A program made the translations under genes and the position numbers. 64,000 nucleotides of DNA from Candidatus Latescibacterota bacterium. GTDB taxonomy: Bacteria > Latescibacterota > UBA2968 > UBA8231. Every line of letters starts with the position of its first letter. The stretch's first letter is position 1. The notes beneath the pieces are model-generated. The model ran no database searches. It worked only from the letters and a program-made list of their open reading frames with translations, and was not told where the DNA came from. This document shows, piece by piece, positions 1 to 64,000 of the stretch. The stretch is from the NCBI GenBank assembly GCA_965197905.1, contig CBDAOB010000003.1, positions 96,001-160,000 of the forward strand. The letters run 5' to 3'.

Positions 1-311
1 TTCGCCCGACTCGCTGTGATCCATTGCGCAATGGCGCTCATGACGGGGTACTCCGATTCACGGGTGGTAGTTTTCTCATGAGGATGCTTTGTTGACATGG
101 TAGCAGGAGAGACTCGAGCAGGCAAGTGCAATGTTCGTTCAGGTTGTCTCGTCTCAGCGATACTTACTCTCGCTCCAGTTCTCGATTATTATGAGTTAGA
201 ATGAACGACACTTAAGACGCGAAGCAAAAGGGCCGACATGGCGCGTTTGTCGGTGGTCTTCCAGCTGCCGACGAGGCAGTCTGGGCGCATGACCGAACGG
301 TATCGAGGGCT

Positions 312-1823
312 ATGACTCAATACGTTGCCGCCATCGACCAGGGCACGACTAGCACTCGTTGCATGCTGTTCGGTCATGCCGGCAAAATAGCTGGCAGCCA
401 TCAGCTCGAGCACCGGCAGATCTATCCACAACCCGGTTGGGTGGAGCACGACGCGCTCGAAATCTGGACCAACACGCAGAAGGTTGTTACACAGGCGCTC
501 TTGCAGGCCAGTGCCTCCGCCGTAGACATCGCAGCCGTGGGCATAGCCAATCAACGAGAAACCACCGTGGTCTGGAATCGTGGAACGGGCCAACCGTATT
601 ACAACGCACTAGTGTGGCAGGATACGAGAACAGACCAGATTTGCGATGAGTTAGCGCGACAGGGCGGACAAGATCGCTTCAGGCTCCGGACGGGATTGCC
701 TTTGGCGACCTACTTCTCGGGACCCAAGATAAAGTGGCTGCTGGACAATGTTGAAGCACTGCGCTCGGCCGCCGAACGTGGAGAAGTGCTTTTCGGCACC
801 CTGGACACCTGGCTGGCATGGAACCTTACCGGCGGCGCGGACGGCGGCGTTCACGTGACCGACGTTACCAATGCCTCTCGCACCATGCTCATGAATCTCG
901 AGGGAGCAAGTTGGGACGAGGACCTCCTGGAAGCCATGACGATACCGAAATCCATCCTGCCCGAGATCCGCCCCTCCAGTGACCCCAGGATTTACGGCCG
1001 GACTAGGAGCGATGGTCCCTTCGGTGGAACCATACCTCTATGCGGCATACTCGGGGATCAGCATGCGGCAATGGTAGGCCAGGCCTGCTTGAGCCCGGGA
1101 GAAGCCAAGAACACCTACGGAACCGGGTGTTTTATGATGCTCAACACCGGCGCGGACATCGTTCCCTCCAAACATGGGCTGTTGACCACCGTCTGCTACA
1201 AGTTCGGTGACGAACCAACCATTTATGCTTTGGAGGGTTCCATTGCGGTCAGTGGGGCTTTGGTGCACTGGCTGCGGGACAATTTGGGCATCATTCGATC
1301 AGCGGCCGAGGTTGAGGATCTGGCCCGAACGGTTGATGACAATGGCGGTGTCTACTTCGTGCCCGCTTTCTCCGGTCTCTTCGCTCCCCACTGGAACAGC
1401 GGTGCCCGTGGAGTCATCGCCGGATTGACCGGCTTTGTCAACAACGGGCATCTCGCCCGGGCCGCATTAGAAGCAACCGCATTCCAGACTCGCGAGGTGC
1501 TCGACGCGATGAACGCCGACTCCGGAGTGGATCTCACCGCGTTGAAGGTAGACGGTGGGATGGTATTCAACGATCTATTGATGCAGTTTCAAGCAGATGT
1601 ATTGGACGTTCCGGTTATTCGCCCACGAGTTACCGAGACAACCGTCCTGGGTGCCGCGTATGCGGCGGGACTGGCGGTTGGTTTCTGGAAAAACACGGAC
1701 GAGTTGCGCAACAATTGGGGTGTGGACAAAACCTGGCGTCCGGTGGCAGATGACGCAGCCCGCACAACACTCTATCACCAGTGGAACAAAGCGGTAACCC
1801 GCACGTTCGATTGGATAGAATGA
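312..1823 (+). CDS. glpK: Glycerol kinase
   Basis: FGGY motifs [49 protein letters not shown]; 503 aa. Confidence 0.95.
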
Positions 1824-1876
1824 ACACGCACAGGTAATCGACGGAGGGCAACGTGATACCGAAAGGGGGGAACAGC

Positions 1877-2308
1877 ATGTCGGAGCCAAACAAAGAAAGC
1901 TGCAAAGTGGTTCGTTCGGAAGGAACCTACAGGGGGAAACAGGATTTCACCTATTTTGCGGGAATCTCGGCAGAAAATACCGGAGCTCGGGGAATCTGTA
2001 TGCATCTGTTGACGATCCCTCCGGGTCAACGGGCCAAGGCTCACCTCCATGAGAGCCATGAAACAGCGATTTACATCATTGATGGCGTAGGTGATATGTG
2101 GTATGGTGAGGACCTGGCTGATCACCTGGTGGTCAAGGCCGGCGAGTACCTTTACATACCTGCCGGGATGCCCCACCTGCCGTACAACGCCAGCGAGACC
2201 GAGCCCTGTACCGCGGTTATTGCTCGGACTGATCCCAACGAACAAGAAAGTGTGGTACTGTTGCCCGAATTGGATCAGCTGCACTCATCAGGAGAAACGT
2301 CATGTTAG
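1877..2308 (+). CDS. Cupin-domain protein (RmlC-like)
   Basis: AKAHLHESHETAIY and YIPAGMPHLP cupin motifs; ATG 1877 after GGGGG RBS. Confidence 0.85.
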   Translation: MSEPNKESCKVVRSEGTYRGKQDFTYFAGISAENTGARGICMHLLTIPPGQRAKAHLHESHETAIYIIDGVGDMWYGEDLADHLVVKAGEYLYIPAGMPHLPYNASETEPCTAVIARTDPNEQESVVLLPELDQLHSSGETSC

Positions 2309-2673
2309 CTTCGATGAATCGCGTCATCGTTTTTGTCGGCGACGTCGAAAAGTGCGCGGAATTCTATCGCGATACCTTCGACTTGTCCCCAATAGAGAGC
2401 ACACACGCGCCCAAACAATGGCTGGAACTGGATGCCGGCGGGTGCCGTTTGGCCTTCCACAAAGCGCACGGATCCGACGGTCCCGTCGACGGACCGACCG
2501 GCGGTCCGCAAAACCCCCACAAGATCGTGTTCCAGGCCGATGATGTAGCGGCGACGCGAGAAGTGCTCATTGAGCGAGGGGCTGCAATGGACGCCGTCCA
2601 AAGCTTCGGTGATCTGGTGATGTGCGATGGCGCGGATCCTGAAGGCCATCGGTTCCAGATCGCGAATCGCTAG
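2302..2673 (+). CDS. VOC/glyoxalase family protein
   Basis: VGDVEKCAEFYRD...DPEGHRFQI pattern. Confidence 0.85.
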   Translation: MLASMNRVIVFVGDVEKCAEFYRDTFDLSPIESTHAPKQWLELDAGGCRLAFHKAHGSDGPVDGPTGGPQNPHKIVFQADDVAATREVLIERGAAMDAVQSFGDLVMCDGADPEGHRFQIANR

Positions 2674-2706
2674 GGAAGAGACGCGCCTCTTCGAGCCGAG
2701 AATTCC

Positions 2707-3582
2707 ATGGATTCCACTTGCCTCCAGTACTGCATGACCGATGAGCAACGGAACATCTTCGATCAGGAAGGGTATCTAATCGTCGAAGATGCGTTGGATG
2801 CAGAGTTCATCCAGCGCCTGATCGAAGCCGGCGATCGGGTGGATCGGCGGGAACGCCAGAGTCAGGGTCTCGATGCCGACAAGCTGCTGTCCAAGTTTCG
2901 CACTATCGTAGAAGACGAGGTTTTTCTAGAGCTGCTCGACTGGCCAAAGACCTTCCCATTGATCTGGGACATTCTCGGCTGGAATGTCCAACATTACATT
3001 TCCCATCTGATCTACTACCCCCCCGAGCAGGATGACGAATCAGCCCCACCCGGTGTATGGCATCAAGACGGCGGCCGGCCCGTCCCTGAAATGGAACGGC
3101 CGCACCCGCGTCTGTCGCTGAAGATCGGATTCTGGCTGACAGACATCAACGACCCGGATCGTGGCGGTATCCGCATCGTTCCCTCGAGTCACAAACGTGA
3201 CGAGGTTCCCGAACGACAACCGGATGTCGAGCCGGAGGGGATGTTGCAGCTGCCGGTGAAAGCGGGAACCGCGGTGCTGTTCGACCGACGAATGTGGCAT
3301 TCGCGCGGCATCAACACATCGAATAGTACGCGTAAGGTACTGTTTCTGGGCTACAGCTACCGTTGGCTGCGCGGGCTCGATTACAACCTCATACCGGAAG
3401 AAATCCTGGAGAAATGCGACCCCATCCGTCGACAGCTGCTGGGCGATGGCGTCGACGTGAAGGGTTGGTGGCAGCCCACCGACGACGACGTCCCACTCAA
3501 AGGGTGGCTGCTGGAGCACAAGGGAGAGGCGTACGTCGAACGGATATCGGAAAAGCAGTGGGAACGGGATAAGTGGGCGTAA
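2707..3582 (+). CDS. Phytanoyl-CoA dioxygenase (PhyH) family 2OG-Fe(II) oxygenase
   Basis: FDQEGYL, WHQD (HxD), VPSSH, MWHSR. Confidence 0.9.
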   Translation: MDSTCLQYCMTDEQRNIFDQEGYLIVEDALDAEFIQRLIEAGDRVDRRERQSQGLDADKLLSKFRTIVEDEVFLELLDWPKTFPLIWDILGWNVQHYISHLIYYPPEQDDESAPPGVWHQDGGRPVPEMERPHPRLSLKIGFWLTDINDPDRGGIRIVPSSHKRDEVPERQPDVEPEGMLQLPVKAGTAVLFDRRMWHSRGINTSNSTRKVLFLGYSYRWLRGLDYNLIPEEILEKCDPIRRQLLGDGVDVKGWWQPTDDDVPLKGWLLEHKGEAYVERISEKQWERDKWA

Positions 3583-3589
3583 TAGACCC

Positions 3590-4369
3590 ATGCTGACCAC
3601 GGAACAGATCAGCTTCTTCGAGACCTTTGGTTTCCTTTGCCTGCGACAGCTCTTTTCGTCGGCGGAGATGGCAGACTTCACCCGCGAATTTGAGGAGCTG
3701 ATGAAGGTCAATCCGGGCGTGAGGACCGGGCCTACGCACCAGGCCGTTTCGCCTTTCGTGGAGTTGGGTCCTACGCTGACCCGGCTCCCGGAAGATGACC
3801 GCATTTATTTGCCCATGGAGCAGCTCCTGGGTTCGGAGTTTATCTGGGGGGGCTCAGAAGGGGTGTCGGGCACTTTCAACGAGACCAACAATCACAATTG
3901 GCATTGCGATCGTGCTGGCCAGATTGATCTGCAGTATACCCGCATCAAGATCATGATCTATCTACAGCCGATGGGGAAAGAGACTGGAGCGTTGCGGGTC
4001 ATTCCCGGTTCCCACCACGCCAAATTTCACCGCGGTTTGCTGCCGCTTCACGACCAGCACGAGGAAACATGCCCGGGCGCCTTCGGTGTCGACGGTCCCG
4101 ATCTATGCTGCCATGCGCTCGAAGTCGATCCGGGGGATGTGGTTGTGTTTAACCACTATCTCTTCCATGCGGTCTACGGAAAACAGGAGGGGCGTCGATA
4201 CGTCGCCTTGAAGTTTGCAGCGGAGCCAAAAAACGAGGCGGAGTACAACGCGTTACGGCCTAACCAACAGGATGCGTCACAGCTGGATGTGTCCTATCGC
4301 CACAGTGACCGGCCGCGAGTGCAGGGTATGGTGGCGAAGCTGTTGGAATGGGAAGCGAAACTGGGATAG
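3590..4369 (+). CDS. PhyH family 2OG-Fe(II) oxygenase
   Basis: FFETFGFL, WHCD, LRVIPGSH, LFHAV. Confidence 0.9.
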   Translation: MLTTEQISFFETFGFLCLRQLFSSAEMADFTREFEELMKVNPGVRTGPTHQAVSPFVELGPTLTRLPEDDRIYLPMEQLLGSEFIWGGSEGVSGTFNETNNHNWHCDRAGQIDLQYTRIKIMIYLQPMGKETGALRVIPGSHHAKFHRGLLPLHDQHEETCPGAFGVDGPDLCCHALEVDPGDVVVFNHYLFHAVYGKQEGRRYVALKFAAEPKNEAEYNALRPNQQDASQLDVSYRHSDRPRVQGMVAKLLEWEAKLG

Positions 4370-4533
4370 TGCCCTGTATCGAAAATTGCCTGTATTAATT
4401 CGCCGATCCATCCCGACCTGCTGCGTTGCGCTCATTCGGCGTATTTCACCAATACGCCTCGATCGCGCGCCTTGCAGGCCGGGCGACTCGGCGCCTTCAT
4501 TTCACAAGCCTACTTCCGATACAGGGCACTTAG
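4367..4533. mobile_element. MITE-like palindromic repeat, copy 1
   Basis: TIR AGTGCCCTGTATCG (4368-4381)/CGATACAGGGCACT (4517-4530); nearly identical to 26291-26457; fills the gap between two convergent stop codons. Confidence 0.85.
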
Positions 4534-6374
4534 TTGTCGTCCTCGCGCTCGCTCAACAAATCGCCGCGCTGTAGGCGCTCGGCATTTTCGCTCGACCAGA
4601 GGATATTCTTCATCACCTTCTGCGCGGTGATGTAGCGCGTGGCGGCCAGGAGATGGATCCGCTTTTCTTCCGGGTCGGTGCTCAGATCGAAATGGCGGAA
4701 CGCCACCTCCAGTACCTGGAACATGTGCAGCTCGGCGTCCTCCCTAAGCATGATGTGTCCGAGGGTGTGTCTGAGCTTCTGCAGGTCCCTTTCTTCAGCC
4801 AGGTATTGATTCACCAGGCTTTCCGCTTCGTACACCTTCTGGAAATCGGCGAACTCCTGCAAGCGGTCCAACATCGACTCGTCAGAGTCGAACGCCTCTT
4901 CCATCTTTTGTTCCGCTCGGGGCACGCGCGCTGCCGGCATGTTGAGCCAGCGCAAATAGGTGAGAAAGACAGCTCCGTGGAAAAGTCCCCTCAGCAGCTC
5001 CTTGCTGGCGGCATACTGGAAGGCGCAATACAGGGCGTGGCCATAGGAGTAAATGTTGGCGACGTCGTGCCAGTCCCCCTCGTTCTTTAGATGAAAACGC
5101 ACGGTGCGCACGGCGCCGGCGAAGGTCATGGCGCGACAGATCTGAATGGGCGGCACGCCGGCGCGAAGTTTCTTCTCCACCTGGACGAGGATCGGCTCGA
5201 ACTCATCCCCTAGCATCACCTGGGCAAATTCGGCGATATCCAGGGAAGCTTCATTTTCCTGGTTGTCGAGCCAGATCTCGTCCAGCCGGCCGAAGATCTC
5301 TTCCAGATGAGGACGGCTATCGGCCCAGCGCGAGGTTTCCTCGTGGCGGGTCCGTGTGACCAGGTCCACGACAATGGGTCGCAGGATTTCGTGAGCGCCC
5401 TGCCATTCCACGTACTCGAGGGCCTCGAACATCTTGTTGGCGAAATCCAGCGCGTGGCCATCCCCGGTGAAATAGAAATCGGTGGCGGAGCAGAAGACAA
5501 GATCGGCCAGTACCTCTCTGGAATGGCCCCGGTCGTAGAGGGTCAACAAGATGCGCTCGGCCGCGCCCTGGTGCCGCTGATCGACAAAGGTGCGGAACCA
5601 GCGCTTGAAGGTCCCCAGGTCCTGATCTTCGCTGGCCCGAGGGAAGGGGAAACGCTGGCGTCGCGAGCTACCGGAGGTGCGACGGGCAATCTGGGTGAGA
5701 CCGTGCACCAGAAACAGGTTCCTGTCCTTGGGTGCGATATCGTCCCACATATTAGCGGCCAGGGTGATGATCGCCACCCCCGAAGACCAGCCCTCGCTGG
5801 TCTTGTGGGCCCCGTAGTAGAGACCCTGCTGAATAATCTCATGGGCGGAAGCCCCCGCCTCTCGCAGCGCGGCGACAGCTTTGGCAATCAGAAACGAGCT
5901 GCGGTCTTTCAAACCTTGCTCAAGGGCCCGTTTGCCTCGGTCTATCAGGCGCCGGCGGGCCTCCTCTTTTTCGCCCGGTGACAGTCCTACGTAGACATAG
6001 CCGTCGTCTCGGACTTCCAGGGGAAAGCTTTTGAGATCGTCGCCCGAGGTGAGCAGACATCCGCCGGTGTTCAGATCGAATTCCCAATGGTGCCAATGGC
6101 AGATCAGCACGCCATCTCGTATGCTGCCCTTGGACATGGGGTATCCCATGTGCGGGCAGCGATTGTCGACGGCGTGGAACTTGCCTCGATAACGAAACAG
6201 GGCGATATGGTTGCCCTCGATGCTAAAGGGCTTGCCCACGTCCTCCTCCACTTCGTCGACCGGGCACAGTTTGTGGAAGACACAGTTCTCCGGGTCCATC
6301 ACCGGTTGGGAATAATCACCTAGTGAGAAGACCTCTCTGTCTGTGTGGTTGGTCGCCTGAGTCGTATCCGTCAT
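4530..6374 (-). CDS. Rieske [2Fe-2S] domain fused to long helical His-containing domain
   Basis: CPHMG...CHWHHWEF Rieske ligands; C-terminal segments GHALDF, DWHDVAN, EDAELHMFQ. Confidence 0.85.
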   Translation of the reverse strand: MTDTTQATNHTDREVFSLGDYSQPVMDPENCVFHKLCPVDEVEEDVGKPFSIEGNHIALFRYRGKFHAVDNRCPHMGYPMSKGSIRDGVLICHWHHWEFDLNTGGCLLTSGDDLKSFPLEVRDDGYVYVGLSPGEKEEARRRLIDRGKRALEQGLKDRSSFLIAKAVAALREAGASAHEIIQQGLYYGAHKTSEGWSSGVAIITLAANMWDDIAPKDRNLFLVHGLTQIARRTSGSSRRQRFPFPRASEDQDLGTFKRWFRTFVDQRHQGAAERILLTLYDRGHSREVLADLVFCSATDFYFTGDGHALDFANKMFEALEYVEWQGAHEILRPIVVDLVTRTRHEETSRWADSRPHLEEIFGRLDEIWLDNQENEASLDIAEFAQVMLGDEFEPILVQVEKKLRAGVPPIQICRAMTFAGAVRTVRFHLKNEGDWHDVANIYSYGHALYCAFQYAASKELLRGLFHGAVFLTYLRWLNMPAARVPRAEQKMEEAFDSDESMLDRLQEFADFQKVYEAESLVNQYLAEERDLQKLRHTLGHIMLREDAELHMFQVLEVAFRHFDLSTDPEEKRIHLLAATRYITAQKVMKNILWSSENAERLQRGDLLSEREDDN

Positions 6375-6667
6375 GGTGGACTTGCCTGTGGGAGTGGTTT
6401 AACCACCACTGTATAGATTCGCGTGCAAAAATCAGTCGGGATTTGGCCTGAACTCGACTCTCTTGATAATACAGATTGACCGTGTGACCACAACTTGCTG
6501 CCCCGACGAGATCGACCAGAGAGATGACACTGATAGTTCGCGAGAACGGACTGGGATTCGAAATCCTCGACGAAGAGCCGACAAGCAAAGCTATTGAGGC
6601 GCTCTACGACACCTTCTGTGATTGAGTGAGATATGCTCTAGCCGGTCCGACCAGCCGGGCTCGAGAG

Positions 6668-7672
6668 TCAGGCCAGATCTACGGCCTGGCCCTTTCTTAT
6701 CGATTCGTGGATCGCATCGATCGTTTTCATAGTGCCGACGCTGTGATCGGGTGTGATGCGGTGAGGGATCCCGCTGTCGAGGCAATCGCAGAGGTGGTCG
6801 AGCTGTAATACGAACGGATCGACCGGTTGAAACTCAAAACTTTCGGTGGCGTCTCGTGTCTGCACGAGCAGGCGAGTTTTCTGATTTTCGTTGTTGAAGG
6901 CCGGATCCACGCGAATTTCACCTTCAGTGCCAGCGATTTCGAGATATTGGGAGGGATGCTGCAGCCAGCTGAAAGTGAGCTGCGCCACCGCACCATTCGG
7001 AAAGTTTAATACCGCGGCAACGTCGAACTCCACCTCATCGCCGTAGGAAGCCGTGGCATAGACCCGTTCGGGATCGACCCCCGCCAAAGAGCGGGCGTGG
7101 TTAAGCACGTAACATCCCAAGTCATAAACGATTCCACCTCCTTTGTTGCGGTTATACCTCCAGCTTGCGGTCGGCGTACACCTTTCCACGGGGCGAGCGC
7201 TGGTAAAGGTTCCACGAATAGCGGTGAGCCGGCCGATAGCGCCGCCATCCAGAAGCTCCTTGGCTTTCAGATTCAGCGGGTGATGCAGCGATTTCAGGGC
7301 CTCTGCCAGGAGGACGCCATTATCCAGCGCGGTGGCGAACATCGCTTGACTATCCTGCGCCGATTGGCTGATCGGCTTTTCGCACAAAATTGCCTGCACA
7401 GATCCGCTTCGGGCGATCCGGTTGCTGACCTCGGCATGAAGCGGACCCCAGGTGCAGACGATGGCGATGTCCAGATCTTCGGATCGGAGCATCTCTTCCA
7501 GGTCGAGGTAGCCCCGCTTCAGCTCGAATTCAACCACGAACCGGTCGACAGCCTCCTGCGAGACGTCGCACGCAGCACACAGCTCGGCTTTTTGCGAATC
7601 AAACGCCGAGCGAGCGTGTATTCGGGAGATACCGCCTAAACCGACGATGCCAACCCGGTAGATAGCGCCCAC
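6668..7672 (-). CDS. Gfo/Idh/MocA oxidoreductase
   Basis: GIVGLGGI, LCEKP, GGGIVYDLGCY. Confidence 0.9.
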   Translation of the reverse strand: MGAIYRVGIVGLGGISRIHARSAFDSQKAELCAACDVSQEAVDRFVVEFELKRGYLDLEEMLRSEDLDIAIVCTWGPLHAEVSNRIARSGSVQAILCEKPISQSAQDSQAMFATALDNGVLLAEALKSLHHPLNLKAKELLDGGAIGRLTAIRGTFTSARPVERCTPTASWRYNRNKGGGIVYDLGCYVLNHARSLAGVDPERVYATASYGDEVEFDVAAVLNFPNGAVAQLTFSWLQHPSQYLEIAGTEGEIRVDPAFNNENQKTRLLVQTRDATESFEFQPVDPFVLQLDHLCDCLDSGIPHRITPDHSVGTMKTIDAIHESIRKGQAVDLA

Positions 7673-7676
7673 CCTA

Positions 7677-8771
7677 CTACTTCCACTGGTCGAACGGATT
7701 CCTTCCGTCAGGCAGCGGAAGAGAGACTCGCGTCCCGGAGATGTGGGCGGCGTGGGCCATCATCGCCATCTCTGTATACAGCAAGGTATTCTCGCCCTGG
7801 ACCAGCTCGTACTCCGGGGTTTCCCCTTTGAGCATGGCAACCATCGAGCGGGCCATGCGATGATGAGCGCGAACCCACTTGTCATCGTCGGGTGGAGGTT
7901 CGGAGGGAATAATCTCCCAGCGATCGTCCCCAAATGGGGGCGGACTGGCTCGCGGGTGATAGAAGATATCGGGAGTGTTAGAAACCGGCCCGGGTAGAGA
8001 AAGAGAGCCCTCCGTGCCGAAAAGGTCAACGCGATAGGGGGTATCCTTGCTGTCACCCTCGTAGGATTCGAAATCTGCCGCAAAGCCGTTTTCGAAGGCG
8101 TAGTAGGCTTTGATGCCGTTGCCTGCCACTAATCCCATTCCCTCGATCCCCTGGAAGAGGTCGGCCGGCGTAACGCTGCGCCCATCCTTGGTGATATGAG
8201 CCTGGCACCAGAGCGGCGGACCGGCAATCTGCCAGAGAAAGTCGAAGAAGTGAGGATAGAGATCGAGGAAATACTGGTTCCCGCCTTTGGCGTAGCCATT
8301 CATGCCATATAACCGCGCCAAGCGTGGTGCCCCAATCTTCCCCGATTTTATCAACGGAATGGCAGTCTGTTGAATAGGCGGGTGTCCGCGCCAGGGATGG
8401 GCGAGGACGAGAAGGGAGCCATTCCGTTCGCAAGCGGCCATCATCTGGACTACCTCCTCAGGCGTCGCTGCGGCCGGTTTTTCCAGGTAGATATGGCCCC
8501 CTCGTTCGGCGACCTCGATCACGATGTCGCGATGATCGCCGACTTCGCGGGTGGCGACGACCGCGATGTCTGGCTTCTCCCGATCCAGCATCTCCCGGTA
8601 GTCGGCGTAACCCGTCTGTGCGCCGGTCCGTTCGAGGGCGCTGGCGCGGCCTGTGTCATCGGGATCGGCGAGCGCTACAACCGTGGTTTCCTCGACGCCT
8701 TCGAAGGATCGGTCCATAAAGTGGCCGTAGTTGCCCCGTCCCGTGTGCCCAATGATTGCAACCTTAAACAT
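7677..8771 (-). CDS. Gfo/Idh/MocA oxidoreductase
   Basis: IIGHTGRGNYGH, YADYREML, YLEKP. Confidence 0.88.
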   Translation of the reverse strand: MFKVAIIGHTGRGNYGHFMDRSFEGVEETTVVALADPDDTGRASALERTGAQTGYADYREMLDREKPDIAVVATREVGDHRDIVIEVAERGGHIYLEKPAAATPEEVVQMMAACERNGSLLVLAHPWRGHPPIQQTAIPLIKSGKIGAPRLARLYGMNGYAKGGNQYFLDLYPHFFDFLWQIAGPPLWCQAHITKDGRSVTPADLFQGIEGMGLVAGNGIKAYYAFENGFAADFESYEGDSKDTPYRVDLFGTEGSLSLPGPVSNTPDIFYHPRASPPPFGDDRWEIIPSEPPPDDDKWVRAHHRMARSMVAMLKGETPEYELVQGENTLLYTEMAMMAHAAHISGTRVSLPLPDGRNPFDQWK

Positions 8772-8952
8772 TTTCTGGAGTCCAATCTCATGCGGTTTGA
8801 TCGATTGCGGTGCTCGACGGCAGCTTCTACGTTATCATACAATGCAATTCTTTATACGCAACAACCGGGAATAATTTACACCTGCCACCCCAACGACCTC
8901 GGCCTCAGTTGGAGCGAGTGACCATCGCGCCGGAGGGGACGCCGCTTCGTCC

Positions 8953-9789
8953 GTGACCCTCCTCGTCCTCGCCATTCTCACCTCTTTCACCTTCGGACAG
9001 CTGTGGAAGTGGTCGCAGCGCCAGGGCTGCTACGCGCCGCTCGTGGTGACGGTCAACTATCTCGTTGTGGCCCTGTTGGCCGCCATTTATCTGCTGTCTC
9101 AGGGAGGCATCGAGCTATCCCCGACCGTATGGAAGGTCGGGATAGTGACGGGCTGCACCTTCATCGTTGCCATGTGCCTGATGACGTGGGCGCTGACGGT
9201 ATCCGATATGGCGACCATCCTCACAGCTTTCCGCCTCTCCATCGTCGTCCCTATCGTCGCTTCCGTAGTCCTGTGGCAGGAAGAGGTGACCCTAAGTCAG
9301 CTCGTCGGCATCGCCCTGGCGCTTTCAGCCTTGCTGCTGATGAGCGGCGGGGCCCGGGCCATCACCGGTGGAGCCCTGTTTCGGCACGGAGGCCTGGCCC
9401 TCGCCGTGTGCTCGATGCAGGGCGTCAGCCACACCAGCGCCCGCTGGGTCCACCATGCCGGGCTCGACGATCGTCATATGGAGGTGCTGCTGGTGACCGC
9501 CGCCACCGCCGGCCTTTTCGGCGCCGTCGCCCTCATAATCCTGCGGCGGCCAGTCGACGGGCCCAGTTGGCGCATGGGTGTCGGCATTGGTGTCTTCAAC
9601 GTCGCCGCCCTGGCGGTCTTTCTAGCCGCACTGGCGCGTTTCCAGAGTGCCCAGTTCTTCCCCGTCTCCGGATGCGCCATCGTCATCATGGACAACATCT
9701 TCGCGCACGTGGTCTGGCGAGAGCGGCTCTCCGTTATAACCGCGATCGGTGCCGTCATCGGCGCCGGATCGATATTGCTCGTGCTTTGA
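8953..9789 (+). CDS. DMT/EamA family membrane transporter
   Basis: About 10 hydrophobic segments in two repeats; LWQEEVT..QLVGIALAL and VWRERLS. Confidence 0.8.
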   Translation: MTLLVLAILTSFTFGQLWKWSQRQGCYAPLVVTVNYLVVALLAAIYLLSQGGIELSPTVWKVGIVTGCTFIVAMCLMTWALTVSDMATILTAFRLSIVVPIVASVVLWQEEVTLSQLVGIALALSALLLMSGGARAITGGALFRHGGLALAVCSMQGVSHTSARWVHHAGLDDRHMEVLLVTAATAGLFGAVALIILRRPVDGPSWRMGVGIGVFNVAALAVFLAALARFQSAQFFPVSGCAIVIMDNIFAHVVWRERLSVITAIGAVIGAGSILLVL

Positions 9790-9791
9790 CT

Positions 9792-9941
9792 ACAGGGCTC
9801 TGTTCAACATCTATCCCTGTATTTCGCCGTCGATGCATCCCGGCTGGCCGCGTTTCGTTCGCTCGCCATATTCCACCAATATGGCTCGCTCGCGCGCCTC
9901 GACACCAAAATCTCAAGGCTTTCTATTGAACAGAGCACTGT
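9792..9941. mobile_element. MITE-like palindromic repeat, divergent shortened copy
   Basis: TIR CAGGGCTCTGTTCAA/TTGAACAGAGCACTG; internal CATCCCG..CGCTCG-GCCATATT-CCACC-AATATGGC-TCGC matches the other copies. Confidence 0.75.
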
Positions 9942-9947
9942 GGAGAT

Positions 9948-10673
9948 TCAGCCAGAATCGCTGAGATGGGTCACATGTTTGCCGGCTGGCGGCTCGAAGC
10001 GCGCTGAGTGGGCTCCGACGAAATGACATATGAAGCTTCGCCGCCAGCGATCGGCGGTGAGATTGTTTGAGGATCCGTGAATCGTCTTGCCGTGAAAATA
10101 GAGGGTATCACCCGGTTGCATGTCCAGACCGAGTCCATGGGAGCCTGCAGGCATGACGGTCTGAACCTTGGTAAAGGAGACAGTGGTATCGGCTGCTTCC
10201 ACTTCCAGCAGACCCAGCTTGTGTGAACCGGGAACGACGACCATCTGTCCTACCGCCTCATCAGATAGATCGAGTGAGACCCAGACTCCAATCAGCGGTT
10301 CGATTGGAATATATTGCTGATCCTGGTGTAGGGCCTGCCCATAACCACCGGGGGGTTTGAAGTAGAGCATGGTCTGCTCGAGCACCGGCCCATCTTCGAT
10401 CAGCTGCGCGACGGATTCCAACATGCTGGCACTCCTGGACCACTGTTCGGTCTGCTCATCCCAGTTCTGCATGTTGATCATGCGAGGGTACTGATGATTG
10501 GAATCTTCGGGGTGTTCCTTCAAGCCTGCGTGGTCGCCTGGCTTGGGACCTTCGACACGCATGCGCATGTAATGCTCCATCATCAGCCGCGCGGTGTCCA
10601 CCTCGAACAGGCCCGACTCGACCACGTAACCTACGTCGTTGTACTGGGCGACCTGCTGGCGGGTTAGAGGCAT
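9948..10673 (-). CDS. PhyH family 2OG-Fe(II) oxygenase
   Basis: Likely start ATG 10673 (MPLTRQQ) just after the upstream stop; YFKPPG, LHQD, VPGSH, IHGS. Confidence 0.9.
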   Translation of the reverse strand: MPLTRQQVAQYNDVGYVVESGLFEVDTARLMMEHYMRMRVEGPKPGDHAGLKEHPEDSNHQYPRMINMQNWDEQTEQWSRSASMLESVAQLIEDGPVLEQTMLYFKPPGGYGQALHQDQQYIPIEPLIGVWVSLDLSDEAVGQMVVVPGSHKLGLLEVEAADTTVSFTKVQTVMPAGSHGLGLDMQPGDTLYFHGKTIHGSSNNLTADRWRRSFICHFVGAHSARFEPPAGKHVTHLSDSG

Positions 10674-10680
10674 AACGCTC

Positions 10681-11811
10681 TCAGAAGAACCAGTACTGGC
10701 CGTGCTCGGCGAATCGCTCTTTTGCCACCTGCACGGCGTCGGCGTCCAGGTCGAATCCGAGACCGGGCCGTTCCGACACATCGAGTTGCCCTCGGTTTGG
10801 CACCAGCGGTGGTGAAGCGACCAGGTCGCGCTCGAGCAGCTGACACATAATCTGGTTTCCGTCGTCGAGATTGCGGATCGTCGCCGCGACCTGATTTGCG
10901 GCGCAGGTAGTGATACCGGTCTCATGGACGACGCCGTGTATGCACACGTTCAGTCCGGCGGCTTCGGCGATCGCAGCGGCCTTCTTGAAACCCAGGAGAC
11001 CACCGGTTTCATGGGGTCCGATGACGATCAGATCGGCGGCCTGGCGACGGCACACCTCGTAAACATCACCAAGTGTCAGCACACTCTGGTCCGCCGCGAT
11101 CGGTACGTCGACCGAGCTTTTTACCTGACGCAAAGCTTCGATGCTGTCATTGAGTGTTGGCTGCTCGACAAACTCCGGCTCGTACTTCTGTAGCTTGCGA
11201 ATCATCCGGACCGCGGTGACCGGATCCCAGGCTTCGTTGGCGTCGAGTCGCAAACGCCGGTCGCCTATCACCTGGCGAACCGCGGCCACATTCGGCAGAT
11301 CGGCCTCCTCGCCGCGGCCAACCTTCATGTAGAAAACCTCAAACCCTGCATCCACTGCCTGCATAGCGGAGTGCGCGAGCTGTTCGGCGTTGTCGCCCTG
11401 AGGAAAGGCAAAGTATGAAATCTGGCGATGCACGGCGCCACCCAGCAGCCGATGCACCGGCTGTTGGCACGATTTGCCGATAGCGTCCCACAGCGCCATT
11501 TCGAGGCCGGACCAAAACCGATTGCGAAAGCGGCAGGTCACATTTAGAAAGGTCGCACTGCTGGCGCGCTGGAAGAGACGCTCTATATCGAACACCGGTT
11601 CGCCAACGAACAACGGAGCGAGTGCTTCGTAGGTTTTCTGCAGCCCTTCCACGGCAATGAAACCGCAGGTTTCACCAACACCGACTATGTTCGCATCGGT
11701 TTCGACCTCCACGAGCATCGACGTAGCGCCGCGTCCCGTAGCCGAGCTCATGAAATATTGCTGATGGTAGGGTAGGGCGAGGGGTGTGGTGCGAATCGCG
11801 GTGATTTTCAT
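10681..11811 (-). CDS. Mandelate racemase/muconate lactonizing enzyme family protein
   Basis: GVGE, EMALWD, YMK, LDANEAW, EQP, ADQS, PGLG. Confidence 0.9.
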   Translation of the reverse strand: MKITAIRTTPLALPYHQQYFMSSATGRGATSMLVEVETDANIVGVGETCGFIAVEGLQKTYEALAPLFVGEPVFDIERLFQRASSATFLNVTCRFRNRFWSGLEMALWDAIGKSCQQPVHRLLGGAVHRQISYFAFPQGDNAEQLAHSAMQAVDAGFEVFYMKVGRGEEADLPNVAAVRQVIGDRRLRLDANEAWDPVTAVRMIRKLQKYEPEFVEQPTLNDSIEALRQVKSSVDVPIAADQSVLTLGDVYEVCRRQAADLIVIGPHETGGLLGFKKAAAIAEAAGLNVCIHGVVHETGITTCAANQVAATIRNLDDGNQIMCQLLERDLVASPPLVPNRGQLDVSERPGLGFDLDADAVQVAKERFAEHGQYWFF

Positions 11812-12074
11812 GATTCCAGGCGGTTAGAGGACTGGCCAGTTGCCGCGGGTTAGCTTTACGGAGTGGCACCTTGCCGACTCATCAGTTCGCGCCGATCTTG
11901 TCGCGTTTTGCGAACAGGCGGCTAAAAAATTATGGACCAGAAGGCGTTGGTCAAGCGGAGCGTCGAGCTCTCTTGCCCCTGATTTCGGAGGCGCCTATCA
12001 TACGAACGTTCGGCCCTCGGCGGCTTTCGCGCCGGTCAGACAACAGATTGCAATTTTATAAAAGGAGCGCACCA

Positions 12075-13235
12075 GTGGCAGATCCCCGTATCACCCAGCT
12101 CGAAACCATTTCGTTCAGCTACGAGAAACGCAACCTCGGTACCGATTATCATGGATTCAATCTTGTCTACGAAGAAGGTGCCGTGCAAACAGCCGGCGGT
12201 ACCATACTGCTGGTGCACACGGACGCCGGTGTAACGGGATGCTCTCCGTTCTTGTCGACGCTTGACGAGGCCGTGTTGCCGCGCGTCTGGCCGTTCCTGA
12301 AGGGACGGAACGCCCTGGAGCGCGAGTTCATCTACGACGAGATCGAGCGCGCCCAGCGACAGCAAGCACGCATTGGAGTAGCGGCAATCGATGTGGCGTT
12401 GTGGGATCTGGCCGGGCGTCTGTTCGAGCAGCCAATCTACCGCCTGCTTGGCGGCTGGAAACAATCCGTACCCTGCTACGCCTCCACCTACCATGGCGAC
12501 GAGAACGGCGGGCTCGACAGCCCGGAGGCGTATGCGGAGTTTGCAGTTGAGTGCAAGGAGATGGGCTACCCGGCCTTCAAGATCCACGGTTGGGGCAACG
12601 CTCCGGTGCGACGGGAGGTCGAAAACGTTCTGGCTGTGCGTCGGGCAGTGGGTGACGACATGGATCTCATGCTCGACCCCGCGTGTGAGCTGCGGACGTT
12701 CGGTGATGCGGTCAAGGTTGGGCGCGCCTGCGACGACGCGCGCTTCTATTGGTACGAGGATCCTTTCCGAGACGGCGGTATTTCCCAGTTCGCGCACCGC
12801 AAGCTACGGCAACTCATCCGCACACCGCTGTTGCAGACCGAGCATGTCCGCACCTTGGAGCCGCACATCGATTTCGTCCTGGCCGACGCCACCGACTTTG
12901 TCCGAGGTGATATCGGCTACGACGGCATCACCGGTGTCATGAAGCTCGCTCACGCCGCCGAAGCCCTCGGCATCGATATCGAATTCCACGGTCCCGGGCC
13001 GGACAAGCGGCAATGCATGGCGGCGATCCGCAACACCAATTATTACGAGCTTGGTTTGGTGCATCCAAAGACGCCCGCCAGCAACATGCATGGACTTTAC
13101 GTGGACTACTCGGACGCCCTGGATGCGATCGATGAGCGCGGGCACGTCCCGATACCGAACGGTCCGGGCCTCGGGGTAGATATCGACTGGGATTGGCTGA
13201 AGGCACACGAGACCGGCCGTCGGGTTCTCGATTGA
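12075..13235 (+). CDS. Mandelate racemase-like enolase superfamily protein
   Basis: GTG 12075 after AAAGGAG; DVALWD, FKIH, MLD, WYEDP, QTEH, GPGLG. Confidence 0.9.
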   Translation: MADPRITQLETISFSYEKRNLGTDYHGFNLVYEEGAVQTAGGTILLVHTDAGVTGCSPFLSTLDEAVLPRVWPFLKGRNALEREFIYDEIERAQRQQARIGVAAIDVALWDLAGRLFEQPIYRLLGGWKQSVPCYASTYHGDENGGLDSPEAYAEFAVECKEMGYPAFKIHGWGNAPVRREVENVLAVRRAVGDDMDLMLDPACELRTFGDAVKVGRACDDARFYWYEDPFRDGGISQFAHRKLRQLIRTPLLQTEHVRTLEPHIDFVLADATDFVRGDIGYDGITGVMKLAHAAEALGIDIEFHGPGPDKRQCMAAIRNTNYYELGLVHPKTPASNMHGLYVDYSDALDAIDERGHVPIPNGPGLGVDIDWDWLKAHETGRRVLD

Positions 13236-13239
13236 GGCC

Positions 13240-14163
13240 ATGACCGAATTCACTTGGTACCAGAACGGGGACTGGATCCCCCAGAGCGAGTTCACGCTGG
13301 ACCCAGACGACCGCGGTCCAAGGTTGGGCGACCAGGTAGTGGACGTGGAGAGAACATTCGGCGGCAAGGGCTTCAAGCTCAAAGAGCACATAGACCGGCT
13401 CTATAAGTCTCTCGCGCATGTGCGCATCGATCCGGGGCTCTCCCCCGAAGCGATGCTCGCGATCACCGAGGAAGGGATTCGCCGGAACTGGACCCTGGTT
13501 GCGGATGGGAGCGATCTGAGGATTACCCAGCTCGTAACGCGGGGCCCGGGCTCGGGGAGGGCGTGGGCGGCAGGACCTCCGAATGTATACGTCAAGTTTG
13601 GCGAGAACAACATGGCCAACTGGGCCCACCATTATGACGAGGGCGTGCACGGAGTGATCACCAAAATCCGCAGCTATGACCCCGACAGCATCGATCCCAA
13701 GGTCAAGCACCAGAGTCGGATCAACATGGCACTGGCAGAGCTCGAGGCCAACGACATGGATCCGGGCGCCTGGCCGATCCTGTCGGACAAGGACGGCAAT
13801 CTCACCGAAGGGTCGGGTTATAACCTCTTTATGGTTGAGGGAGGTGCCCTCCGCACCCCGACGGACCGCGCCACACTGGCCGGCATATCCCGTGACACGG
13901 TTATCGAGCTGGCCGGGACGCTGGGGATATGTGCCACCGAAGAGGATCTCCAGCCGTACGATCTCTACACGGCTGACGAGGCGTTCTTTTGCAGCACTCC
14001 TTTTGCGATCTTCCCCGTGCCTCAGGTGGACCGCCGCAACATCGGCGGCGGAAACCCCGGCCCGGTAACGCAGCGGCTCCTGGCGGTGTGGAGCGAGTTG
14101 GTCGGCGTTGACATTGCCGAGCAGGCCAGGCAGCAGGCTCTGCGGGCCGCGACGGTCCGTTGA
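13240..14163 (+). CDS. Class IV aminotransferase (BCAT/D-amino-acid type)
   Basis: HIDRL, DPKVK, TEGSGYN, LAGISR, ADEAFFCST. Confidence 0.9.
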   Translation: MTEFTWYQNGDWIPQSEFTLDPDDRGPRLGDQVVDVERTFGGKGFKLKEHIDRLYKSLAHVRIDPGLSPEAMLAITEEGIRRNWTLVADGSDLRITQLVTRGPGSGRAWAAGPPNVYVKFGENNMANWAHHYDEGVHGVITKIRSYDPDSIDPKVKHQSRINMALAELEANDMDPGAWPILSDKDGNLTEGSGYNLFMVEGGALRTPTDRATLAGISRDTVIELAGTLGICATEEDLQPYDLYTADEAFFCSTPFAIFPVPQVDRRNIGGGNPGPVTQRLLAVWSELVGVDIAEQARQQALRAATVR

Positions 14164-14211
14164 GCCATCGACGGGATTCGCAACGCATGCCACGTTTGCC
14201 AGAGCCAGCAC

Positions 14212-15015
14212 TCACAATCCCTGAATCCACGCCGCATTCTCCGCCAATTCTCGCACATCCTGCGGCCGGCTTATTTCGTACATGAATACTCCGTCATAGC
14301 CGATGTCGCCCAGCGCCCGGTTCACTTCTTGCCAGGCGATGTTTCCACGTCCGGGCAGCAGATGCTCGTCCAGCTCACCGTGATTGTCGTGCAGGTGGAG
14401 TGTAATCAGATGCTCCCCGATCGCCCGCAGCGCCGCAGCCGGGTCACCCGCAAGGTTGCGGTGGCCAACGTCGATCACCACGCCTACGTTTGGCGCCCCG
14501 AGAGCCTCCATGAGCGAGAGGAGACGTTCCGGCTCGCAGGTATAACCTCCTTTGCCCATGTTTTCCAGCGCCAGCCGCACGCCAGCCGCAGCCGCGTACT
14601 CGGCTACCTCCCCCACGTTCTGCACAAAAGCAGCCAGCTTTTCGGGTCCTTCCTCTTCATCCGGCTCGGGGATGGCTATATCGTGAGTCACGAGGATACA
14701 ACCCCCTAGCTCGGCGGCCAGGTCCACCGCCTGCTTGTGATCCGCAAGCGCCTTGTCGCGCTGGGTCAGATCGAGGTTCGCCAGATCGCTTGCTGGATCG
14801 CGATGCTTCATGTGGATATGGATAGAGTTGAGGTGAAAACCCATGTCGCGTAGCGCCCGCTGGAGGAAGGCGCGAAAGTCAGGGTCTTCGTACGCGAAGT
14901 TGGGGTGATAGTCGCACAGCTCCAGCGACTCGATACCCTCTACGCGAAACCTCTCCAACACCTCGCTGGTCAGAGGCTCCTGCTTGAACGGAATGGTCGA
15001 AGCGCCGAGTCTCAT
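14212..15015 (-). CDS. Sugar phosphate isomerase/epimerase (xylose isomerase-like TIM barrel)
   Basis: ALENM, DVGH, LHLHDN, DEHLLPG, FMYE. Confidence 0.88.
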   Translation of the reverse strand: MRLGASTIPFKQEPLTSEVLERFRVEGIESLELCDYHPNFAYEDPDFRAFLQRALRDMGFHLNSIHIHMKHRDPASDLANLDLTQRDKALADHKQAVDLAAELGGCILVTHDIAIPEPDEEEGPEKLAAFVQNVGEVAEYAAAAGVRLALENMGKGGYTCEPERLLSLMEALGAPNVGVVIDVGHRNLAGDPAAALRAIGEHLITLHLHDNHGELDEHLLPGRGNIAWQEVNRALGDIGYDGVFMYEISRPQDVRELAENAAWIQGL

Positions 15016-15017
15016 AC

Positions 15018-15812
15018 CTAGTTCAGATCGATGGTCATACCATCGTCCGCGATAAAAACACGGTCGCCAACGATAGCCCGCGCTTTTTTGTATTCACCTT
15101 CGGCGTCTGCAAGGATCGCTCGACCATGATGAAAGAATCCCAAGCGCCCGAACGGCGCATTGTTGTCCATCAAATAGGAACACACCTCATCAACCTGATG
15201 GTGGCCGGTTTCCATGATAAAAAGGTCGCAGCCTTCGTCAATGAGTGGCATGGCTTCGCTAACGTGTTTGATGTCGCCTGAGGAGACGATCGATCTGCGG
15301 GCAGTTTCAATGCGGAAGGAAAAGGATTGCCATGGGTGCCCAGTGGTTGGGTCACTCAGGTGTCCGTTGTGCAGTGCGGTGACTTTCAAACCTTCGATAT
15401 CAACGATGGTCCCATCTACATAGGTCTGTGCGTCGGGTTCAAAGGGTAGGATGAGTGTGTCGGCCGGCCCCTGGAGCACATCGAGAGCACCCTGCCACAC
15501 GCGAAGACTGGGAATGCGAACGGGAAAGGTGCCGCCGGCAATGCTGCGGGCAGGATCGTCATTGCGGCTTTCGAGTTTCCGAAGGGTGCCCAACAGATTG
15601 ACCAGGCCTCCCACATGATCGAGATGGCAATGCGAAATGCAAAGTGAGCGAATGGCGAGGAGGTCGATGCCCATTAGGTGTGCGTTGTAGGAACATCCTT
15701 CGCCGGCGTCAAACCAGTAAACACCGCCACCGTGTTCGATGACATAAGATGTATGAAAGCGATCCGGCATCGGCTCGGTGCCGCTGCAGCTGCCGAGAAA
15801 CGTGAGTTTCAA
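15018..15812 (-). CDS. MBL-fold metallo-hydrolase (RNase Z-like)
   Basis: FLGSCSG, FDAGEG, SHCHLDH, SGD. Confidence 0.85.
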   Translation of the reverse strand: MKLTFLGSCSGTEPMPDRFHTSYVIEHGGGVYWFDAGEGCSYNAHLMGIDLLAIRSLCISHCHLDHVGGLVNLLGTLRKLESRNDDPARSIAGGTFPVRIPSLRVWQGALDVLQGPADTLILPFEPDAQTYVDGTIVDIEGLKVTALHNGHLSDPTTGHPWQSFSFRIETARRSIVSSGDIKHVSEAMPLIDEGCDLFIMETGHHQVDEVCSYLMDNNAPFGRLGFFHHGRAILADAEGEYKKARAIVGDRVFIADDGMTIDLN

Positions 15813-15939
15813 TGGGTCCTCCCGTGATAATACCTAGACAGCTGACCGCTATTCCATTGACCGGGCACAGATATCGCGGTATTTGACCTGACCGACACCG
15901 AACTTATAATGGGCGTCAACCCAGGCAAGGGGCGAAGGA

Positions 15940-16893
15940 ATGACTTCACACAACTTCAAGCTCGGCATGTCTCTCCCCGAGCCGCAGCTGCCGTTCGAAA
16001 AGGCCCTGGATCTGGCCGCGGAGCTGGGGGTCAAGTACATCTGGCACTTGTGCAACGGCGAGCTCAACGGAATGGCCGGGGACAAAGCCATCGTTGACAT
16101 GACGGAGGCCGAGATCGACGCCATGCAAGCGCAGCTGAAATCCCGCGACCAGGAGTTCTTTCTGCTGCTGAACAGGCCCCATTTCAAGGGTATCTACCTG
16201 GCGGATTTCGACCTGGACAACATGGAAGAGCACCCGACATTCAAGCGGGACTTTGACGAGCTGAAACGTACCATGGAAGTCGCTGCCTACCTGGGCGTTC
16301 CCGCCGTCAATGCCTTTTCCTTTCTGTGGCCTGGCGAGCTGGCTGGCAAGCAGACCTGGCCGATGCGCTGGATGACGCGCGGGGGTATCATATCAGATCT
16401 GGACATGGACAAGCTGGTAAAGGCGTTCTCGCTGGTAATGGAACAGGCCGAGCGCCACAACGTCGATGTTGCTCTCGGGATGATGCCGTGGAACTATACC
16501 AACACAACCGGCAACTTCCGTCGCGTCGCCGAGCGTGTCGGCTCCCGCCGCATGAAGGTGATGTGGGGTCCGGCCGACAACACCAACTGTGGCGAAAACG
16601 ACACCGCTACCGCCGGTTTCAAGAATATTCGTCCCTATCTCTACGGATTGCACATCAAGGACCTGCGCGTAAACGACGGTCTAAGCCTCGATTTCGAATA
16701 TTGTCCATTCGGGGAAGGGGACACCGACTACCTGACCGTTTTCCGCAATCTGCGAGACCACGATTGCGACGTCTTCGTCTCCATAGCGAGCCATTTCCAA
16801 CCACCCGGAGGCACTAACGTGGATGCCATACGCATCAACGCGGCCAATATCAAGAAACTGATCAAGCAGGTAGAGGAAGAGAAGCCGCAGTGA
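15940..16893 (+). CDS. Sugar phosphate isomerase/epimerase family TIM barrel
   Basis: LHIKD, GEGDTDY; some acidic metal ligands look substituted (ALGMM, MWGPAD). Confidence 0.75.
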   Translation: MTSHNFKLGMSLPEPQLPFEKALDLAAELGVKYIWHLCNGELNGMAGDKAIVDMTEAEIDAMQAQLKSRDQEFFLLLNRPHFKGIYLADFDLDNMEEHPTFKRDFDELKRTMEVAAYLGVPAVNAFSFLWPGELAGKQTWPMRWMTRGGIISDLDMDKLVKAFSLVMEQAERHNVDVALGMMPWNYTNTTGNFRRVAERVGSRRMKVMWGPADNTNCGENDTATAGFKNIRPYLYGLHIKDLRVNDGLSLDFEYCPFGEGDTDYLTVFRNLRDHDCDVFVSIASHFQPPGGTNVDAIRINAANIKKLIKQVEEEKPQ

Positions 16894-16948
16894 CGGAGAT
16901 GGCTACTGATGAGACGCGAAGCTGCAACCCTAGGAAAGTGAGACACTG

Positions 16949-17953
16949 ATGGCAGACAAAGTGAGAGTCGCATTGATCGGCGCGGGGGGCATGGGCATGA
17001 ATGTCCACCTCCCTTGTCTGGCGAGTTTGTCCGATGTCGAATTAGTGGCTGTCTGCGACGTGGTAGAGGAGAAGGCGCAAGAGGCTGCACAAGAATTCGG
17101 CATCCCTCTGAGTTTTTCCGACTACAACGAGATGCTCTCCGCAACCGATCCCCAGGTGGTCTATGCCGTATTGAGACCTCAGGACCTCTACGAACCGGCA
17201 GCGGTGGTCCTCCGGCAGGGGCGGCATCTCTTCGTCGAGAAGCCGTTGGCGATGACGGCGAAACAGGCACAGATGTTGGCTTATCTCGCCCACGAGCATT
17301 CCTGCCTTACGGCGGTGGGTTTTCAGAGGCGGCACATCCCGGCGCTCACGGCGCTAAAGCCGCGGGTCGAGGAACAGGGACCGATCCACCAGGCAACCGT
17401 GAGTTTTCTCAAGGGGGGGCAGCACTTTCCCCTCGACAAGCATGCCGGCCTCTGGGGCGCCGTGATTGACAACCTGACGGTGGATGGAGTTCATGCGGTG
17501 GACAACCTGAGATTTCTTTGCGGTGGTGAAGTGGTAAGTGTGGCGGCCCATGTTCGCGCCCGCTACGTGCCGGGGCCAATGCCCAACGAGTTTACCGCTC
17601 TGGTGTCGTTCAGCACGGGTGCGGTCGGTATCCTCAACTCCAGCTACGCTACTCGTATCGGTGTGTTTCGAGCTGAGTTCCACAGCAGGAACATCACCGG
17701 CTACGTGGATGCGAACGGTCAGTCGTTCATCAGGGCTGGTCGAGAAAAGTCGGAGGTGTACGAGTCGAAGGAATTTGGAACTGCAGGAGGAGCACCGGGG
17801 GACAACCATCTGCATTGGGCCGGTTTCTGGCATGAAAACCGGCATTTCATCGATTGCGTGAAAGAGGGACACCAACCATTGACCCACTTTGCCGACGCCG
17901 TCAAGACCATGGAGCTGGTGGAGCAGATCCACAAGGTGGGCGCCAGAAATTGA
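16949..17953 (+). CDS. Gfo/Idh/MocA oxidoreductase
   Basis: LIGAGGMG, FVEKP, VGFQRR, DGVHAVD. Confidence 0.9.
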   Translation: MADKVRVALIGAGGMGMNVHLPCLASLSDVELVAVCDVVEEKAQEAAQEFGIPLSFSDYNEMLSATDPQVVYAVLRPQDLYEPAAVVLRQGRHLFVEKPLAMTAKQAQMLAYLAHEHSCLTAVGFQRRHIPALTALKPRVEEQGPIHQATVSFLKGGQHFPLDKHAGLWGAVIDNLTVDGVHAVDNLRFLCGGEVVSVAAHVRARYVPGPMPNEFTALVSFSTGAVGILNSSYATRIGVFRAEFHSRNITGYVDANGQSFIRAGREKSEVYESKEFGTAGGAPGDNHLHWAGFWHENRHFIDCVKEGHQPLTHFADAVKTMELVEQIHKVGARN

Positions 17954-18036
17954 CGGAACAGCGAACCGTCGGTGTGCGCCGGATCGAACTTGGTGATGTC
18001 AAACACGTCAAGGTCCACTACGACGACCGTCTCTAA
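17950..18036 (+). pseudogene. N-terminal stub (MTEQRTVGVRRIELGDVKH...) of a probable BNR/sialidase-like gene
   Basis: TTG overlaps the upstream TGA; VGVRRIEL resembles VGVRRVEL at the start of stub 47444-47723. Confidence 0.55.
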
Positions 18037-18209
18037 CGTCGTCCGAGTCGCGTCCTCCCTTTAATCCTCGCACATACCTGGCCGGGCGTCTTCGTTTGCA
18101 GAGTTGCCGTGAGAGCCGCATGGTTCCAACGACTCGATGACTGTGGCTCTCAACGCCGAACATCACCTCAGCGGCTCCTGCCTGACGAATACGACTCGAC
18201 GATGGTCAT

Positions 18210-18231
18210 AATTGTGTGTTCATGCGCCATT
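18210..18231. promoter_or_regulatory. Putative enhancer (UAS) for the sigma-54 activator
   Basis: AATTGTGTGTTCATGC matches AATTGAGTATTCATGC (23731) at 14/16; 117 bp upstream of the -24 GG. Confidence 0.6.
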
Positions 18232-18285
18232 AACAGAATCCAGTGTGCTGATCGATTTGGTTAGGTAACTATCTATAGTTAGTAA

Positions 18286-18298
18286 AAACAATAGTTTA
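18286..18298 (+). promoter_or_regulatory. IHF-like site
   Basis: AAACAATAGTTTA vs WATCAANNNNTTR, one mismatch; lies between UAS and promoter in an AT-rich tract. Confidence 0.45.
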
Positions 18299-18325
18299 TG
18301 TAAAAAGCGCAATAGTACGGAATAT

Positions 18326-18341
18326 CGGCACGTAACTTGCA
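18326..18341 (+). promoter_or_regulatory. Sigma-54 (-24/-12) promoter of the cyclase operon
   Basis: CGGCACGTAACTTGCA vs consensus TGGCACG-N4-TTGCW; GG-N10-GC. Confidence 0.8.
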
Positions 18342-18416
18342 ATAGTGAATTATTCCATGTAGTTTGCCAGCCCTGAGCCAGGTTGTGACTGGGGTGGATT
18401 GATTTCTTCGGAGTGA

Positions 18417-21400
18417 GTGGCCATGAAGTGCCCAAACTGCAGCTTCGAGAGTCCCGCCGAGTTTTTATACTGCGGCAAGTGCGGCACAAGGATCGATCAC
18501 ACGGCGGCGAAGCGGGGCTTTATTCCGCCCAATCATCCAGTACGCAGCACTCGGGACGCCACAGATTCGGTGGCCCAACAATCAGCAGCTGCTGACGCCG
18601 AACGACGGCAGCTCACTGTCATGTTCTGCGATCTGGTCGGCTCGACGCCCCTCGCCGAACGGCTGGATCCGGAAGAGCTGCGCGAAATTCTGCGGCAATA
18701 CCAGGAAACCTGCAGCAAGGTAGTACTCAGGTTCGAAGGGCACATCGCACGCTATCTCGGCGACGGGTTGCTGGTCTACTTCGGGTATCCAAAGGCGCAT
18801 GAAGATGATGCTCATCGAGCAGTGCGGGCCGGACTAGGAATTCTTGCCGCGATGACTCGACTGCGGATGCGCTTCGAGAAAGAGAAAGGTATATGTCTGG
18901 ATCTGCGTTTGGGAATCCACACGGGCCTGGTGGTGGCCGGAGACATGGACGCCGGTGAAGAGCTAGAAACAATGGCTGTTGTCGGCGAAACTCCCAACAT
19001 AGCCGCACGACTGCAGACTCTGGCCGAGCCCAATTCCTTGATCGTGAGCAAAGCTACCAAGCAACTCGTCGAAGGTTTCTTCAATTGCCGAGGTCTGGGG
19101 AAAAAACAGCTAGAAGGGATTTCAGTTCCCGTCGAGGTGTACGAGGTTCTCGACGAAAGTGCCGTGCGGAGCCGGCTGGAGATCACCGGACCCAGGGAGA
19201 TGGCGCCGCTGGTGGGCAGGGATCACACTGTTGGACTGTTGATGGACGGATGGGAAAAGGCGAGGGAAGGGATTGGTCGGGTAATGCTTATCAGTGGGGA
19301 GCCGGGGATTGGGAAGTCTAGACTCGTTCACGTAATAAAGGAGCATGTTTCAGAGGATCCCACTGCGTGGCTGATGGAATGCCGGTGTTCTCCGTACCAC
19401 CAGCGCACGGCATTCTACCCCATGGTGGATCTCCTTGAGCGGATCGTGCTCAAGATCGGGCACGACGAATCAGCCGCGGAGCGCCTGGCGAAGTTAGAGA
19501 AGCTACTCCTACAGCTCGGGCTGCCGCTGGCCGAAGCGGTGCCACTCCTTGCGGAGCTACTGGCTCTGCCATCCAATGGCAGGTATGAGGAACTCAGGCA
19601 GTCTCCAGAGGAACGCCGTCGCCAGACGATGGATGCTCTTACCAATATCCTGCTGGAGATTGCCAAGCGACAACCGCTGCTTTTCGTGGTCGAGGATCTC
19701 CACTGGATCGACCCGACGACCTTGGAGCTGCTCAATCTGGTCGTGGACCAGGGGCCCAGCGCACGCATTTTCGCACTGTTCACCTATCGACCTGAATTCA
19801 TTCCCACGTGGGCGGGATGAGCTTTCGTGACGCAAGTGGCTCTGACCCGATTGACCACTCAGCAGATTCAGGAAGTGGTCGGCTGGGTTGTGGGCGGGAA
19901 GGCATTGCCCGACATGGTGATGGAACAAGTGGTCAGCAAAACAGACGGTGTGCCACTGTTCGTAGAAGAGCTGACCAAGATGGTGCTGGAGTCCAATCTC
20001 CTAAAGGAGACGGACGACCGTTACGAGCTAGTTGGCCCATTGCCGCCCCTGGCGATTCCAACTACCCTGCAGGACTCCCTCATGGCTCGTCTAGATCGGC
20101 TGGGCGCGGCGAAGGAGACGGCGCAGCTGGGTGCTACTTTCGGCCGCGACATTCCGTTCGAGTGGTTGCGGGCCGTAACCACATTGGACGAGGCTGAGTT
20201 GCAGCGCCATGTCAACACCTTGGTAGAGGCGGAACTGCTGTTTGCGCACGGCGAGGCGTCGTAGGTGTCATACGCCTTCAAGCACGCCTTGATACAAGAC
20301 GCGGCGTACCAGTCGCTACTGGTAAGCACCCGCCAGGGCTATCACGTACGCATCGCCAACACACTTGAGACCCGCTTCCCAGAAATGACCAAGTCACAGC
20401 CTGAGCTCATCGCCCACCATTACACCGAAGCGGGTCTGAGCGAGCAGGCCGTGCCGTACTGGCGCTGGGCCGGCGAGCTTGCTACTGCAAAATTCGCCAA
20501 TCGCGAGGCGATCGATCACTTCGGCAAGGGACTGGGACTGATTCGCGACCTGGAAAAAGCCGACAAGCACGCGCGGATAGAGTCGGAGTTGCAGCTCGGC
20601 ATGGGGTATGCCCAGCATCGGGATGGCCGGACTCTCGAAGCAATGGAAGCTTTCGAAAAAGCCGCGAGATGTGCCAGGGATGCGAAATCGACAGACTGTC
20701 TTGCTCGCGCTGCTATCGGCTACGAAGAGGTGCGATGGCGATTCAACCTGGCAACCGATGTGGGCCGAGAACTCCTCGAAGAAGCCGCGCAGCGATTAAG
20801 TGAGGAAGATAGTATCCTGAGGGCGAGCGTTCTGGGAGCGCTGGCTAGAGAGTTGACGCATGCCGATCCCGAGCGTTCGAGCGCGCTGTGGGAGCAAGCG
20901 ATAAGGCTGGCTCGGCGGGCGGGAGATTCCGAAGCGCTATACGTCGTTCTGAGGGGGAGCCTTTTCGCAAATCGGAGACCGGAAACATTCGCCCAGCAGC
21001 TGGCCGTGGTTGAGGAAGCGATGCAGCTCGCGGTACTCCTGGGCGACAAGGAACGCGAGCTGGACATGCATGGGTTTCTGTTATACCAGCATCTCGAAGC
21101 GGGTGATCTGCAGGCAGTCACGCGGAGCCACAAGACTAGCAATGAATTGCGGAAGGTTGTCCACCTGCCGTTTTACGACCACATATGGATGCTAAACGAG
21201 GTGACGCTCGCATACCTTAGCGGCCGTTTCGATGAGGCGGAGCAGTTGGCGCAGGAAGCCCAGGTTCTCGGTGATAAGATGGAGCTGGACGTGGATGGTC
21301 CGTACGGCATGCAGATGTTCAACATTCGGAGACAGCAGGGCCGGCTGCGGGAGGTGGCACCGCTGGTTGAGCTCTTCCTGGAACAATATTCGTTGGATTC

Positions 21401-21947
21401 CACGTGGAGACCGGGACTCGCTCTCATTCACGCCGAACTGGGCAACATCGAGGAGGCGAGAGCCGAGTTCGAGAATCTTGCAGCCAGCGATTTCACCGAC
21501 ATCCCCAGAGACGCCATGTGGACCGGCACAATGTCGTACTTAAGTGAGGTCTGCGTCTTCCTCGGCGACCGTCGACGGGCAGCGCTTCTGTATCAGCTGC
21601 TGTTGCCGTACGTGGGCTATAACGTGATGGTGGGCGCGGGCGTAATGTGTTACGGTGCCGCCTGTCGCTATCTAGGTAATCTTTCAACCGTCCTGCGCCG
21701 CTGGGAAGAAGCGGAAAAGCACTACGTAGAAGCGCTACGACTCAACCTGCAACAAGGTGCGAGACCGTACGTGGCCCACACCCAGTGCGACTACGCCGAA
21801 ATGTTGCGCGCGCGCGGCAGGAACGCCGATCGAGCAAGGGCGGATACCTTGTTAGAGGAGGCGGCTGTGTTGGCGCGGGATCTCGGTATGAACGAGCTGG
21901 AAAGCAAGGTAGAGTCCCGTCGTGCGCCCGCGCCTGCGCGCGATTGA
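18417..21947 (+). pseudogene. Zinc-ribbon + class III nucleotidyl cyclase + AAA/STAND-like NTPase + TPR-like protein, interrupted by in-frame TGA (19818-19820) and TAG (20262-20264)
   Basis: CPNC/CGKC; FCDLVGST, YLGDG, GIHTG, GETPNIAARLQ; GEPGIGKS; EDLHWID; GVPLFVEE; YAFKHALIQDAAY. ORFs 18417, 19827 and 20265 share one frame. Confidence 0.9.
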
Positions 21948-22005
21948 TGTGTGGGTCAGACGGGCTTGAGATGCCAACGTATTAGCCACCAACAAGGAGT
22001 TGAAT

Positions 22006-22269
22006 ATGCCACTGTTCTTGATCGAGCGAAACTTTGCAGAACAACACTTGCCGACAGAGACAGGCATCCGGGAGGTGACGAAGGCAAATGCAGAGGAAGG
22101 GGTCAAGTGGCTGTTTTCGTTCCTCAGTGCCGACAAGCGGAAGACTTACTGCCTGTACGAAGCCCCGAGCGCCGAGCCAATCCGCAAGGCTGCCGACCGG
22201 CTCGGTTTACCGGCGGATGTGATAGTCGAGGTTAGCGAGATTGGCCCCGAAATGTTCTCGCGGGCGTGA
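22006..22269 (+). CDS. DUF4242 (SCO4226-like) small protein
   Basis: MPLFLIERNF, WLFSFLSADKRKTYCLYEAPS, GLPADVIVEV; AAGGAG RBS. Confidence 0.8.
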   Translation: MPLFLIERNFAEQHLPTETGIREVTKANAEEGVKWLFSFLSADKRKTYCLYEAPSAEPIRKAADRLGLPADVIVEVSEIGPEMFSRA

Positions 22270-22275
22270 CCCCAT

Positions 22276-23736
22276 TTGATCATGACCGGTTACATCACAT
22301 TCCTCGGATCTACCGGGCTGTTGGCAGGTGTCCCCTCTGCTGAGTTGCAGGCCATTTCCGACTCGGTGGAAAAGATCGAGCTGCAGCGGGGAGCAACCCT
22401 ATTTCGGGAAGGGGATCCAGGAGATGCCGTTTACCTCATCAAAGAGGGGAAGCTCCGGCTCGAAAGTAACGAGGTGCCTATCGCCAGCCGCACCGTTGGC
22501 GATACGGTTGGCGAACTCGCTTTGGTAGACAACGAAAGGCGGAGCGCCTCCGCCGTCGCCGATACAAAGGTGGCCCTCCTCAAGTGGTCCAAAGAGAACT
22601 TTCACGACACATTGCGGCGAAGCCCGGAAGCGGCGCTGGGTATTTTGCGAGTGTTGTCGGCCAAGTTGCGCGAAGATGTGGCTGTCCAGGTGATCACTGC
22701 GAGGCAGTTGCAGCAGGCAAATGAGCAACTCGAAAGGGAAAACCGCAGCCTGCGGGTGCGCCTATCCCCTACGCCCGAGATGGTTACCGACAGTCCTCGC
22801 ATGGAGCAGGTGATCGAACTGGCACGCAAGGTGGCGGACACCTCAAGCACGGTCTTGCTGCGCGGTGAGAGCGGTACCGGCAAGGAGGTATTGGCGCATC
22901 TGATTCATCGCCACAGCGACTATCGCGACGGTCCGTTTATTCCCGTACACTGCGCCGCACTGCCCCGCGACCTCCTCGAAAGCGAGCTCTTCGGCCACGA
23001 AAAGGGTGCGTTCACCGGCGCTACCGCGCGCCGCGTCGGTCGCTTTGAGTTGGCAGATGGCGGTACGCTTTTTCTAGATGAGATAGGAGAACTGGATCAG
23101 GACATCCAGGTCAAGCTGTTGCGGGTGCTGCAGTCGCAGGAGTTCGAGCGGATTGGGGGCAGCAAGACCATTAGCGTGAATGTACGGCTGATCTCGGCGA
23201 CCAATCGAAACCTGGAAGAGGCGGTTGCCTCGGGCGGGTTTCGGGAGGATCTATATTACCGATTGAACGTAATACCAATCTTGTTGCCGCCTCTCCGCGA
23301 GCGGCGAGAGGATATCCCGCTGTTAGTGGAGCACTTCCTCGCACAGTACAGCAAAGAGCTTGCTCGGCCCGCATGCCGGGCATCCGCCCAGGCGATGGAC
23401 ATGTTAGCTAGCTATTCATGGCCCGGGAACGTGCGCGAGCTGCAGAACCTGGTGGAGCGAATGGTCGTCGTGGTTGACGATGAGATCATCGGACCGTTGC
23501 ACCTGCCGCCGGAGATGCAAGGACTAAGGAATCCGATAACCGATCCGGTCCCTGCAGGGATGGAGCCTCTTGCCGAAGTCGAGGAGAGACATGTCAGAGC
23601 TGCCCTCATTCGATGTGGCTGGAATCAGAGTCGCGCGGCCAGGCTTCTCGAGATCTCCCGCGAGCAGCTCCGCCATCGGATCAGACAGTACCAGATCGAG
23701 GGGCCTTGGAAAGTCGGCGCTCCGGAGCGCAATTGA
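22276..23736 (+). CDS. Sigma-54 enhancer-binding protein with N-terminal cyclic-nucleotide-binding domain
   Basis: LFREGDPGD...GELAL...RSASAVA (cNMP cassette); coiled coil; [28 protein letters not shown]; Fis-type HTH. Confidence 0.92.
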
Positions 23737-23774
23737 GTATTCATGCATAAATAATTGTGCACATACGCTCAGTT
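23731..23774. promoter_or_regulatory. Tandem putative UAS pair
   Basis: AATTGAGT-N6-GCATAAAT and AATTGTGC-N6-GCTCAGTT, imperfect palindromes like the 18210 site; 153 and 131 bp upstream of the -24 GG. Confidence 0.6.
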
Positions 23775-23827
23775 AGAAGTCGACCTCTGGCTATAAAATG
23801 TGTGTCGCGGCCGCTCGCAAAACTCCA

Positions 23828-23840
23828 TAAATCATTGTTA
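23828..23840 (-). promoter_or_regulatory. IHF-like site
   Basis: TAAATCATTGTTA vs reverse consensus YAANNNNTTGATW, one mismatch. Confidence 0.45.
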
Positions 23841-23882
23841 ATACGAAAGATTGAAACAGGTTTGTGCGATGAGTGTGCCTGC

Positions 23883-23898
23883 TGGTCCGCTAGTTGCA
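23883..23898 (+). promoter_or_regulatory. Sigma-54 (-24/-12) promoter of the acyl-CoA dehydrogenase gene
   Basis: TGGTCCGCTAGTTGCA; GG-N10-GC with TTGCA; about 60 bp before ATG 23956. Confidence 0.7.
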
Positions 23899-23955
23899 AT
23901 GCATACAGGGTCGAACATGCCCACAAACCTCACCTTAGAAAAAGGAGTTACCGCA

Positions 23956-25158
23956 ATGAGCCAGACGACAGCTGCTGAAATGGTCGGCACGAACGGCCAG
24001 GTACTGTCAGAGGATACCCTTCAACGCTGCCTCGAACGGGCCCCCGGCTATGATGAGGGGAACACATTCTTCCAGGAAGATTTCGATGAACTGAAGGATG
24101 CGGGTTATCTAACCATGGCCGTCCCGAAGGAGTTGGGCGGCAAGGGGATGACGCTAGCCGAGGTAGCTCGGGAACAAACTAGACTAGCATACTTTGCGCC
24201 TGCTACGGCTCTCGCTATCAACATGCATCTCTACTGGACCGGGTTGGTTGCCGACGTGTGGCGGTCCGGCGACCGCTCGCTGGAGTGGTTGCTGACCGAG
24301 GCCGCGGCCGGTGAGGTATTCGCGGCCGGTCACGCCGAAAGCGGCAACGACCTTCCGGTTCTGCTATCCACGACCAATGCCGAACGGGTTGACGGCGGCT
24401 ATCGGTTCACCGGACACAAGTCATTCGGAAGCCTGACCCCCGTGTGGACGCGACTTGGAATTCACGGCATGGATACCAGCGATCCCGAAGCGCCGAAGAT
24501 TGTGCACGCCTTCATGACCCGAGACGCCGAGAACTACACCATCAAAGATACCTGGGATGTTTTGGGCATGCGCGCCACGCGCAGCGACGACACGCTGCTC
24601 GAAGGGGTGTTTGTGCCGGACCAGTATATCGCTCGGGTTGTGCCCCCGGGTGCCGCCGGAATCGATCTGTTTGTCTTGGGCATATTCGCATGGGCGCTGC
24701 TGGGTTTCGGCAGCGTTTACTACGGGCTGGCGCGAAGGGCTTTTGATGTGACCATAGAGGCGATCAAGAAAAAGACCTCGCTCGGGCTTACTCGCTCGAT
24801 GGCCGACCACGCCGGGGTCCAGCACGTCGTCGCCGAGATGGCGATCGAGCTGGAGTCTATCGGTCCTCACCTCGAGAAGATCTGCCAGGATTGGTCCACT
24901 GGGGTCGATCATGGCGCCGAGTGGGGAGCGAAGATCTGCGCCGCGAAGTACCACGCCGTGGAGGGCTCGTGGAAGGTCGTCGACAAATGCATCGAGGTGG
25001 CCGGCGGCTTTGGAATCTTCAAGAAGGCAGGGTTGGAGCGCCTGTTCCGGGATGCGCGATTGGGGCGCATCCATCCCTCGAACTATTTCCTCACTCACGA
25101 GTTCGTAGCGAAGACAGTCCTGGGGATCGACCCGGACGAGGCACCGCGGTGGGGCTAG
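23956..25158 (+). CDS. Acyl-CoA dehydrogenase family flavoprotein (possibly a flavin-dependent monooxygenase)
   Basis: AAAGGAG RBS; VPKELGG, NMH, GHKSFGS, LGMRATRSD, LERLFRDARLGRIHP. Confidence 0.9.
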   Translation: MSQTTAAEMVGTNGQVLSEDTLQRCLERAPGYDEGNTFFQEDFDELKDAGYLTMAVPKELGGKGMTLAEVAREQTRLAYFAPATALAINMHLYWTGLVADVWRSGDRSLEWLLTEAAAGEVFAAGHAESGNDLPVLLSTTNAERVDGGYRFTGHKSFGSLTPVWTRLGIHGMDTSDPEAPKIVHAFMTRDAENYTIKDTWDVLGMRATRSDDTLLEGVFVPDQYIARVVPPGAAGIDLFVLGIFAWALLGFGSVYYGLARRAFDVTIEAIKKKTSLGLTRSMADHAGVQHVVAEMAIELESIGPHLEKICQDWSTGVDHGAEWGAKICAAKYHAVEGSWKVVDKCIEVAGGFGIFKKAGLERLFRDARLGRIHPSNYFLTHEFVAKTVLGIDPDEAPRWG

Positions 25159-25227
25159 TAACGGAGGGCGAAAGGGCGTGGCGAGCATTATCAAGAGGGC
25201 CAGAACGCCAATTAAGGTGGTGCTACA

Positions 25228-25405
25228 ATGACTCAAGCTGATACCAGCAACAATCAAATGTCCGTGCTTCGAAGTCCGTATGAAAAACTCGCAGGTTGTT
25301 ATCATCTGGTGCGCATTACCGACAAGATCCGCTTAGTTTCGATGCTTCAAGATCGAGGACTGGGATGAGGGTCGTTTACTAGACTTGAAAGGCATCGAGC
25401 GATGA
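25228..25405 (+). pseudogene. Internally deleted DUF5069-like gene
   Basis: N-terminal LRSPYEKLAGCYHLVRITDKIR joined out of frame to C-terminal CFKIEDWDEGR; terminal TGA overlaps the next ATG. Confidence 0.65.
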
Positions 25406-26241
25406 ATTTGCCAACAATGCAGCTTACCAACATCAATGGCATCAACTTGGAAATCTCGGATCGTGGATCGGGAGATCCCGTCGTGTTTATTCACGGCGCC
25501 AGTGGGGACGAGTGTTTCGCGGTCCTTGAGGAACCCGCCCTCGCCGACTCTTATCGTCTGATACATTATCATCGACGCGGCTGGGGCCAGAGCGAATGTC
25601 TGGAGATGCCGGTCAGTAACGAACTACAGTCAGCGGACTGCCAGGCGCTTCTTCGACATCTGGGCATCGGACGGGCGCACTTCGTCGGTCAGTCCGGTGG
25701 CGGCATCGTGGCCTTGCAGGTCGCGCTGGACGCTCCTGAGATGGTGCATTCTATTGCCCTGCTCGAACCGGCGCTGCCTTCTGTTCTTTTCAACGCCGCG
25801 GAGTTCGGTGCCGTAGCGGAAAAAGCCGTGGCGGCGTACGAGTCAGGTAACAAGGCTGACGCGATCGACACCTTTGGCCAGGAGGTAGCCGGGGTTGATT
25901 ACCGCAAAGTGTTTGACCGGACCTTGCCGCCCGGCAACTTCGAACGTTGGGTGGCCGACGCGGATACTCTATTTCAGGCTGATTTCCCAGCTTACCCTGC
26001 ATGGACCTTTGGCGGTGACGAGGCCGCTCGTATTTCGCAGCCGACACTCAACATGATGGGGGCCAATACCAACTCTTATTTCCGGGAAATTTACGAAACT
26101 GTGTGTTCATGGGTACCTCACGCGGAGAACTTCGTTCTGCCCAACGCGACCCATGCCATGCTGCAGACGAATCCGAAAGCTGCGGCTGAGCGTTTAGCAA
26201 GCTTCTTCTCGAACAATCCGTTGCAAGAGGGGATGGCATGA
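25402..26241 (+). CDS. Alpha/beta hydrolase
   Basis: VFIHG, RRGWGQS, nucleophile elbow GQSGG, C-terminal His (ATHAM). Confidence 0.9.
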   Translation: MNLPTMQLTNINGINLEISDRGSGDPVVFIHGASGDECFAVLEEPALADSYRLIHYHRRGWGQSECLEMPVSNELQSADCQALLRHLGIGRAHFVGQSGGGIVALQVALDAPEMVHSIALLEPALPSVLFNAAEFGAVAEKAVAAYESGNKADAIDTFGQEVAGVDYRKVFDRTLPPGNFERWVADADTLFQADFPAYPAWTFGGDEAARISQPTLNMMGANTNSYFREIYETVCSWVPHAENFVLPNATHAMLQTNPKAAAERLASFFSNNPLQEGMA

Positions 26242-26290
26242 AGGCAGAGTGCGTGGACGAAACAGGAACTACGCCAAAAGCTGCGGGGGC

Positions 26291-26457
26291 CTAGTGCCCA
26301 GTATCGAAAATATGCCTGTATTAATTCGCCGATTCATCCCGACCTGCTGCGTTACGCTCACTCGGCGTATTCACCAATACGCCTGGATCGCGCGCCTTGC
26401 AGGCCGGGCGACTCGGGGCCTTCATTTCACAAGCCTACTTCCGATACAGGGCACTAG
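26291..26457. mobile_element. MITE-like palindromic repeat, copy 2
   Basis: CTAG-TGCCCAGTATCG...CGATACAGGGCA-CTAG; the right CTAG supplies the stop codon of the PhyH gene. Confidence 0.85.
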
Positions 26458-27251
26458 CTACTCCTCAGGGCTTCCACCTGACGGCGCCCGATCTCTTTGA
26501 TCAGGACATCGGGCTGCGCGTCCAGCTTCGAATAGGCGGGGTTTCCTCGCGGCATCTTCTTGAAAGGACTGTTCCGTGCGGCGTTGTAAGAGCAGATCAA
26601 CGCCCAGCGGCGCTGATCGCTGTGATTGTGATCGGAACAGTGCATCAGATTGCAGTCAAAGAACAGAGCTGAGCCGCGGTCCATCTCGCAGTTAACCAGT
26701 TCCATATGCTCCAGCGCTGCGTCCACCCGCTCCGCATCGGCGCTCATCTGGCCGGCGACGTAGTGGTGCTCAACGCGGCCTATCTTGTGTGACCCCCGAA
26801 TCGCCTTGATGCAGCCGTTTCGCTCCGTCGCCGGGTCTACGGCGACCAGGCAGCTTGCCAGCAGTGGGAAAAGACAGGCGTGCTCGACGTACCAGTAGCC
26901 GTAGTCCTGGTGCCACTCCCATGCTCCGCCTACGCGCGGATCCTTGAACATCATCTTGTGATTCCAGTGGTACGCCTCACCTTCGAGAATCTGCTCGATG
27001 GGTCCCAACAGGCGGGGACAACGCACGAAGGCAGAGTAGATGTCATCGTCGAGCACGGTGCGCGCCGTCAACCGGGTGATGCCGCCGTCGCCGTCCTCGC
27101 GCACGTATGACTCGTCGGTCAAGCTTTGATCGGTCTCGGCGATCTGCTGTAGAAGATCCATCTCTTCACCGTCGAACAGTCCTTCCACTAGCAAAAAGCC
27201 ATCGGCGCGAAACTGCGCTAATTGGGCGTCGGTCAGGTTGGAGGAATCCAC
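26454..27251 (-). CDS. PhyH family dioxygenase (ectoine/proline hydroxylase-like)
   Basis: FRADGFL, KMMFKDP, WEWHQDYGYW, GSH, LMHCS; start uncertain (GTG 27251 or ATG 27362). Confidence 0.88.
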   Translation of the reverse strand: MDSSNLTDAQLAQFRADGFLLVEGLFDGEEMDLLQQIAETDQSLTDESYVREDGDGGITRLTARTVLDDDIYSAFVRCPRLLGPIEQILEGEAYHWNHKMMFKDPRVGGAWEWHQDYGYWYVEHACLFPLLASCLVAVDPATERNGCIKAIRGSHKIGRVEHHYVAGQMSADAERVDAALEHMELVNCEMDRGSALFFDCNLMHCSDHNHSDQRRWALICSYNAARNSPFKKMPRGNPAYSKLDAQPDVLIKEIGRRQVEALRSS

Positions 27252-27836
27252 GAATCTTGGCTCGCCTTTTCGCCCAGTGTACGGAGCACCGAGAGTATCA
27301 TCAAGACCGACGGTGTTGATCGCCTGATCCGAGCAACCTCCGGCTAGTATTGCTTTTGGCATGCGCGGATCCCTCCTATATTGGCAACAGAATTTGCATA
27401 GTCCGCGTGTGCACGAACATCGATCGGATGTTGCGGTTCTGATGGCAGTCTGTTCATCGAGGCGTTCGGACTGGTCCAGGGCTCGGATTTTCGCCGGGGT
27501 CTTATCAGTTCTCTCCCTGAACTCTACTTCAAGATACTGGAGACCACGATTGAGCTCCTGGCTCAACGGGTCAGCCGAACAAGTGCCGCTGTAGAGGTGG
27601 CAGACGGTCAGTCCGGACTCTGGTAGAGTGAAGAGCGCGGCAAGCAACCACCCGCATGCCCATCACGCTGGTAGGCGCGGAAGATGACGCCCCCTATCAT
27701 GCGGTCCCTTGGTGGCTACCCCCTTCGACCTTTGAAATCTACGCTTCTGTAACTTGCATTTACTAGATCGTTCAGCTACCCTAACGCCTGCCAAGAACGA
27801 CCAGCCAGACTGGAGAGGACAAAGCGAGGACGATAT

Positions 27837-28970
27837 ATGCGTGTAACGAGCGTCAAAACGACCCCTCTTTCCATCCCGCTCAAAGAAACTTACTACTACA
27901 GCCAGGGGGCGGTGGCGGGAGGCAATTCGATTCTGATCGAGGTTGAAACCGACGAGGGCATCGTCGGGATCGGGGAAGCGTGCGGCGATCGATCGGCGTC
28001 AGCCGTGCTGGGGGTCGTTCATGCCGCGGCTAGAATCCTGGAGGGAACGAGCCCTTTCGAGATAGAACGGTTCCTCTATCGTTTCTATCGCGAAGCGAAA
28101 TGGGATGACATGCGCCGATTTGCCAATCAGGCGCTGGCGGGCGTCGAGATGGCGCTTTGGGATATCGTCGGAAAGGCGGCGGGACTTCCACTGCACGCGA
28201 TTCTGGGTGGGGCGCTCTACGATCGGATCAATCACTTCGGCTTCTTGCAGGGCGACGAACCGACCAAACTCGCGGACGATGCGTCCATGTGGCAGGAACG
28301 CGGATTCGACGTGCTCTATTTGAAGGTGGGGCGTGGGCGCCAGCGGGATCTCGCCTGTGTCGAGGCGATTAGAACCCGGGTGGGACCCGAGATGAAACTT
28401 CGCGTTGATGCCAACATGGCGTGGTCTGTGGGTGAGGCTATTCAGGAACTCAGGGCTCTGGCGAGCTACGATATCGACTTCGCCGAACAACCGGTACCCT
28501 AGTCCGATTTGGATGGACTCGTCCGGGTTCGCGACGCCGTACCCATGCCGATTGCCGTCGACCAGGGTTGTTTTACCGAGCACGAGGCCCTGGAGGTAGT
28601 ACGGAAGAAGGCAGCTGACGTGATTGTGGCAGGGTTGCATGAGACCGGCGGAATCTCAGGCCTGCGCAAACTCTCGGCTGTTGCCGGAGCAGCCGCATTA
28701 CCCATCTGCCGGCACGGGGTCATGGGAGAGACCGGGGTCACCACCCTTGCTTCGCTGCAGGTCCTCGCCTCCATTCCAAACCAGACCCGTGGCCACCAGG
28801 TCATGCATCAGCTCTTCGAAGCCGATATCGTAGCCGAGGGTGTCATAGAATTCGATGGTGGCGATATTGTTGTGCCCGATCGACCGGGATTGGGCATCGA
28901 ATTAGATTGCGATCGGGTAGATGAGTACGCCAGGCGCTATGAGCAAAGCGGGCCCTACTGGCCCTGTTAG
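27837..28970 (+). pseudogene. Mandelate racemase/MLE family gene with in-frame TAG at 28500-28502
   Basis: ORFs 27837 and 28509 share a frame; EQPVP*SDLDGL is collinear with paralog 10681-11811. Confidence 0.88.
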
Positions 28971-29007
28971 GTCCTCCCTTGTCACCAGTAGCGGCGACCA
29001 CGCGCGA

Positions 29008-29164
29008 CTAATCGAACCGCATCTCCAGCTGCACACCGTCGAGGATCAGGTCTGAAGCGAGCGAGTCGTTGCGGCGGTCCAGGTGCAGCTCCACGTCGTT
29101 GTTTCCCGTTCTGACCAGGTCCTCGCCTCTGGCGCCAGCGGGCTTCCTGTCTCGTCGCGCTCAT
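29008..29164 (-). pseudogene. Head-plus-tail stub of a paralog of the 31813-33411 gene
   Basis: MSATRQEARWRQR resembles MNQSRRDARWRRR; after a frame change EDLVRTGNNDVELHL..LILDGVQLEMRFD* resembles ERVVKGENRLEVSL..MALDCVLLNVRAE*. Confidence 0.8.
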
Positions 29165-29180
29165 GGTTTTTCTCCCATTT

Positions 29181-30104
29181 CTACTGAAACCATTTTCTCA
29201 ACCCATCCTGCAGAAAGACAAATTCATAGTCCTCTAGGGCATCCCGCAATGTCTGTTTTCTGGTCTGCCAGGAAACCCTCTCTACCATCTGCCTCAAAAC
29301 CCAGTAGCCCGCATCCAGTTTGCACCTCAGATAAGCTTCCTCACCCTTGAACGCATTGAAGCCACCGAACAGGCGTTTCGCTGCCGCAGTATCAAGCCCC
29401 TCAGGTCCATCGGTCAGCGCGCTCGCCATCTGCCAGTAGTCGATTTCAGCCGGACAGAGATCCGCGTCATCGAAATCGATAATTCCGGTCAACTGCTCAG
29501 CGTCGAACAAAACGTTGGTAAGGTTTATGTCTTCGTGAACCAAAACCTCGGGTGGTGAGCGCAGAAAAACCGGCTGGTTCTCTGTCCAGAAAGCGATCAT
29601 GGACTGCACGATCTCTTTGCTCGTGACAGGGTCCTCGAGGGCCTGTTGGCCGAACTGCAGAAACTCCTGGTTCCGGCGTTCTACCCACGGTTCCGATCCC
29701 GAAAAGTGCTTAATTGTGGTTGTATCCACTTCATGCAGCTTTTTCATCTCGTCGAGCACTGGACCGAGACGGAGTTCCCTTTGCGTCGCATCCAATTTGC
29801 TCCAGCAGAAACCAAGCGGTTTTCCCGGCAGCCAGGTGACCACCATCACCGGCCACGGAAACGCCACGCGACTTTCATCGAGATATACCAGGCGGTTGGA
29901 TTTGATCTTGCCTTCGATCGCCTGCAGGATGCTGGCGGATTTTCCGAAATGTCTGCCGTCGCTTCCAGCCCCCAGCTTGACAACGAAGTCGCCCGCCTTG
30001 AACACCTTGTTGGCAATGCCAACCCTTTGCCTGATTACGCGATCGACGCGAGGGAGATCAGCGGCTTCAAGGACCTGGTACGCGGCTCTTCTAAATTGAT
30101 CCAT
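29181..30104 (-). CDS. Aminoglycoside phosphotransferase/choline kinase family protein
   Basis: LVHEDINLTNVL, GIIDFDD. Confidence 0.85.
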   Translation of the reverse strand: MDQFRRAAYQVLEAADLPRVDRVIRQRVGIANKVFKAGDFVVKLGAGSDGRHFGKSASILQAIEGKIKSNRLVYLDESRVAFPWPVMVVTWLPGKPLGFCWSKLDATQRELRLGPVLDEMKKLHEVDTTTIKHFSGSEPWVERRNQEFLQFGQQALEDPVTSKEIVQSMIAFWTENQPVFLRSPPEVLVHEDINLTNVLFDAEQLTGIIDFDDADLCPAEIDYWQMASALTDGPEGLDTAAAKRLFGGFNAFKGEEAYLRCKLDAGYWVLRQMVERVSWQTRKQTLRDALEDYEFVFLQDGLRKWFQ

Positions 30105-30204
30105 TCGAAAATTGAAGGAGTAGTAGTGCGTGAAAGTTATGAAGGCGTAGGAACAGGGCGAAGAGCGAATACCACGTATCAGAAGGCCGCGGCGGCGGTA
30201 GACC
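30102..30204 (+). mobile_element. Degenerate IS1380-like relic
   Basis: Aligns to 33504-33565 and about 33676-33711 with an internal gap; translates NTTYQKAAAAVD, compare YTTFQMAAVAID. Confidence 0.6.
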
Positions 30205-30205
30205 T

Positions 30206-31768
30206 CTAAATCTTGTAGGCAAAAACCTTGGCGCGAAACATTCGGATGCGGATTGTCAAGGTCTCTCCGACCGCTGAAATATCGCTCTTGCCATTCCAGG
30301 TCACGAGCCTGTCACCCTCGTCGCCGTAGATCCAGTCGCAATCCTCGAACGTCAATCCGGGAGTTCCTTCGCCGTCGGGATACTTGCGGGATGGCACCTT
30401 GTTGCGCAACTCCACCTTTATCCAGCCGCCGTTGTCGCAGCGGTAATTAAGGCGCAATTCGTGCTGTCGACGTTTTTGAGTCGGCACGGTGAAACGACCT
30501 TCGTTCTCGGCTTCGATGCCGCACAGACGATGGGGTTCCCACCGCGCCCAATGTATCTGTTCGCCATCCCAGGGCATCGGCGTACCCGGATGAAAGCCGT
30601 TATGGAGGCTGGTACCTCCGATGAGAGATACCGCCCAACGGCCGTCCGGCAGCTCCACCGGTCCACCTTGCGCATAGACGGCGCCGTTGATTCCGCTACC
30701 TGGGGGTCCCACGCGGATGCTAGGACTCCGTTGCGGCCGGTTCCAGATGAGACCGTCGCGACTGAAGGCGATCTGGTTGTCCACGTGACCGCTGATCTGG
30801 TCGAAGACGTGGACGAGCATGCAGTGCACGTTTTTGCGCCCGGGGTACGGGAAGTAGTGGCCACCGTAGAAAGAGATCTGCGGTCCGTCGTGAGCATCCG
30901 GGTAAAGCACCAGCTTGGGTGGCGGCCAGTTGCGAAAATCTCGGGTGCGGGTGAAACCGATACACCGTCGCGTGTAATCTTGTTCAGGGGTGCTTTGCGC
31001 CAACCTCTTGATCTCTTCATGTGCCAGGCCGTGCAAACGGATGTAAGCGAAATAGGTTTTCGTTTCCGGCTCGAAATTTGGATTGCCGGCGGTCCCGTCC
31101 GAGGGCATGTCGGCCACCGGTTTTTCGATCTGCGTCCAGTGCATGAGGTCGGGGGAGATGAAACCGCGCACGAAGGCGCGCATGACCATAGGCGGTCCCT
31201 GGTAGCTGTCCCCGGCGTATTCCATTTCGCCCATGCGCTTCAGGCCCTCTTCAACAGAAAGCTCTTCGCCGGTGTCGGAGTCGAACATGCCGGCGACTTC
31301 AACCCAGGACTTGAAGCGCTCCTCGGGAGGTGCCTGGGGATCCTCTACTACGGGGCCGACGCATTGATCGCACACCAGGTTGTTGGCGGTCGAACCGTTG
31401 AATTCGATCCGGCCGATCTCCGGTCGCGTCCACTGGTAGCCATCCTTGCTGTAGCGGTACGAGGTGCCGCCCTTGGCGCGATATAGCATGTTGTACTGGC
31501 CGTCTCCCTGCCAAACGTAGAGTGGCAACAAATGTCCTTCCCAATCGGCATCATCCCTGAAGAGCACCTCGGACACATCTGCCTCTTCCACGGTCAGCCG
31601 GATACCGGAAGGCGAGTCGAACAGGCCGAACTGGCCGTGCCGATCCTTCCAACGGTTGCCGGGGTAGACGTCGAACCAGTCGAAGAAAGGTTGCCACTCC
31701 CCCGAATTTTCTCGGGCTTCAAAGCCAAATGGTGCGCCCGGTAGTCGTGCGTTTCCTGTTTCAGCCAT
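30206..31768 (-). CDS. Five-bladed beta-propeller glycosidase-like protein
   Basis: Asp-box-like SKDGYQW, SPDLMHW, SRDGLIW; C-terminal beta-sandwich; start ATG 31768 after GGAAGG. Confidence 0.65.
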   Translation of the reverse strand: MAETGNARLPGAPFGFEARENSGEWQPFFDWFDVYPGNRWKDRHGQFGLFDSPSGIRLTVEEADVSEVLFRDDADWEGHLLPLYVWQGDGQYNMLYRAKGGTSYRYSKDGYQWTRPEIGRIEFNGSTANNLVCDQCVGPVVEDPQAPPEERFKSWVEVAGMFDSDTGEELSVEEGLKRMGEMEYAGDSYQGPPMVMRAFVRGFISPDLMHWTQIEKPVADMPSDGTAGNPNFEPETKTYFAYIRLHGLAHEEIKRLAQSTPEQDYTRRCIGFTRTRDFRNWPPPKLVLYPDAHDGPQISFYGGHYFPYPGRKNVHCMLVHVFDQISGHVDNQIAFSRDGLIWNRPQRSPSIRVGPPGSGINGAVYAQGGPVELPDGRWAVSLIGGTSLHNGFHPGTPMPWDGEQIHWARWEPHRLCGIEAENEGRFTVPTQKRRQHELRLNYRCDNGGWIKVELRNKVPSRKYPDGEGTPGLTFEDCDWIYGDEGDRLVTWNGKSDISAVGETLTIRIRMFRAKVFAYKI

Positions 31769-31812
31769 AGTGTACCTTCCCGGTGAGGTTTCCTCAGGGT
31801 CGGACGCGGAGG

Positions 31813-33411
31813 TCATTCGGCGCGCACATTCAGCAGCACGCAATCGAGTGCCATCGGTGCCCTTGCAGAGTCAGCCCGCGTGTTCAAGCTGACTTCGAGC
31901 CTGTTTTCACCCTTGACGACCCGCTCGGGCTGCACTTCGCACTCCAGCCAGTGCGCGGCGGGCGCCGCGTCTAGAGTCTTCTGCGGTAGTAGACCATTCA
32001 ATGCTACATCGTTGAATTTCACCGATATCTCATCGCTCGCAGTGAGCTCCCAGAAGTGCAGGCGAAAGCGAAAGGGGCCCTTCCTCGAGCTCAGATCTTC
32101 GCCGACCTGAAAGTGCGCATTGGCCATCTCTCCGGGCCGCAGCTCCAGTTCACGGAGGCTCTCAAAGCTGTTGGCGCCTAGGAAATCGTTGATGCCGAAG
32201 AGCTTGTCCTTGTTTGCCATCGTTTCGAGATCTCCGATCTCCATCCACACCTCATCGTTGACGAAGGCGCCGTTGAAGACGTAGATGCCGTCGGCGCCGG
32301 CAGCGAGCAAGTTGGTCGCGGCTCCGCGCCAGGCGGGCAGCATGCCTTCCCACCCATTCATCTCGGCCGTGAAGGACGAGCCGGTCTCCCTCAGGGATGC
32401 AGCCCATGATTTGTACTCCCTGTACTCGCCGTCCGAGAGGTCGAGGAACGCCCACGGATGCCAGAACCCCCAGCTGATGCAAGGATACACCGGCACATCA
32501 TGGCCGTGTCCGAGTTTGATAATATCTGCGAACGACTCGGTCATGTGCGACTCGACGTCGTCGCCGGGTATCAGCAGGTCCAGCAGATCCTCGCCCAGCC
32601 AGGTCTCCAGGTCCAGGCCGATGAAACGCGCATCAGCTACGTTGAACGGCGTGCGCGCCGCCACCAGCAGCGGCCGCCCTCGCTCCTGGCCGACTTCGTC
32701 GGCTAGCTTCCGCACTCGCCGCACCAGGGCCGTCATCATCTCCAGGTGCTCCGCCTCGACCGGAAGCATGTCTTGGGTCGGACGAAAAAAGGGATAGTGG
32801 CGGAAGAAGTCCATCTCTATCCCGTCGACGTCGTAGTTGCGCGCCACCTCGTCTATATTGGCGAAGACGTGGTCGCGAACCTCGGGAAAGCTGAAATCGA
32901 GTCCCGACCAGGCTTTCTTATTACCGTCCGTTTCCCAATCCGCCGGCTCGCCCATGAGAAATTCCGGGTGGTCGCGTTTGAAGGGCGCCAGACCATAGGT
33001 CCAGTAGGCCGACCCGTCAGGATGGGAGTCGTGTGTGTCGTTCATACGCAACGACCAGAAGGCTTCCAGCTCGTTCTCGTGACAGAAATCCGTTTGGATC
33101 TGCAGACTGTCGCGTCCATAGGTTTCGACCAGCGTCAGGGGAATCCCCTCACCGTGGAACCCACCTAGCTTGGTATGGTGGGAGAAGCGCACACCGGCCA
33201 TACAGCTGGAGTACCAGCTGCTATCCACCTGCGTCCCGAGCAGCGTCCGGGCGCGGGCGTCGAGAAAGTTGTCGATCAGCTCGCCGCTGTCGCGCCTCAA
33301 CAGGCCTTGAGCGGCCCCCTCCGGCGTTTTTGCCTGGATTACGTCGTCGCCGTCGTTGTTGTAAATGATCCGCCGTCTGCGCCACCGCGCGTCTCGTCTG
33401 CTCTGGTTCAT
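31813..33411 (-). CDS. Glycoside hydrolase-like TIM barrel (GHL10/DUF187-like)
   Basis: RRIIYNNDG, SLRMNDTH, LDFSFPEVRD, YDVDGIEMDF, GADGIYVFN. Confidence 0.7.
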   Translation of the reverse strand: MNQSRRDARWRRRRIIYNNDGDDVIQAKTPEGAAQGLLRRDSGELIDNFLDARARTLLGTQVDSSWYSSCMAGVRFSHHTKLGGFHGEGIPLTLVETYGRDSLQIQTDFCHENELEAFWSLRMNDTHDSHPDGSAYWTYGLAPFKRDHPEFLMGEPADWETDGNKKAWSGLDFSFPEVRDHVFANIDEVARNYDVDGIEMDFFRHYPFFRPTQDMLPVEAEHLEMMTALVRRVRKLADEVGQERGRPLLVAARTPFNVADARFIGLDLETWLGEDLLDLLIPGDDVESHMTESFADIIKLGHGHDVPVYPCISWGFWHPWAFLDLSDGEYREYKSWAASLRETGSSFTAEMNGWEGMLPAWRGAATNLLAAGADGIYVFNGAFVNDEVWMEIGDLETMANKDKLFGINDFLGANSFESLRELELRPGEMANAHFQVGEDLSSRKGPFRFRLHFWELTASDEISVKFNDVALNGLLPQKTLDAAPAAHWLECEVQPERVVKGENRLEVSLNTRADSARAPMALDCVLLNVRAE

Positions 33412-33469
33412 CGATTTCTGCCTCTGCTGGTTGATGTCCTTGCGACTTGCTAACTGGCGACACTCTCAC

Positions 33470-33836
33470 CCGGTAATCCCCATATTAGAGCACCCCATCC
33501 TCTCATTCGAACCAGTAGGAGTCGTAGTGCAGGGAAAATATGAAGGGGTGGGAACTGAGGCGAACACAGAGAGGACGGGGTGTTCCGTTAGGTGTGGAAA
33601 GCTGGAGGAATCGCTTCACCTCTTCCAAGGTCAAGGGCTCCTAGATCGGCGCGAAGGTGGTCAGACACAATAGATATACCACGTTTCAGATGGCCGCGGT
33701 GGCGATAGACCAGACGCTATCTGCCGAGATCGTGTCTCGAATCAAGCGTTTGCGTAATTATCTACTTTAGAACTTCACTTTCTAAAGTAAGGCAATGGAC
33801 ACCTGTCTCAACTGATTTTGATATGGGGAATACCCG
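33470..33836 (+). mobile_element. Internally deleted IS1380-family element
   Basis: TIRs CCGGTAATCCCCATAT / ATATGGGGAATACCCG (14/16); 33645-33770 encodes IGAKVVRHNRYTTFQMAAVAIDQTLSAEIVSRIKRLR, a typical IS1380 transposase tail. Confidence 0.75.
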
Positions 33837-33855
33837 TTAAATTGCAAGAGGACCA

Positions 33856-34593
33856 ATGATGACGACTTACACGGCAGTGCTCTTCGATGCGGGGGGCACC
33901 CTATGGTACGCCAGGAAAACGGTTGTGGAAGTGTGGCATGAGGTGCTGGCTGCCCAGGGCATGGAAGTATCCATAGAGCAGATCAATGATGCTTGGCAGA
34001 CGATGCAACCAATGCGGCAAGGTCAAGGAGATGCCTTTGAGACCTCAAGTACACTCACGAGCTTGGCTGGGGTTCAAGAGTATCTGGACGGATTCAATAG
34101 GAAGTTCCTGGGTGAGCTGAAGATTATAGATGAGGACGCCACCCTGGTAGGTCGGGTTCACAGCGGATTTGAGAATAACCGGGTCTTGTATCCTGAGACA
34201 GCTGACGTGCTTAGGAAGTTACAGGGCATGGGATACCACATGGCTATCGTCTCCAACGGCTATGAGCAGGAACAGACCGCTGCAAACCTAGGCATCGCCT
34301 CGTACTTTGATACCATCATCGGCTCGTTCTACGTGGGTTTCAGGAAGCCCATGCCGGAGATATACCACATGGCTCTCGATAGGCTGAGCATTGGCCCGGA
34401 GCAGGCCATCATGGTGGGCGACCACTGGGGAGCCGATGTTGAGGGGCCGGAAAGGGTGGGAATCAAAGGCGTTCATCTTCACCAAAGCCGTCTTGGCGTT
34501 CATCTCGACCGTGGCTACCCGACTCCCGGCCCAGAGGCCATTAAAGACCTCTGGGGCATCGTCCAAATTCTCCGACAGCATGATTCTGAGTAG
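33856..34593 (+). CDS. HAD-superfamily hydrolase
   Basis: FDAGGTL, IVSN, RKP, VGDHWGADV. Confidence 0.9.
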   Translation: MMTTYTAVLFDAGGTLWYARKTVVEVWHEVLAAQGMEVSIEQINDAWQTMQPMRQGQGDAFETSSTLTSLAGVQEYLDGFNRKFLGELKIIDEDATLVGRVHSGFENNRVLYPETADVLRKLQGMGYHMAIVSNGYEQEQTAANLGIASYFDTIIGSFYVGFRKPMPEIYHMALDRLSIGPEQAIMVGDHWGADVEGPERVGIKGVHLHQSRLGVHLDRGYPTPGPEAIKDLWGIVQILRQHDSE

Positions 34594-34654
34594 AAGCGTC
34601 TGGGCCCACAGGCTATTATGGCCTAGCGTAATTGGGGAGCCTCACAGCCACTGA

Positions 34655-34771
34655 GTTATCACAGCGGACCCCATAGATGAGGAGGGATAAGTCCACGTGT
34701 CCCACAGGCCAGGCCTGGGGCTGGATATAGTCCTTGACTAGATCAAGGACTACCTTGTGAAGAGCGGTTAG
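34655..34771 (+). pseudogene. Decayed C-terminal remnant of an enolase-superfamily gene
   Basis: DPIDEEG*VHVSHRPGLGLDIVLD*IKDYLV resembles DAIDERGHVPIPNGPGLGVDIDWDWLK of 12075-13235. Confidence 0.65.
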
Positions 34772-34972
34772 CCCCCGTCGTGTGTACATTGTCAGCGCAT
34801 GCGGCACAGACGGGGGAGCTTGGAGAATGAACAGTTTGGCAGGGAGTAGAGTCAAGAGAAGAAAAAGGGACCGGGATCCACGCAATTTGATCCGGCAAAT
34901 ATCGTCGCGAGGAACTCCAAACTCATGCTGAACCTTGGGATGTCATGAGCATCTAAATGCTGGAGGAGTACG

Positions 34973-35884
34973 ATGGAAATTAACTCAGCACCTGACTCAC
35001 CAGCCCGATGGACGTCACAAGAGGTCCAGGAACGGCTGGGTATCTCAACCCATGCCTTCAAAACCCGGCCCATCGGAGCCCGGGAGATCGCCGCTGTCCG
35101 AGAAGCGGGAATCACTCGGATTGAGATTGATGGACTTTCCGGCACCAATACCCCAACCCCAGCCTTTGACTTCCACAACCGCTCCCAGGCATCGGAGATC
35201 CTGGCAGAATGTCAGAAACAGGGCGTTTCAATTGTCTCGGTTCACGCCGCCGGGGGACAGTCTCCTGGGCATGGGCCGGGTTGTCCCATCTATGATTCAA
35301 AGGACGAAGGGGAAAGGAAGGCAGCGGTAGGGCAAGCCGTCCTATATGCAAAAGTGGCGGAGGAGCTGGGAGCTTCTGTCCTCGTGGGACATTTCTTTGG
35401 AGTCGCCGAGCAGTGTGAGAAAACTGTGAATGAGATACTTGAGCAATTGCACAACTCGTCTGTCAAACTTACCGTAGAGAATGGACTTGGCGATCTCCGC
35501 GACTTCATGGCAATTGTGGACAGGATCGGTTCCGACCGCTTCGGAATGGTTGTTGACACTGGGCATGCAAGGGACAGTGATGGTGTCAACCCCTTCACCA
35601 AGAAGGAGAATGCCCGCGAGACGATGGCGCAATGCGGCGAGCGTCTCTTCCATCTCCATTTGAATGACTTCACAAACGGAGACCATATAGCACCGTTCGA
35701 TGGCAACGTCCAGTGGGGAGAGGCTTTCGCTGCCCTCAAGGATATCGGCTATGAGGGTACGTTCATGTTCGAGCCGGGCCCTTTCCGGAAAAAATACATA
35801 AACGGAGACGTTCCTCCAGAGGAGCTGTTGCGCAAGGTCGCTTTGTTTCCCAAGACCTATGCCGAGCGTTACGGGACCGGATGA
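34973..35884 (+). CDS. Sugar phosphate isomerase/epimerase family TIM barrel
   Basis: TVEN, VDTGH, LHLND, DHIAPFDG, FMFE. Confidence 0.88.
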   Translation: MEINSAPDSPARWTSQEVQERLGISTHAFKTRPIGAREIAAVREAGITRIEIDGLSGTNTPTPAFDFHNRSQASEILAECQKQGVSIVSVHAAGGQSPGHGPGCPIYDSKDEGERKAAVGQAVLYAKVAEELGASVLVGHFFGVAEQCEKTVNEILEQLHNSSVKLTVENGLGDLRDFMAIVDRIGSDRFGMVVDTGHARDSDGVNPFTKKENARETMAQCGERLFHLHLNDFTNGDHIAPFDGNVQWGEAFAALKDIGYEGTFMFEPGPFRKKYINGDVPPEELLRKVALFPKTYAERYGTG

Positions 35885-35932
35885 CAAGAGCAATTAGTCT
35901 CGGGTTGGTCACGTTGGTTTCCATGGATGCCC

Positions 35933-36727
35933 CTATCCGACAAGGGCGTCGCGGAGGGAATCGATCTCAGCCTGGCTCACGCCGCAGTGTTGCGCATAAC
36001 CCTCGACGCCGCCGTGGCGCTCGTCCAGGTCCCGGAGCACGGCGAGCATCACGGCGGGATTGCAGGTATCACGCTGGTGGTCCTGCCATTTGTAGTTGGC
36101 GGGATCGATCTCCGGATTGGCCTCGAGGTAGCGAGGCAGGTCGCAACGAGCGGTGAGGGCGTAATCCTGCGCGATGGTCTCGGCAGGTACTCTAGCGATC
36201 CCGAGTACGAGGGCGGTGATGAGACCTGTCCTGTCGGCGCCGCCGGCGCAGTGGATCAGCGCGGGAAGCGTGTCGGGGGCAGCCAGCGTGCGCAGGGTGT
36301 CGCACACTGCAAACGCTCGCTTGTCGAGCACGACCGAGTATCCCCAGCGCTTCCTTTCGACGTATTCAAGCCCTTGAGGAAGGTCCTCCCATTCGGGGTA
36401 ACCGTTCCCGGGCTTTGAACTTATCCATTCGCGCGGCATCATATCCCCGACCAGGTTCTGATGGTAGTAGGTCACCTTGTCCGAACCGAAGAAGACGTTG
36501 GGTGTGTCCTGTATCTGCACGCTCTTTCTCAGGTCGATGATGCTCCGGACGCCGTAATCCAGGAGATCCTGCTGGTCTTTGGCCGACAGTTGATGCAGAG
36601 AATCGGAGCGCAGGAATTGTCCCCAGCGCGTCTGCCGCCCGTCCGAGGTGGCGTATCCACCGATATCCCTCGTGTTGAAGGTGCCTTCTAGCTTCAGATG
36701 CCGTTTCGGGTCCAGTTCGGCGGTCAT
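35933..36727 (-). CDS. Tyrosine-protein phosphatase (IphP/PtpB-like)
   Basis: NTRDIGGY, IIDLR, HCAGGADRTG (CX5R). Confidence 0.9.
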   Translation of the reverse strand: MTAELDPKRHLKLEGTFNTRDIGGYATSDGRQTRWGQFLRSDSLHQLSAKDQQDLLDYGVRSIIDLRKSVQIQDTPNVFFGSDKVTYYHQNLVGDMMPREWISSKPGNGYPEWEDLPQGLEYVERKRWGYSVVLDKRAFAVCDTLRTLAAPDTLPALIHCAGGADRTGLITALVLGIARVPAETIAQDYALTARCDLPRYLEANPEIDPANYKWQDHQRDTCNPAVMLAVLRDLDERHGGVEGYAQHCGVSQAEIDSLRDALVG

Positions 36728-36779
36728 ATCACAATCCTCCCCCTCGTGAGTGTCCAGCAATATGGCGATATCGGGTGTT

Positions 36780-36950
36780 TCCCTCAGAAACCACTCGAAG
36801 TATTTCGGCTACGACCTGGTAACGATCGTCGGGTTCAACAAAGACAAGGTGAGCTTCGAGAATATTTCCCAGAAAAATCGAGACACCGACCTGTGGACCT
36901 TCTTTGTGCGAACCGTGGTCGGTTTCACCGCTTTTGGGCGCCCGCTCTGA
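36780..36950 (+). pseudogene. C-terminal remnant of a paralog of the 963-aa protein (39391-42282)
   Basis: SKYFGYDLVTIVGFN..TFFVRTVVGFTAFGRPL* vs SRYFGYDLVTIVGFN..TFFVRMLVGFTEFGRPI*. Confidence 0.85.
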
Positions 36951-37005
36951 GTTGTCGTTAATCCGGTGGCAGACGACCGACACCCCTTCCTCGCAGGGCA
37001 AAGAA

Positions 37006-37035
37006 ACAGGGGCAGATCGCGCGATCTGCCCCTGT
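37006..37035 (-). terminator. Intrinsic terminator
   Basis: Perfect palindrome ACAGGGGCAGATCGC/GCGATCTGCCCCTGT followed by TTCTTT on the minus strand, 30 bp after the stop of 37066-39018. Confidence 0.75.
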
Positions 37036-37065
37036 ACCTCAACTATACCGAACGTAAAGCCGTGT

Positions 37066-39018
37066 TTACTTCAGCAGTGTCATCGAATGCGTGGCGGAGA
37101 AATCGCCAGCCTGCATGCGGTAGAAGTAAACCCCGCTCGATACCGGGTGACCCACCTGATCCCGGGCATCCCAAGTCGCCTTGTACGCACCTGCCCTGAA
37201 CTGGTTGTCGACCAGGCTCTTGACCAGCTGACCAGCTGCGTTGTAAACGTTGATCGAAACCTGGCCATCAACTGGCACGGCAAAGTCGATGGTGGTCTCG
37301 GGATTGAAGGGGTTGGGATAAGCCTCGCTCAGCGCATAGCTGTCGGGCGTACCCGCGCTGGCGTCGGCTTCCACCGCGGTTACACCTGCACCCAGGCGAC
37401 CCACAGCCAGGTCGAACGGAACGTGAAACACCATGTCGAAACCGTAGATCTCGGTGTTTTCACGCGACGGAGCCGGACCGTTGGCCTCCAGTTCCCAGCT
37501 GCCGTTCAGGTAGATGCCGTCGAACGGGCCGTCGCGCCGATCCGGACCGATCCAATGGCCGTTCACCCGGCCCTGATTCTCGTCGACCCAGGAGATATGG
37601 CGGCCGCTTCTGGGCTTGAACGGGCCCATCTTGGTGTGATCCATCCACACCCGCAAGACACCCGTGCCGTCACGACCCAGTGCCGAAAACTGGTTGCCGA
37701 TCTGATTGGCGAGCGGGCTGTACATGGCAATGTGTCCCGTCCGGTCGTTGGTTACACGGACGGACAGCTGTCTCGATCCCTCCAAGGCCGCGCCTGTAAG
37801 GCCCAGATTGGCAGCGCGTTCGGCGGGAAACTGGTCGGAGTAGAGATCGCCAGGACCATTGAACCAGATGAGATTGCCATCCCAGTCCAGCTTGATGATC
37901 GACGTCGACCGCCAGCCGCAAAGCCACAGACCCGTGTCATCGGCGGAAACAGAAGACGGTCCGCCACCACTGAAGGTCTGGTTGCCGTTGTCATCGACGC
38001 GCCAGCGCAGGAAGAACTCGCGGACGTCGTAGGTCCTGAGGTACTCACCGGAGTTCTTGTCCCAGACATTCAGGGAACTGGCAGGCGGATCGGACTGAGA
38101 CCAGTTGGGCGCGATGATCTCGTCGTTGTAGACCAGTATCTGCATGGCGTTCTCGGTGGTCGGTCCGGGCACGTCGGCGAAACCGTTGGCGCCAAAATCC
38201 GTCACCCGCTCCAGGCTCTTGGCCGCCGCATTCTTCCGCGCCTTGAAGATGCCGCTGAACTCATTGTCCCAGTTCGAGTTGACCAGGTAGATGATATTGG
38301 GATCATCGGGATCGGGCTTCGGGCCACCGCGGCTGCCCGATTCCTCCACGACCTCCCAAACAGCGCTGGCATCCCAAGTATCCCAGGCGTTGGGATTAGC
38401 AATGTAGTCGGTGCCCAGATGGAAGACGTGCACATTCTGCGGACCGTCGCCGTTGTTGGAGTTGTAACGGCCCACCCGATGCGTCCACACCGTCCGGTCG
38501 CGCATGTCGATTTCGTTGTCATCGAAATCGCTGTTGCTACCGAACATCAACGTCGCGGGATCGAGCAGGTTGAAGGCGATGACGTCGAACGAATAACTGC
38601 CAGGTCCGGCCGGATTGCCTTCCCAGTCATTGCCATCCCACCGAACGGTACTGTTGCCGGCTTCGAAATCAGCTTCGGGAGTTACCGCAATGAACTTGTC
38701 CTGGGGTATGAGGCGCTGCACGGCGCCGTTGGGGCCGGAAGGACCGGTCTCATTGCTGCCCACTTCATAAATCGCGACCCAGACGCGGGCGCGCTGGTTC
38801 ATATTGAAGCTGATGCTCACGGGACCACTGCCGTTCCAGGATACGTCGTTGGTTGTGAGGCGTAACGGATTCGGGTCGCCGGAGCGATCCGGTACGCGAG
38901 CCTCACTGTCGAAATTCTCGCCTACCGGAGCCGCGCCCGGAAAGGTCTCCGCGCCAACGGCGCCGATGATGAGCATGATCACTGCCAAGCTCACCAAGGC
39001 GTTGCAAGTCTTTTTCAT
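37066..39018 (-). CDS. Secreted protein with N- and C-terminal FlgD-Ig-like domains (C-terminal one T9SS-sorting-like)
   Basis: Signal peptide; VRWDGNDWEGNPAGPGSY; YPNPFNPETTIDF...WDARDQVGHPVSSGVYFYRM..MTLLK. Confidence 0.8.
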   Translation of the reverse strand: MKKTCNALVSLAVIMLIIGAVGAETFPGAAPVGENFDSEARVPDRSGDPNPLRLTTNDVSWNGSGPVSISFNMNQRARVWVAIYEVGSNETGPSGPNGAVQRLIPQDKFIAVTPEADFEAGNSTVRWDGNDWEGNPAGPGSYSFDVIAFNLLDPATLMFGSNSDFDDNEIDMRDRTVWTHRVGRYNSNNGDGPQNVHVFHLGTDYIANPNAWDTWDASAVWEVVEESGSRGGPKPDPDDPNIIYLVNSNWDNEFSGIFKARKNAAAKSLERVTDFGANGFADVPGPTTENAMQILVYNDEIIAPNWSQSDPPASSLNVWDKNSGEYLRTYDVREFFLRWRVDDNGNQTFSGGGPSSVSADDTGLWLCGWRSTSIIKLDWDGNLIWFNGPGDLYSDQFPAERAANLGLTGAALEGSRQLSVRVTNDRTGHIAMYSPLANQIGNQFSALGRDGTGVLRVWMDHTKMGPFKPRSGRHISWVDENQGRVNGHWIGPDRRDGPFDGIYLNGSWELEANGPAPSRENTEIYGFDMVFHVPFDLAVGRLGAGVTAVEADASAGTPDSYALSEAYPNPFNPETTIDFAVPVDGQVSINVYNAAGQLVKSLVDNQFRAGAYKATWDARDQVGHPVSSGVYFYRMQAGDFSATHSMTLLK

Positions 39019-39259
39019 GGTCGTCTATTCCCTTCCTAAGTGGCTGCTACAAATGGCTACTCGAGGCGCCGGCCTGCGGCCTGCGGACCTCAGTAGTCCT
39101 AACAAAAATGACATGCCAGGGCTTTCTTCTTCCACCCCCTTCCTTCCGGCGTTGCGATTTGTATGACGGCGGGATGCTGTCCTCGATCACGTAAAGATAC
39201 ACCAAATTTGCGAGGTCTCAAGCTTTAAGGGAGGAATTTGGCACTAAATGATCTCCTGA

Positions 39260-39373
39260 CCGACGGACAACGCGGTAATTGAATCACTCAACGCCCACTG
39301 GTTCGAATCACTTGGGGATATTAACCCGTTCATCCGTACCTGGCGGCAGACATACAACGAGCACCATCCACAT
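39260..39373 (+). mobile_element. IS3-family transposase relic
   Basis: PTDNAVIES-LNAHWFESL..IRTWRQTYNEHHPH, integrase-core tail with the central helix missing. Confidence 0.7.
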
Positions 39374-39390
39374 ATAGAATGGTATTCAGC

Positions 39391-42282
39391 CTAAATAGGT
39401 CGGCCAAATTCAGTAAAACCTACGAGCATTCTCACGAAGAAGGTGCGCGTGTAGACATCGCGGTTGTCAAGAAACGGCGAGTCGTACTCAATCTTTTCAG
39501 CGTTGAAACCCACGATCGTAACGAGGTCATAACCAAAGTATCGCGAGCTGTTGGTCAGTGAAGCGAATGCCGTGCGCTGTTCAAAGCTGTTGCGCTTTGA
39601 AGTATCGTCACGACGGCGATACGGCATGGGGCCCACTCCCTGGAATCCGAACCGCAGATTCGTCCGGGAGAGAAGCGGATATTCGATACGGAGAATGGGA
39701 ATCGATCGCAGCTCAGATTCCAGGCGTACATCGCGGTCCCTATCCACCAGACGCAGCAGCAACAGTTTGTACTGAGGGGTAATCATCAGTTCGCCCCAGC
39801 GCCACACATACTGGATACGACTGGCCGAGGTCCAGAAATCGATCCGGCGCTGGCGCTGAAAGAGGCTGCCGCGCAGCTCGCCGCCGTTTTGCCAATTGAA
39901 ACGCCCCCGCAGTTTCTGCACGAACTCGACGGACGACCAAGGAGTAAGGCGGCCTTCCAGGTAGGTATCGCTTACCATGCTGTCCCGGTAGAACAGTTGA
40001 TCGGGCAGGAAGTCAAGTGCCAGGTGCACCGGCGATCCCGTGTCATTATCGAACACCACGATCTCATCGGGGATGTCGTCCTGCACCCTGCGCACGCTAC
40101 TCTCGAAAAACAGGCTTCTGAGTCCTCCCTCTCCCTGCCGCCGGTAGCTAACTTGACCGTAAGTCGAGCGGTTGTGCCCGCTTCCTGCGATTTCATCTAT
40201 ATCGTAGCGGCCGGCCGCCGCGGACCAGTGTCGCGTCAGATTCATCTGGCCGAACAGGTGGTAACCGCGCTCGTCGTACTCATAGGGGTAGTCGACTTCC
40301 CCATCGTCCTCGCGGATGTCCGGCTCATCATTGTTGTTGTGGTCCAACCCATACACGTAGGTGTTGGGCTCCACATCGAACATCAGAAACGGCTCTTCGT
40401 AGTCCGGCAGCCGGTTGAGATTGCGATTGGTGTCAGGGGCGCCATCGTTGTCCGTGTCCTGATTCACCCAGACCCCGTCGACATCGGTGCCGACGCCGTC
40501 CCCGGGGATGCCCGGGGCGTTGCCGTATTTGATGTCCGGATAGCGATCACTATCCTCGTTGTCATCCACCAGCTGCCAGTACATGTAGTTGTTGAGTAAC
40601 CCGTCCAAATGGCCCTGTTCGTGGCTGATTTCGAGTGGCAGAAAAGAGCGCATCTCGGTCTGGTAATGTGGATTGATAGAAAATAGCTCGGCGCCAACCA
40701 GCCCGTGGCCAAAGCGTCGAACGGCGTTGAGGAAGTAGGCCACACCTCGATCGGTGAAACGCGGGGCGCGGTCGAAGGCTGCCTGTCCGTCGATGCGGGC
40801 TGGGTAGCGGGAATAAACGCTCGAGCGTGCGTATTCGGCCGAGATCTCGAGACCCGCAAGCGTGAGACTGGCATCGGCGCTGTAGACGAAGTGACCGGTG
40901 TTTTCCCCGACATTGAAACGTACCCGGCGCAGATTTGAGAGATCCTGAACATTGCCCTCGGAACGCCGCACGATCTGGTAGTAGGTGCCGGAGTAGCGGT
41001 CCGTGTAGTTGGTGGCCGATTGGGATTTGGTGTACAACATGGCCACGTCCACCAGGTAATCGTTCGCTAATAAAGCCTCCACGGCCACGGACTGGACATC
41101 AGGTTCCAGGGACATGTCGAACAGAAATACGACCTGTTTCTCGCCATCTGCTTGCAGCCTCCGCTGCGGTGATTCCACTGTGAAGAGGGACTCGAGACCC
41201 GAAATATTGGCCTGTCTACCGACATCGATGCCCGCCTCGTGAGCCAGGCGCGCGAGGTAATCCGCGAACAGCGGAAACTCGCGATTGCGGTAGTAAAAAT
41301 CGTTGAGGACGGGAGTCCCCCCGGCACCAGCGGTGAACCGGTTGTAGGGCAGGGGGGTGAAACGGCCGTCGATTGCCGAAACAAATCCCACCTGAATTGG
41401 GGGTTCGCCCACATGGCTGATCGCCTGGGGCACGAGATCGGGACGCACCTCACCATCGATCACCAGCTGAAGATCCTGCACCACCGCCCCACCGATGCCA
41501 TCGTCGGGCGAATCGTCTCTGAAACGCACCAGAATCCAATCCATCATCGGCTGGTCTGGCTTCAACCTGCCCTTGAGGCTATTTCCGGTGGTGCTGGTGC
41601 TCTGGTAGACGTGCTGATTCGCCCAATTTAGACCCAGCCGCAAGGCGCCAATATCCGCTTGCGCCCGACTACCCAGAAGCAAGGTGGAATCATCCGCATG
41701 GTGGATCGAGGGTTGAAACGTCTCGGTGAAGTAGGTGGCGTTCACTGAGTCCATCGGTCGTTCCACCCGCGAAGCGAGAGCAGTGAATTGCAGGTACGGG
41801 ATGACCAGATCGAAGCGCATGCCGTTGAAGTTTACCTTCGAGAGCGTCAGCGGCGTGAAGCGCGCGTGCAGTGCATCGCCGACGATGAGATGATAACCCC
41901 AGTCGCCATAACCATCGGAACTTGCTACCATGTGGTCGAACACACCGGCCCATTGACCTGGTTCCTTGAAAATTGAACTGCCGAACCTCAGCCCCTCACG
42001 GCGGATTTCGGTCCAGTCATAAAGATTGTAGCCGGTTGTGAGATGGTTACCGAGGGCGTCGAACCGAGCTTGGGGGGTGTCCCGGTAAGGGGTCGTGTGG
42101 TTGAGGTAATTCTCGTAGTAGGTTATCGCATAGTTGCTATAGCCTGGCCTTTGCCAACGCAGAAACGGCTGCGATTGACCCACCTCGTTGAGTGACGTAT
42201 CGCTGCTCTCCGCCTCGCTACCCCCCAGGGCCAGGGCGAGGAGCAAGCCGCAAAGTAGCCGCCACAGCTGTTCGGTCTTCAT
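39391..42282 (-). CDS. Large exported, probably outer-membrane beta-barrel protein with Asp-rich Ca-binding-like repeats
   Basis: Signal peptide; DDNEDSDRYPD, DTDNDGAPD, DHNNNDEPD; many amphipathic beta-strand-like segments. Confidence 0.6.
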   Translation of the reverse strand: MKTEQLWRLLCGLLLALALGGSEAESSDTSLNEVGQSQPFLRWQRPGYSNYAITYYENYLNHTTPYRDTPQARFDALGNHLTTGYNLYDWTEIRREGLRFGSSIFKEPGQWAGVFDHMVASSDGYGDWGYHLIVGDALHARFTPLTLSKVNFNGMRFDLVIPYLQFTALASRVERPMDSVNATYFTETFQPSIHHADDSTLLLGSRAQADIGALRLGLNWANQHVYQSTSTTGNSLKGRLKPDQPMMDWILVRFRDDSPDDGIGGAVVQDLQLVIDGEVRPDLVPQAISHVGEPPIQVGFVSAIDGRFTPLPYNRFTAGAGGTPVLNDFYYRNREFPLFADYLARLAHEAGIDVGRQANISGLESLFTVESPQRRLQADGEKQVVFLFDMSLEPDVQSVAVEALLANDYLVDVAMLYTKSQSATNYTDRYSGTYYQIVRRSEGNVQDLSNLRRVRFNVGENTGHFVYSADASLTLAGLEISAEYARSSVYSRYPARIDGQAAFDRAPRFTDRGVAYFLNAVRRFGHGLVGAELFSINPHYQTEMRSFLPLEISHEQGHLDGLLNNYMYWQLVDDNEDSDRYPDIKYGNAPGIPGDGVGTDVDGVWVNQDTDNDGAPDTNRNLNRLPDYEEPFLMFDVEPNTYVYGLDHNNNDEPDIREDDGEVDYPYEYDERGYHLFGQMNLTRHWSAAAGRYDIDEIAGSGHNRSTYGQVSYRRQGEGGLRSLFFESSVRRVQDDIPDEIVVFDNDTGSPVHLALDFLPDQLFYRDSMVSDTYLEGRLTPWSSVEFVQKLRGRFNWQNGGELRGSLFQRQRRIDFWTSASRIQYVWRWGELMITPQYKLLLLRLVDRDRDVRLESELRSIPILRIEYPLLSRTNLRFGFQGVGPMPYRRRDDTSKRNSFEQRTAFASLTNSSRYFGYDLVTIVGFNAEKIEYDSPFLDNRDVYTRTFFVRMLVGFTEFGRPI

Positions 42283-42472
42283 GGGTCCTCTTACGGTTTG
42301 TGCGGAGGTCCAGCCGGATATCAGACGCTCCAGCTACTTAGGAGGGGATGCGTCATGGCTCGCCTCTGCTGCATCGCGCTCTTACAGTTGGATGACGGCG
42401 AGGCAGAAGACCTTTCGTATGTGCCACGCGAGCATCCCCGACCTCAACACAATAAGGAAATTGATTGCTGGG

Positions 42473-42520
42473 AGACAAGATCTCGCCAAATAATGTCTGG
42501 TTTATCGCCACCTCGGCCAT
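42473..42520 (-). mobile_element. IS1380-like transposase tail relic
   Basis: MAEVAINQTLFGEILS; DNA closely similar to 33690-33738. Confidence 0.6.
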
Positions 42521-42595
42521 TCGCGTGAAGATGTTCCAGGCATAGCTGATCGCGCCGTACTGAGGGTCTGGACGTCTGCTGCGCGGAGGGTCAGC

Positions 42596-44092
42596 CTATG
42601 GTGTTTCTTCCAGGTAGGCGCCGTAGAAGAAAGCGTCGTCCCACCTGTCCCCTTCCCATGTCACCTTGAGACGAATGGGATCGTCGAGTCCGGAAAGCTG
42701 CTCCTGCTCCTTCCAGTGGACGGGCTGCCGCAGCCCCGACTCCGCCAACTCCAGACATGCGGCGCCGGAATATCCGGGCAGGGGCCCGAACTCGAGGTCT
42801 AGAACGTCCACCTTCAGGCGGGCATTGGGCGAGAGACCATCGGCGTTGAGAAAAACTCGCGCCTGAGCGCCCTGGAGGCGAATGGGACAGGTGACGAAGT
42901 GGGGGTTGGTTTTCTCGGGCACACGGTCGCCCACGTGCTCGCGCCAGAAGAGGGTGTGGGTATCTTCTGGCATCAGTTTTTTGGGTTTGGGATCCGGCAC
43001 CACCTCGAAATAACCGAGCCGGTCGCGCTCCCACCGGGCAACGCAAATGAACCCTCCCCGCCACGGGGAGTACCAGACCAGGGTTTCGTCGCCCATATTC
43101 TCGAATCCCTGACCCTGCTCCAGGCACGGCAGCGGCCTCACGACCCGGGGCTTATCTACTTCGTAGGCGGATATGATCTGGAAGTCGGGAATGGGCTCGA
43201 CGAACTGCAGACCGTCGTTGCTCACGGCCAGCCCCAGGTCCATCGAAACAAAAGCGCGGTCATTGCTCTCGCCGTGCCACTGGCCGTAGAAGCCGATTAT
43301 CACGTTGCCCCGATTCCACAGGCTGGCTCCAAGGTGAACCTGCTCACCCGCATGACAACCGGCAATCTGTTTGTACGGGGGCACGTCGCGCCTCAGACCG
43401 ACGGCCACGCCATCCGACCAGTGGTCGAAGTCGTAGGACATGTAGGTGACCAGAGCGCGCTTGGAGCCGACGTTGCCGCCCTGGCCGTTCAGGTAGTAGC
43501 AACCGTTGAACTTCATCAGGCCCCCGGGCTCGATGGCGTTGTGTTTGAGGATCGGATTGTCGGGCCCATCCTTCCAGCGTAACCCGTCGGGGCTGTAGGC
43601 AGCGATGTTGAAGAACGGATGGACTTCGTTGACCAGCTTGAAACGGCGCTCTGGATCCGGGTCTTCCTCATCGTAGAGTACCAGCAGCGCGGTGATCGAG
43701 TTCCGGTATTCGCTGTCGAACTGGACCAGGTTGTTCTTCTTGCTGCCCCTGAATTCCGCCAGACCCAGCTCCGGTTTCTCCCAGTTTATTCCATCCTGGC
43801 TCACGGCGTAGCAGATGCGTTTTCCCGTTTCGCCGCTGTCATCGCCGGCGCCGATGTACCACATGCGCAGCTCGTCTCCGATGCGAATCACCGTGCCGTA
43901 GAATTTTACATCGAGGTGGTCGGGCGCTTCGGGTCCGCCGCAATCCAGTACGTGGTTGTGGGGAGAGTACGGATTTGTCGCCGGGATCAGTCCCGGCTGC
44001 AACAGGTACCGCAGCTGAATGGAGCGAGCATCGAAGGGAAAGAGAACTGCTTCCTTCAGGTCTACTGATGGTCCGCCATTTTCTACTATCAT
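42596..44092 (-). CDS. Beta-propeller glycosidase-like protein
   Basis: ATG 44092 after AAGGAG; YAVSQDGINWEKP, SPDGLRW, SYDFDHW, WERDRLG. Confidence 0.7.
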   Translation of the reverse strand: MIVENGGPSVDLKEAVLFPFDARSIQLRYLLQPGLIPATNPYSPHNHVLDCGGPEAPDHLDVKFYGTVIRIGDELRMWYIGAGDDSGETGKRICYAVSQDGINWEKPELGLAEFRGSKKNNLVQFDSEYRNSITALLVLYDEEDPDPERRFKLVNEVHPFFNIAAYSPDGLRWKDGPDNPILKHNAIEPGGLMKFNGCYYLNGQGGNVGSKRALVTYMSYDFDHWSDGVAVGLRRDVPPYKQIAGCHAGEQVHLGASLWNRGNVIIGFYGQWHGESNDRAFVSMDLGLAVSNDGLQFVEPIPDFQIISAYEVDKPRVVRPLPCLEQGQGFENMGDETLVWYSPWRGGFICVARWERDRLGYFEVVPDPKPKKLMPEDTHTLFWREHVGDRVPEKTNPHFVTCPIRLQGAQARVFLNADGLSPNARLKVDVLDLEFGPLPGYSGAACLELAESGLRQPVHWKEQEQLSGLDDPIRLKVTWEGDRWDDAFFYGAYLEETP

Positions 44093-44202
44093 CGTCGACT
44101 CCTTCTGCAATGTCTCCTGGAGCGTCCCGGCACGGCGCTTTCCGCGCCAGGTCGTTCCCGTGCGTCTGCGCGAAGCCGCGGCGTTCCGACCCCTGGCAGT
44201 AG

Positions 44203-44230
44203 CGGGTATTCCCCCTACCAAAATCAGTTG
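44203..44230 (-). mobile_element. Isolated IS1380-like right end
   Basis: CGGGTATTCCCCCTACCAAAATCAGTTG is the reverse complement of 33809-33836 with 2 mismatches. Confidence 0.65.
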
Positions 44231-44357
44231 GGGTTTAGATCGAACTCAATTCTGCTTGAGAATAAGGAATGGCCTTCCACGTTGCTCCACATACGGGACG
44301 GCGCGATGTGGCCAGCACCCCTTTTTTGCTGAAATAATGGTAGCAAGCCCTGACAGG

Positions 44358-44400
44358 CACTCAGCAGCCGGCTATAGCCGGAGCCTTCCACTGCTGAGTG
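44358..44400. terminator. Stem-loop downstream of the sulfatase gene
   Basis: CACTCAGCAG/CTGCTGAGTG enclosing the palindrome CCGGCTATAGCCGG; no clear U-tract. Confidence 0.4.
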
Positions 44401-44434
44401 GGGCGTTCGTTCATGGTTGCCTCCGCACGCAACG

Positions 44435-45796
44435 TTAGTACGGCGCCGGGCCGTCTCCGGACGGTATCATTGCCACGAAGTGGTCGCTGGTCTCTTTGCA
44501 CCATTCCCGAAGATAGGACCGCATACCCGCCAGCACTGGCGCGAAACGGGAGCTACCTGCAAGATTCACTATCTCCCCGGGGTCTGTCCTCAGGTCAAAC
44601 AGCTGCTCACGATACCGGCCCCAGTCATAGATGACATACTTGTACTGACCGTCGTACACCGCCCGGCCGATCAGATTCTTGCCGCCGTGCTTACCCATCT
44701 GCATGCCCGGAAGATGGCGAGGAGCCCGGTCAACCTCGATAACCAGGTGTTCACGCCACGAAGCGGGGACCATGGTGCTTGACGTTTCCTCTACTACCGG
44801 ACGCAGCGACCGCCCGCGCAGGCGGGCTGGCGGATCGATCGCCGCGTAGTCGCAGAATGACGGCAAAAGGTCGAGCCCGGTGTGGACCAGCGCCGGTGAA
44901 ACCTTGGAGACGAAGCCGCCAGCAGCCTTCGGGGGCTTGACAATCAGCGGCACGTTCGCGGCCTCTTCGTAGAGCACCAGCTTCTGCTTCAATCTGTGTG
45001 CACCCTGGCCGTCGCCGTGATCGCTGATGAAAACGACGAGCGTCTCGTCGTACAGCCCGCCATTGCGAAGCCCCTCGAGGACGATCCCTATGTGGCTGTC
45101 AACCAATTCGACAAGCCGGAAGTACGCACTACGGTATCGCCGCCACCAGTTGGGATCGTCGGTTTGGTGATCCGTAGAGAACGCGGATGGATGGGTCGCC
45201 GTAAACGATCGGATGGCCTGCGGTTCATATTCACTGATTTCGTGGTTGAGCGGCAGGATCGGGCAGTCAGGTATGTGGCGTTCTTCTATCGACCCGAGGT
45301 ACGTATCCTGCTCGCGTGCCCACTGGCATATGTTATGGGGATTGATGAACGAGGCGACGAGGAAGAATGGGTTGCTGCCGTCTCTTTGGCCGTGGTCCAG
45401 AAGGAACTCGCGGCAATGGGCGGCCATATCAGCGTCGTGGGATCGCGAAAGCGGTTCGAATCCGCATATCTCCGGTTTCTCATTTAGCGCCAAGGAGCGA
45501 TTGCCGGCGTAGTAGCAGTCGTAGCCGGACGCCGACAGGATTCGGCCAAGTGTTGCATCTGCATTCGAAATATCGCCCTCGGCAAACGATATCTCATGCG
45601 GCAGCGTGCCAGTAATGATGCTGTTGCGCGCCGGCGCGCACGATGGAGTGGCGCAGTACGCGCGCTCGAACCGCACGCCATCCGCGGCAAGGCTGTCGAT
45701 CATCGGTGTCGAAATCTCGGCATTTCCCGCGCAGCTCATGGCATTCGCTGACTGTTGGTCGGTGAAGATGAGCAAGATGTTCGGTCGTTCACTCAT
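44435..45796 (-). CDS. Formylglycine-type (S1) sulfatase
   Basis: PNILLIFTDQ, CAPAR (CxPxR), SDHGD, LFDLRTDPGE. Confidence 0.9.
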   Translation of the reverse strand: MSERPNILLIFTDQQSANAMSCAGNAEISTPMIDSLAADGVRFERAYCATPSCAPARNSIITGTLPHEISFAEGDISNADATLGRILSASGYDCYYAGNRSLALNEKPEICGFEPLSRSHDADMAAHCREFLLDHGQRDGSNPFFLVASFINPHNICQWAREQDTYLGSIEERHIPDCPILPLNHEISEYEPQAIRSFTATHPSAFSTDHQTDDPNWWRRYRSAYFRLVELVDSHIGIVLEGLRNGGLYDETLVVFISDHGDGQGAHRLKQKLVLYEEAANVPLIVKPPKAAGGFVSKVSPALVHTGLDLLPSFCDYAAIDPPARLRGRSLRPVVEETSSTMVPASWREHLVIEVDRAPRHLPGMQMGKHGGKNLIGRAVYDGQYKYVIYDWGRYREQLFDLRTDPGEIVNLAGSSRFAPVLAGMRSYLREWCKETSDHFVAMIPSGDGPAPY

Positions 45797-45886
45797 AGGA
45801 ACTTTCCTCTGGATTAGGTAGCATAAGGCATGTTATTCGCGCCAAGCTGAACTCAGAGTAACTAGCCGGTATAACTCCCTGTCCCC

Positions 45887-47371
45887 TCATTCGAACCAGT
45901 AGGAGTAGAGTTGCGCCTTGCGCATCCGGAAGCGGAGGCGAACCTCGCGACCCGCCATCGGTGACAGATCGGTTTTTCCGTCCCACCTCACGTCGGCGGC
46001 AACCTCGTCGCCACTTACCGGATCGCTCAAGCGCGGCAGCTGGTGCTCGCGAGTTCCTTTGCCGGGGCGCGGCACCACCTTGACGATGTTGAACGGCTCC
46101 GTCGGTTGCCCCGCTGGATCGAGGAAAGCCACGCGAAGCTCTCCGCCGGTCGCCGTCACATTGACGCGGAGTCTCGAGGTCCCCTGGGGCAGAGAAAGCG
46201 TTCGTGTAACGAGGCTTCCTTCCTCGTCATCCGCATCCAACGACAGAAAGCCATCCCGGCGCAAGACCGCCAGACAGACGGCGCCGCTGTCGGAATCCTG
46301 GAAGTCCGGTTTCGGCGACCAGCCGGAATATTTCAGGCCGTTGTAGTAGAACCACAACTCTTCATCCCGTACCACCGCGTTCGACGGCGGCTGACTCTTC
46401 GCTGTGTCGTAAGCGCCACCACCGACATACGAGGGACGCATAAAAGGTTGTCGCTCGGCAACGCGGGACCATCTGCGCAGGTCGCGGCTGCAAACCAGAG
46501 GAAAAGTCGTGAAGGCAAACTGCGGTCCCTCCCCTTCCTTGCCGGGGCCGAAGCGGTGGAAGAAGGCAGGGATACCGAGATAGATCGATTCGTAGCGAAA
46601 TACCCCCATGTTGTAGATGTCCACATTGTGCCAGTCCCAATGATCGGGGTAGTCCGATTGAGAATAGAGAGTGGGCGTGTTCATGTACCAATGGATCTGT
46701 TCCGGTGCCAACTCCTGATCGAGCTCGTCGGTTTGGAACATCAGCTCGCTCTGCGTCCAGTGGTCAAAGTCGGTGCTGGTGACGAGGCCAACCGAGCGCC
46801 CATACACGCCTCCAACCTTTGGAGTACCGATAAAGAGACCCGTTTTGGTGTCGTGGGAGAGGTTCCATTCGTCCGCCGAACGCATCGGCGTATCGTCGCA
46901 CTGCTCCCAGGTTTCGAGATCGGCGGAAGTGGCTGGAAGCAGATGACGACCTGTATGGCGCAGGGATTTGTAGCGCCGCGCCGAGTCCGGGTCATCCCCA
47001 TCCCGCAGCAGCACGTACGGCGAAAACGAGCCCCCGTCGGGCAGCCTGGTGGGAAAAAAGAAGCTGTCTCCATCCCCAATCCGCACGGGTGCCCAGTTGA
47101 GGCCGTCGCGGCTTTCCCACAGACAGCAGGAACTGGTTGGGGCGCCGGTCTCCACCACGATGTAGCGGTAGAGCTCCTTCTCCGGATCCCAAAACGGCAT
47201 GCTGCGGACCTGGTAGATGCCTCCGCCGTTTGAAATCACATCGGGGCGGATGACTGCCCCCCTTTTTTTCGGATGGTGCAAGGTCTGGCGCAGTCGACGG
47301 ATCTCGGCAATGTCGACATCGTCCAAAAAGAGTTGCCGTTCGCCCAGATCGATCTTCAGCGGCTGTTCCAC
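45887..47371 (-). CDS. Beta-propeller glycosidase-like protein
   Basis: RQLFLDD, SRDGLNW, STDFDHW, SRDLRRW, LRRDGF, LYSYWF. Confidence 0.72.
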   Translation of the reverse strand: MEQPLKIDLGERQLFLDDVDIAEIRRLRQTLHHPKKRGAVIRPDVISNGGGIYQVRSMPFWDPEKELYRYIVVETGAPTSSCCLWESRDGLNWAPVRIGDGDSFFFPTRLPDGGSFSPYVLLRDGDDPDSARRYKSLRHTGRHLLPATSADLETWEQCDDTPMRSADEWNLSHDTKTGLFIGTPKVGGVYGRSVGLVTSTDFDHWTQSELMFQTDELDQELAPEQIHWYMNTPTLYSQSDYPDHWDWHNVDIYNMGVFRYESIYLGIPAFFHRFGPGKEGEGPQFAFTTFPLVCSRDLRRWSRVAERQPFMRPSYVGGGAYDTAKSQPPSNAVVRDEELWFYYNGLKYSGWSPKPDFQDSDSGAVCLAVLRRDGFLSLDADDEEGSLVTRTLSLPQGTSRLRVNVTATGGELRVAFLDPAGQPTEPFNIVKVVPRPGKGTREHQLPRLSDPVSGDEVAADVRWDGKTDLSPMAGREVRLRFRMRKAQLYSYWFE

Positions 47372-47443
47372 CGGATGTACCTTATGACGTCCCTCTTTCA
47401 GGTGTGTCTCGTTCCACGAGAGAGTGTCCCTTTCCGAGACCGG

Positions 47444-47723
47444 CTAATCCAGTCGGAGGAAGGTGCCGGCGATGTGGCGCACGATCTGGACCTCTTCGAT
47501 CGGTTCTTCGTTAGCGCAGAACCAGTAGGCGACGAAGATGCGACCGTCGCTGAGCTCGGTGAGCATCTGGTACCCCAGGTCATAGCTGTATCCATCTCCT
47601 CTTACCACGAACTCCTCGCTCCAAGTCTCACCCAGATCGTCGCTGACCACGCCCATGGCGATGGTCCTGGAGCTCGACCCTGCGAACGCCGACTCTTCTC
47701 CGGGATGACGTCTGTTCGACCAT
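47444..47723 (-). pseudogene. Head-plus-tail stub of a BNR/sialidase-like gene
   Basis: AAGGAG + MVEQTSSRRRVGVRRVELQDHRH joined out of frame to MGVVSDDLGETW..DLGY..DGRIFVAYW..RHIAGTF*. Confidence 0.75.
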
Positions 47724-47967
47724 GGGTGATCTCCTTGATTCGGCCGGCAGGGTGTTCACAAGCGATACAGATATACGCCGCTGGCCGGCTCACGTCCACG
47801 TTTATCCGGGCATGCGTGCTGTCTCAGCCTGCAAGCACTGAGCTCGATTTATACATTACATCTATAGTCGCACGGTGAGCTGAAGTGGACGCGCTCATCG
47901 ATCGTCGGCGGTTGGCTGTGTGCCCGACGATACAGCCTATTGGAAAACCAGAGATGGGAGCGACAAC

Positions 47968-49083
47968 ATGAGCAGTGTGAGGGTATTAGTGGGAACGCGG
48001 AAAGGCGCGTTTGTCCTGACGGCCGATGGGACGCGGAAGGACTGGGTTATCGACGGACCTCATTTCCCCGGATGGGAGATTTACCATCTTTCCAGCTCTC
48101 CCGCCGACCCCGAGCGCCTGTACGCCTCACAATGCAGCGATTGGTTCGGGCAGGTGATTCATCGCTCCAACGATGGCGGCAAGACCTGGGAGACGATGGG
48201 AAACGAGTTCGAATACCAAGGCGAAGCGGGCAATCACCAGTGGTATGACGGCACTCCCCATCCGTGGGAGTTCAAGCGCGTGTGGCACCTCGAACCATCG
48301 TTGGACGACCCGGACACCGTCTACGCGGGGGTCGAAGATGCGGCCCTCTTCCGATCGGTCGATGGTGCCAAAACCTGGCAGGAGCTTTCCGGATTGCGCG
48401 GTCATGGCACGGGTCCCCAATGGCAACCGGGCGCCGGGGGCATGTGTCTGCACACGATCCTGCTGGATGCCGCAAACGCCCAGCGGATCTACACCGCCGT
48501 TTCGGCTGCTGGAGCTTTCCGAACCGACGACGGCGGTGAAACATGGAAGCCGATAAATCAAGGACTGCGCTCCGATTACATTCCCGATCCAACGGCCGAG
48601 GTGGGCCATTGCGTCCACCGCCTCGCCATGCATTCGTCGCGCCCGCAGGTGTTGTTCATGCAGAAGCATTGGGATGTCATGCGCAGCGACAACGCCGGCG
48701 ATGAATGGAGCGAAGTAAGCGGCGATCTCCCGAGTGATTTCGGTTTCCCGATCGGGGTCCACGCGCACGAGCCAGAAACCATTTACGTGGTGCCGATCAA
48801 GAGCGACTCCGAACATTTCCCTCCGGACGGCAAGCTGCGCGTCTATCGAAGCCGGACCGGGGGCAACGAATGGGAAGCGCTCACCGATGGCTTGCCACAG
48901 AGTCACTGTTACGTGAACGTGTTGCGGGACGCGATGGCCATTGACTCCCTCGACACCTGTGGGGTGTATTTCGGCACCACCGGAGGGCAAGTCTATGCCT
49001 CCTCCGACAGCGGTGACCGCTGGAGCCCCATCGTGAGGGATTTTCCGGCCGTTCTATCCGTCGAGGTGCAGAACCTGCCGTGA
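47968..49083 (+). CDS. BNR/Asp-box repeat beta-propeller protein
   Basis: LVGTRKG; repeated S-x-D-G-G-x-T-W boxes; GHCVH. Confidence 0.88.
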
Positions 49084-49376
49084 TCCAGGTCGCCCTGCCC
49101 CAGCACCTGAGGACGCTGGCGAAGATCGACGGCGAGGTTCGAGTCGAGGTGGAGGGTTCCGTCACTCAGCGCTCCGTGCTCGACGCCCTCGAAACCGCTT
49201 ACCCGATGTTGCGCGGAACGATTCGTGACCAGCAGACGCAGATGCGGCGTCCTTTCCTCCGCTTCTTCGCTTGCGAAGAAGACATATCCCACGAAGGGGC
49301 GGACGCTCCATTGCCCGAAGCGGTCGCAGGCGGAGCAGAACCCCTCTTCATCATCGGGGCCATTGCCGGCGGGTAG
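49080..49376 (+). CDS. MoaD/ThiS ubiquitin-like protein
   Basis: LPQHLR, YPMLRG, C-terminal IAGG; GTGA overlap with the upstream gene. Confidence 0.88.
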
Positions 49377-51436
49377 TGAAGGTGCCCCGCTCCTACCTCA
49401 AGGTTTTCCTCTGGGTCGTCGTATTGGCCGCCGGAACCGTGCGCCTGCTCGGGATCACGCGCGGAACCAGCGACTGGGAAGATCCGCCCCGATTCCACCA
49501 CTTCCATCCGGACGAAGACAGACTCGTCCGCGCTGCTCTAGACCTCGACAATCCGTTCGCCCCACCACTGTCGTCCTACGGCCCCGTTTCGCACTACGCT
49601 CTGCGCGGCGTGGTAGAACTCGTCTCGTTGTTCTGGCACGATCCCGCCCCGGGATTCTCCTCAACCGCGGGCACGTGGAGACTCTTCGTGATCGCGCGAC
49701 TGCTGGCTATCGTTGTCTCGATGCTCGGGTTATGGTTTCTCTACCGGCTCGCCAGCCAACACTGTGGAGAGGTCGGCGCAGTCGTCGCGGTCTGTTTTCT
49801 GTCCTTCGCGCCGTTGGCCATTCAGCAGGCTCATTTCTACGCCATCGACGGAATCTTTGCGACGGCCAGCCTGGGCGCGCTGTGGGCTGTTTCCGTGGCG
49901 CTAAGGTCCGAAGATTGGCGACCGTATGCCCTCGCCGGCGCAATGATTGGGATCGCCGGTGGCGTCCGCCTGGTCGGAATAGGACTGGGTGCCGCCCTCG
50001 TAGTCACCTGGTTGGGGATCGGGATCCACCGTTCAAGATCGGATGAGGCCGGAAAAGGACGGGTCCACATTCCGCTTGGACACATGTTGCTGGCCGTCGG
50101 GGCGGCCGCGGCAACCCTATTGTTGTTGGCCCCGTACCTGTTGACATCGGCCTTGTCCATGGTGGGTGCCGGGTTGGACCTCGACACCCAGCTCGACCTC
50201 GCCGGGCAAACCCCCTCGACCTTGTCCCAGTTGCGGGCTAATGCTGTCGGCGTCGCCCGGGGTACCATCCTGCGCCCCTGGTCGCTCATAGACATACACA
50301 CCGTACCCTACCTCCATCAACTGACCGACTTGTGGCCGCAGGCGGTTGGTTGGCCGTTAGCAATTACGTTTTACACCGCCGTTCTCTGGTCGGCCTACAA
50401 CCTCAATCGAAGGCGGGCTGTTCTCCTGATCTGGAGCGGTCTCTACTTCGCGGTAATCGGCGCCTTGCATACCAAGCATGTGCGTTATCTGTTGCCGCTT
50501 CTCCCGATTCTAAGTCTCTTCGCCGCCGATCTTTGCGTATGGATCAAGTCCAAACACCGTTTGACAGGCGTATTTCTGGTGGGGTCACTGGTAGGAGTCA
50601 CGGCCGCATTCGGCCTTGGATTTGCCCGCATTTACGCCGTCGAAGACAGCCGCTTACAGGCCAGTCGCTGGATGGCGGAGAATGTTTCGCCGGGCAGCAA
50701 GATAGGCGTGGAGGGAGGTGCCTTTTCTCTGAGCTCGGTGATAAGCGATCAAGATTTTCCCAAGATACATCTGGAGATCAGCGAGCTGTTTCGAACGCGT
50801 GGCTACACCATGTGCGCCCCGGTGTTGTCTCTCCTGCAGGCGAAGGTGGCTGGTCTCGACTACATCGCCGTCACGGACGTCAATCGCTACCGCCAGTTCC
50901 GCGCAGTGCCCGAGATGTTTCCCGTGGTCGCGGAATTCTACGGCGGGCTGCTGCAGGGGCGATTAGGTTTTCGGGTTGCTCGAACGATCCGGGTGTATCC
51001 GTCTCTTGCCGGTATTCTACTGCGGGACGATGACGCTGAGCCGGCATTCGTCGGTTTCGACCATCCAACCACCTGGATACTCCGGCGGGAAGGAACCGCA
51101 GCTGGCAGCTGGGAAGAATGGAGGAAGGACCTGGACGACAATAAACACTGCGCGGACAGTCTGCTCCGCCGCGCCGCGTCCGCTTTCAAACAGCGGCGAT
51201 GGCAGGTCTCTTTGAAAGCCAGCGAACAGGTGCTGAGTCGATTTCCAAAAATGAAGGTCGCCCGTTTGATCCAGGCGGCGGCACATCGACAGCTGGGGCA
51301 AGCAAACCAGGCACGGACCGCGCTGGCGATCTACCGCAGTCCATATCGCCTCGACGCCGGGGCACAGGGGCCGTGGGCAACGGGTGCCAGTCTGGTCGAA
51401 CTGAATCTAACGGAGCTCGTCACCTTGATGCGATGA
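49376..51436 (+). CDS. GT-C/PMT (ArnT/GT39-like) membrane glycosyltransferase
   Basis: HFHPDE after TM1, ARLL, QAHFYAID, RYLLPLLP; multiple TM segments. Confidence 0.8.
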   Translation: MKVPRSYLKVFLWVVVLAAGTVRLLGITRGTSDWEDPPRFHHFHPDEDRLVRAALDLDNPFAPPLSSYGPVSHYALRGVVELVSLFWHDPAPGFSSTAGTWRLFVIARLLAIVVSMLGLWFLYRLASQHCGEVGAVVAVCFLSFAPLAIQQAHFYAIDGIFATASLGALWAVSVALRSEDWRPYALAGAMIGIAGGVRLVGIGLGAALVVTWLGIGIHRSRSDEAGKGRVHIPLGHMLLAVGAAAATLLLLAPYLLTSALSMVGAGLDLDTQLDLAGQTPSTLSQLRANAVGVARGTILRPWSLIDIHTVPYLHQLTDLWPQAVGWPLAITFYTAVLWSAYNLNRRRAVLLIWSGLYFAVIGALHTKHVRYLLPLLPILSLFAADLCVWIKSKHRLTGVFLVGSLVGVTAAFGLGFARIYAVEDSRLQASRWMAENVSPGSKIGVEGGAFSLSSVISDQDFPKIHLEISELFRTRGYTMCAPVLSLLQAKVAGLDYIAVTDVNRYRQFRAVPEMFPVVAEFYGGLLQGRLGFRVARTIRVYPSLAGILLRDDDAEPAFVGFDHPTTWILRREGTAAGSWEEWRKDLDDNKHCADSLLRRAASAFKQRRWQVSLKASEQVLSRFPKMKVARLIQAAAHRQLGQANQARTALAIYRSPYRLDAGAQGPWATGASLVELNLTELVTLMR

Positions 51437-51594
51437 GTAATTGCCGGGCTCGCTAGTCCGATATTATGGTTGTCTCAACATCCCTCATGAGTAACGCTCT
51501 GTTCATCCACTCAGGTGTGATCACCAAAGCGATCGCCCCTTAACGAGTAGTAACCACAGACACCAAGACGAATGTATACGCAATTTTCACCCGT

Positions 51595-54162
51595 ATGCAG
51601 GACTCGTCCTCACTAGTCATGACAACCTCGATATTTTCATGGCGCGAGGCGCGTATCGTCTGGATCGCATATCTCTGTCTCGTTGTGGCGTCTTCATTCG
51701 TTTACTTCCACAGCCTAAAGGATCATCCACTCCATTCGCATGATTACGAATCATTTCGTGACAACATTGCCATCAGTGAAGACTTCACCTACTTGTTCGC
51801 ACCCCCGACTGAAAGGCAGCTAGGATCGGGTAGACCTGTTGCAGAGTTCGTCAAATGGGTCGGATTCGTGATTTGGGGAAACGACGTCGGCTGGTTTCAC
51901 GTACTCGTGGTGGCGATCCACACTATCGTTGCCTTGCTCCTTGCGCTCTCGGCACGCCTATTGGGATTGGATCGGGAATCCAGTTTCTTGGGTGGAATCC
52001 TTTTCTTAGTAAACAGTGCCCATTTTCAAGCAGTCCATTGGATTTCCGCAATGGACTATCCGCTGGCGCTGTCTTTTGGTCTTTGCGCAGTCGTCAGTTT
52101 CCTATACTTCCTATCGCATCACAAATTCGCCGGATTACTGGTCTTTTATCTGACCACGATCCTCGGTGTCCTGACTCATCTCGCGACCGCCATAATATGG
52201 CCATTCTGCCTCTACCTGTGCTGGTATAAGGGTTACAATCTTAAAGCATCGCTGAAGAGTCTTCTGCCATTGGCTTTGTTGATGTTTGCAGAATTGGTAT
52301 TGATTCTCAGTTTGACGCGGCAGGAGACCAGTACCTGGGGATCGGTTTATGCTTATACGGAGCTGGATATCTCGTCCCTATTAACCGGTAATTTCCGTAT
52401 GCTGCTATGGCTCGCGAGCAGATTGCTGACGACCGCCCATTGGCATTTGGTAACAGGGTACGCGGTGCAGACGTGGGAACTGTACCTCGGTGCCGTGATC
52501 TTATCTGGTTTAGTTTTTCTGATTTGGAAGAGGCTGTTCCCCGGTGCTCTGTGGTCCGTTTGGATTATCCTGGCTCTGCTGCCTTTTGTCGCACTGACGG
52601 AGGAGTTTATTCGGATGCCGGCTACCGGCACTTCACGCTATTTATACATGGCAAATATCGGTTTCTCAATGCTACTGGCTTGGGGAATAAAATCCGCAAG
52701 TGTGTATGTTGCCAAAAAAGGCGCAATCTGGGGGAAAACGGCGTTCGGCATTCTCTTCATTAGCGTTATGGCATCTAGCTACGTGACATTGAAGCGCTCC
52801 GAAGCTCTCACCTTCTATGTATCGGGAAGATCCCATATCGCAAGGGGCGATGTCACCACTGGAATTTCCTTACTCAATCGGGCAGTCGCCCGAAGTCGCA
52901 ATGTGATCGACCTTGAAAACACGTTCGAACGCCTCTGTCTTATGGTTGCAAGTCGCGGGGAGGACATTCAAACGCTTCTCGTTGAAGCTAGAAAATCCTA
53001 TCCGGAAAACACGACATTTCCTGTGTACGAGCTTGCCTCGCGTTCTCTAAGTTCGGACGCTAAAATTCGGATCCAAGGTCGAGGAGATCTACTCACCCTG
53101 GTGGCTGATGGCAGGCCCCTAGTCCGCGAACAGATCGCGCAAGTCTACGATAGTTTCGGACGCGGATTTCGCCTCAAAGGGGTTCCGCAATCTGCAATTC
53201 TCATGTATCGTCAGGCCCTAGAATTCGATCCACTGAGAAGCAAAACTATGAAGAGCCTAGCGGTTGTATTGCTGGAAACGGGCCAACACGAAGAGGCTAT
53301 GGAGTGGGTGCAAGCGATTGCCAGGCTCAATCCAGATGATCCATTTGGTCTCTATGCGAAGGCTCTTGCGCTGCGGCTCGAAGGGAAAGTAGATGAGGCC
53401 ATTATCGCCTGTAACGAAGCCCTGACTAGTGTCCAAACGGCCGAACTCTTCTTTCTATTGGGGGACTGCTACGAGCACGAGCAAATGCCTGACCGTGCCC
53501 TTGAAGCCTACAGACAGAGTGCATCGCTAAATCCCAATAATTCGGGAATTTTTCACCATTTGGGCAGAGTGGTCCTAGCCCAAGGTGACACCGTGAGCGC
53601 GATTGAGGCCTTCGAGAGAGCAGCGCAGTTGGAATCGAAGGACGTAAATACCTACCTCATCTTGGGAAGACTGTACAAGGAAAATGGGCAGCTAGAAAGG
53701 GCCCAAGAAATCTATTCGACCGCACTCGACGGCAATTTCCAAGGAGTAGGAAGCCCGGTCTATTTGCGGTTGGGTATGGATTTTGAAGCATGGGGCAGAT
53801 TCGAAGATGCTGTGCGGGCATACGAGAAGGCAATTGATTCCAACCAATCGAATGTAGTGGCACACACAAACCTTGGATGGATCTATCTCCTTCAAGAGAG
53901 GTTCGATGACGCGATAGATGAGTTTCGCGTCGCACTCGAATTAGAATCCAATAGTTACGCCTTTTTGAACCTCGGGCTGGCATACTTGGCGCAAGGAAAA
54001 ACCAAACAGGCGGAACTCATTTACAAAGACGCCGTTTCGCAGTTTGGCGCAGAGGAAGCGGTACGAATCGGTGCTGTGGACGATCTTAGAAACCTGATCG
54101 GTAGAGGCATCCGCGTTGCTGCCGCAGAAGCGATTCTAAATTCTCATTGGCCAGAACCCTAG
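51595..54162 (+). CDS. TMTC-like GT-C membrane protein with C-terminal TPRs
   Basis: HDYE, GRP, HFQAVHWISA, SRYLY; multiple TPRs. Confidence 0.8.
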   Translation: MQDSSSLVMTTSIFSWREARIVWIAYLCLVVASSFVYFHSLKDHPLHSHDYESFRDNIAISEDFTYLFAPPTERQLGSGRPVAEFVKWVGFVIWGNDVGWFHVLVVAIHTIVALLLALSARLLGLDRESSFLGGILFLVNSAHFQAVHWISAMDYPLALSFGLCAVVSFLYFLSHHKFAGLLVFYLTTILGVLTHLATAIIWPFCLYLCWYKGYNLKASLKSLLPLALLMFAELVLILSLTRQETSTWGSVYAYTELDISSLLTGNFRMLLWLASRLLTTAHWHLVTGYAVQTWELYLGAVILSGLVFLIWKRLFPGALWSVWIILALLPFVALTEEFIRMPATGTSRYLYMANIGFSMLLAWGIKSASVYVAKKGAIWGKTAFGILFISVMASSYVTLKRSEALTFYVSGRSHIARGDVTTGISLLNRAVARSRNVIDLENTFERLCLMVASRGEDIQTLLVEARKSYPENTTFPVYELASRSLSSDAKIRIQGRGDLLTLVADGRPLVREQIAQVYDSFGRGFRLKGVPQSAILMYRQALEFDPLRSKTMKSLAVVLLETGQHEEAMEWVQAIARLNPDDPFGLYAKALALRLEGKVDEAIIACNEALTSVQTAELFFLLGDCYEHEQMPDRALEAYRQSASLNPNNSGIFHHLGRVVLAQGDTVSAIEAFERAAQLESKDVNTYLILGRLYKENGQLERAQEIYSTALDGNFQGVGSPVYLRLGMDFEAWGRFEDAVRAYEKAIDSNQSNVVAHTNLGWIYLLQERFDDAIDEFRVALELESNSYAFLNLGLAYLAQGKTKQAELIYKDAVSQFGAEEAVRIGAVDDLRNLIGRGIRVAAAEAILNSHWPEP

Positions 54163-54201
54163 TAGGGCCACTATTTCACGTAAACCTCCTTTCTTCTCCC
54201 C

Positions 54202-56751
54202 GTGAAACCGGCTATTAGCTCCGTGTCAAAACAGCTGTCTGAGAACCCGCGGACACAGTGGATTCTTTACGTGTTGATTGTGGTAGCTCTGACAGTTCTT
54301 TTTTTCGCCGACCTGAGAACTCATCTACTCGACACCCACGACATCGAAACCTTCCGCGACAACCTCGCCATATCTGAGGACTTCGCCTATTTGTTTTCGC
54401 CTTACAAAGAGCATGCTTCAGGGCGTCTGGCGTACGAGTTGACAATGTGGATTTTCTTCCTCGCATGGGAAAACGATCCCAGCTTGTTCCACGTCCTGGT
54501 CGTCGTCGTCCATGCTCTCGCCTCATTGTCACTTGCTGTTGTCGTTAGACGAACCGGCATAGACGTAACAACGAGTCAGTTGGCCGGCGTGCTGTTCTTG
54601 GTGAATGTCGCTCACTTCCGGGTCGTTCACTGGATCTCGGGGCTGAACTACGTCTTAGGACTGCTCTGGTGCTTGGCTACTTTCTTGAGCTACACGGCCC
54701 GTCGCCGGAGAGCATCCTTCCTATCCTTCTACTTCTTCCTGTCTGTGGGTTTTCTTTCTCATCCCGCCGCCGCGGCGGTAGTACCCCTTTGTCTCTTCTG
54801 GTCATTGAGGCAAGGAGACAAAGTGAGACGCGCGTTGACAAGGTTGGTCCCGGGCGTTGTGTTGCTTTCCCTGTTGGGCGTCCTCAGTTTGAGCCGGACC
54901 TACGATGAAAGCAGTGCTTGGGGGGCAATCGGGCTCTATGGCGTGGCAGACTCCGCATCCTTGATCGCAGGAATCGCGCGCATGCTGCTTTGGTTGAACG
55001 CACGACTTGTGACCACCGCTCACTGGCTGCTCACTCCCACTGCCGTTATGCAGATTTGGGAGGTCGCTTTTGGGGCACTTGTCCTTGCGGGATTTCTCAT
55101 ACTGGCGAAGAGTCGTTCATCGCCCGTTTCCGTTTGGGCTGCGTGGACGCAGATATTTCTCATACCGTTCGTACTCGTCAACGAAGAAATCATTCTTAAC
55201 CTGCCCTCGGGGCCGTCACGCTACCTGTATTTCAGCAGCGCCGGATCGGCCGTTGTGTTTGCGTGGATTCTTTCCAAAGGCGTTCGCGTGCTGTCGGAAA
55301 GGGGACCGCATCTGGTGTGGCCTGCAGCTATTTGCACTCTCGGCCTAGTCATGTTTTCGAGTTACATCTTCATGATGCGAGCAGAAGCGATCTCGCTGTA
55401 CAGTTCCGCCAGGAGCTATGCGGCCAGGGGTGACGCCGCGACCAGCATTATCCTCTTTAATCGGGCAGTCAAACAAGGGGCTGGGGCCGTTGATCGGGAG
55501 TGTGCATATGAACGCATCCTGCACCTGGAACTCTCCCAGGGGTCGGAAGTAGACTCGCTCCTCAACCACGCTTTACGAGCGTATCCAAATAATTTGACAT
55601 TTGGCGTTTTTAGAGCGGTTCTCAACACTATGACTGCCGACTCGACGCTTCGCCGGCAAGCACAAGCCGAGATTGATTCGCTAACGGCAAACCCACCTGA
55701 TGGCGTTCGAGTGCCAACGGTAGTTGCTCAGGTGTACTACAATCTGGGCAGGGGTTTCAGCACTCGAGGAAGGCCGATAGAGGCCGTCGCGGCGCACGAA
55801 AAGTCACTGAGTTACAATCGCGACAAATTGAAGACAGTAAAGAGTCTGGTTCTGGCTATCTCGATGGCTGGCGATCAAGACAGAGCGTCCGCTATGGCGC
55901 TTCGAGCAGCTGAACTGAAGCCGAACGATCCAGACGCCTACTATCTGACTGCCTACGGCTTGCGCGGCATGGGGAAGTTGGATGAGGCCATCGCGGTATG
56001 TGAGGATGGCATTCGGAAACGACCCTCCTTCGAGCTGTATTATCTTTTGGGAATCTGCTACGAGGACAAGAGTCATACCGAGCGAGCGCTCAGCGCGTAT
56101 GAACGATGTATAGCTCTGAGACCGTCCAATCCGGTGGTTCTCGAACGGATCGGCTTCGTCGAGTACCGGAGAGGTGATATAGGGAAAGCAACGGCTGCCC
56201 TTGTCCGAGCCATTGAAGCCGGTGCGCGAGATGTACGGACCCACCTCGCGCTGAGCAAGCTTTACATCGACCTGGACGAGCAACCGAAAGGGCTGGAAAT
56301 TTACCGGCGCATTGTCAGCGAAGAGTACGTCGGCGCCAACAGCAACACATATACGGAAATAGGAATACAGCTTTTCGAATGGGGCAGGCTCGACGAGGCC
56401 ATGCTAGCATACAAAAGGGCAATCGCAGAAGACGATACCAATATTGAGGCTCGGACAAACATCGGATGGATACACTACGTCCAGAACAGATTTGACGACG
56501 CGATTCAGGTGTATCAGAGGGTACTGGATCGCGAACCTCAGTCCGTTGCAGGCTACAACCTGGGGCTAGCCTACCTGGCTCGAGAAGACTTTGAAGAAGC
56601 GAAAGAGGCGTATGCTAAGGCGGTGAGCTTGTACGGGGCCGATGAAGCCAGACGAATCGGAGCCGTGGATGATCTAAGGATCCTCATCGACAGCAACGTA
56701 GGCGTGCCAGCTGGGAACGACATCATGGACGCCTATTGGCCGGAGAATTAG
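54202..56751 (+). CDS. TMTC-like GT-C membrane protein with C-terminal TPRs (tandem paralog)
   Basis: THDIETFRDNLAISEDF, HFRVVHWISG, RLVTTAHW, SRYLY; collinear with 51595-54162. Confidence 0.8.
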   Translation: MKPAISSVSKQLSENPRTQWILYVLIVVALTVLFFADLRTHLLDTHDIETFRDNLAISEDFAYLFSPYKEHASGRLAYELTMWIFFLAWENDPSLFHVLVVVVHALASLSLAVVVRRTGIDVTTSQLAGVLFLVNVAHFRVVHWISGLNYVLGLLWCLATFLSYTARRRRASFLSFYFFLSVGFLSHPAAAAVVPLCLFWSLRQGDKVRRALTRLVPGVVLLSLLGVLSLSRTYDESSAWGAIGLYGVADSASLIAGIARMLLWLNARLVTTAHWLLTPTAVMQIWEVAFGALVLAGFLILAKSRSSPVSVWAAWTQIFLIPFVLVNEEIILNLPSGPSRYLYFSSAGSAVVFAWILSKGVRVLSERGPHLVWPAAICTLGLVMFSSYIFMMRAEAISLYSSARSYAARGDAATSIILFNRAVKQGAGAVDRECAYERILHLELSQGSEVDSLLNHALRAYPNNLTFGVFRAVLNTMTADSTLRRQAQAEIDSLTANPPDGVRVPTVVAQVYYNLGRGFSTRGRPIEAVAAHEKSLSYNRDKLKTVKSLVLAISMAGDQDRASAMALRAAELKPNDPDAYYLTAYGLRGMGKLDEAIAVCEDGIRKRPSFELYYLLGICYEDKSHTERALSAYERCIALRPSNPVVLERIGFVEYRRGDIGKATAALVRAIEAGARDVRTHLALSKLYIDLDEQPKGLEIYRRIVSEEYVGANSNTYTEIGIQLFEWGRLDEAMLAYKRAIAEDDTNIEARTNIGWIHYVQNRFDDAIQVYQRVLDREPQSVAGYNLGLAYLAREDFEEAKEAYAKAVSLYGADEARRIGAVDDLRILIDSNVGVPAGNDIMDAYWPEN

Positions 56752-56782
56752 CTCCACAGCAGACGTTGAGTCGCATGATGGC

Positions 56783-57592
56783 CTAGTTGCCGACCTGGCT
56801 GAAGCGGAAGACGTGCTGACCTTTCGCGGGCAATTGACTCCACACATTGCGGCGCATTACCAGCATCCGGGTCCGGTTCCTGCCAAGCAGAGAATGCCTG
56901 TACGAGACGGTTAACATGGTGCGCACCTTCTTGGTTTTGTTGGGCATGCCGCAATGCCACATGCGCGGGTCGCGCAGCACGATGGCACCGAGCGGCGCCA
57001 GCATGCGCACGCACGGTCGGTGCGGCGCCCAAAGATCAAAACTCTTGGTCTCGTCAGGATAGGAGCCCGGGTAAAGGTGTGTACCCGGCCAAACTTTTGT
57101 AGCACCCGTCGCCACCGTGAAAGACACCAGGGGAATGCTGGTAACAGCCGCCGATGCCGGGAGTGCGATCGGCAGGTTCTCGAAAAGCGGATCGGAGTCG
57201 CGGTGCACGTGCTGGGCGCGAGATCCGGGCCAGGAATTGTTGGTATTGTAGAAATCGCAGAAAAAGTCACTGCCCAGCACCTCTTCTACGACCTGAAGCG
57301 CGATCGGATTCGCTACGATGAGCGCGTCCATGAACGGCATCTCCTGCGGGGGCGCGACGCCAAAGATTCCGTGGCCTTTGCCGTGGGAATGTTCCGCAAG
57401 CGGGGATCTTGGATATTGCCGAAAGAAATGCTGGTGTACCGATACCATCGCGTTGCGGACTTCCTTGAGCAGATCCTTTGGAATGAGATCTTCCAGCACC
57501 ACGAACCCTTCCGTGCGAAAGGTTTCGGCCGCCGCGGCCAGGTTCTTTTTGGCCAGCTTCCCGCGCTTCAATTCCTGCTTGGTTGGCTTCAC
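56783..57592 (-). CDS. PhyH family dioxygenase
   Basis: GTG 57592 after GGAGG; EGFVVL, QHVHRD, WPGTH, MWHCG. Confidence 0.88.
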   Translation of the reverse strand: MKPTKQELKRGKLAKKNLAAAAETFRTEGFVVLEDLIPKDLLKEVRNAMVSVHQHFFRQYPRSPLAEHSHGKGHGIFGVAPPQEMPFMDALIVANPIALQVVEEVLGSDFFCDFYNTNNSWPGSRAQHVHRDSDPLFENLPIALPASAAVTSIPLVSFTVATGATKVWPGTHLYPGSYPDETKSFDLWAPHRPCVRMLAPLGAIVLRDPRMWHCGMPNKTKKVRTMLTVSYRHSLLGRNRTRMLVMRRNVWSQLPAKGQHVFRFSQVGN

Positions 57593-57605
57593 GCGGGTAC
57601 CTCCA

Positions 57606-57680
57606 TCAGTCCACGCTCCGATTGCCCTCGACCACGACCTCGCCGCCAGACTTGCGAAGTCGTTGTTTTCGCCAGTACAT
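57606..57680 (-). other. 24-codon ORF with strong RBS (MYWRKQRLRKSGGEVVVEGNRSVD), small protein or gene stub
   Basis: GGGAGG 4 nt before ATG; stop abuts the RBS of the next gene. Confidence 0.35.
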
Positions 57681-57792
57681 GCTACCTCCCATGCACTTGT
57701 TCGGTCACGATACAAAGGTACCATAATCGTGCATGGTAAAGGATATTTCTTGGATTCCTCGTGAAACCCACCGAAGGCGGCTTCCCACGGCC

Positions 57793-59052
57793 TTATTGGA
57801 ACCTTGCGGGGCTGTAGGGAACGGGATCCAGGCTCGATGCCCGATCGCAGGCGAGATCCGCCACCAGCTTTCCGGTGCCGGGTCCGAGGGTCATCCCCAG
57901 CATTGCATGGCCGGTGGCCAGGATGAGGTTGGAAACCGGTGCCGGCATGCCGATGACAGGCAGGCCGTCGGGGGTGCAGGGTCGCATGCCGCTCCAGGGG
58001 TTCTGCAGCGCGCTATCTTCATCAATGCCGTCGAGATAATCGGCTACGGATCGGACCACCGCCTTCACCCGGCGCATGTTGATGCTTTGGTCGATGCCGG
58101 TCATCTCCAGCGTTCCCGCCACCCTGATCATCGTGCCCATCGGGTTCACGCCGGCCCGGGCTTCGGCCATGATGAATGGGCAGGTGAGTTTCACGCCGGG
58201 GTTCTCGAACGTGACACTGTACCCCTTGGCAGGCTGGACCGGCAACGAGAATGGCATATCGCCAGTCAACGATGAAGACCAGGATCCTGCAGCCAGCACC
58301 ACCTGCTCGGGGTGGTAATCACCGTGGGGGGTACGGATCCGCTCGATGCGGTTGCGGCGGTATTCGACGCTCTGCACTTCTGTCTGCTCCTCGATCGTGG
58401 CGCCCCTCTCCTTCACCCTCGCAGCGAGAGCATGAACGAACTTCGATGGATTCAAAAACGCGTCACGCTCGAAGAAAAGACCGCCGGCGAGGTCCGCCCG
58501 GATGGCGGGCTCCATCTCGTGGACTTGCGGTCCCGTCATCGAACGGTGAGCAATACCGTGCTCGTGCAGCAATCGGGCTTCCTCGAGCCCGCTTTCCAAT
58601 CCTTCGGGTGTCCGATAGAGCAGAAATGAACCGCAGCGATCATAGCCGCAGTCCAGTTGCTCCGAGGAAATCAACCGATCGTAGAGCTCGATGCTCTCCT
58701 GACTGAGCTTCACCAGTGCTCGGATCGAGCGGATCATCTGTTCGTGGTTACAGGCCGCCCGGAACTTCCAGAGCCAGCGGAAGAGCGCGGGATCGAAACG
58801 CAGGCGGATGAAGAATGGACTTTCGGGATTCAGCATCCACTTCAGTCCCTGCCGGATCACACCGGGCACGGCCAGGGGGGAGCTATGGCTGGGGACGACC
58901 AGGCCGGAGTTGCCGTGCGAGCAGCCGCTGCAGACGGCATCGCGCTCCAGAAGCGTGACCTGGCGGCCCGCTTCCAGCAGGTAATGCGCCACACAGACGC
59001 CGATTACACCGCCACCGATGACCAATACGTCGACCTCTTTCAAGTGCGCCAT
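57793..59052 (-). CDS. D-amino acid dehydrogenase (DadA-like) FAD oxidoreductase
   Basis: VIGGGVIG, SHGNSG, PAKGYS, GMRPCTPDGLP, GHAMLG. Confidence 0.88.
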   Translation of the reverse strand: MAHLKEVDVLVIGGGVIGVCVAHYLLEAGRQVTLLERDAVCSGCSHGNSGLVVPSHSSPLAVPGVIRQGLKWMLNPESPFFIRLRFDPALFRWLWKFRAACNHEQMIRSIRALVKLSQESIELYDRLISSEQLDCGYDRCGSFLLYRTPEGLESGLEEARLLHEHGIAHRSMTGPQVHEMEPAIRADLAGGLFFERDAFLNPSKFVHALAARVKERGATIEEQTEVQSVEYRRNRIERIRTPHGDYHPEQVVLAAGSWSSSLTGDMPFSLPVQPAKGYSVTFENPGVKLTCPFIMAEARAGVNPMGTMIRVAGTLEMTGIDQSINMRRVKAVVRSVADYLDGIDEDSALQNPWSGMRPCTPDGLPVIGMPAPVSNLILATGHAMLGMTLGPGTGKLVADLACDRASSLDPVPYSPARFQ

Positions 59053-59170
59053 CTTCTTTATGGTCAGTCGTAGTTGCTCGTGCGAATGGTTGCCCACTAA
59101 CTGAGCTGACGAAATGCGTCAAGCAATCGAATCCACGTTTACGCTACCTCGATTCCGGTTCGCGCTGTAT

Positions 59171-59338
59171 CTAGTGTCCTGTCGCATAAATACATTGCGT
59201 TTTCGGGCGCCGATCCATCCCGACTCGTGGCGTTGCCTTCGCTCGCCGTACTCGACCAGTACGGCTCGCTCAGCCGCCTTGCGGGCCGGGCGCCTCGGCG
59301 CCCGAATTCCATAAGCTATTTCCGCGACAGGCCACTAG
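59171..59338. mobile_element. MITE-like palindromic repeat, divergent copy overlapping the 3' end of the hydrolase gene
   Basis: CTAG-TGTCCTGTCGC...GCGACAGGCCA-CTAG; internal TTCGGGCGCCGA/TCGGCGCCCGAA and GCCGTACT/AGTACGGC. Confidence 0.8.
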
Positions 59339-61288
59339 CGCGTAGTCATACCGTTCAACCGCGTTTTGCACGACAACCTCAAGGTCCTCGCCGAGTACGT
59401 AGCCGGCATCAACGAGGTGCTGACTGTCTGCCCTGGCCAGCCGCTCGTACTCTTCCCGGCTCGCATATCGCTCCTCGATCGAACGTCTGGGATCTCGAGT
59501 CGCACTTCTCTCTGCTGCCGTTGCCGGGAACCACCGACTGAATCCCTGCATCGGCATCTGCTGGTCCGGTGAGCCGGTTTCAATCGCGCGCGTATTCCAG
59601 CCCGCGTGTGTCGCAACAGGTTGTGAAATGTCAGGAAGCCTGATCCCAGCGACCTCGTTGCCGTCCTCGTCCACCGCGGGAACGAGGCACTGGTAAGTAG
59701 CTCCTTCCTCAGGTGGGTACTGGCCAACACCTTCGGCAGCGCGCGGTCCAAGATCGATTGTCCGGATCACCCAGAGCTTGTCGGGATGTGGTGTAGACAA
59801 TCCTGGCAGTCGGTCGAACGTCGGAAAGGTGTCAGGGCGTTTCACCGCCGTCGAGTCGTCGATCCTAGGATGCTTTGCCAACGGCGGATCCGTGGCATTT
59901 GCCACCCAGCTGACAAGGTTGACCAGAGCTGCCCGCAGAAGTGGTGAGTAGTCGACCACATTGAATGGCTCTGCTCCGAGTGCGCCTTCCGGGGCTCCGG
60001 CCGAAGTCTGCGGGAGAGTGCCAGTCCCATGTTGTGTTCCCGCGAAGTGGTACACACGAGTAGATTCGTCAGGCTCAAGGTCGACTCTGCCGATTGGGTC
60101 GGTTGTCGCGAGCGAGCAGTCTCCACGCCAGTATTCGGCCGAACTGTTCGTGTAGAACACTTTCGGCACTACGCCACTTCTGGTGAGCCGAGAAAGCAGG
60201 CCGCCGCGCCGCTGCGTGAGCGGATCCTCAATCTCTGCATCTGCAAATGGGAACATGTGACCGTAGTTTGGATACGACTGGTTGGAAGGCTGTGCGTACC
60301 TGTGATTGAAGCTGCCCATTCTTGCCCCGGCGACATGCGGTAACAGCCCGTCGAACGCCTTTCTCCCACTCTCGTCTTCATTGAGTCCCAGGTGCAGGAA
60401 GTGCCTAATCATGCGGCCAGTCTGCGATACGCCGTAGCCGACAACGTTGTCGATCTGTCCCATGCCTCCCTGCAGAGCGTCAGAGTCGTAGCGCAGAAAG
60501 GTTGCAACATCACGAAAGGCCAGGAGCCCGGTTCCCACCACAGGCGCTTCCCGGGTCGCGTAGACCACCTGGTAGTACTTGCCGGGTTGGAATCCACCTT
60601 CGAGATAGATGTGCTCATTGCTCGGTTCGACACCGTTGGTCGCCTCTCTACCGAACCTCCAGCTGCTCCGATCAACCACCGTCGCTTCGCCGTCTTCATA
60701 CTCCTTGACGTAGAGGACAGCGTCGGTGTCATCCAGGTCCGCCACCTTGAGCGGAACGTGAACGCGGTCGGCCAACAACCAGGTTCCCGTGCGTTCGTTC
60801 GGGCGGATTTCCACCACTGTCTGACCCGGGTTTCCCTCATTCGCAAGATCGGCCATCGGCGCCTGGAGACCCAGGAGTACGTCGTCGCGGTAGACGTCCC
60901 ACTGCCATCCGATGGATGCGACACTGAAACCGCGTCGGAACAGAAACCCGTCGCCCGGAGGTGGACTTGCTGAAGGTTCAGCTTGGGTCTTGTTGAAGGT
61001 GTCTATTACACATCTGCGGCCACGGTTGGGTAGTTCGACAATCAGGGTCTTAGAACCGCGGCTGCTATCGACAGGTCTCACAACGGAGAGATCGGCCTTG
61101 AAGCGGACCCGTCCACTTTCATCTCTCGGCGCAAGGTGCAGATCAACGATATCCATGTTCACGGGGGATGTGGGATCAACCGCGAACGTCAGAATCCCAT
61201 CTATCTGCTCGTATTGTCCGGCATCACCGAATGAGACGCCACCTGCGTACGGGAACCGTCGTATCTCATCGAACTCGATGACACTCAT
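59270..61288 (-). CDS. Alpha/beta hydrolase domain protein (tannase-like, Abhydrolase_10 type)
   Basis: PNRG, GWQWD, GVSQTG, EYWRG, QH, DEDGNE..GIR. Confidence 0.8.
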   Translation of the reverse strand: MSVIEFDEIRRFPYAGGVSFGDAGQYEQIDGILTFAVDPTSPVNMDIVDLHLAPRDESGRVRFKADLSVVRPVDSSRGSKTLIVELPNRGRRCVIDTFNKTQAEPSASPPPGDGFLFRRGFSVASIGWQWDVYRDDVLLGLQAPMADLANEGNPGQTVVEIRPNERTGTWLLADRVHVPLKVADLDDTDAVLYVKEYEDGEATVVDRSSWRFGREATNGVEPSNEHIYLEGGFQPGKYYQVVYATREAPVVGTGLLAFRDVATFLRYDSDALQGGMGQIDNVVGYGVSQTGRMIRHFLHLGLNEDESGRKAFDGLLPHVAGARMGSFNHRYAQPSNQSYPNYGHMFPFADAEIEDPLTQRRGGLLSRLTRSGVVPKVFYTNSSAEYWRGDCSLATTDPIGRVDLEPDESTRVYHFAGTQHGTGTLPQTSAGAPEGALGAEPFNVVDYSPLLRAALVNLVSWVANATDPPLAKHPRIDDSTAVKRPDTFPTFDRLPGLSTPHPDKLWVIRTIDLGPRAAEGVGQYPPEEGATYQCLVPAVDEDGNEVAGIRLPDISQPVATHAGWNTRAIETGSPDQQMPMQGFSRWFPATAAERSATRDPRRSIEERYASREEYERLARADSQHLVDAGYVLGEDLEVVVQNAVERYDYALVACRGNSLWNSGAEAPGPQGG

Positions 61289-61356
61289 GGGTAAACTCCT
61301 GCGTTGGCTGCACCGAGAGCATATATTACCTAATCTCTGACAGGGAGGAAAAGATC

Positions 61357-61956
61357 ATGGGGGCAGATCAGAACAAGATTCGCGTCAGCGGCGAAAACTC
61401 ATTCCTGCGCATCGGGGAGTCCGAAGATGCCGATGCGACCGCCGAGATGAGCCACTGGCGCGTGGTCGCATCTCCCAAGGGGGTCGGCCACATCCTCTTC
61501 GCCAAGAGCGTACTGTCCAACAACGAGCCGCGGATCTACTCCGACAACTTCGCCTTGGCTCGCTGGCTGCAGGAGGGTGTTCAGGCTTCCATGCGGGATA
61601 CCTACTCCGGTGACATTCCAATCATAGATGCTGAATTCTCCAAAAGCGGCGACATGTTGACGACCTGGGTCGAATACGTCGCGTCGCGGGTCGACGAGAT
61701 CATGTTGAGCTGGTACGATTTCATGGCGCCGGTCCAGGTTGCCAACCAGCCGTTCGAGAATCCGGATCAACCGCACGGTGTCTACAGCCTGTTGATTCCC
61801 GCGCGGCGCGCCGAACTCTCGATCAATGGTGAAACCGCTCCGGGACGGGTATTGCCACGGGAGCTGTTCGGCCGCGAGGGAACCAGCTGCTGTCTGGCGC
61901 TCTCGGAGACGTGGACGATTCCCGCCGATCACGAGTGGGCCGCGGACGCACTTTAG
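61357..61956 (+). CDS. Hypothetical protein
   Basis: 199-aa ORF with GGAGG RBS and protein-like composition. Confidence 0.7.
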   Translation: MGADQNKIRVSGENSFLRIGESEDADATAEMSHWRVVASPKGVGHILFAKSVLSNNEPRIYSDNFALARWLQEGVQASMRDTYSGDIPIIDAEFSKSGDMLTTWVEYVASRVDEIMLSWYDFMAPVQVANQPFENPDQPHGVYSLLIPARRAELSINGETAPGRVLPRELFGREGTSCCLALSETWTIPADHEWAADAL

Positions 61957-61958
61957 GT

Positions 61959-63917
61959 CTACACCGCTTCTTTGATCGCCCCACGCATCTTGAGGATATA
62001 CTTGGATCGATCCAGGGGTGAAATTCCCTTATAGTCGCGGCTAACACCCTCTCCTTGGGGACACGGCTCGTAGCCGCCATAGCGGAAGGCGTACTTGGCC
62101 GTGCCGCCAGTCATCGAATTCAGCCGGATCGGAAAATCCATCGACGTCGCCATGGGGATGCGGCCGCTGACGACGACCTGACCGTGCTCCGTCTGCGTGG
62201 GCTCGACGGTTCCTCGGCCATGTACGATCTCCGAGGTGATTTTCCCCACGAACGACTCGGGCGCTTCGATGCGAAACGACAGAATCGGCTCCAGCAGAAT
62301 CGTGTCGGTTTCGGTCAGCCCCCTCAATACGGCGATGTTGGTCGCCAGCTTGAAATTACCGGGCCGGCTATGCAGAACATGATCGCTGCCTTCGACCAAG
62401 GTGATCTTGAGGTCGGTCACTTCCCACCCTTTGATCCCCTGCTTCAGGGCCCCCGGAATCGAGCTTTCGATCTCACTCTGGTATTTCGCTTTGATATCGT
62501 CGACACTGACTTCGGAAGAGTAACACACACCACTGCCCCGCTCTCCGGGTTCGAGCCGGTACTTCACGATCGCCCAGCAGGGTTTCGGCATGGTGTAGCG
62601 TTCGGCTCCGTAACCGGTCGATGCCGGCGTCTCTTTGTATAACACGGTGGGATCGTCGAACCTCGCCTGGATGCCGAATCTGGTCTCGAGAAGCTCGGTC
62701 AAAATCTCGGTCTGGATGGCGCCCATGATCTTCACGTGCAGCTCACGTTCCGCATCGAACCAGGTGAAGTTCAGATGCGGGTCTTCGCTCGACAGTTGCT
62801 GCAGCGCTTGAGCCAGTCTCCCGTGATCGTCTTCGTCTTTGGGAATAGCTCGCACGCTTAGCAGGGGTTCGCTGAGCTCGTAGTTTCCCGGAACAGGCCC
62901 TGCGTCGCCCAGGACGTCTCCGATCTGGACATCCGGCATGCCGCAGATGAAACCGATGTCACCTGCGTTCAGGACGCCGGCGTCTTCATACCGATTCCCC
63001 ATCGACCTCTTGATCTGAGTCACCTTCTCCACCCGATTCGCGGTGACGTTCTGCACCGTATCCCGATTCGAGAGTTGCCCGGCAAACAACCGCACTCCAG
63101 CCACCCTTCCGAGCTTGGCATCGTGATCGAGGCGGAACACCACGCCGGACGGCGATGCATCAACCTGCGTTTGAGCGTCCGGAAAGTAGCTGACTACACC
63201 ATCGAGCAACGACTCTATGCCAACGCCGCTCTTCGCGACCCCACAGAACACCGGGAAGAGCTCTCGTTGGGGCACACAATCGACGATGGCGTTATGCAGG
63301 TCCTCGAACGAAAGCGACTCATCGCCCAGGTATCTTTCCAGCAGCAGGTCGTCCTTGGCGGCAACCACCTCGGCGAGCGCCAGAATGCCGTCTTCGTCGA
63401 GCGCGGAAACGGTGGCATCCGGAATTTCGCAGGTCACCGGCTGATTGAAGAGCACGACATCGGCGGAAAACCTGCGCTTCAAATCGGCGACGACAGCTGC
63501 TACATCGGCGCCCACTCGATCCAGCTTGTTGACGAAGAGGATAACCGGAAGGTGGAGCGCTTCGAGCGCTTTCCAGATCGTCTCCGTGTGGGACTGTATG
63601 CCTTCCACCGCGGACACCACCAGAATCGCGCCGTCGAGAATCCGCAGGGAGCGCTCTACTTCGGCTGCAAAATCCACGTGACCCGGCGTATCGATAAGAT
63701 TGATCCGCACCTCTTTCCAGGTAAAGGACAGGGTCGTAGCGCGCACCGATATCCCCCGGCGCTTCTCGACCTCGAGCCCGTCGGAAAGACTCGTGCCTTT
63801 GTCGACGTTGCCGACCGCACGAAGGGCGCCGCTCAAGAACAGCATGTTCTCGGTCACCGTCGTCTTGCCGGCATCGACATGGGCGAGGATGCCCAGATTT
63901 CTAATCCTGCTGCTCAC
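61959..63917 (-). CDS. TetM/TetO-like (ribosomal protection-type) EF-G-related GTPase
   Basis: AHVDAGKTT, RGIS, DTPGH, NKLD; 652 aa; domain IV GSDHVLHSRP; C-terminal extension GISPLDRSKYI. Confidence 0.85.
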   Translation of the reverse strand: MSSRIRNLGILAHVDAGKTTVTENMLFLSGALRAVGNVDKGTSLSDGLEVEKRRGISVRATTLSFTWKEVRINLIDTPGHVDFAAEVERSLRILDGAILVVSAVEGIQSHTETIWKALEALHLPVILFVNKLDRVGADVAAVVADLKRRFSADVVLFNQPVTCEIPDATVSALDEDGILALAEVVAAKDDLLLERYLGDESLSFEDLHNAIVDCVPQRELFPVFCGVAKSGVGIESLLDGVVSYFPDAQTQVDASPSGVVFRLDHDAKLGRVAGVRLFAGQLSNRDTVQNVTANRVEKVTQIKRSMGNRYEDAGVLNAGDIGFICGMPDVQIGDVLGDAGPVPGNYELSEPLLSVRAIPKDEDDHGRLAQALQQLSSEDPHLNFTWFDAERELHVKIMGAIQTEILTELLETRFGIQARFDDPTVLYKETPASTGYGAERYTMPKPCWAIVKYRLEPGERGSGVCYSSEVSVDDIKAKYQSEIESSIPGALKQGIKGWEVTDLKITLVEGSDHVLHSRPGNFKLATNIAVLRGLTETDTILLEPILSFRIEAPESFVGKITSEIVHGRGTVEPTQTEHGQVVVSGRIPMATSMDFPIRLNSMTGGTAKYAFRYGGYEPCPQGEGVSRDYKGISPLDRSKYILKMRGAIKEAV

Positions 63918-64000
63918 CGTCCACCGTCTCTTGCGGTCCGAAAGTTCGTGTGTCCGGTGTCATCTGATTAGCCGACAGTCCGACCGGCCGCATCACTATT

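Follow-up and report, generated by a model that had tools for sequence, protein, structure and literature searches.

A putative sigma-54 regulon built around a cyclic nucleotide-sensing enhancer-binding protein in Candidatus Latescibacterota

Results

Gene content of an inserted module

The window, a 64,000-nucleotide stretch of a Candidatus Latescibacterota genome (G000), contains a block of genes whose features are listed in Table 1. Domain matches bore out the predicted co-oriented run, which consists of a zinc ribbon-class III cyclase-AAA_16-TPR gene followed by genes for an SCO4226-like protein, a sigma-54 activator, a flavoprotein, a DUF5069 stub and a hydrolase. Comparison of the junctions with the congener G002 revealed that the whole block is absent there: the equivalents of window positions 17949 and 26349 are joined with about 30 other bases between them, and no target-site duplication is evident. 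GC content and GC3 of the insert are host-like, and composition gave no signal of a horizontal origin. A scan of the insert for sigma-70-like promoters found none, against 3.2 expected.

Table 1. Coordinates of the module and its features in the window
Feature	Position	Strand	Remarks
Whole module	17950..26348		about 8.4-kb insert between Gfo/Idh/MocA gene and PhyH gene
Palindrome (predicted UAS), cyclase operon	18209..18232		118 bp above -24 G
IHF-like site, cyclase side	18286..18298	+	one mismatch; 41 bp to -24 G, as in L103
Sigma-54 -24/-12 motif, cyclase operon	18326..18341	+	GG-N10-GC, 1 mismatch to consensus
Zinc ribbon-class III cyclase-STAND NTPase-TPR gene	18423..21947	+	interrupted by two nonsense stops
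In-frame TGA, codon 466	19818..19820	+	common to both sampled strains; Arg in intact orthologue P0284
In-frame TAG, codon 614	20262..20264	+	window strain; Gln in second strain and P0284
SCO4226-like (DUF4242) small ferredoxin-fold protein	22006..22269	+	PF14026, 67 bits
cNMP-binding domain, coiled coil, sigma-54 AAA+ (GAFTGA), Fis HTH	22282..23736	+	484 aa, intact in window strain
30 bases missing in second strain	22488..22517	+	X3, X4, one sample
Palindromes above flavoprotein promoter	23730..23775		weak at 23730 (4 mismatches), strong at 23752 (2 mismatches)
IHF-like site, flavoprotein side	23828..23840	-	one mismatch
Sigma-54 -24/-12 motif, flavoprotein operon	23883..23898	+	GG-N10-GC, 2 mismatches
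Acyl-CoA-dehydrogenase-superfamily flavoprotein	23956..25158	+	profile matches, comparison
Truncated DUF5069 remnant	25228..25368	+	46 aa of 133-position family
Alpha/beta hydrolase, G-x-S-x-G elbow	25402..26241	+	domain match, sequence
Dispersed inverted-repeat element, about 170 bp	26291..26460		right edge of insert

The SCO4226-like protein falls far below the cut-off of the SCO4226 nickel-binding family NF033706 (29.8 bits against 125), matching only the broader PF14026. The flavoprotein is closer to type 2 or flavin monooxygenase-like members of its superfamily than to classical acyl-CoA dehydrogenases, and it reaches the cut-off of none of 15 NCBIfam acyl-CoA dehydrogenase or monooxygenase models. 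Its residue 284, Asp in the window, is Tyr in both the second strain and the relative G102. Among 50 plasmid records with flavoprotein relatives, the two inspected shared no neighbors with the module. The predicted DUF5069 stub is present as a 46-aa remnant, with a match (E 1e-4) below the family cut-off.

Two promoters with a shared palindrome

The original prediction placed a -24/-12 promoter, an IHF-like site and a common upstream palindrome ahead of both the cyclase operon and the flavoprotein gene, and all three elements were recovered at each. The two -24/-12 motifs, with one and two mismatches to the consensus, are weak when taken alone because the genome holds 63 one-mismatch and 400 two-mismatch sites. 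The AT-rich IHF-like sites, with one mismatch each, are likewise weak individually, since matches of equal quality recurred by chance in 874 and 488 of 5000 simulated sequences. The palindrome, TAATTGTG-N8-CACAATTA, is present at 18209-18232 and 23752-23775 with two mismatches each; these are the only sites with at most two mismatches in 6.69 Mb, for a consensus drawn from the two sites themselves. On the flavoprotein side, the weak and strong palindromes lie 154 and 132 bp, respectively, from the -24 G. The combination of a -24/-12 motif with an upstream palindrome was found at the two promoters here and at one each in L103, G079 and G102. A palindrome scan of five genomes detected no enrichment over control and its best sites had no linked -24/-12 motifs; sites with up to three mismatches numbered 2 to 9 per genome, about as frequent as those of the reversed control.

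The palindromes might be sites of the host CRP, or of another of 23 activators, rather than of the neighboring activator. TGTG-N8-CACA has the spacing of a CRP box, the helix of the CRP encoded in the genome reads RETVTR, seven perfect CRP cores are present (none for the reversed control), and another activator of the same genome, C5:694154, has a similar HTH and recognition helix. However, the two sites deviate from the CRP core at 3-4 of 10 positions, a level reached 12,720 and 80,042 times genome-wide, and the palindrome tracks the HTH type of the activator across G000, L103 and G102. We regard binding by CRP or another activator in place of the neighbor as highly improbable.

A family of sigma-54 activators with a predicted cNMP sensor

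Both signatures claimed for the activator, GELAL..RSA and GAFTGA, are present. The protein matches the AAA+ domain Sigma54_activat (PF00158), complete with Walker A/B, at 243 bits and the Fis-type HTH_8 (PF02954) with 46 bits, and the genome carries an intact rpoN (489-aa open frame). Judged against the canonical motif as given in the available part of PMC2246266, its sensor retains the phosphate-binding cassette GE-x-AL-x-R and the beta2-beta3 glycine, a cassette that does not separate cAMP from cGMP. The predicted structure (pLDDT 83.8) had GlxR-cAMP as its top structural match (rmsd 2.0 over 137 columns).

At E<=1e-100, 11 of 67 proteins carry PF00027, PF00158 and an HTH together, with 54-64% identity; one of these 11 further activator clusters is named Ca. 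Latescibacteria. The motifs GE[FL]AL[IV]D..xRS and ISR[DE]QLR[HN]RI are conserved in the family. By sequence, the cNMP-domain sigma-54 activator is thus a member of a conserved family. In G026, G103, L104 and L105, sensors of this subfamily occur in fusions with SpoIIE phosphatases that adjoin cyclase genes.

Broader searches returned mainly generic proteins. A DNA search of 40 relatives gave generic AAA+ matches only, and a scan of genome contigs with the full activator identified 66 loci; at none of them did the activator carry a cNMP domain or another module gene occur, and one had a cNMP match 3 kb away. A search for N-terminal homologues yielded mostly cNMP-SpoIIE proteins; its blank for activators carries no weight, because it missed known orthologues. 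ESM Atlas returned generic activators with scores under 0.9, which serve as a lead only. No cNMP activator was among the best 15 of 1752 plasmid matches, and the one full-length match examined, 643 aa long, bears the annotation of a generic regulator. Among the matches listed, all 25 NCBIfam activator models scored below cut-off. Our literature search, which did not extend to paper supplements where such architectures may be listed, found no description of a cNMP-domain sigma-54 activator. The activator is apparently unstudied, and its domains appear built to sense cyclic nucleotides.

The cyclase gene is interrupted

The predicted fusion of cyclase, STAND NTPase and TPR held for domain order, whereas the gene is not one intact open reading frame: a TGA and a TAG divide it into pieces of 465, 145 and 560 aa. 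A working sensor-cyclase in the window strain is therefore not supported. Both stops were also found in short-read contigs of public run X1 identical to the window, which rules out long-read error; run X5, available as short pieces only, was left out of the strain comparison. A GTG restart codon lies 6 nt after the TGA, and a hairpin is predicted downstream. Internal stops affect only about 23 of the 575 paralogue bins of the window genome.

A single cyclase-NTPase-TPR polypeptide is found in P0284, an intact 1175-aa orthologue with 76% identity, while the window gene has two stops and that of the second strain one. Identity to P0284 is highest in the cyclase domain (88%; STAND and TPR parts, 76-77%), and P0284 keeps the D, D, N and R catalytic residues. 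Alignment to CyaB (3r5g) recovered the two metal-binding Asp and the transition-state Asn and Arg in the window cyclase. The two base-specifying positions, expected to be Lys and Thr/Asp and occupied by Lys and Thr in CyaB, are Arg and Ala in the window cyclase, which makes its product uncertain. In relatives, a TPR sensor of the same type occurs in fusions with LuxR, XRE, SARP or cyclase outputs.

We find it barely credible that the split cyclase works through recoding or as a purposely two-piece protein. The TGA is common to both strains, the genome has a tRNA-Sec and the restart codon is close by. Against this, the stop positions are Arg and Gln in the orthologue, each one C>T change away, tRNA-Pyl is absent from the 53 tRNAs, and the second stop is polymorphic with other lesions alongside. 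Recoding by Sec or Pyl was rejected on the orthologue residues and the missing tRNA-Pyl. As read from the gene, the shared stop at codon 466 separates cyclase and TPR sensor, and further lesions are present in each of the two strains. In the second strain, the 30-base loss removes approximately residues 70-79 of the activator, among them the G-E-L with which the phosphate-binding cassette begins; ENA protein P0001 has a frameshifted form at this site instead. Given the two cyclase stops and a second strain without the activator cassette, the module looks like it is decaying in this species.

Partial recurrence in relatives

None of 167 further genomes of the phylum and none of 80 metagenome loci showed conserved synteny of cyclase, DUF4242, activator and flavoprotein genes, the absence of which the original prediction had named as refuting it. 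The only part of the set that recurs is the activator-flavoprotein pair, in G102. There, the activator has a different HTH type, and a different palindrome lies at distances of 113 and 202 bp upstream of the -24 G. The promoter precedes a 76% orthologue of the window flavoprotein; the upstream gene encodes an SDR, and a close STAND cyclase is absent. That the G102 palindrome differs where the HTH differs, together with the conserved family, supports the proposed action of a cNMP-domain activator on these sigma-54 promoters.

The metagenome locus L103 has an operon of the order STAS-GAF/PAS cyclase-RsbW-STAS-orthologous activator. In a held-out test, its palindrome (three mismatches) was found 110 bp above a two-mismatch -24/-12 motif, with the IHF-like 13-mer at 41 bp, the same distance as in the window; a palindrome with at most three mismatches arose by chance in 46 of 20000 sequences of L103 intergenic composition. 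The L103 cyclase has canonical K/T/N/R residues, and in that assembly its coding sequence is divided between two frames. Because palindrome, IHF-like site and -24/-12 motif here precede a different class III cyclase and the activator, L103 lends independent support to the feedback design and to cyclase expression under activator control.

In G079, the activator orthologue has no linked cyclase and the palindromes at its locus are weak (five mismatches). The cyclase orthologue is found at a distance of 1.5 Mb, and its surrounding 18 kb contains no palindrome with up to four mismatches and no forward -24/-12 motif with up to two. A cyclase under its own promoter of this type was found in two of four assessable loci (G000 and L103). 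No activator above 64% identity was seen on the 846-kb contig carrying P0284.

These distributions bear on whether the module is a chance assembly without a loop, in which a host-type cNMP activator was recruited to the flavoprotein operon, the STAND cyclase and SCO4226-like genes are passengers, and the activator reads global cAMP with its upstream promoter serving autoregulation only. Such an origin would fit the absence of the four-gene set elsewhere, the activator and flavoprotein retained without a cyclase in G102, the lack of a close activator on the P0284 contig, the host's six other cyclases and the cyclase being the first gene lost. The different cyclase under the same promoter type in L103 argues against it, as does the strong conservation of the cyclase domain and its D, D, N and R residues. 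We consider a chance assembly unlikely.

Discussion

By the established view, cyclic mononucleotides influence transcription via CRP-type proteins that act at sigma-70 promoters. Our findings point, with moderate confidence, to a different arrangement, in which the insert is a sigma-54 regulon around a cNMP-gated enhancer-binding protein that drives the cyclase operon and a flavoprotein output. A 3',5'-cyclic nucleotide, most likely cAMP, would bind the sensor and, via the long coiled coil, relieve its block on the AAA+ ring, and the activator at its palindrome would then open both promoters. The first operon (cyclase-SCO4226-activator) would form a feedback loop by design and the second (flavoprotein-hydrolase) the output; the activator would thus probably turn on expression of the enzyme that makes its own signal. 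Ancestrally, the STAND-TPR part may have served as a ligand-gated switch of the cyclase. The claim that the circuit is self-contained is unsupported because the genome encodes six other class III cyclases and a CRP, along with three other cNMP-domain proteins. An activator that still works here would probably draw its signal from those six cyclases or from the ungated 465-aa fragment.

We infer both the positive sign of regulation and the identity of the ligand as cAMP. The opposite sign, with the cyclic nucleotide inhibiting the activator in a negative feedback, seems quite improbable. Nothing in the sequence fixes the sign, and the inhibition of FleQ by c-di-GMP offers a precedent. However, CRP-type domains with such a cassette usually activate upon binding. 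Regulatory domains of such activators also typically inhibit until ligand binds, according to the available part of PMC7175178.

More tentatively, Ca. Latescibacterota may possess a direct cAMP-to-sigma-54 channel, in which a lineage-specific cNMP sensor sits on both the activator and SpoIIE, the activator has captured a class III cyclase at least twice (STAND-TPR here, GAF-PAS in L103), and a self-amplifying second-messenger switch couples an NLR-like ligand sensor to sigma-54 transcription. Direct cNMP binding by the activator would define an additional sensor class for sigma-54 control and would provide a tight, CRP-independent cAMP reporter. The window copy, apparently decaying, is a poor test object; for tests in E. 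coli, the predicted palindrome can be combined with the intact orthologues P0132, L103 and P0284.

The activator resembles groups 2 and 3 of the enhancer-binding proteins (XylR/DmpR; NifA/NorR/FhlA) in its N-terminal sensor, clade-6 AAA+ domain with GAFTGA and Fis HTH, and in a palindromic UAS 110-130 bp above the -24/-12 motif with an IHF-like tract (PMC7175178). In the available part of that review, the regulatory domains of the five groups are REC/PRD, PAS/V4R/ACT, GAF or absent, and the cNMP-binding domain PF00027 is in none of them. The closest precedent for the wiring is RtcR/rtcBA, in which, as described in the available part of PMC7790460, a nucleotide-sensing CARF domain gates the activator and RtcA, an enzyme of the target operon, is needed for the ligand. 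That ligand is a tRNA fragment with a 2',3'-cyclic phosphate rather than a diffusible 3',5'-cNMP (PMC7790460), and the RtcR sensor fold differs (NF038308, 354 bits against a cut-off of 650). CRP and GlxR share the cNMP fold and canonical cassette; unlike them, the window activator has no Crp HTH, its predicted output is AAA+ sigma-54 activation, and the host has its own CRP.

For the cyclase, relatives presumably include the Rv0386-type cyclase-NTPase-TPR and the SWACOS clade of STAND NTPases. The TOMM kinase/cyclase (TIGR03903) likewise combines a class III cyclase with AAA_16 and TPR, and the intact P0284 scores 499 bits against its cut-off of 706. In contrast to these STAND cyclases, the protein has no kinase or HTH and its window copy is broken. 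A cyclase adjoining a cNMP-domain protein also recalls Pycsar, and weak profile matches to PycC and PycTIR cover shared domains only. The module has no TIR or membrane effector and, unlike a Pycsar effector, the putative receptor would be a transcription activator with metabolic targets.

Architecture and predicted wiring of the module

Sequence and domain searches bore out the six genes of the original prediction, in position and domain content, and both of its GG-N10-GC (-24/-12) motifs are present. We consider it probable that a cNMP-gated sigma-54 activator drives both the cyclase-activator operon, as feedback by design, and the flavoprotein-hydrolase output. Intact rpoN and three genes of the IHF/HU family are present in the genome of the window (G000). 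The palindrome TAATTGTG-N8-CACAATTA lies, with two mismatches each time, 118 and 132 bp upstream of the two -24 elements, and at that tolerance a genome scan found just these two sites across 6.69 Mb, the consensus itself having been built from them. The IHF-like sites of the two promoters were matched by chance in 874/5000 and 488/5000 simulations and are weak alone. Scans of the module block detected no sigma-70-like promoter, nor, in the coding strand ahead of the hydrolase gene, any site resembling a terminator. From the parts and sites present, cNMP bound by the sensor would release the AAA+ ring, and the released activator would act from the palindromes on both promoters.

Locations of module features and related loci
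Feature	Position	Locus coordinates
Cyclase-STAND-TPR gene	window 18423..21947 (+)	
PF14026 (SCO4226-like) gene	window 22006..22269 (+)	
Activator gene	window 22282..23736 (+)	
Flavoprotein gene	window 23956..25158 (+)	
DUF5069 remnant	window 25228..25368 (+)	
Hydrolase gene	window 25402..26241 (+)	
Palindromes	window 18209-18232, 23752-23775	
-24/-12 motifs	window 18326-18341, 23883-23898	
Insert, or deletion in G002	window 17950-26348	
Inverted-repeat element	window 26291-26460	
CRP-family protein	G000:C5:2261567-2262241	L227:2068-2742
STAND-TPR genes near REC activator	G000:C5:684324-694571	L234
GAF-PAS cyclase with RsbW/STAS		L100:1998-9373
GAF-PAS cyclase with RsbW/STAS		L211:8429-12624
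GAF-PAS cyclase with RsbW/STAS	G000:C4:341035-343035	L225:7036-9035
cNMP-SpoIIE with STAND cyclase	G026:C140	L098:1-10141
cNMP-SpoIIE with STAND cyclase		L104
cNMP-SpoIIE with STAND cyclase		L105
SCO4226-SpoIIE fusion		L187:664-1731
SCO4226-SpoIIE fusion		L188:1384-2538
Gene remnant in G102		L080:4863-5060

The circuit had been called self-contained; it is not insulated, because the host also encodes six class III cyclases, one CRP and three cNMP-domain proteins outside the module. By sequence, the palindromes are poor matches to CRP cores. Perfect CRP cores number seven in G000 versus none for the reversed control, and a CRP-family protein was located. Elsewhere in this genome, a REC activator with a recognition helix similar to the window activator's has two STAND-TPR genes nearby, one of which includes a Ser/Thr kinase.

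The activator as a family

A cNMP-binding domain, sigma-54 AAA+ domain and HTH are joined in 11 of 67 proteins at E<=1e-100, the window's own excluded (54-64% identity), and three further, more distant activators (42-44%) occur among the best 150 representatives. The family conserves the cassette, the coiled coil, GAFTGA and, except in the relative G102, the recognition helix. In the predicted structure the cNMP domain continues into a 47-residue helix, and a structure search with this model returned GlxR-cAMP as top match. Activators P0413, P0416 and P0417 combine near-identical AAA+ and HTH domains with REC or other N-termini, a pattern suggesting that different sensors have been exchanged on a single DNA-binding module.

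The open-access PMC and bioRxiv texts searched yielded no description of a cNMP-domain enhancer-binding protein. Excerpts of PMC7175178 give five activator groups, none with a cNMP sensor; term searches showed that PMC2246266 calls CNB-AAA fusions ABC-like and mentions neither sigma nor NtrC, and gave no cNMP in PMC12316311. The activator is a real variant of the enhancer-binding proteins, apparently not described so far. The closest wiring in the excerpts is that of RtcA-RtcR (PMC7790460).

The window cyclase retains the catalytic D, D, N and R, with Arg/Ala at the base-specifying positions. Because the cyclase of L103, a metagenome locus with an activator orthologue, is adenylyl-type by sequence, cAMP is favoured as the probable ligand of the family. 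The TPR sensor is common to LuxR, XRE and SARP fusions, so the ancestral module probably passed a STAND signal on by way of a second messenger instead of through an HTH fused to the sensor. Non-defence regulators fall among STAND clades in the consulted part of 10.64898/2026.01.04.697583, and SCO4226 is described in part of PMC4186839 as a low-affinity nickel binder, some homologues being annotated as cyclases. The flavoprotein is closest to type 2 ACADs, FAD-dependent oxidoreductases and nitrososynthases; curated family models placed it in no named family, and the "catabolic" label originally given to this output is a guess.

Decay of the local copy

The predicted cyclase-NTPase-TPR fusion overlooked two in-frame nonsense stops, at codons 466 (TGA) and 614 (TAG). 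Both are real, as contigs from four public runs confirm (at most three samples, two studies; X1 possibly being the source sample). X1 has zero differences from the window. X3 and X4, from one sample, keep TGA at 466, show CAG at codon 614 and are missing 30 bases at 22488, a stretch in which the phosphate-binding cassette of the activator begins; an ENA protein is a frameshifted form in this deletion region. At the positions of the two stops, the intact cyclase orthologue P0284 (1175 aa, 76%) encodes Arg and Gln. Only a 46-aa remnant is left of the DUF5069 gene, and the flavoprotein carries Asp where the second strain and G102 carry Tyr. Genome-wide, internal stops affect roughly 23 of 575 paralogue bins of G000, a count that includes duplicates and borderline bins. 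Several lesions within 8 kb thus indicate relaxed selection. The window carries the activator variant in a decaying copy, and the loop is unlikely to work as designed in this strain.

Distribution and recurrence

The tabulated interval is an insert or else a deletion in the single-contig congener G002, because the flanking genes adjoin directly there, the module being absent; module composition is host-like. Thirteen further copies of the ~170-bp inverted-repeat element, complete or partial, lie elsewhere in G000, and G002 has several. A search with the N-terminal profile of the activator gave no match in the 75 other family genomes and a match in 6 of 132 class genomes, G000 counted; four of the six (G000, G079, G102, G106) have the activator itself, the sequence of G106 stopping within the gene, and the matches in G026 and G103 are due to cNMP-SpoIIE. 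One orthologue carries the name Ca. Latescibacteria, which makes it probable that the host belongs to this phylum.

Conserved co-location of the four genes, which had been anticipated, was not seen elsewhere among 168 phylum genomes or the best 80 of at least 329 metagenome loci. With G000 counted, the flavoprotein occurs in 2, PF14026 in 6 and STAND cyclases (E<=1e-100) in 7 of the 168; G000 aside, overlap with the flavoprotein or PF14026 lists never exceeds the activator. Two of those best 80 loci have the activator, and none has PF14026 or the flavoprotein.

The wiring, a cyclase and activator behind a palindrome promoter, is found once more, in L103 (STAS, GAF-PAS-cyclase, RsbW, STAS, activator). 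This presumably co-transcribed operon is preceded by a palindrome (3 mismatches; 46/20000 by chance), a -24/-12 motif and an IHF-like 13-mer 41 bp upstream of -24, a spacing identical in the window; its cyclase gene is spread over two frames in the assembly. G102 has the activator followed by the flavoprotein (76%), with HTH and palindrome both different from the window's and no cyclase linked to the activator locus. G079 has cNMP-SpoIIE, the activator, weak palindromes and a promoter upstream of a STAS-like gene, its cyclase being unlinked and without the sites. The loop layout is thus present in two of four assessable loci. Comparison across genomes lends fair support to cyclase feedback as a design. 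In G102 a short gene remnant separates promoter and flavoprotein, whose ribosome-binding site has no ATG after it; this copy may be decaying as well.

Related circuits in the lineage

GAF-PAS class III cyclases that adjoin, or are fused to, an RsbW-type kinase and STAS proteins are found repeatedly in the lineage, the G000 copy being split over two ORFs. At three loci (G026:C140, L104, L105) a cNMP-SpoIIE phosphatase lies immediately upstream of a zinc-ribbon STAND cyclase, with a hydrolase of the CocE/NonD type and another STAND cyclase; such a set may form a partner-switching circuit gated by cNMP. Two family genomes encode a SpoIIE phosphatase fused to an SCO4226-like domain, and in one of them a cNMP-domain gene lies nearby.
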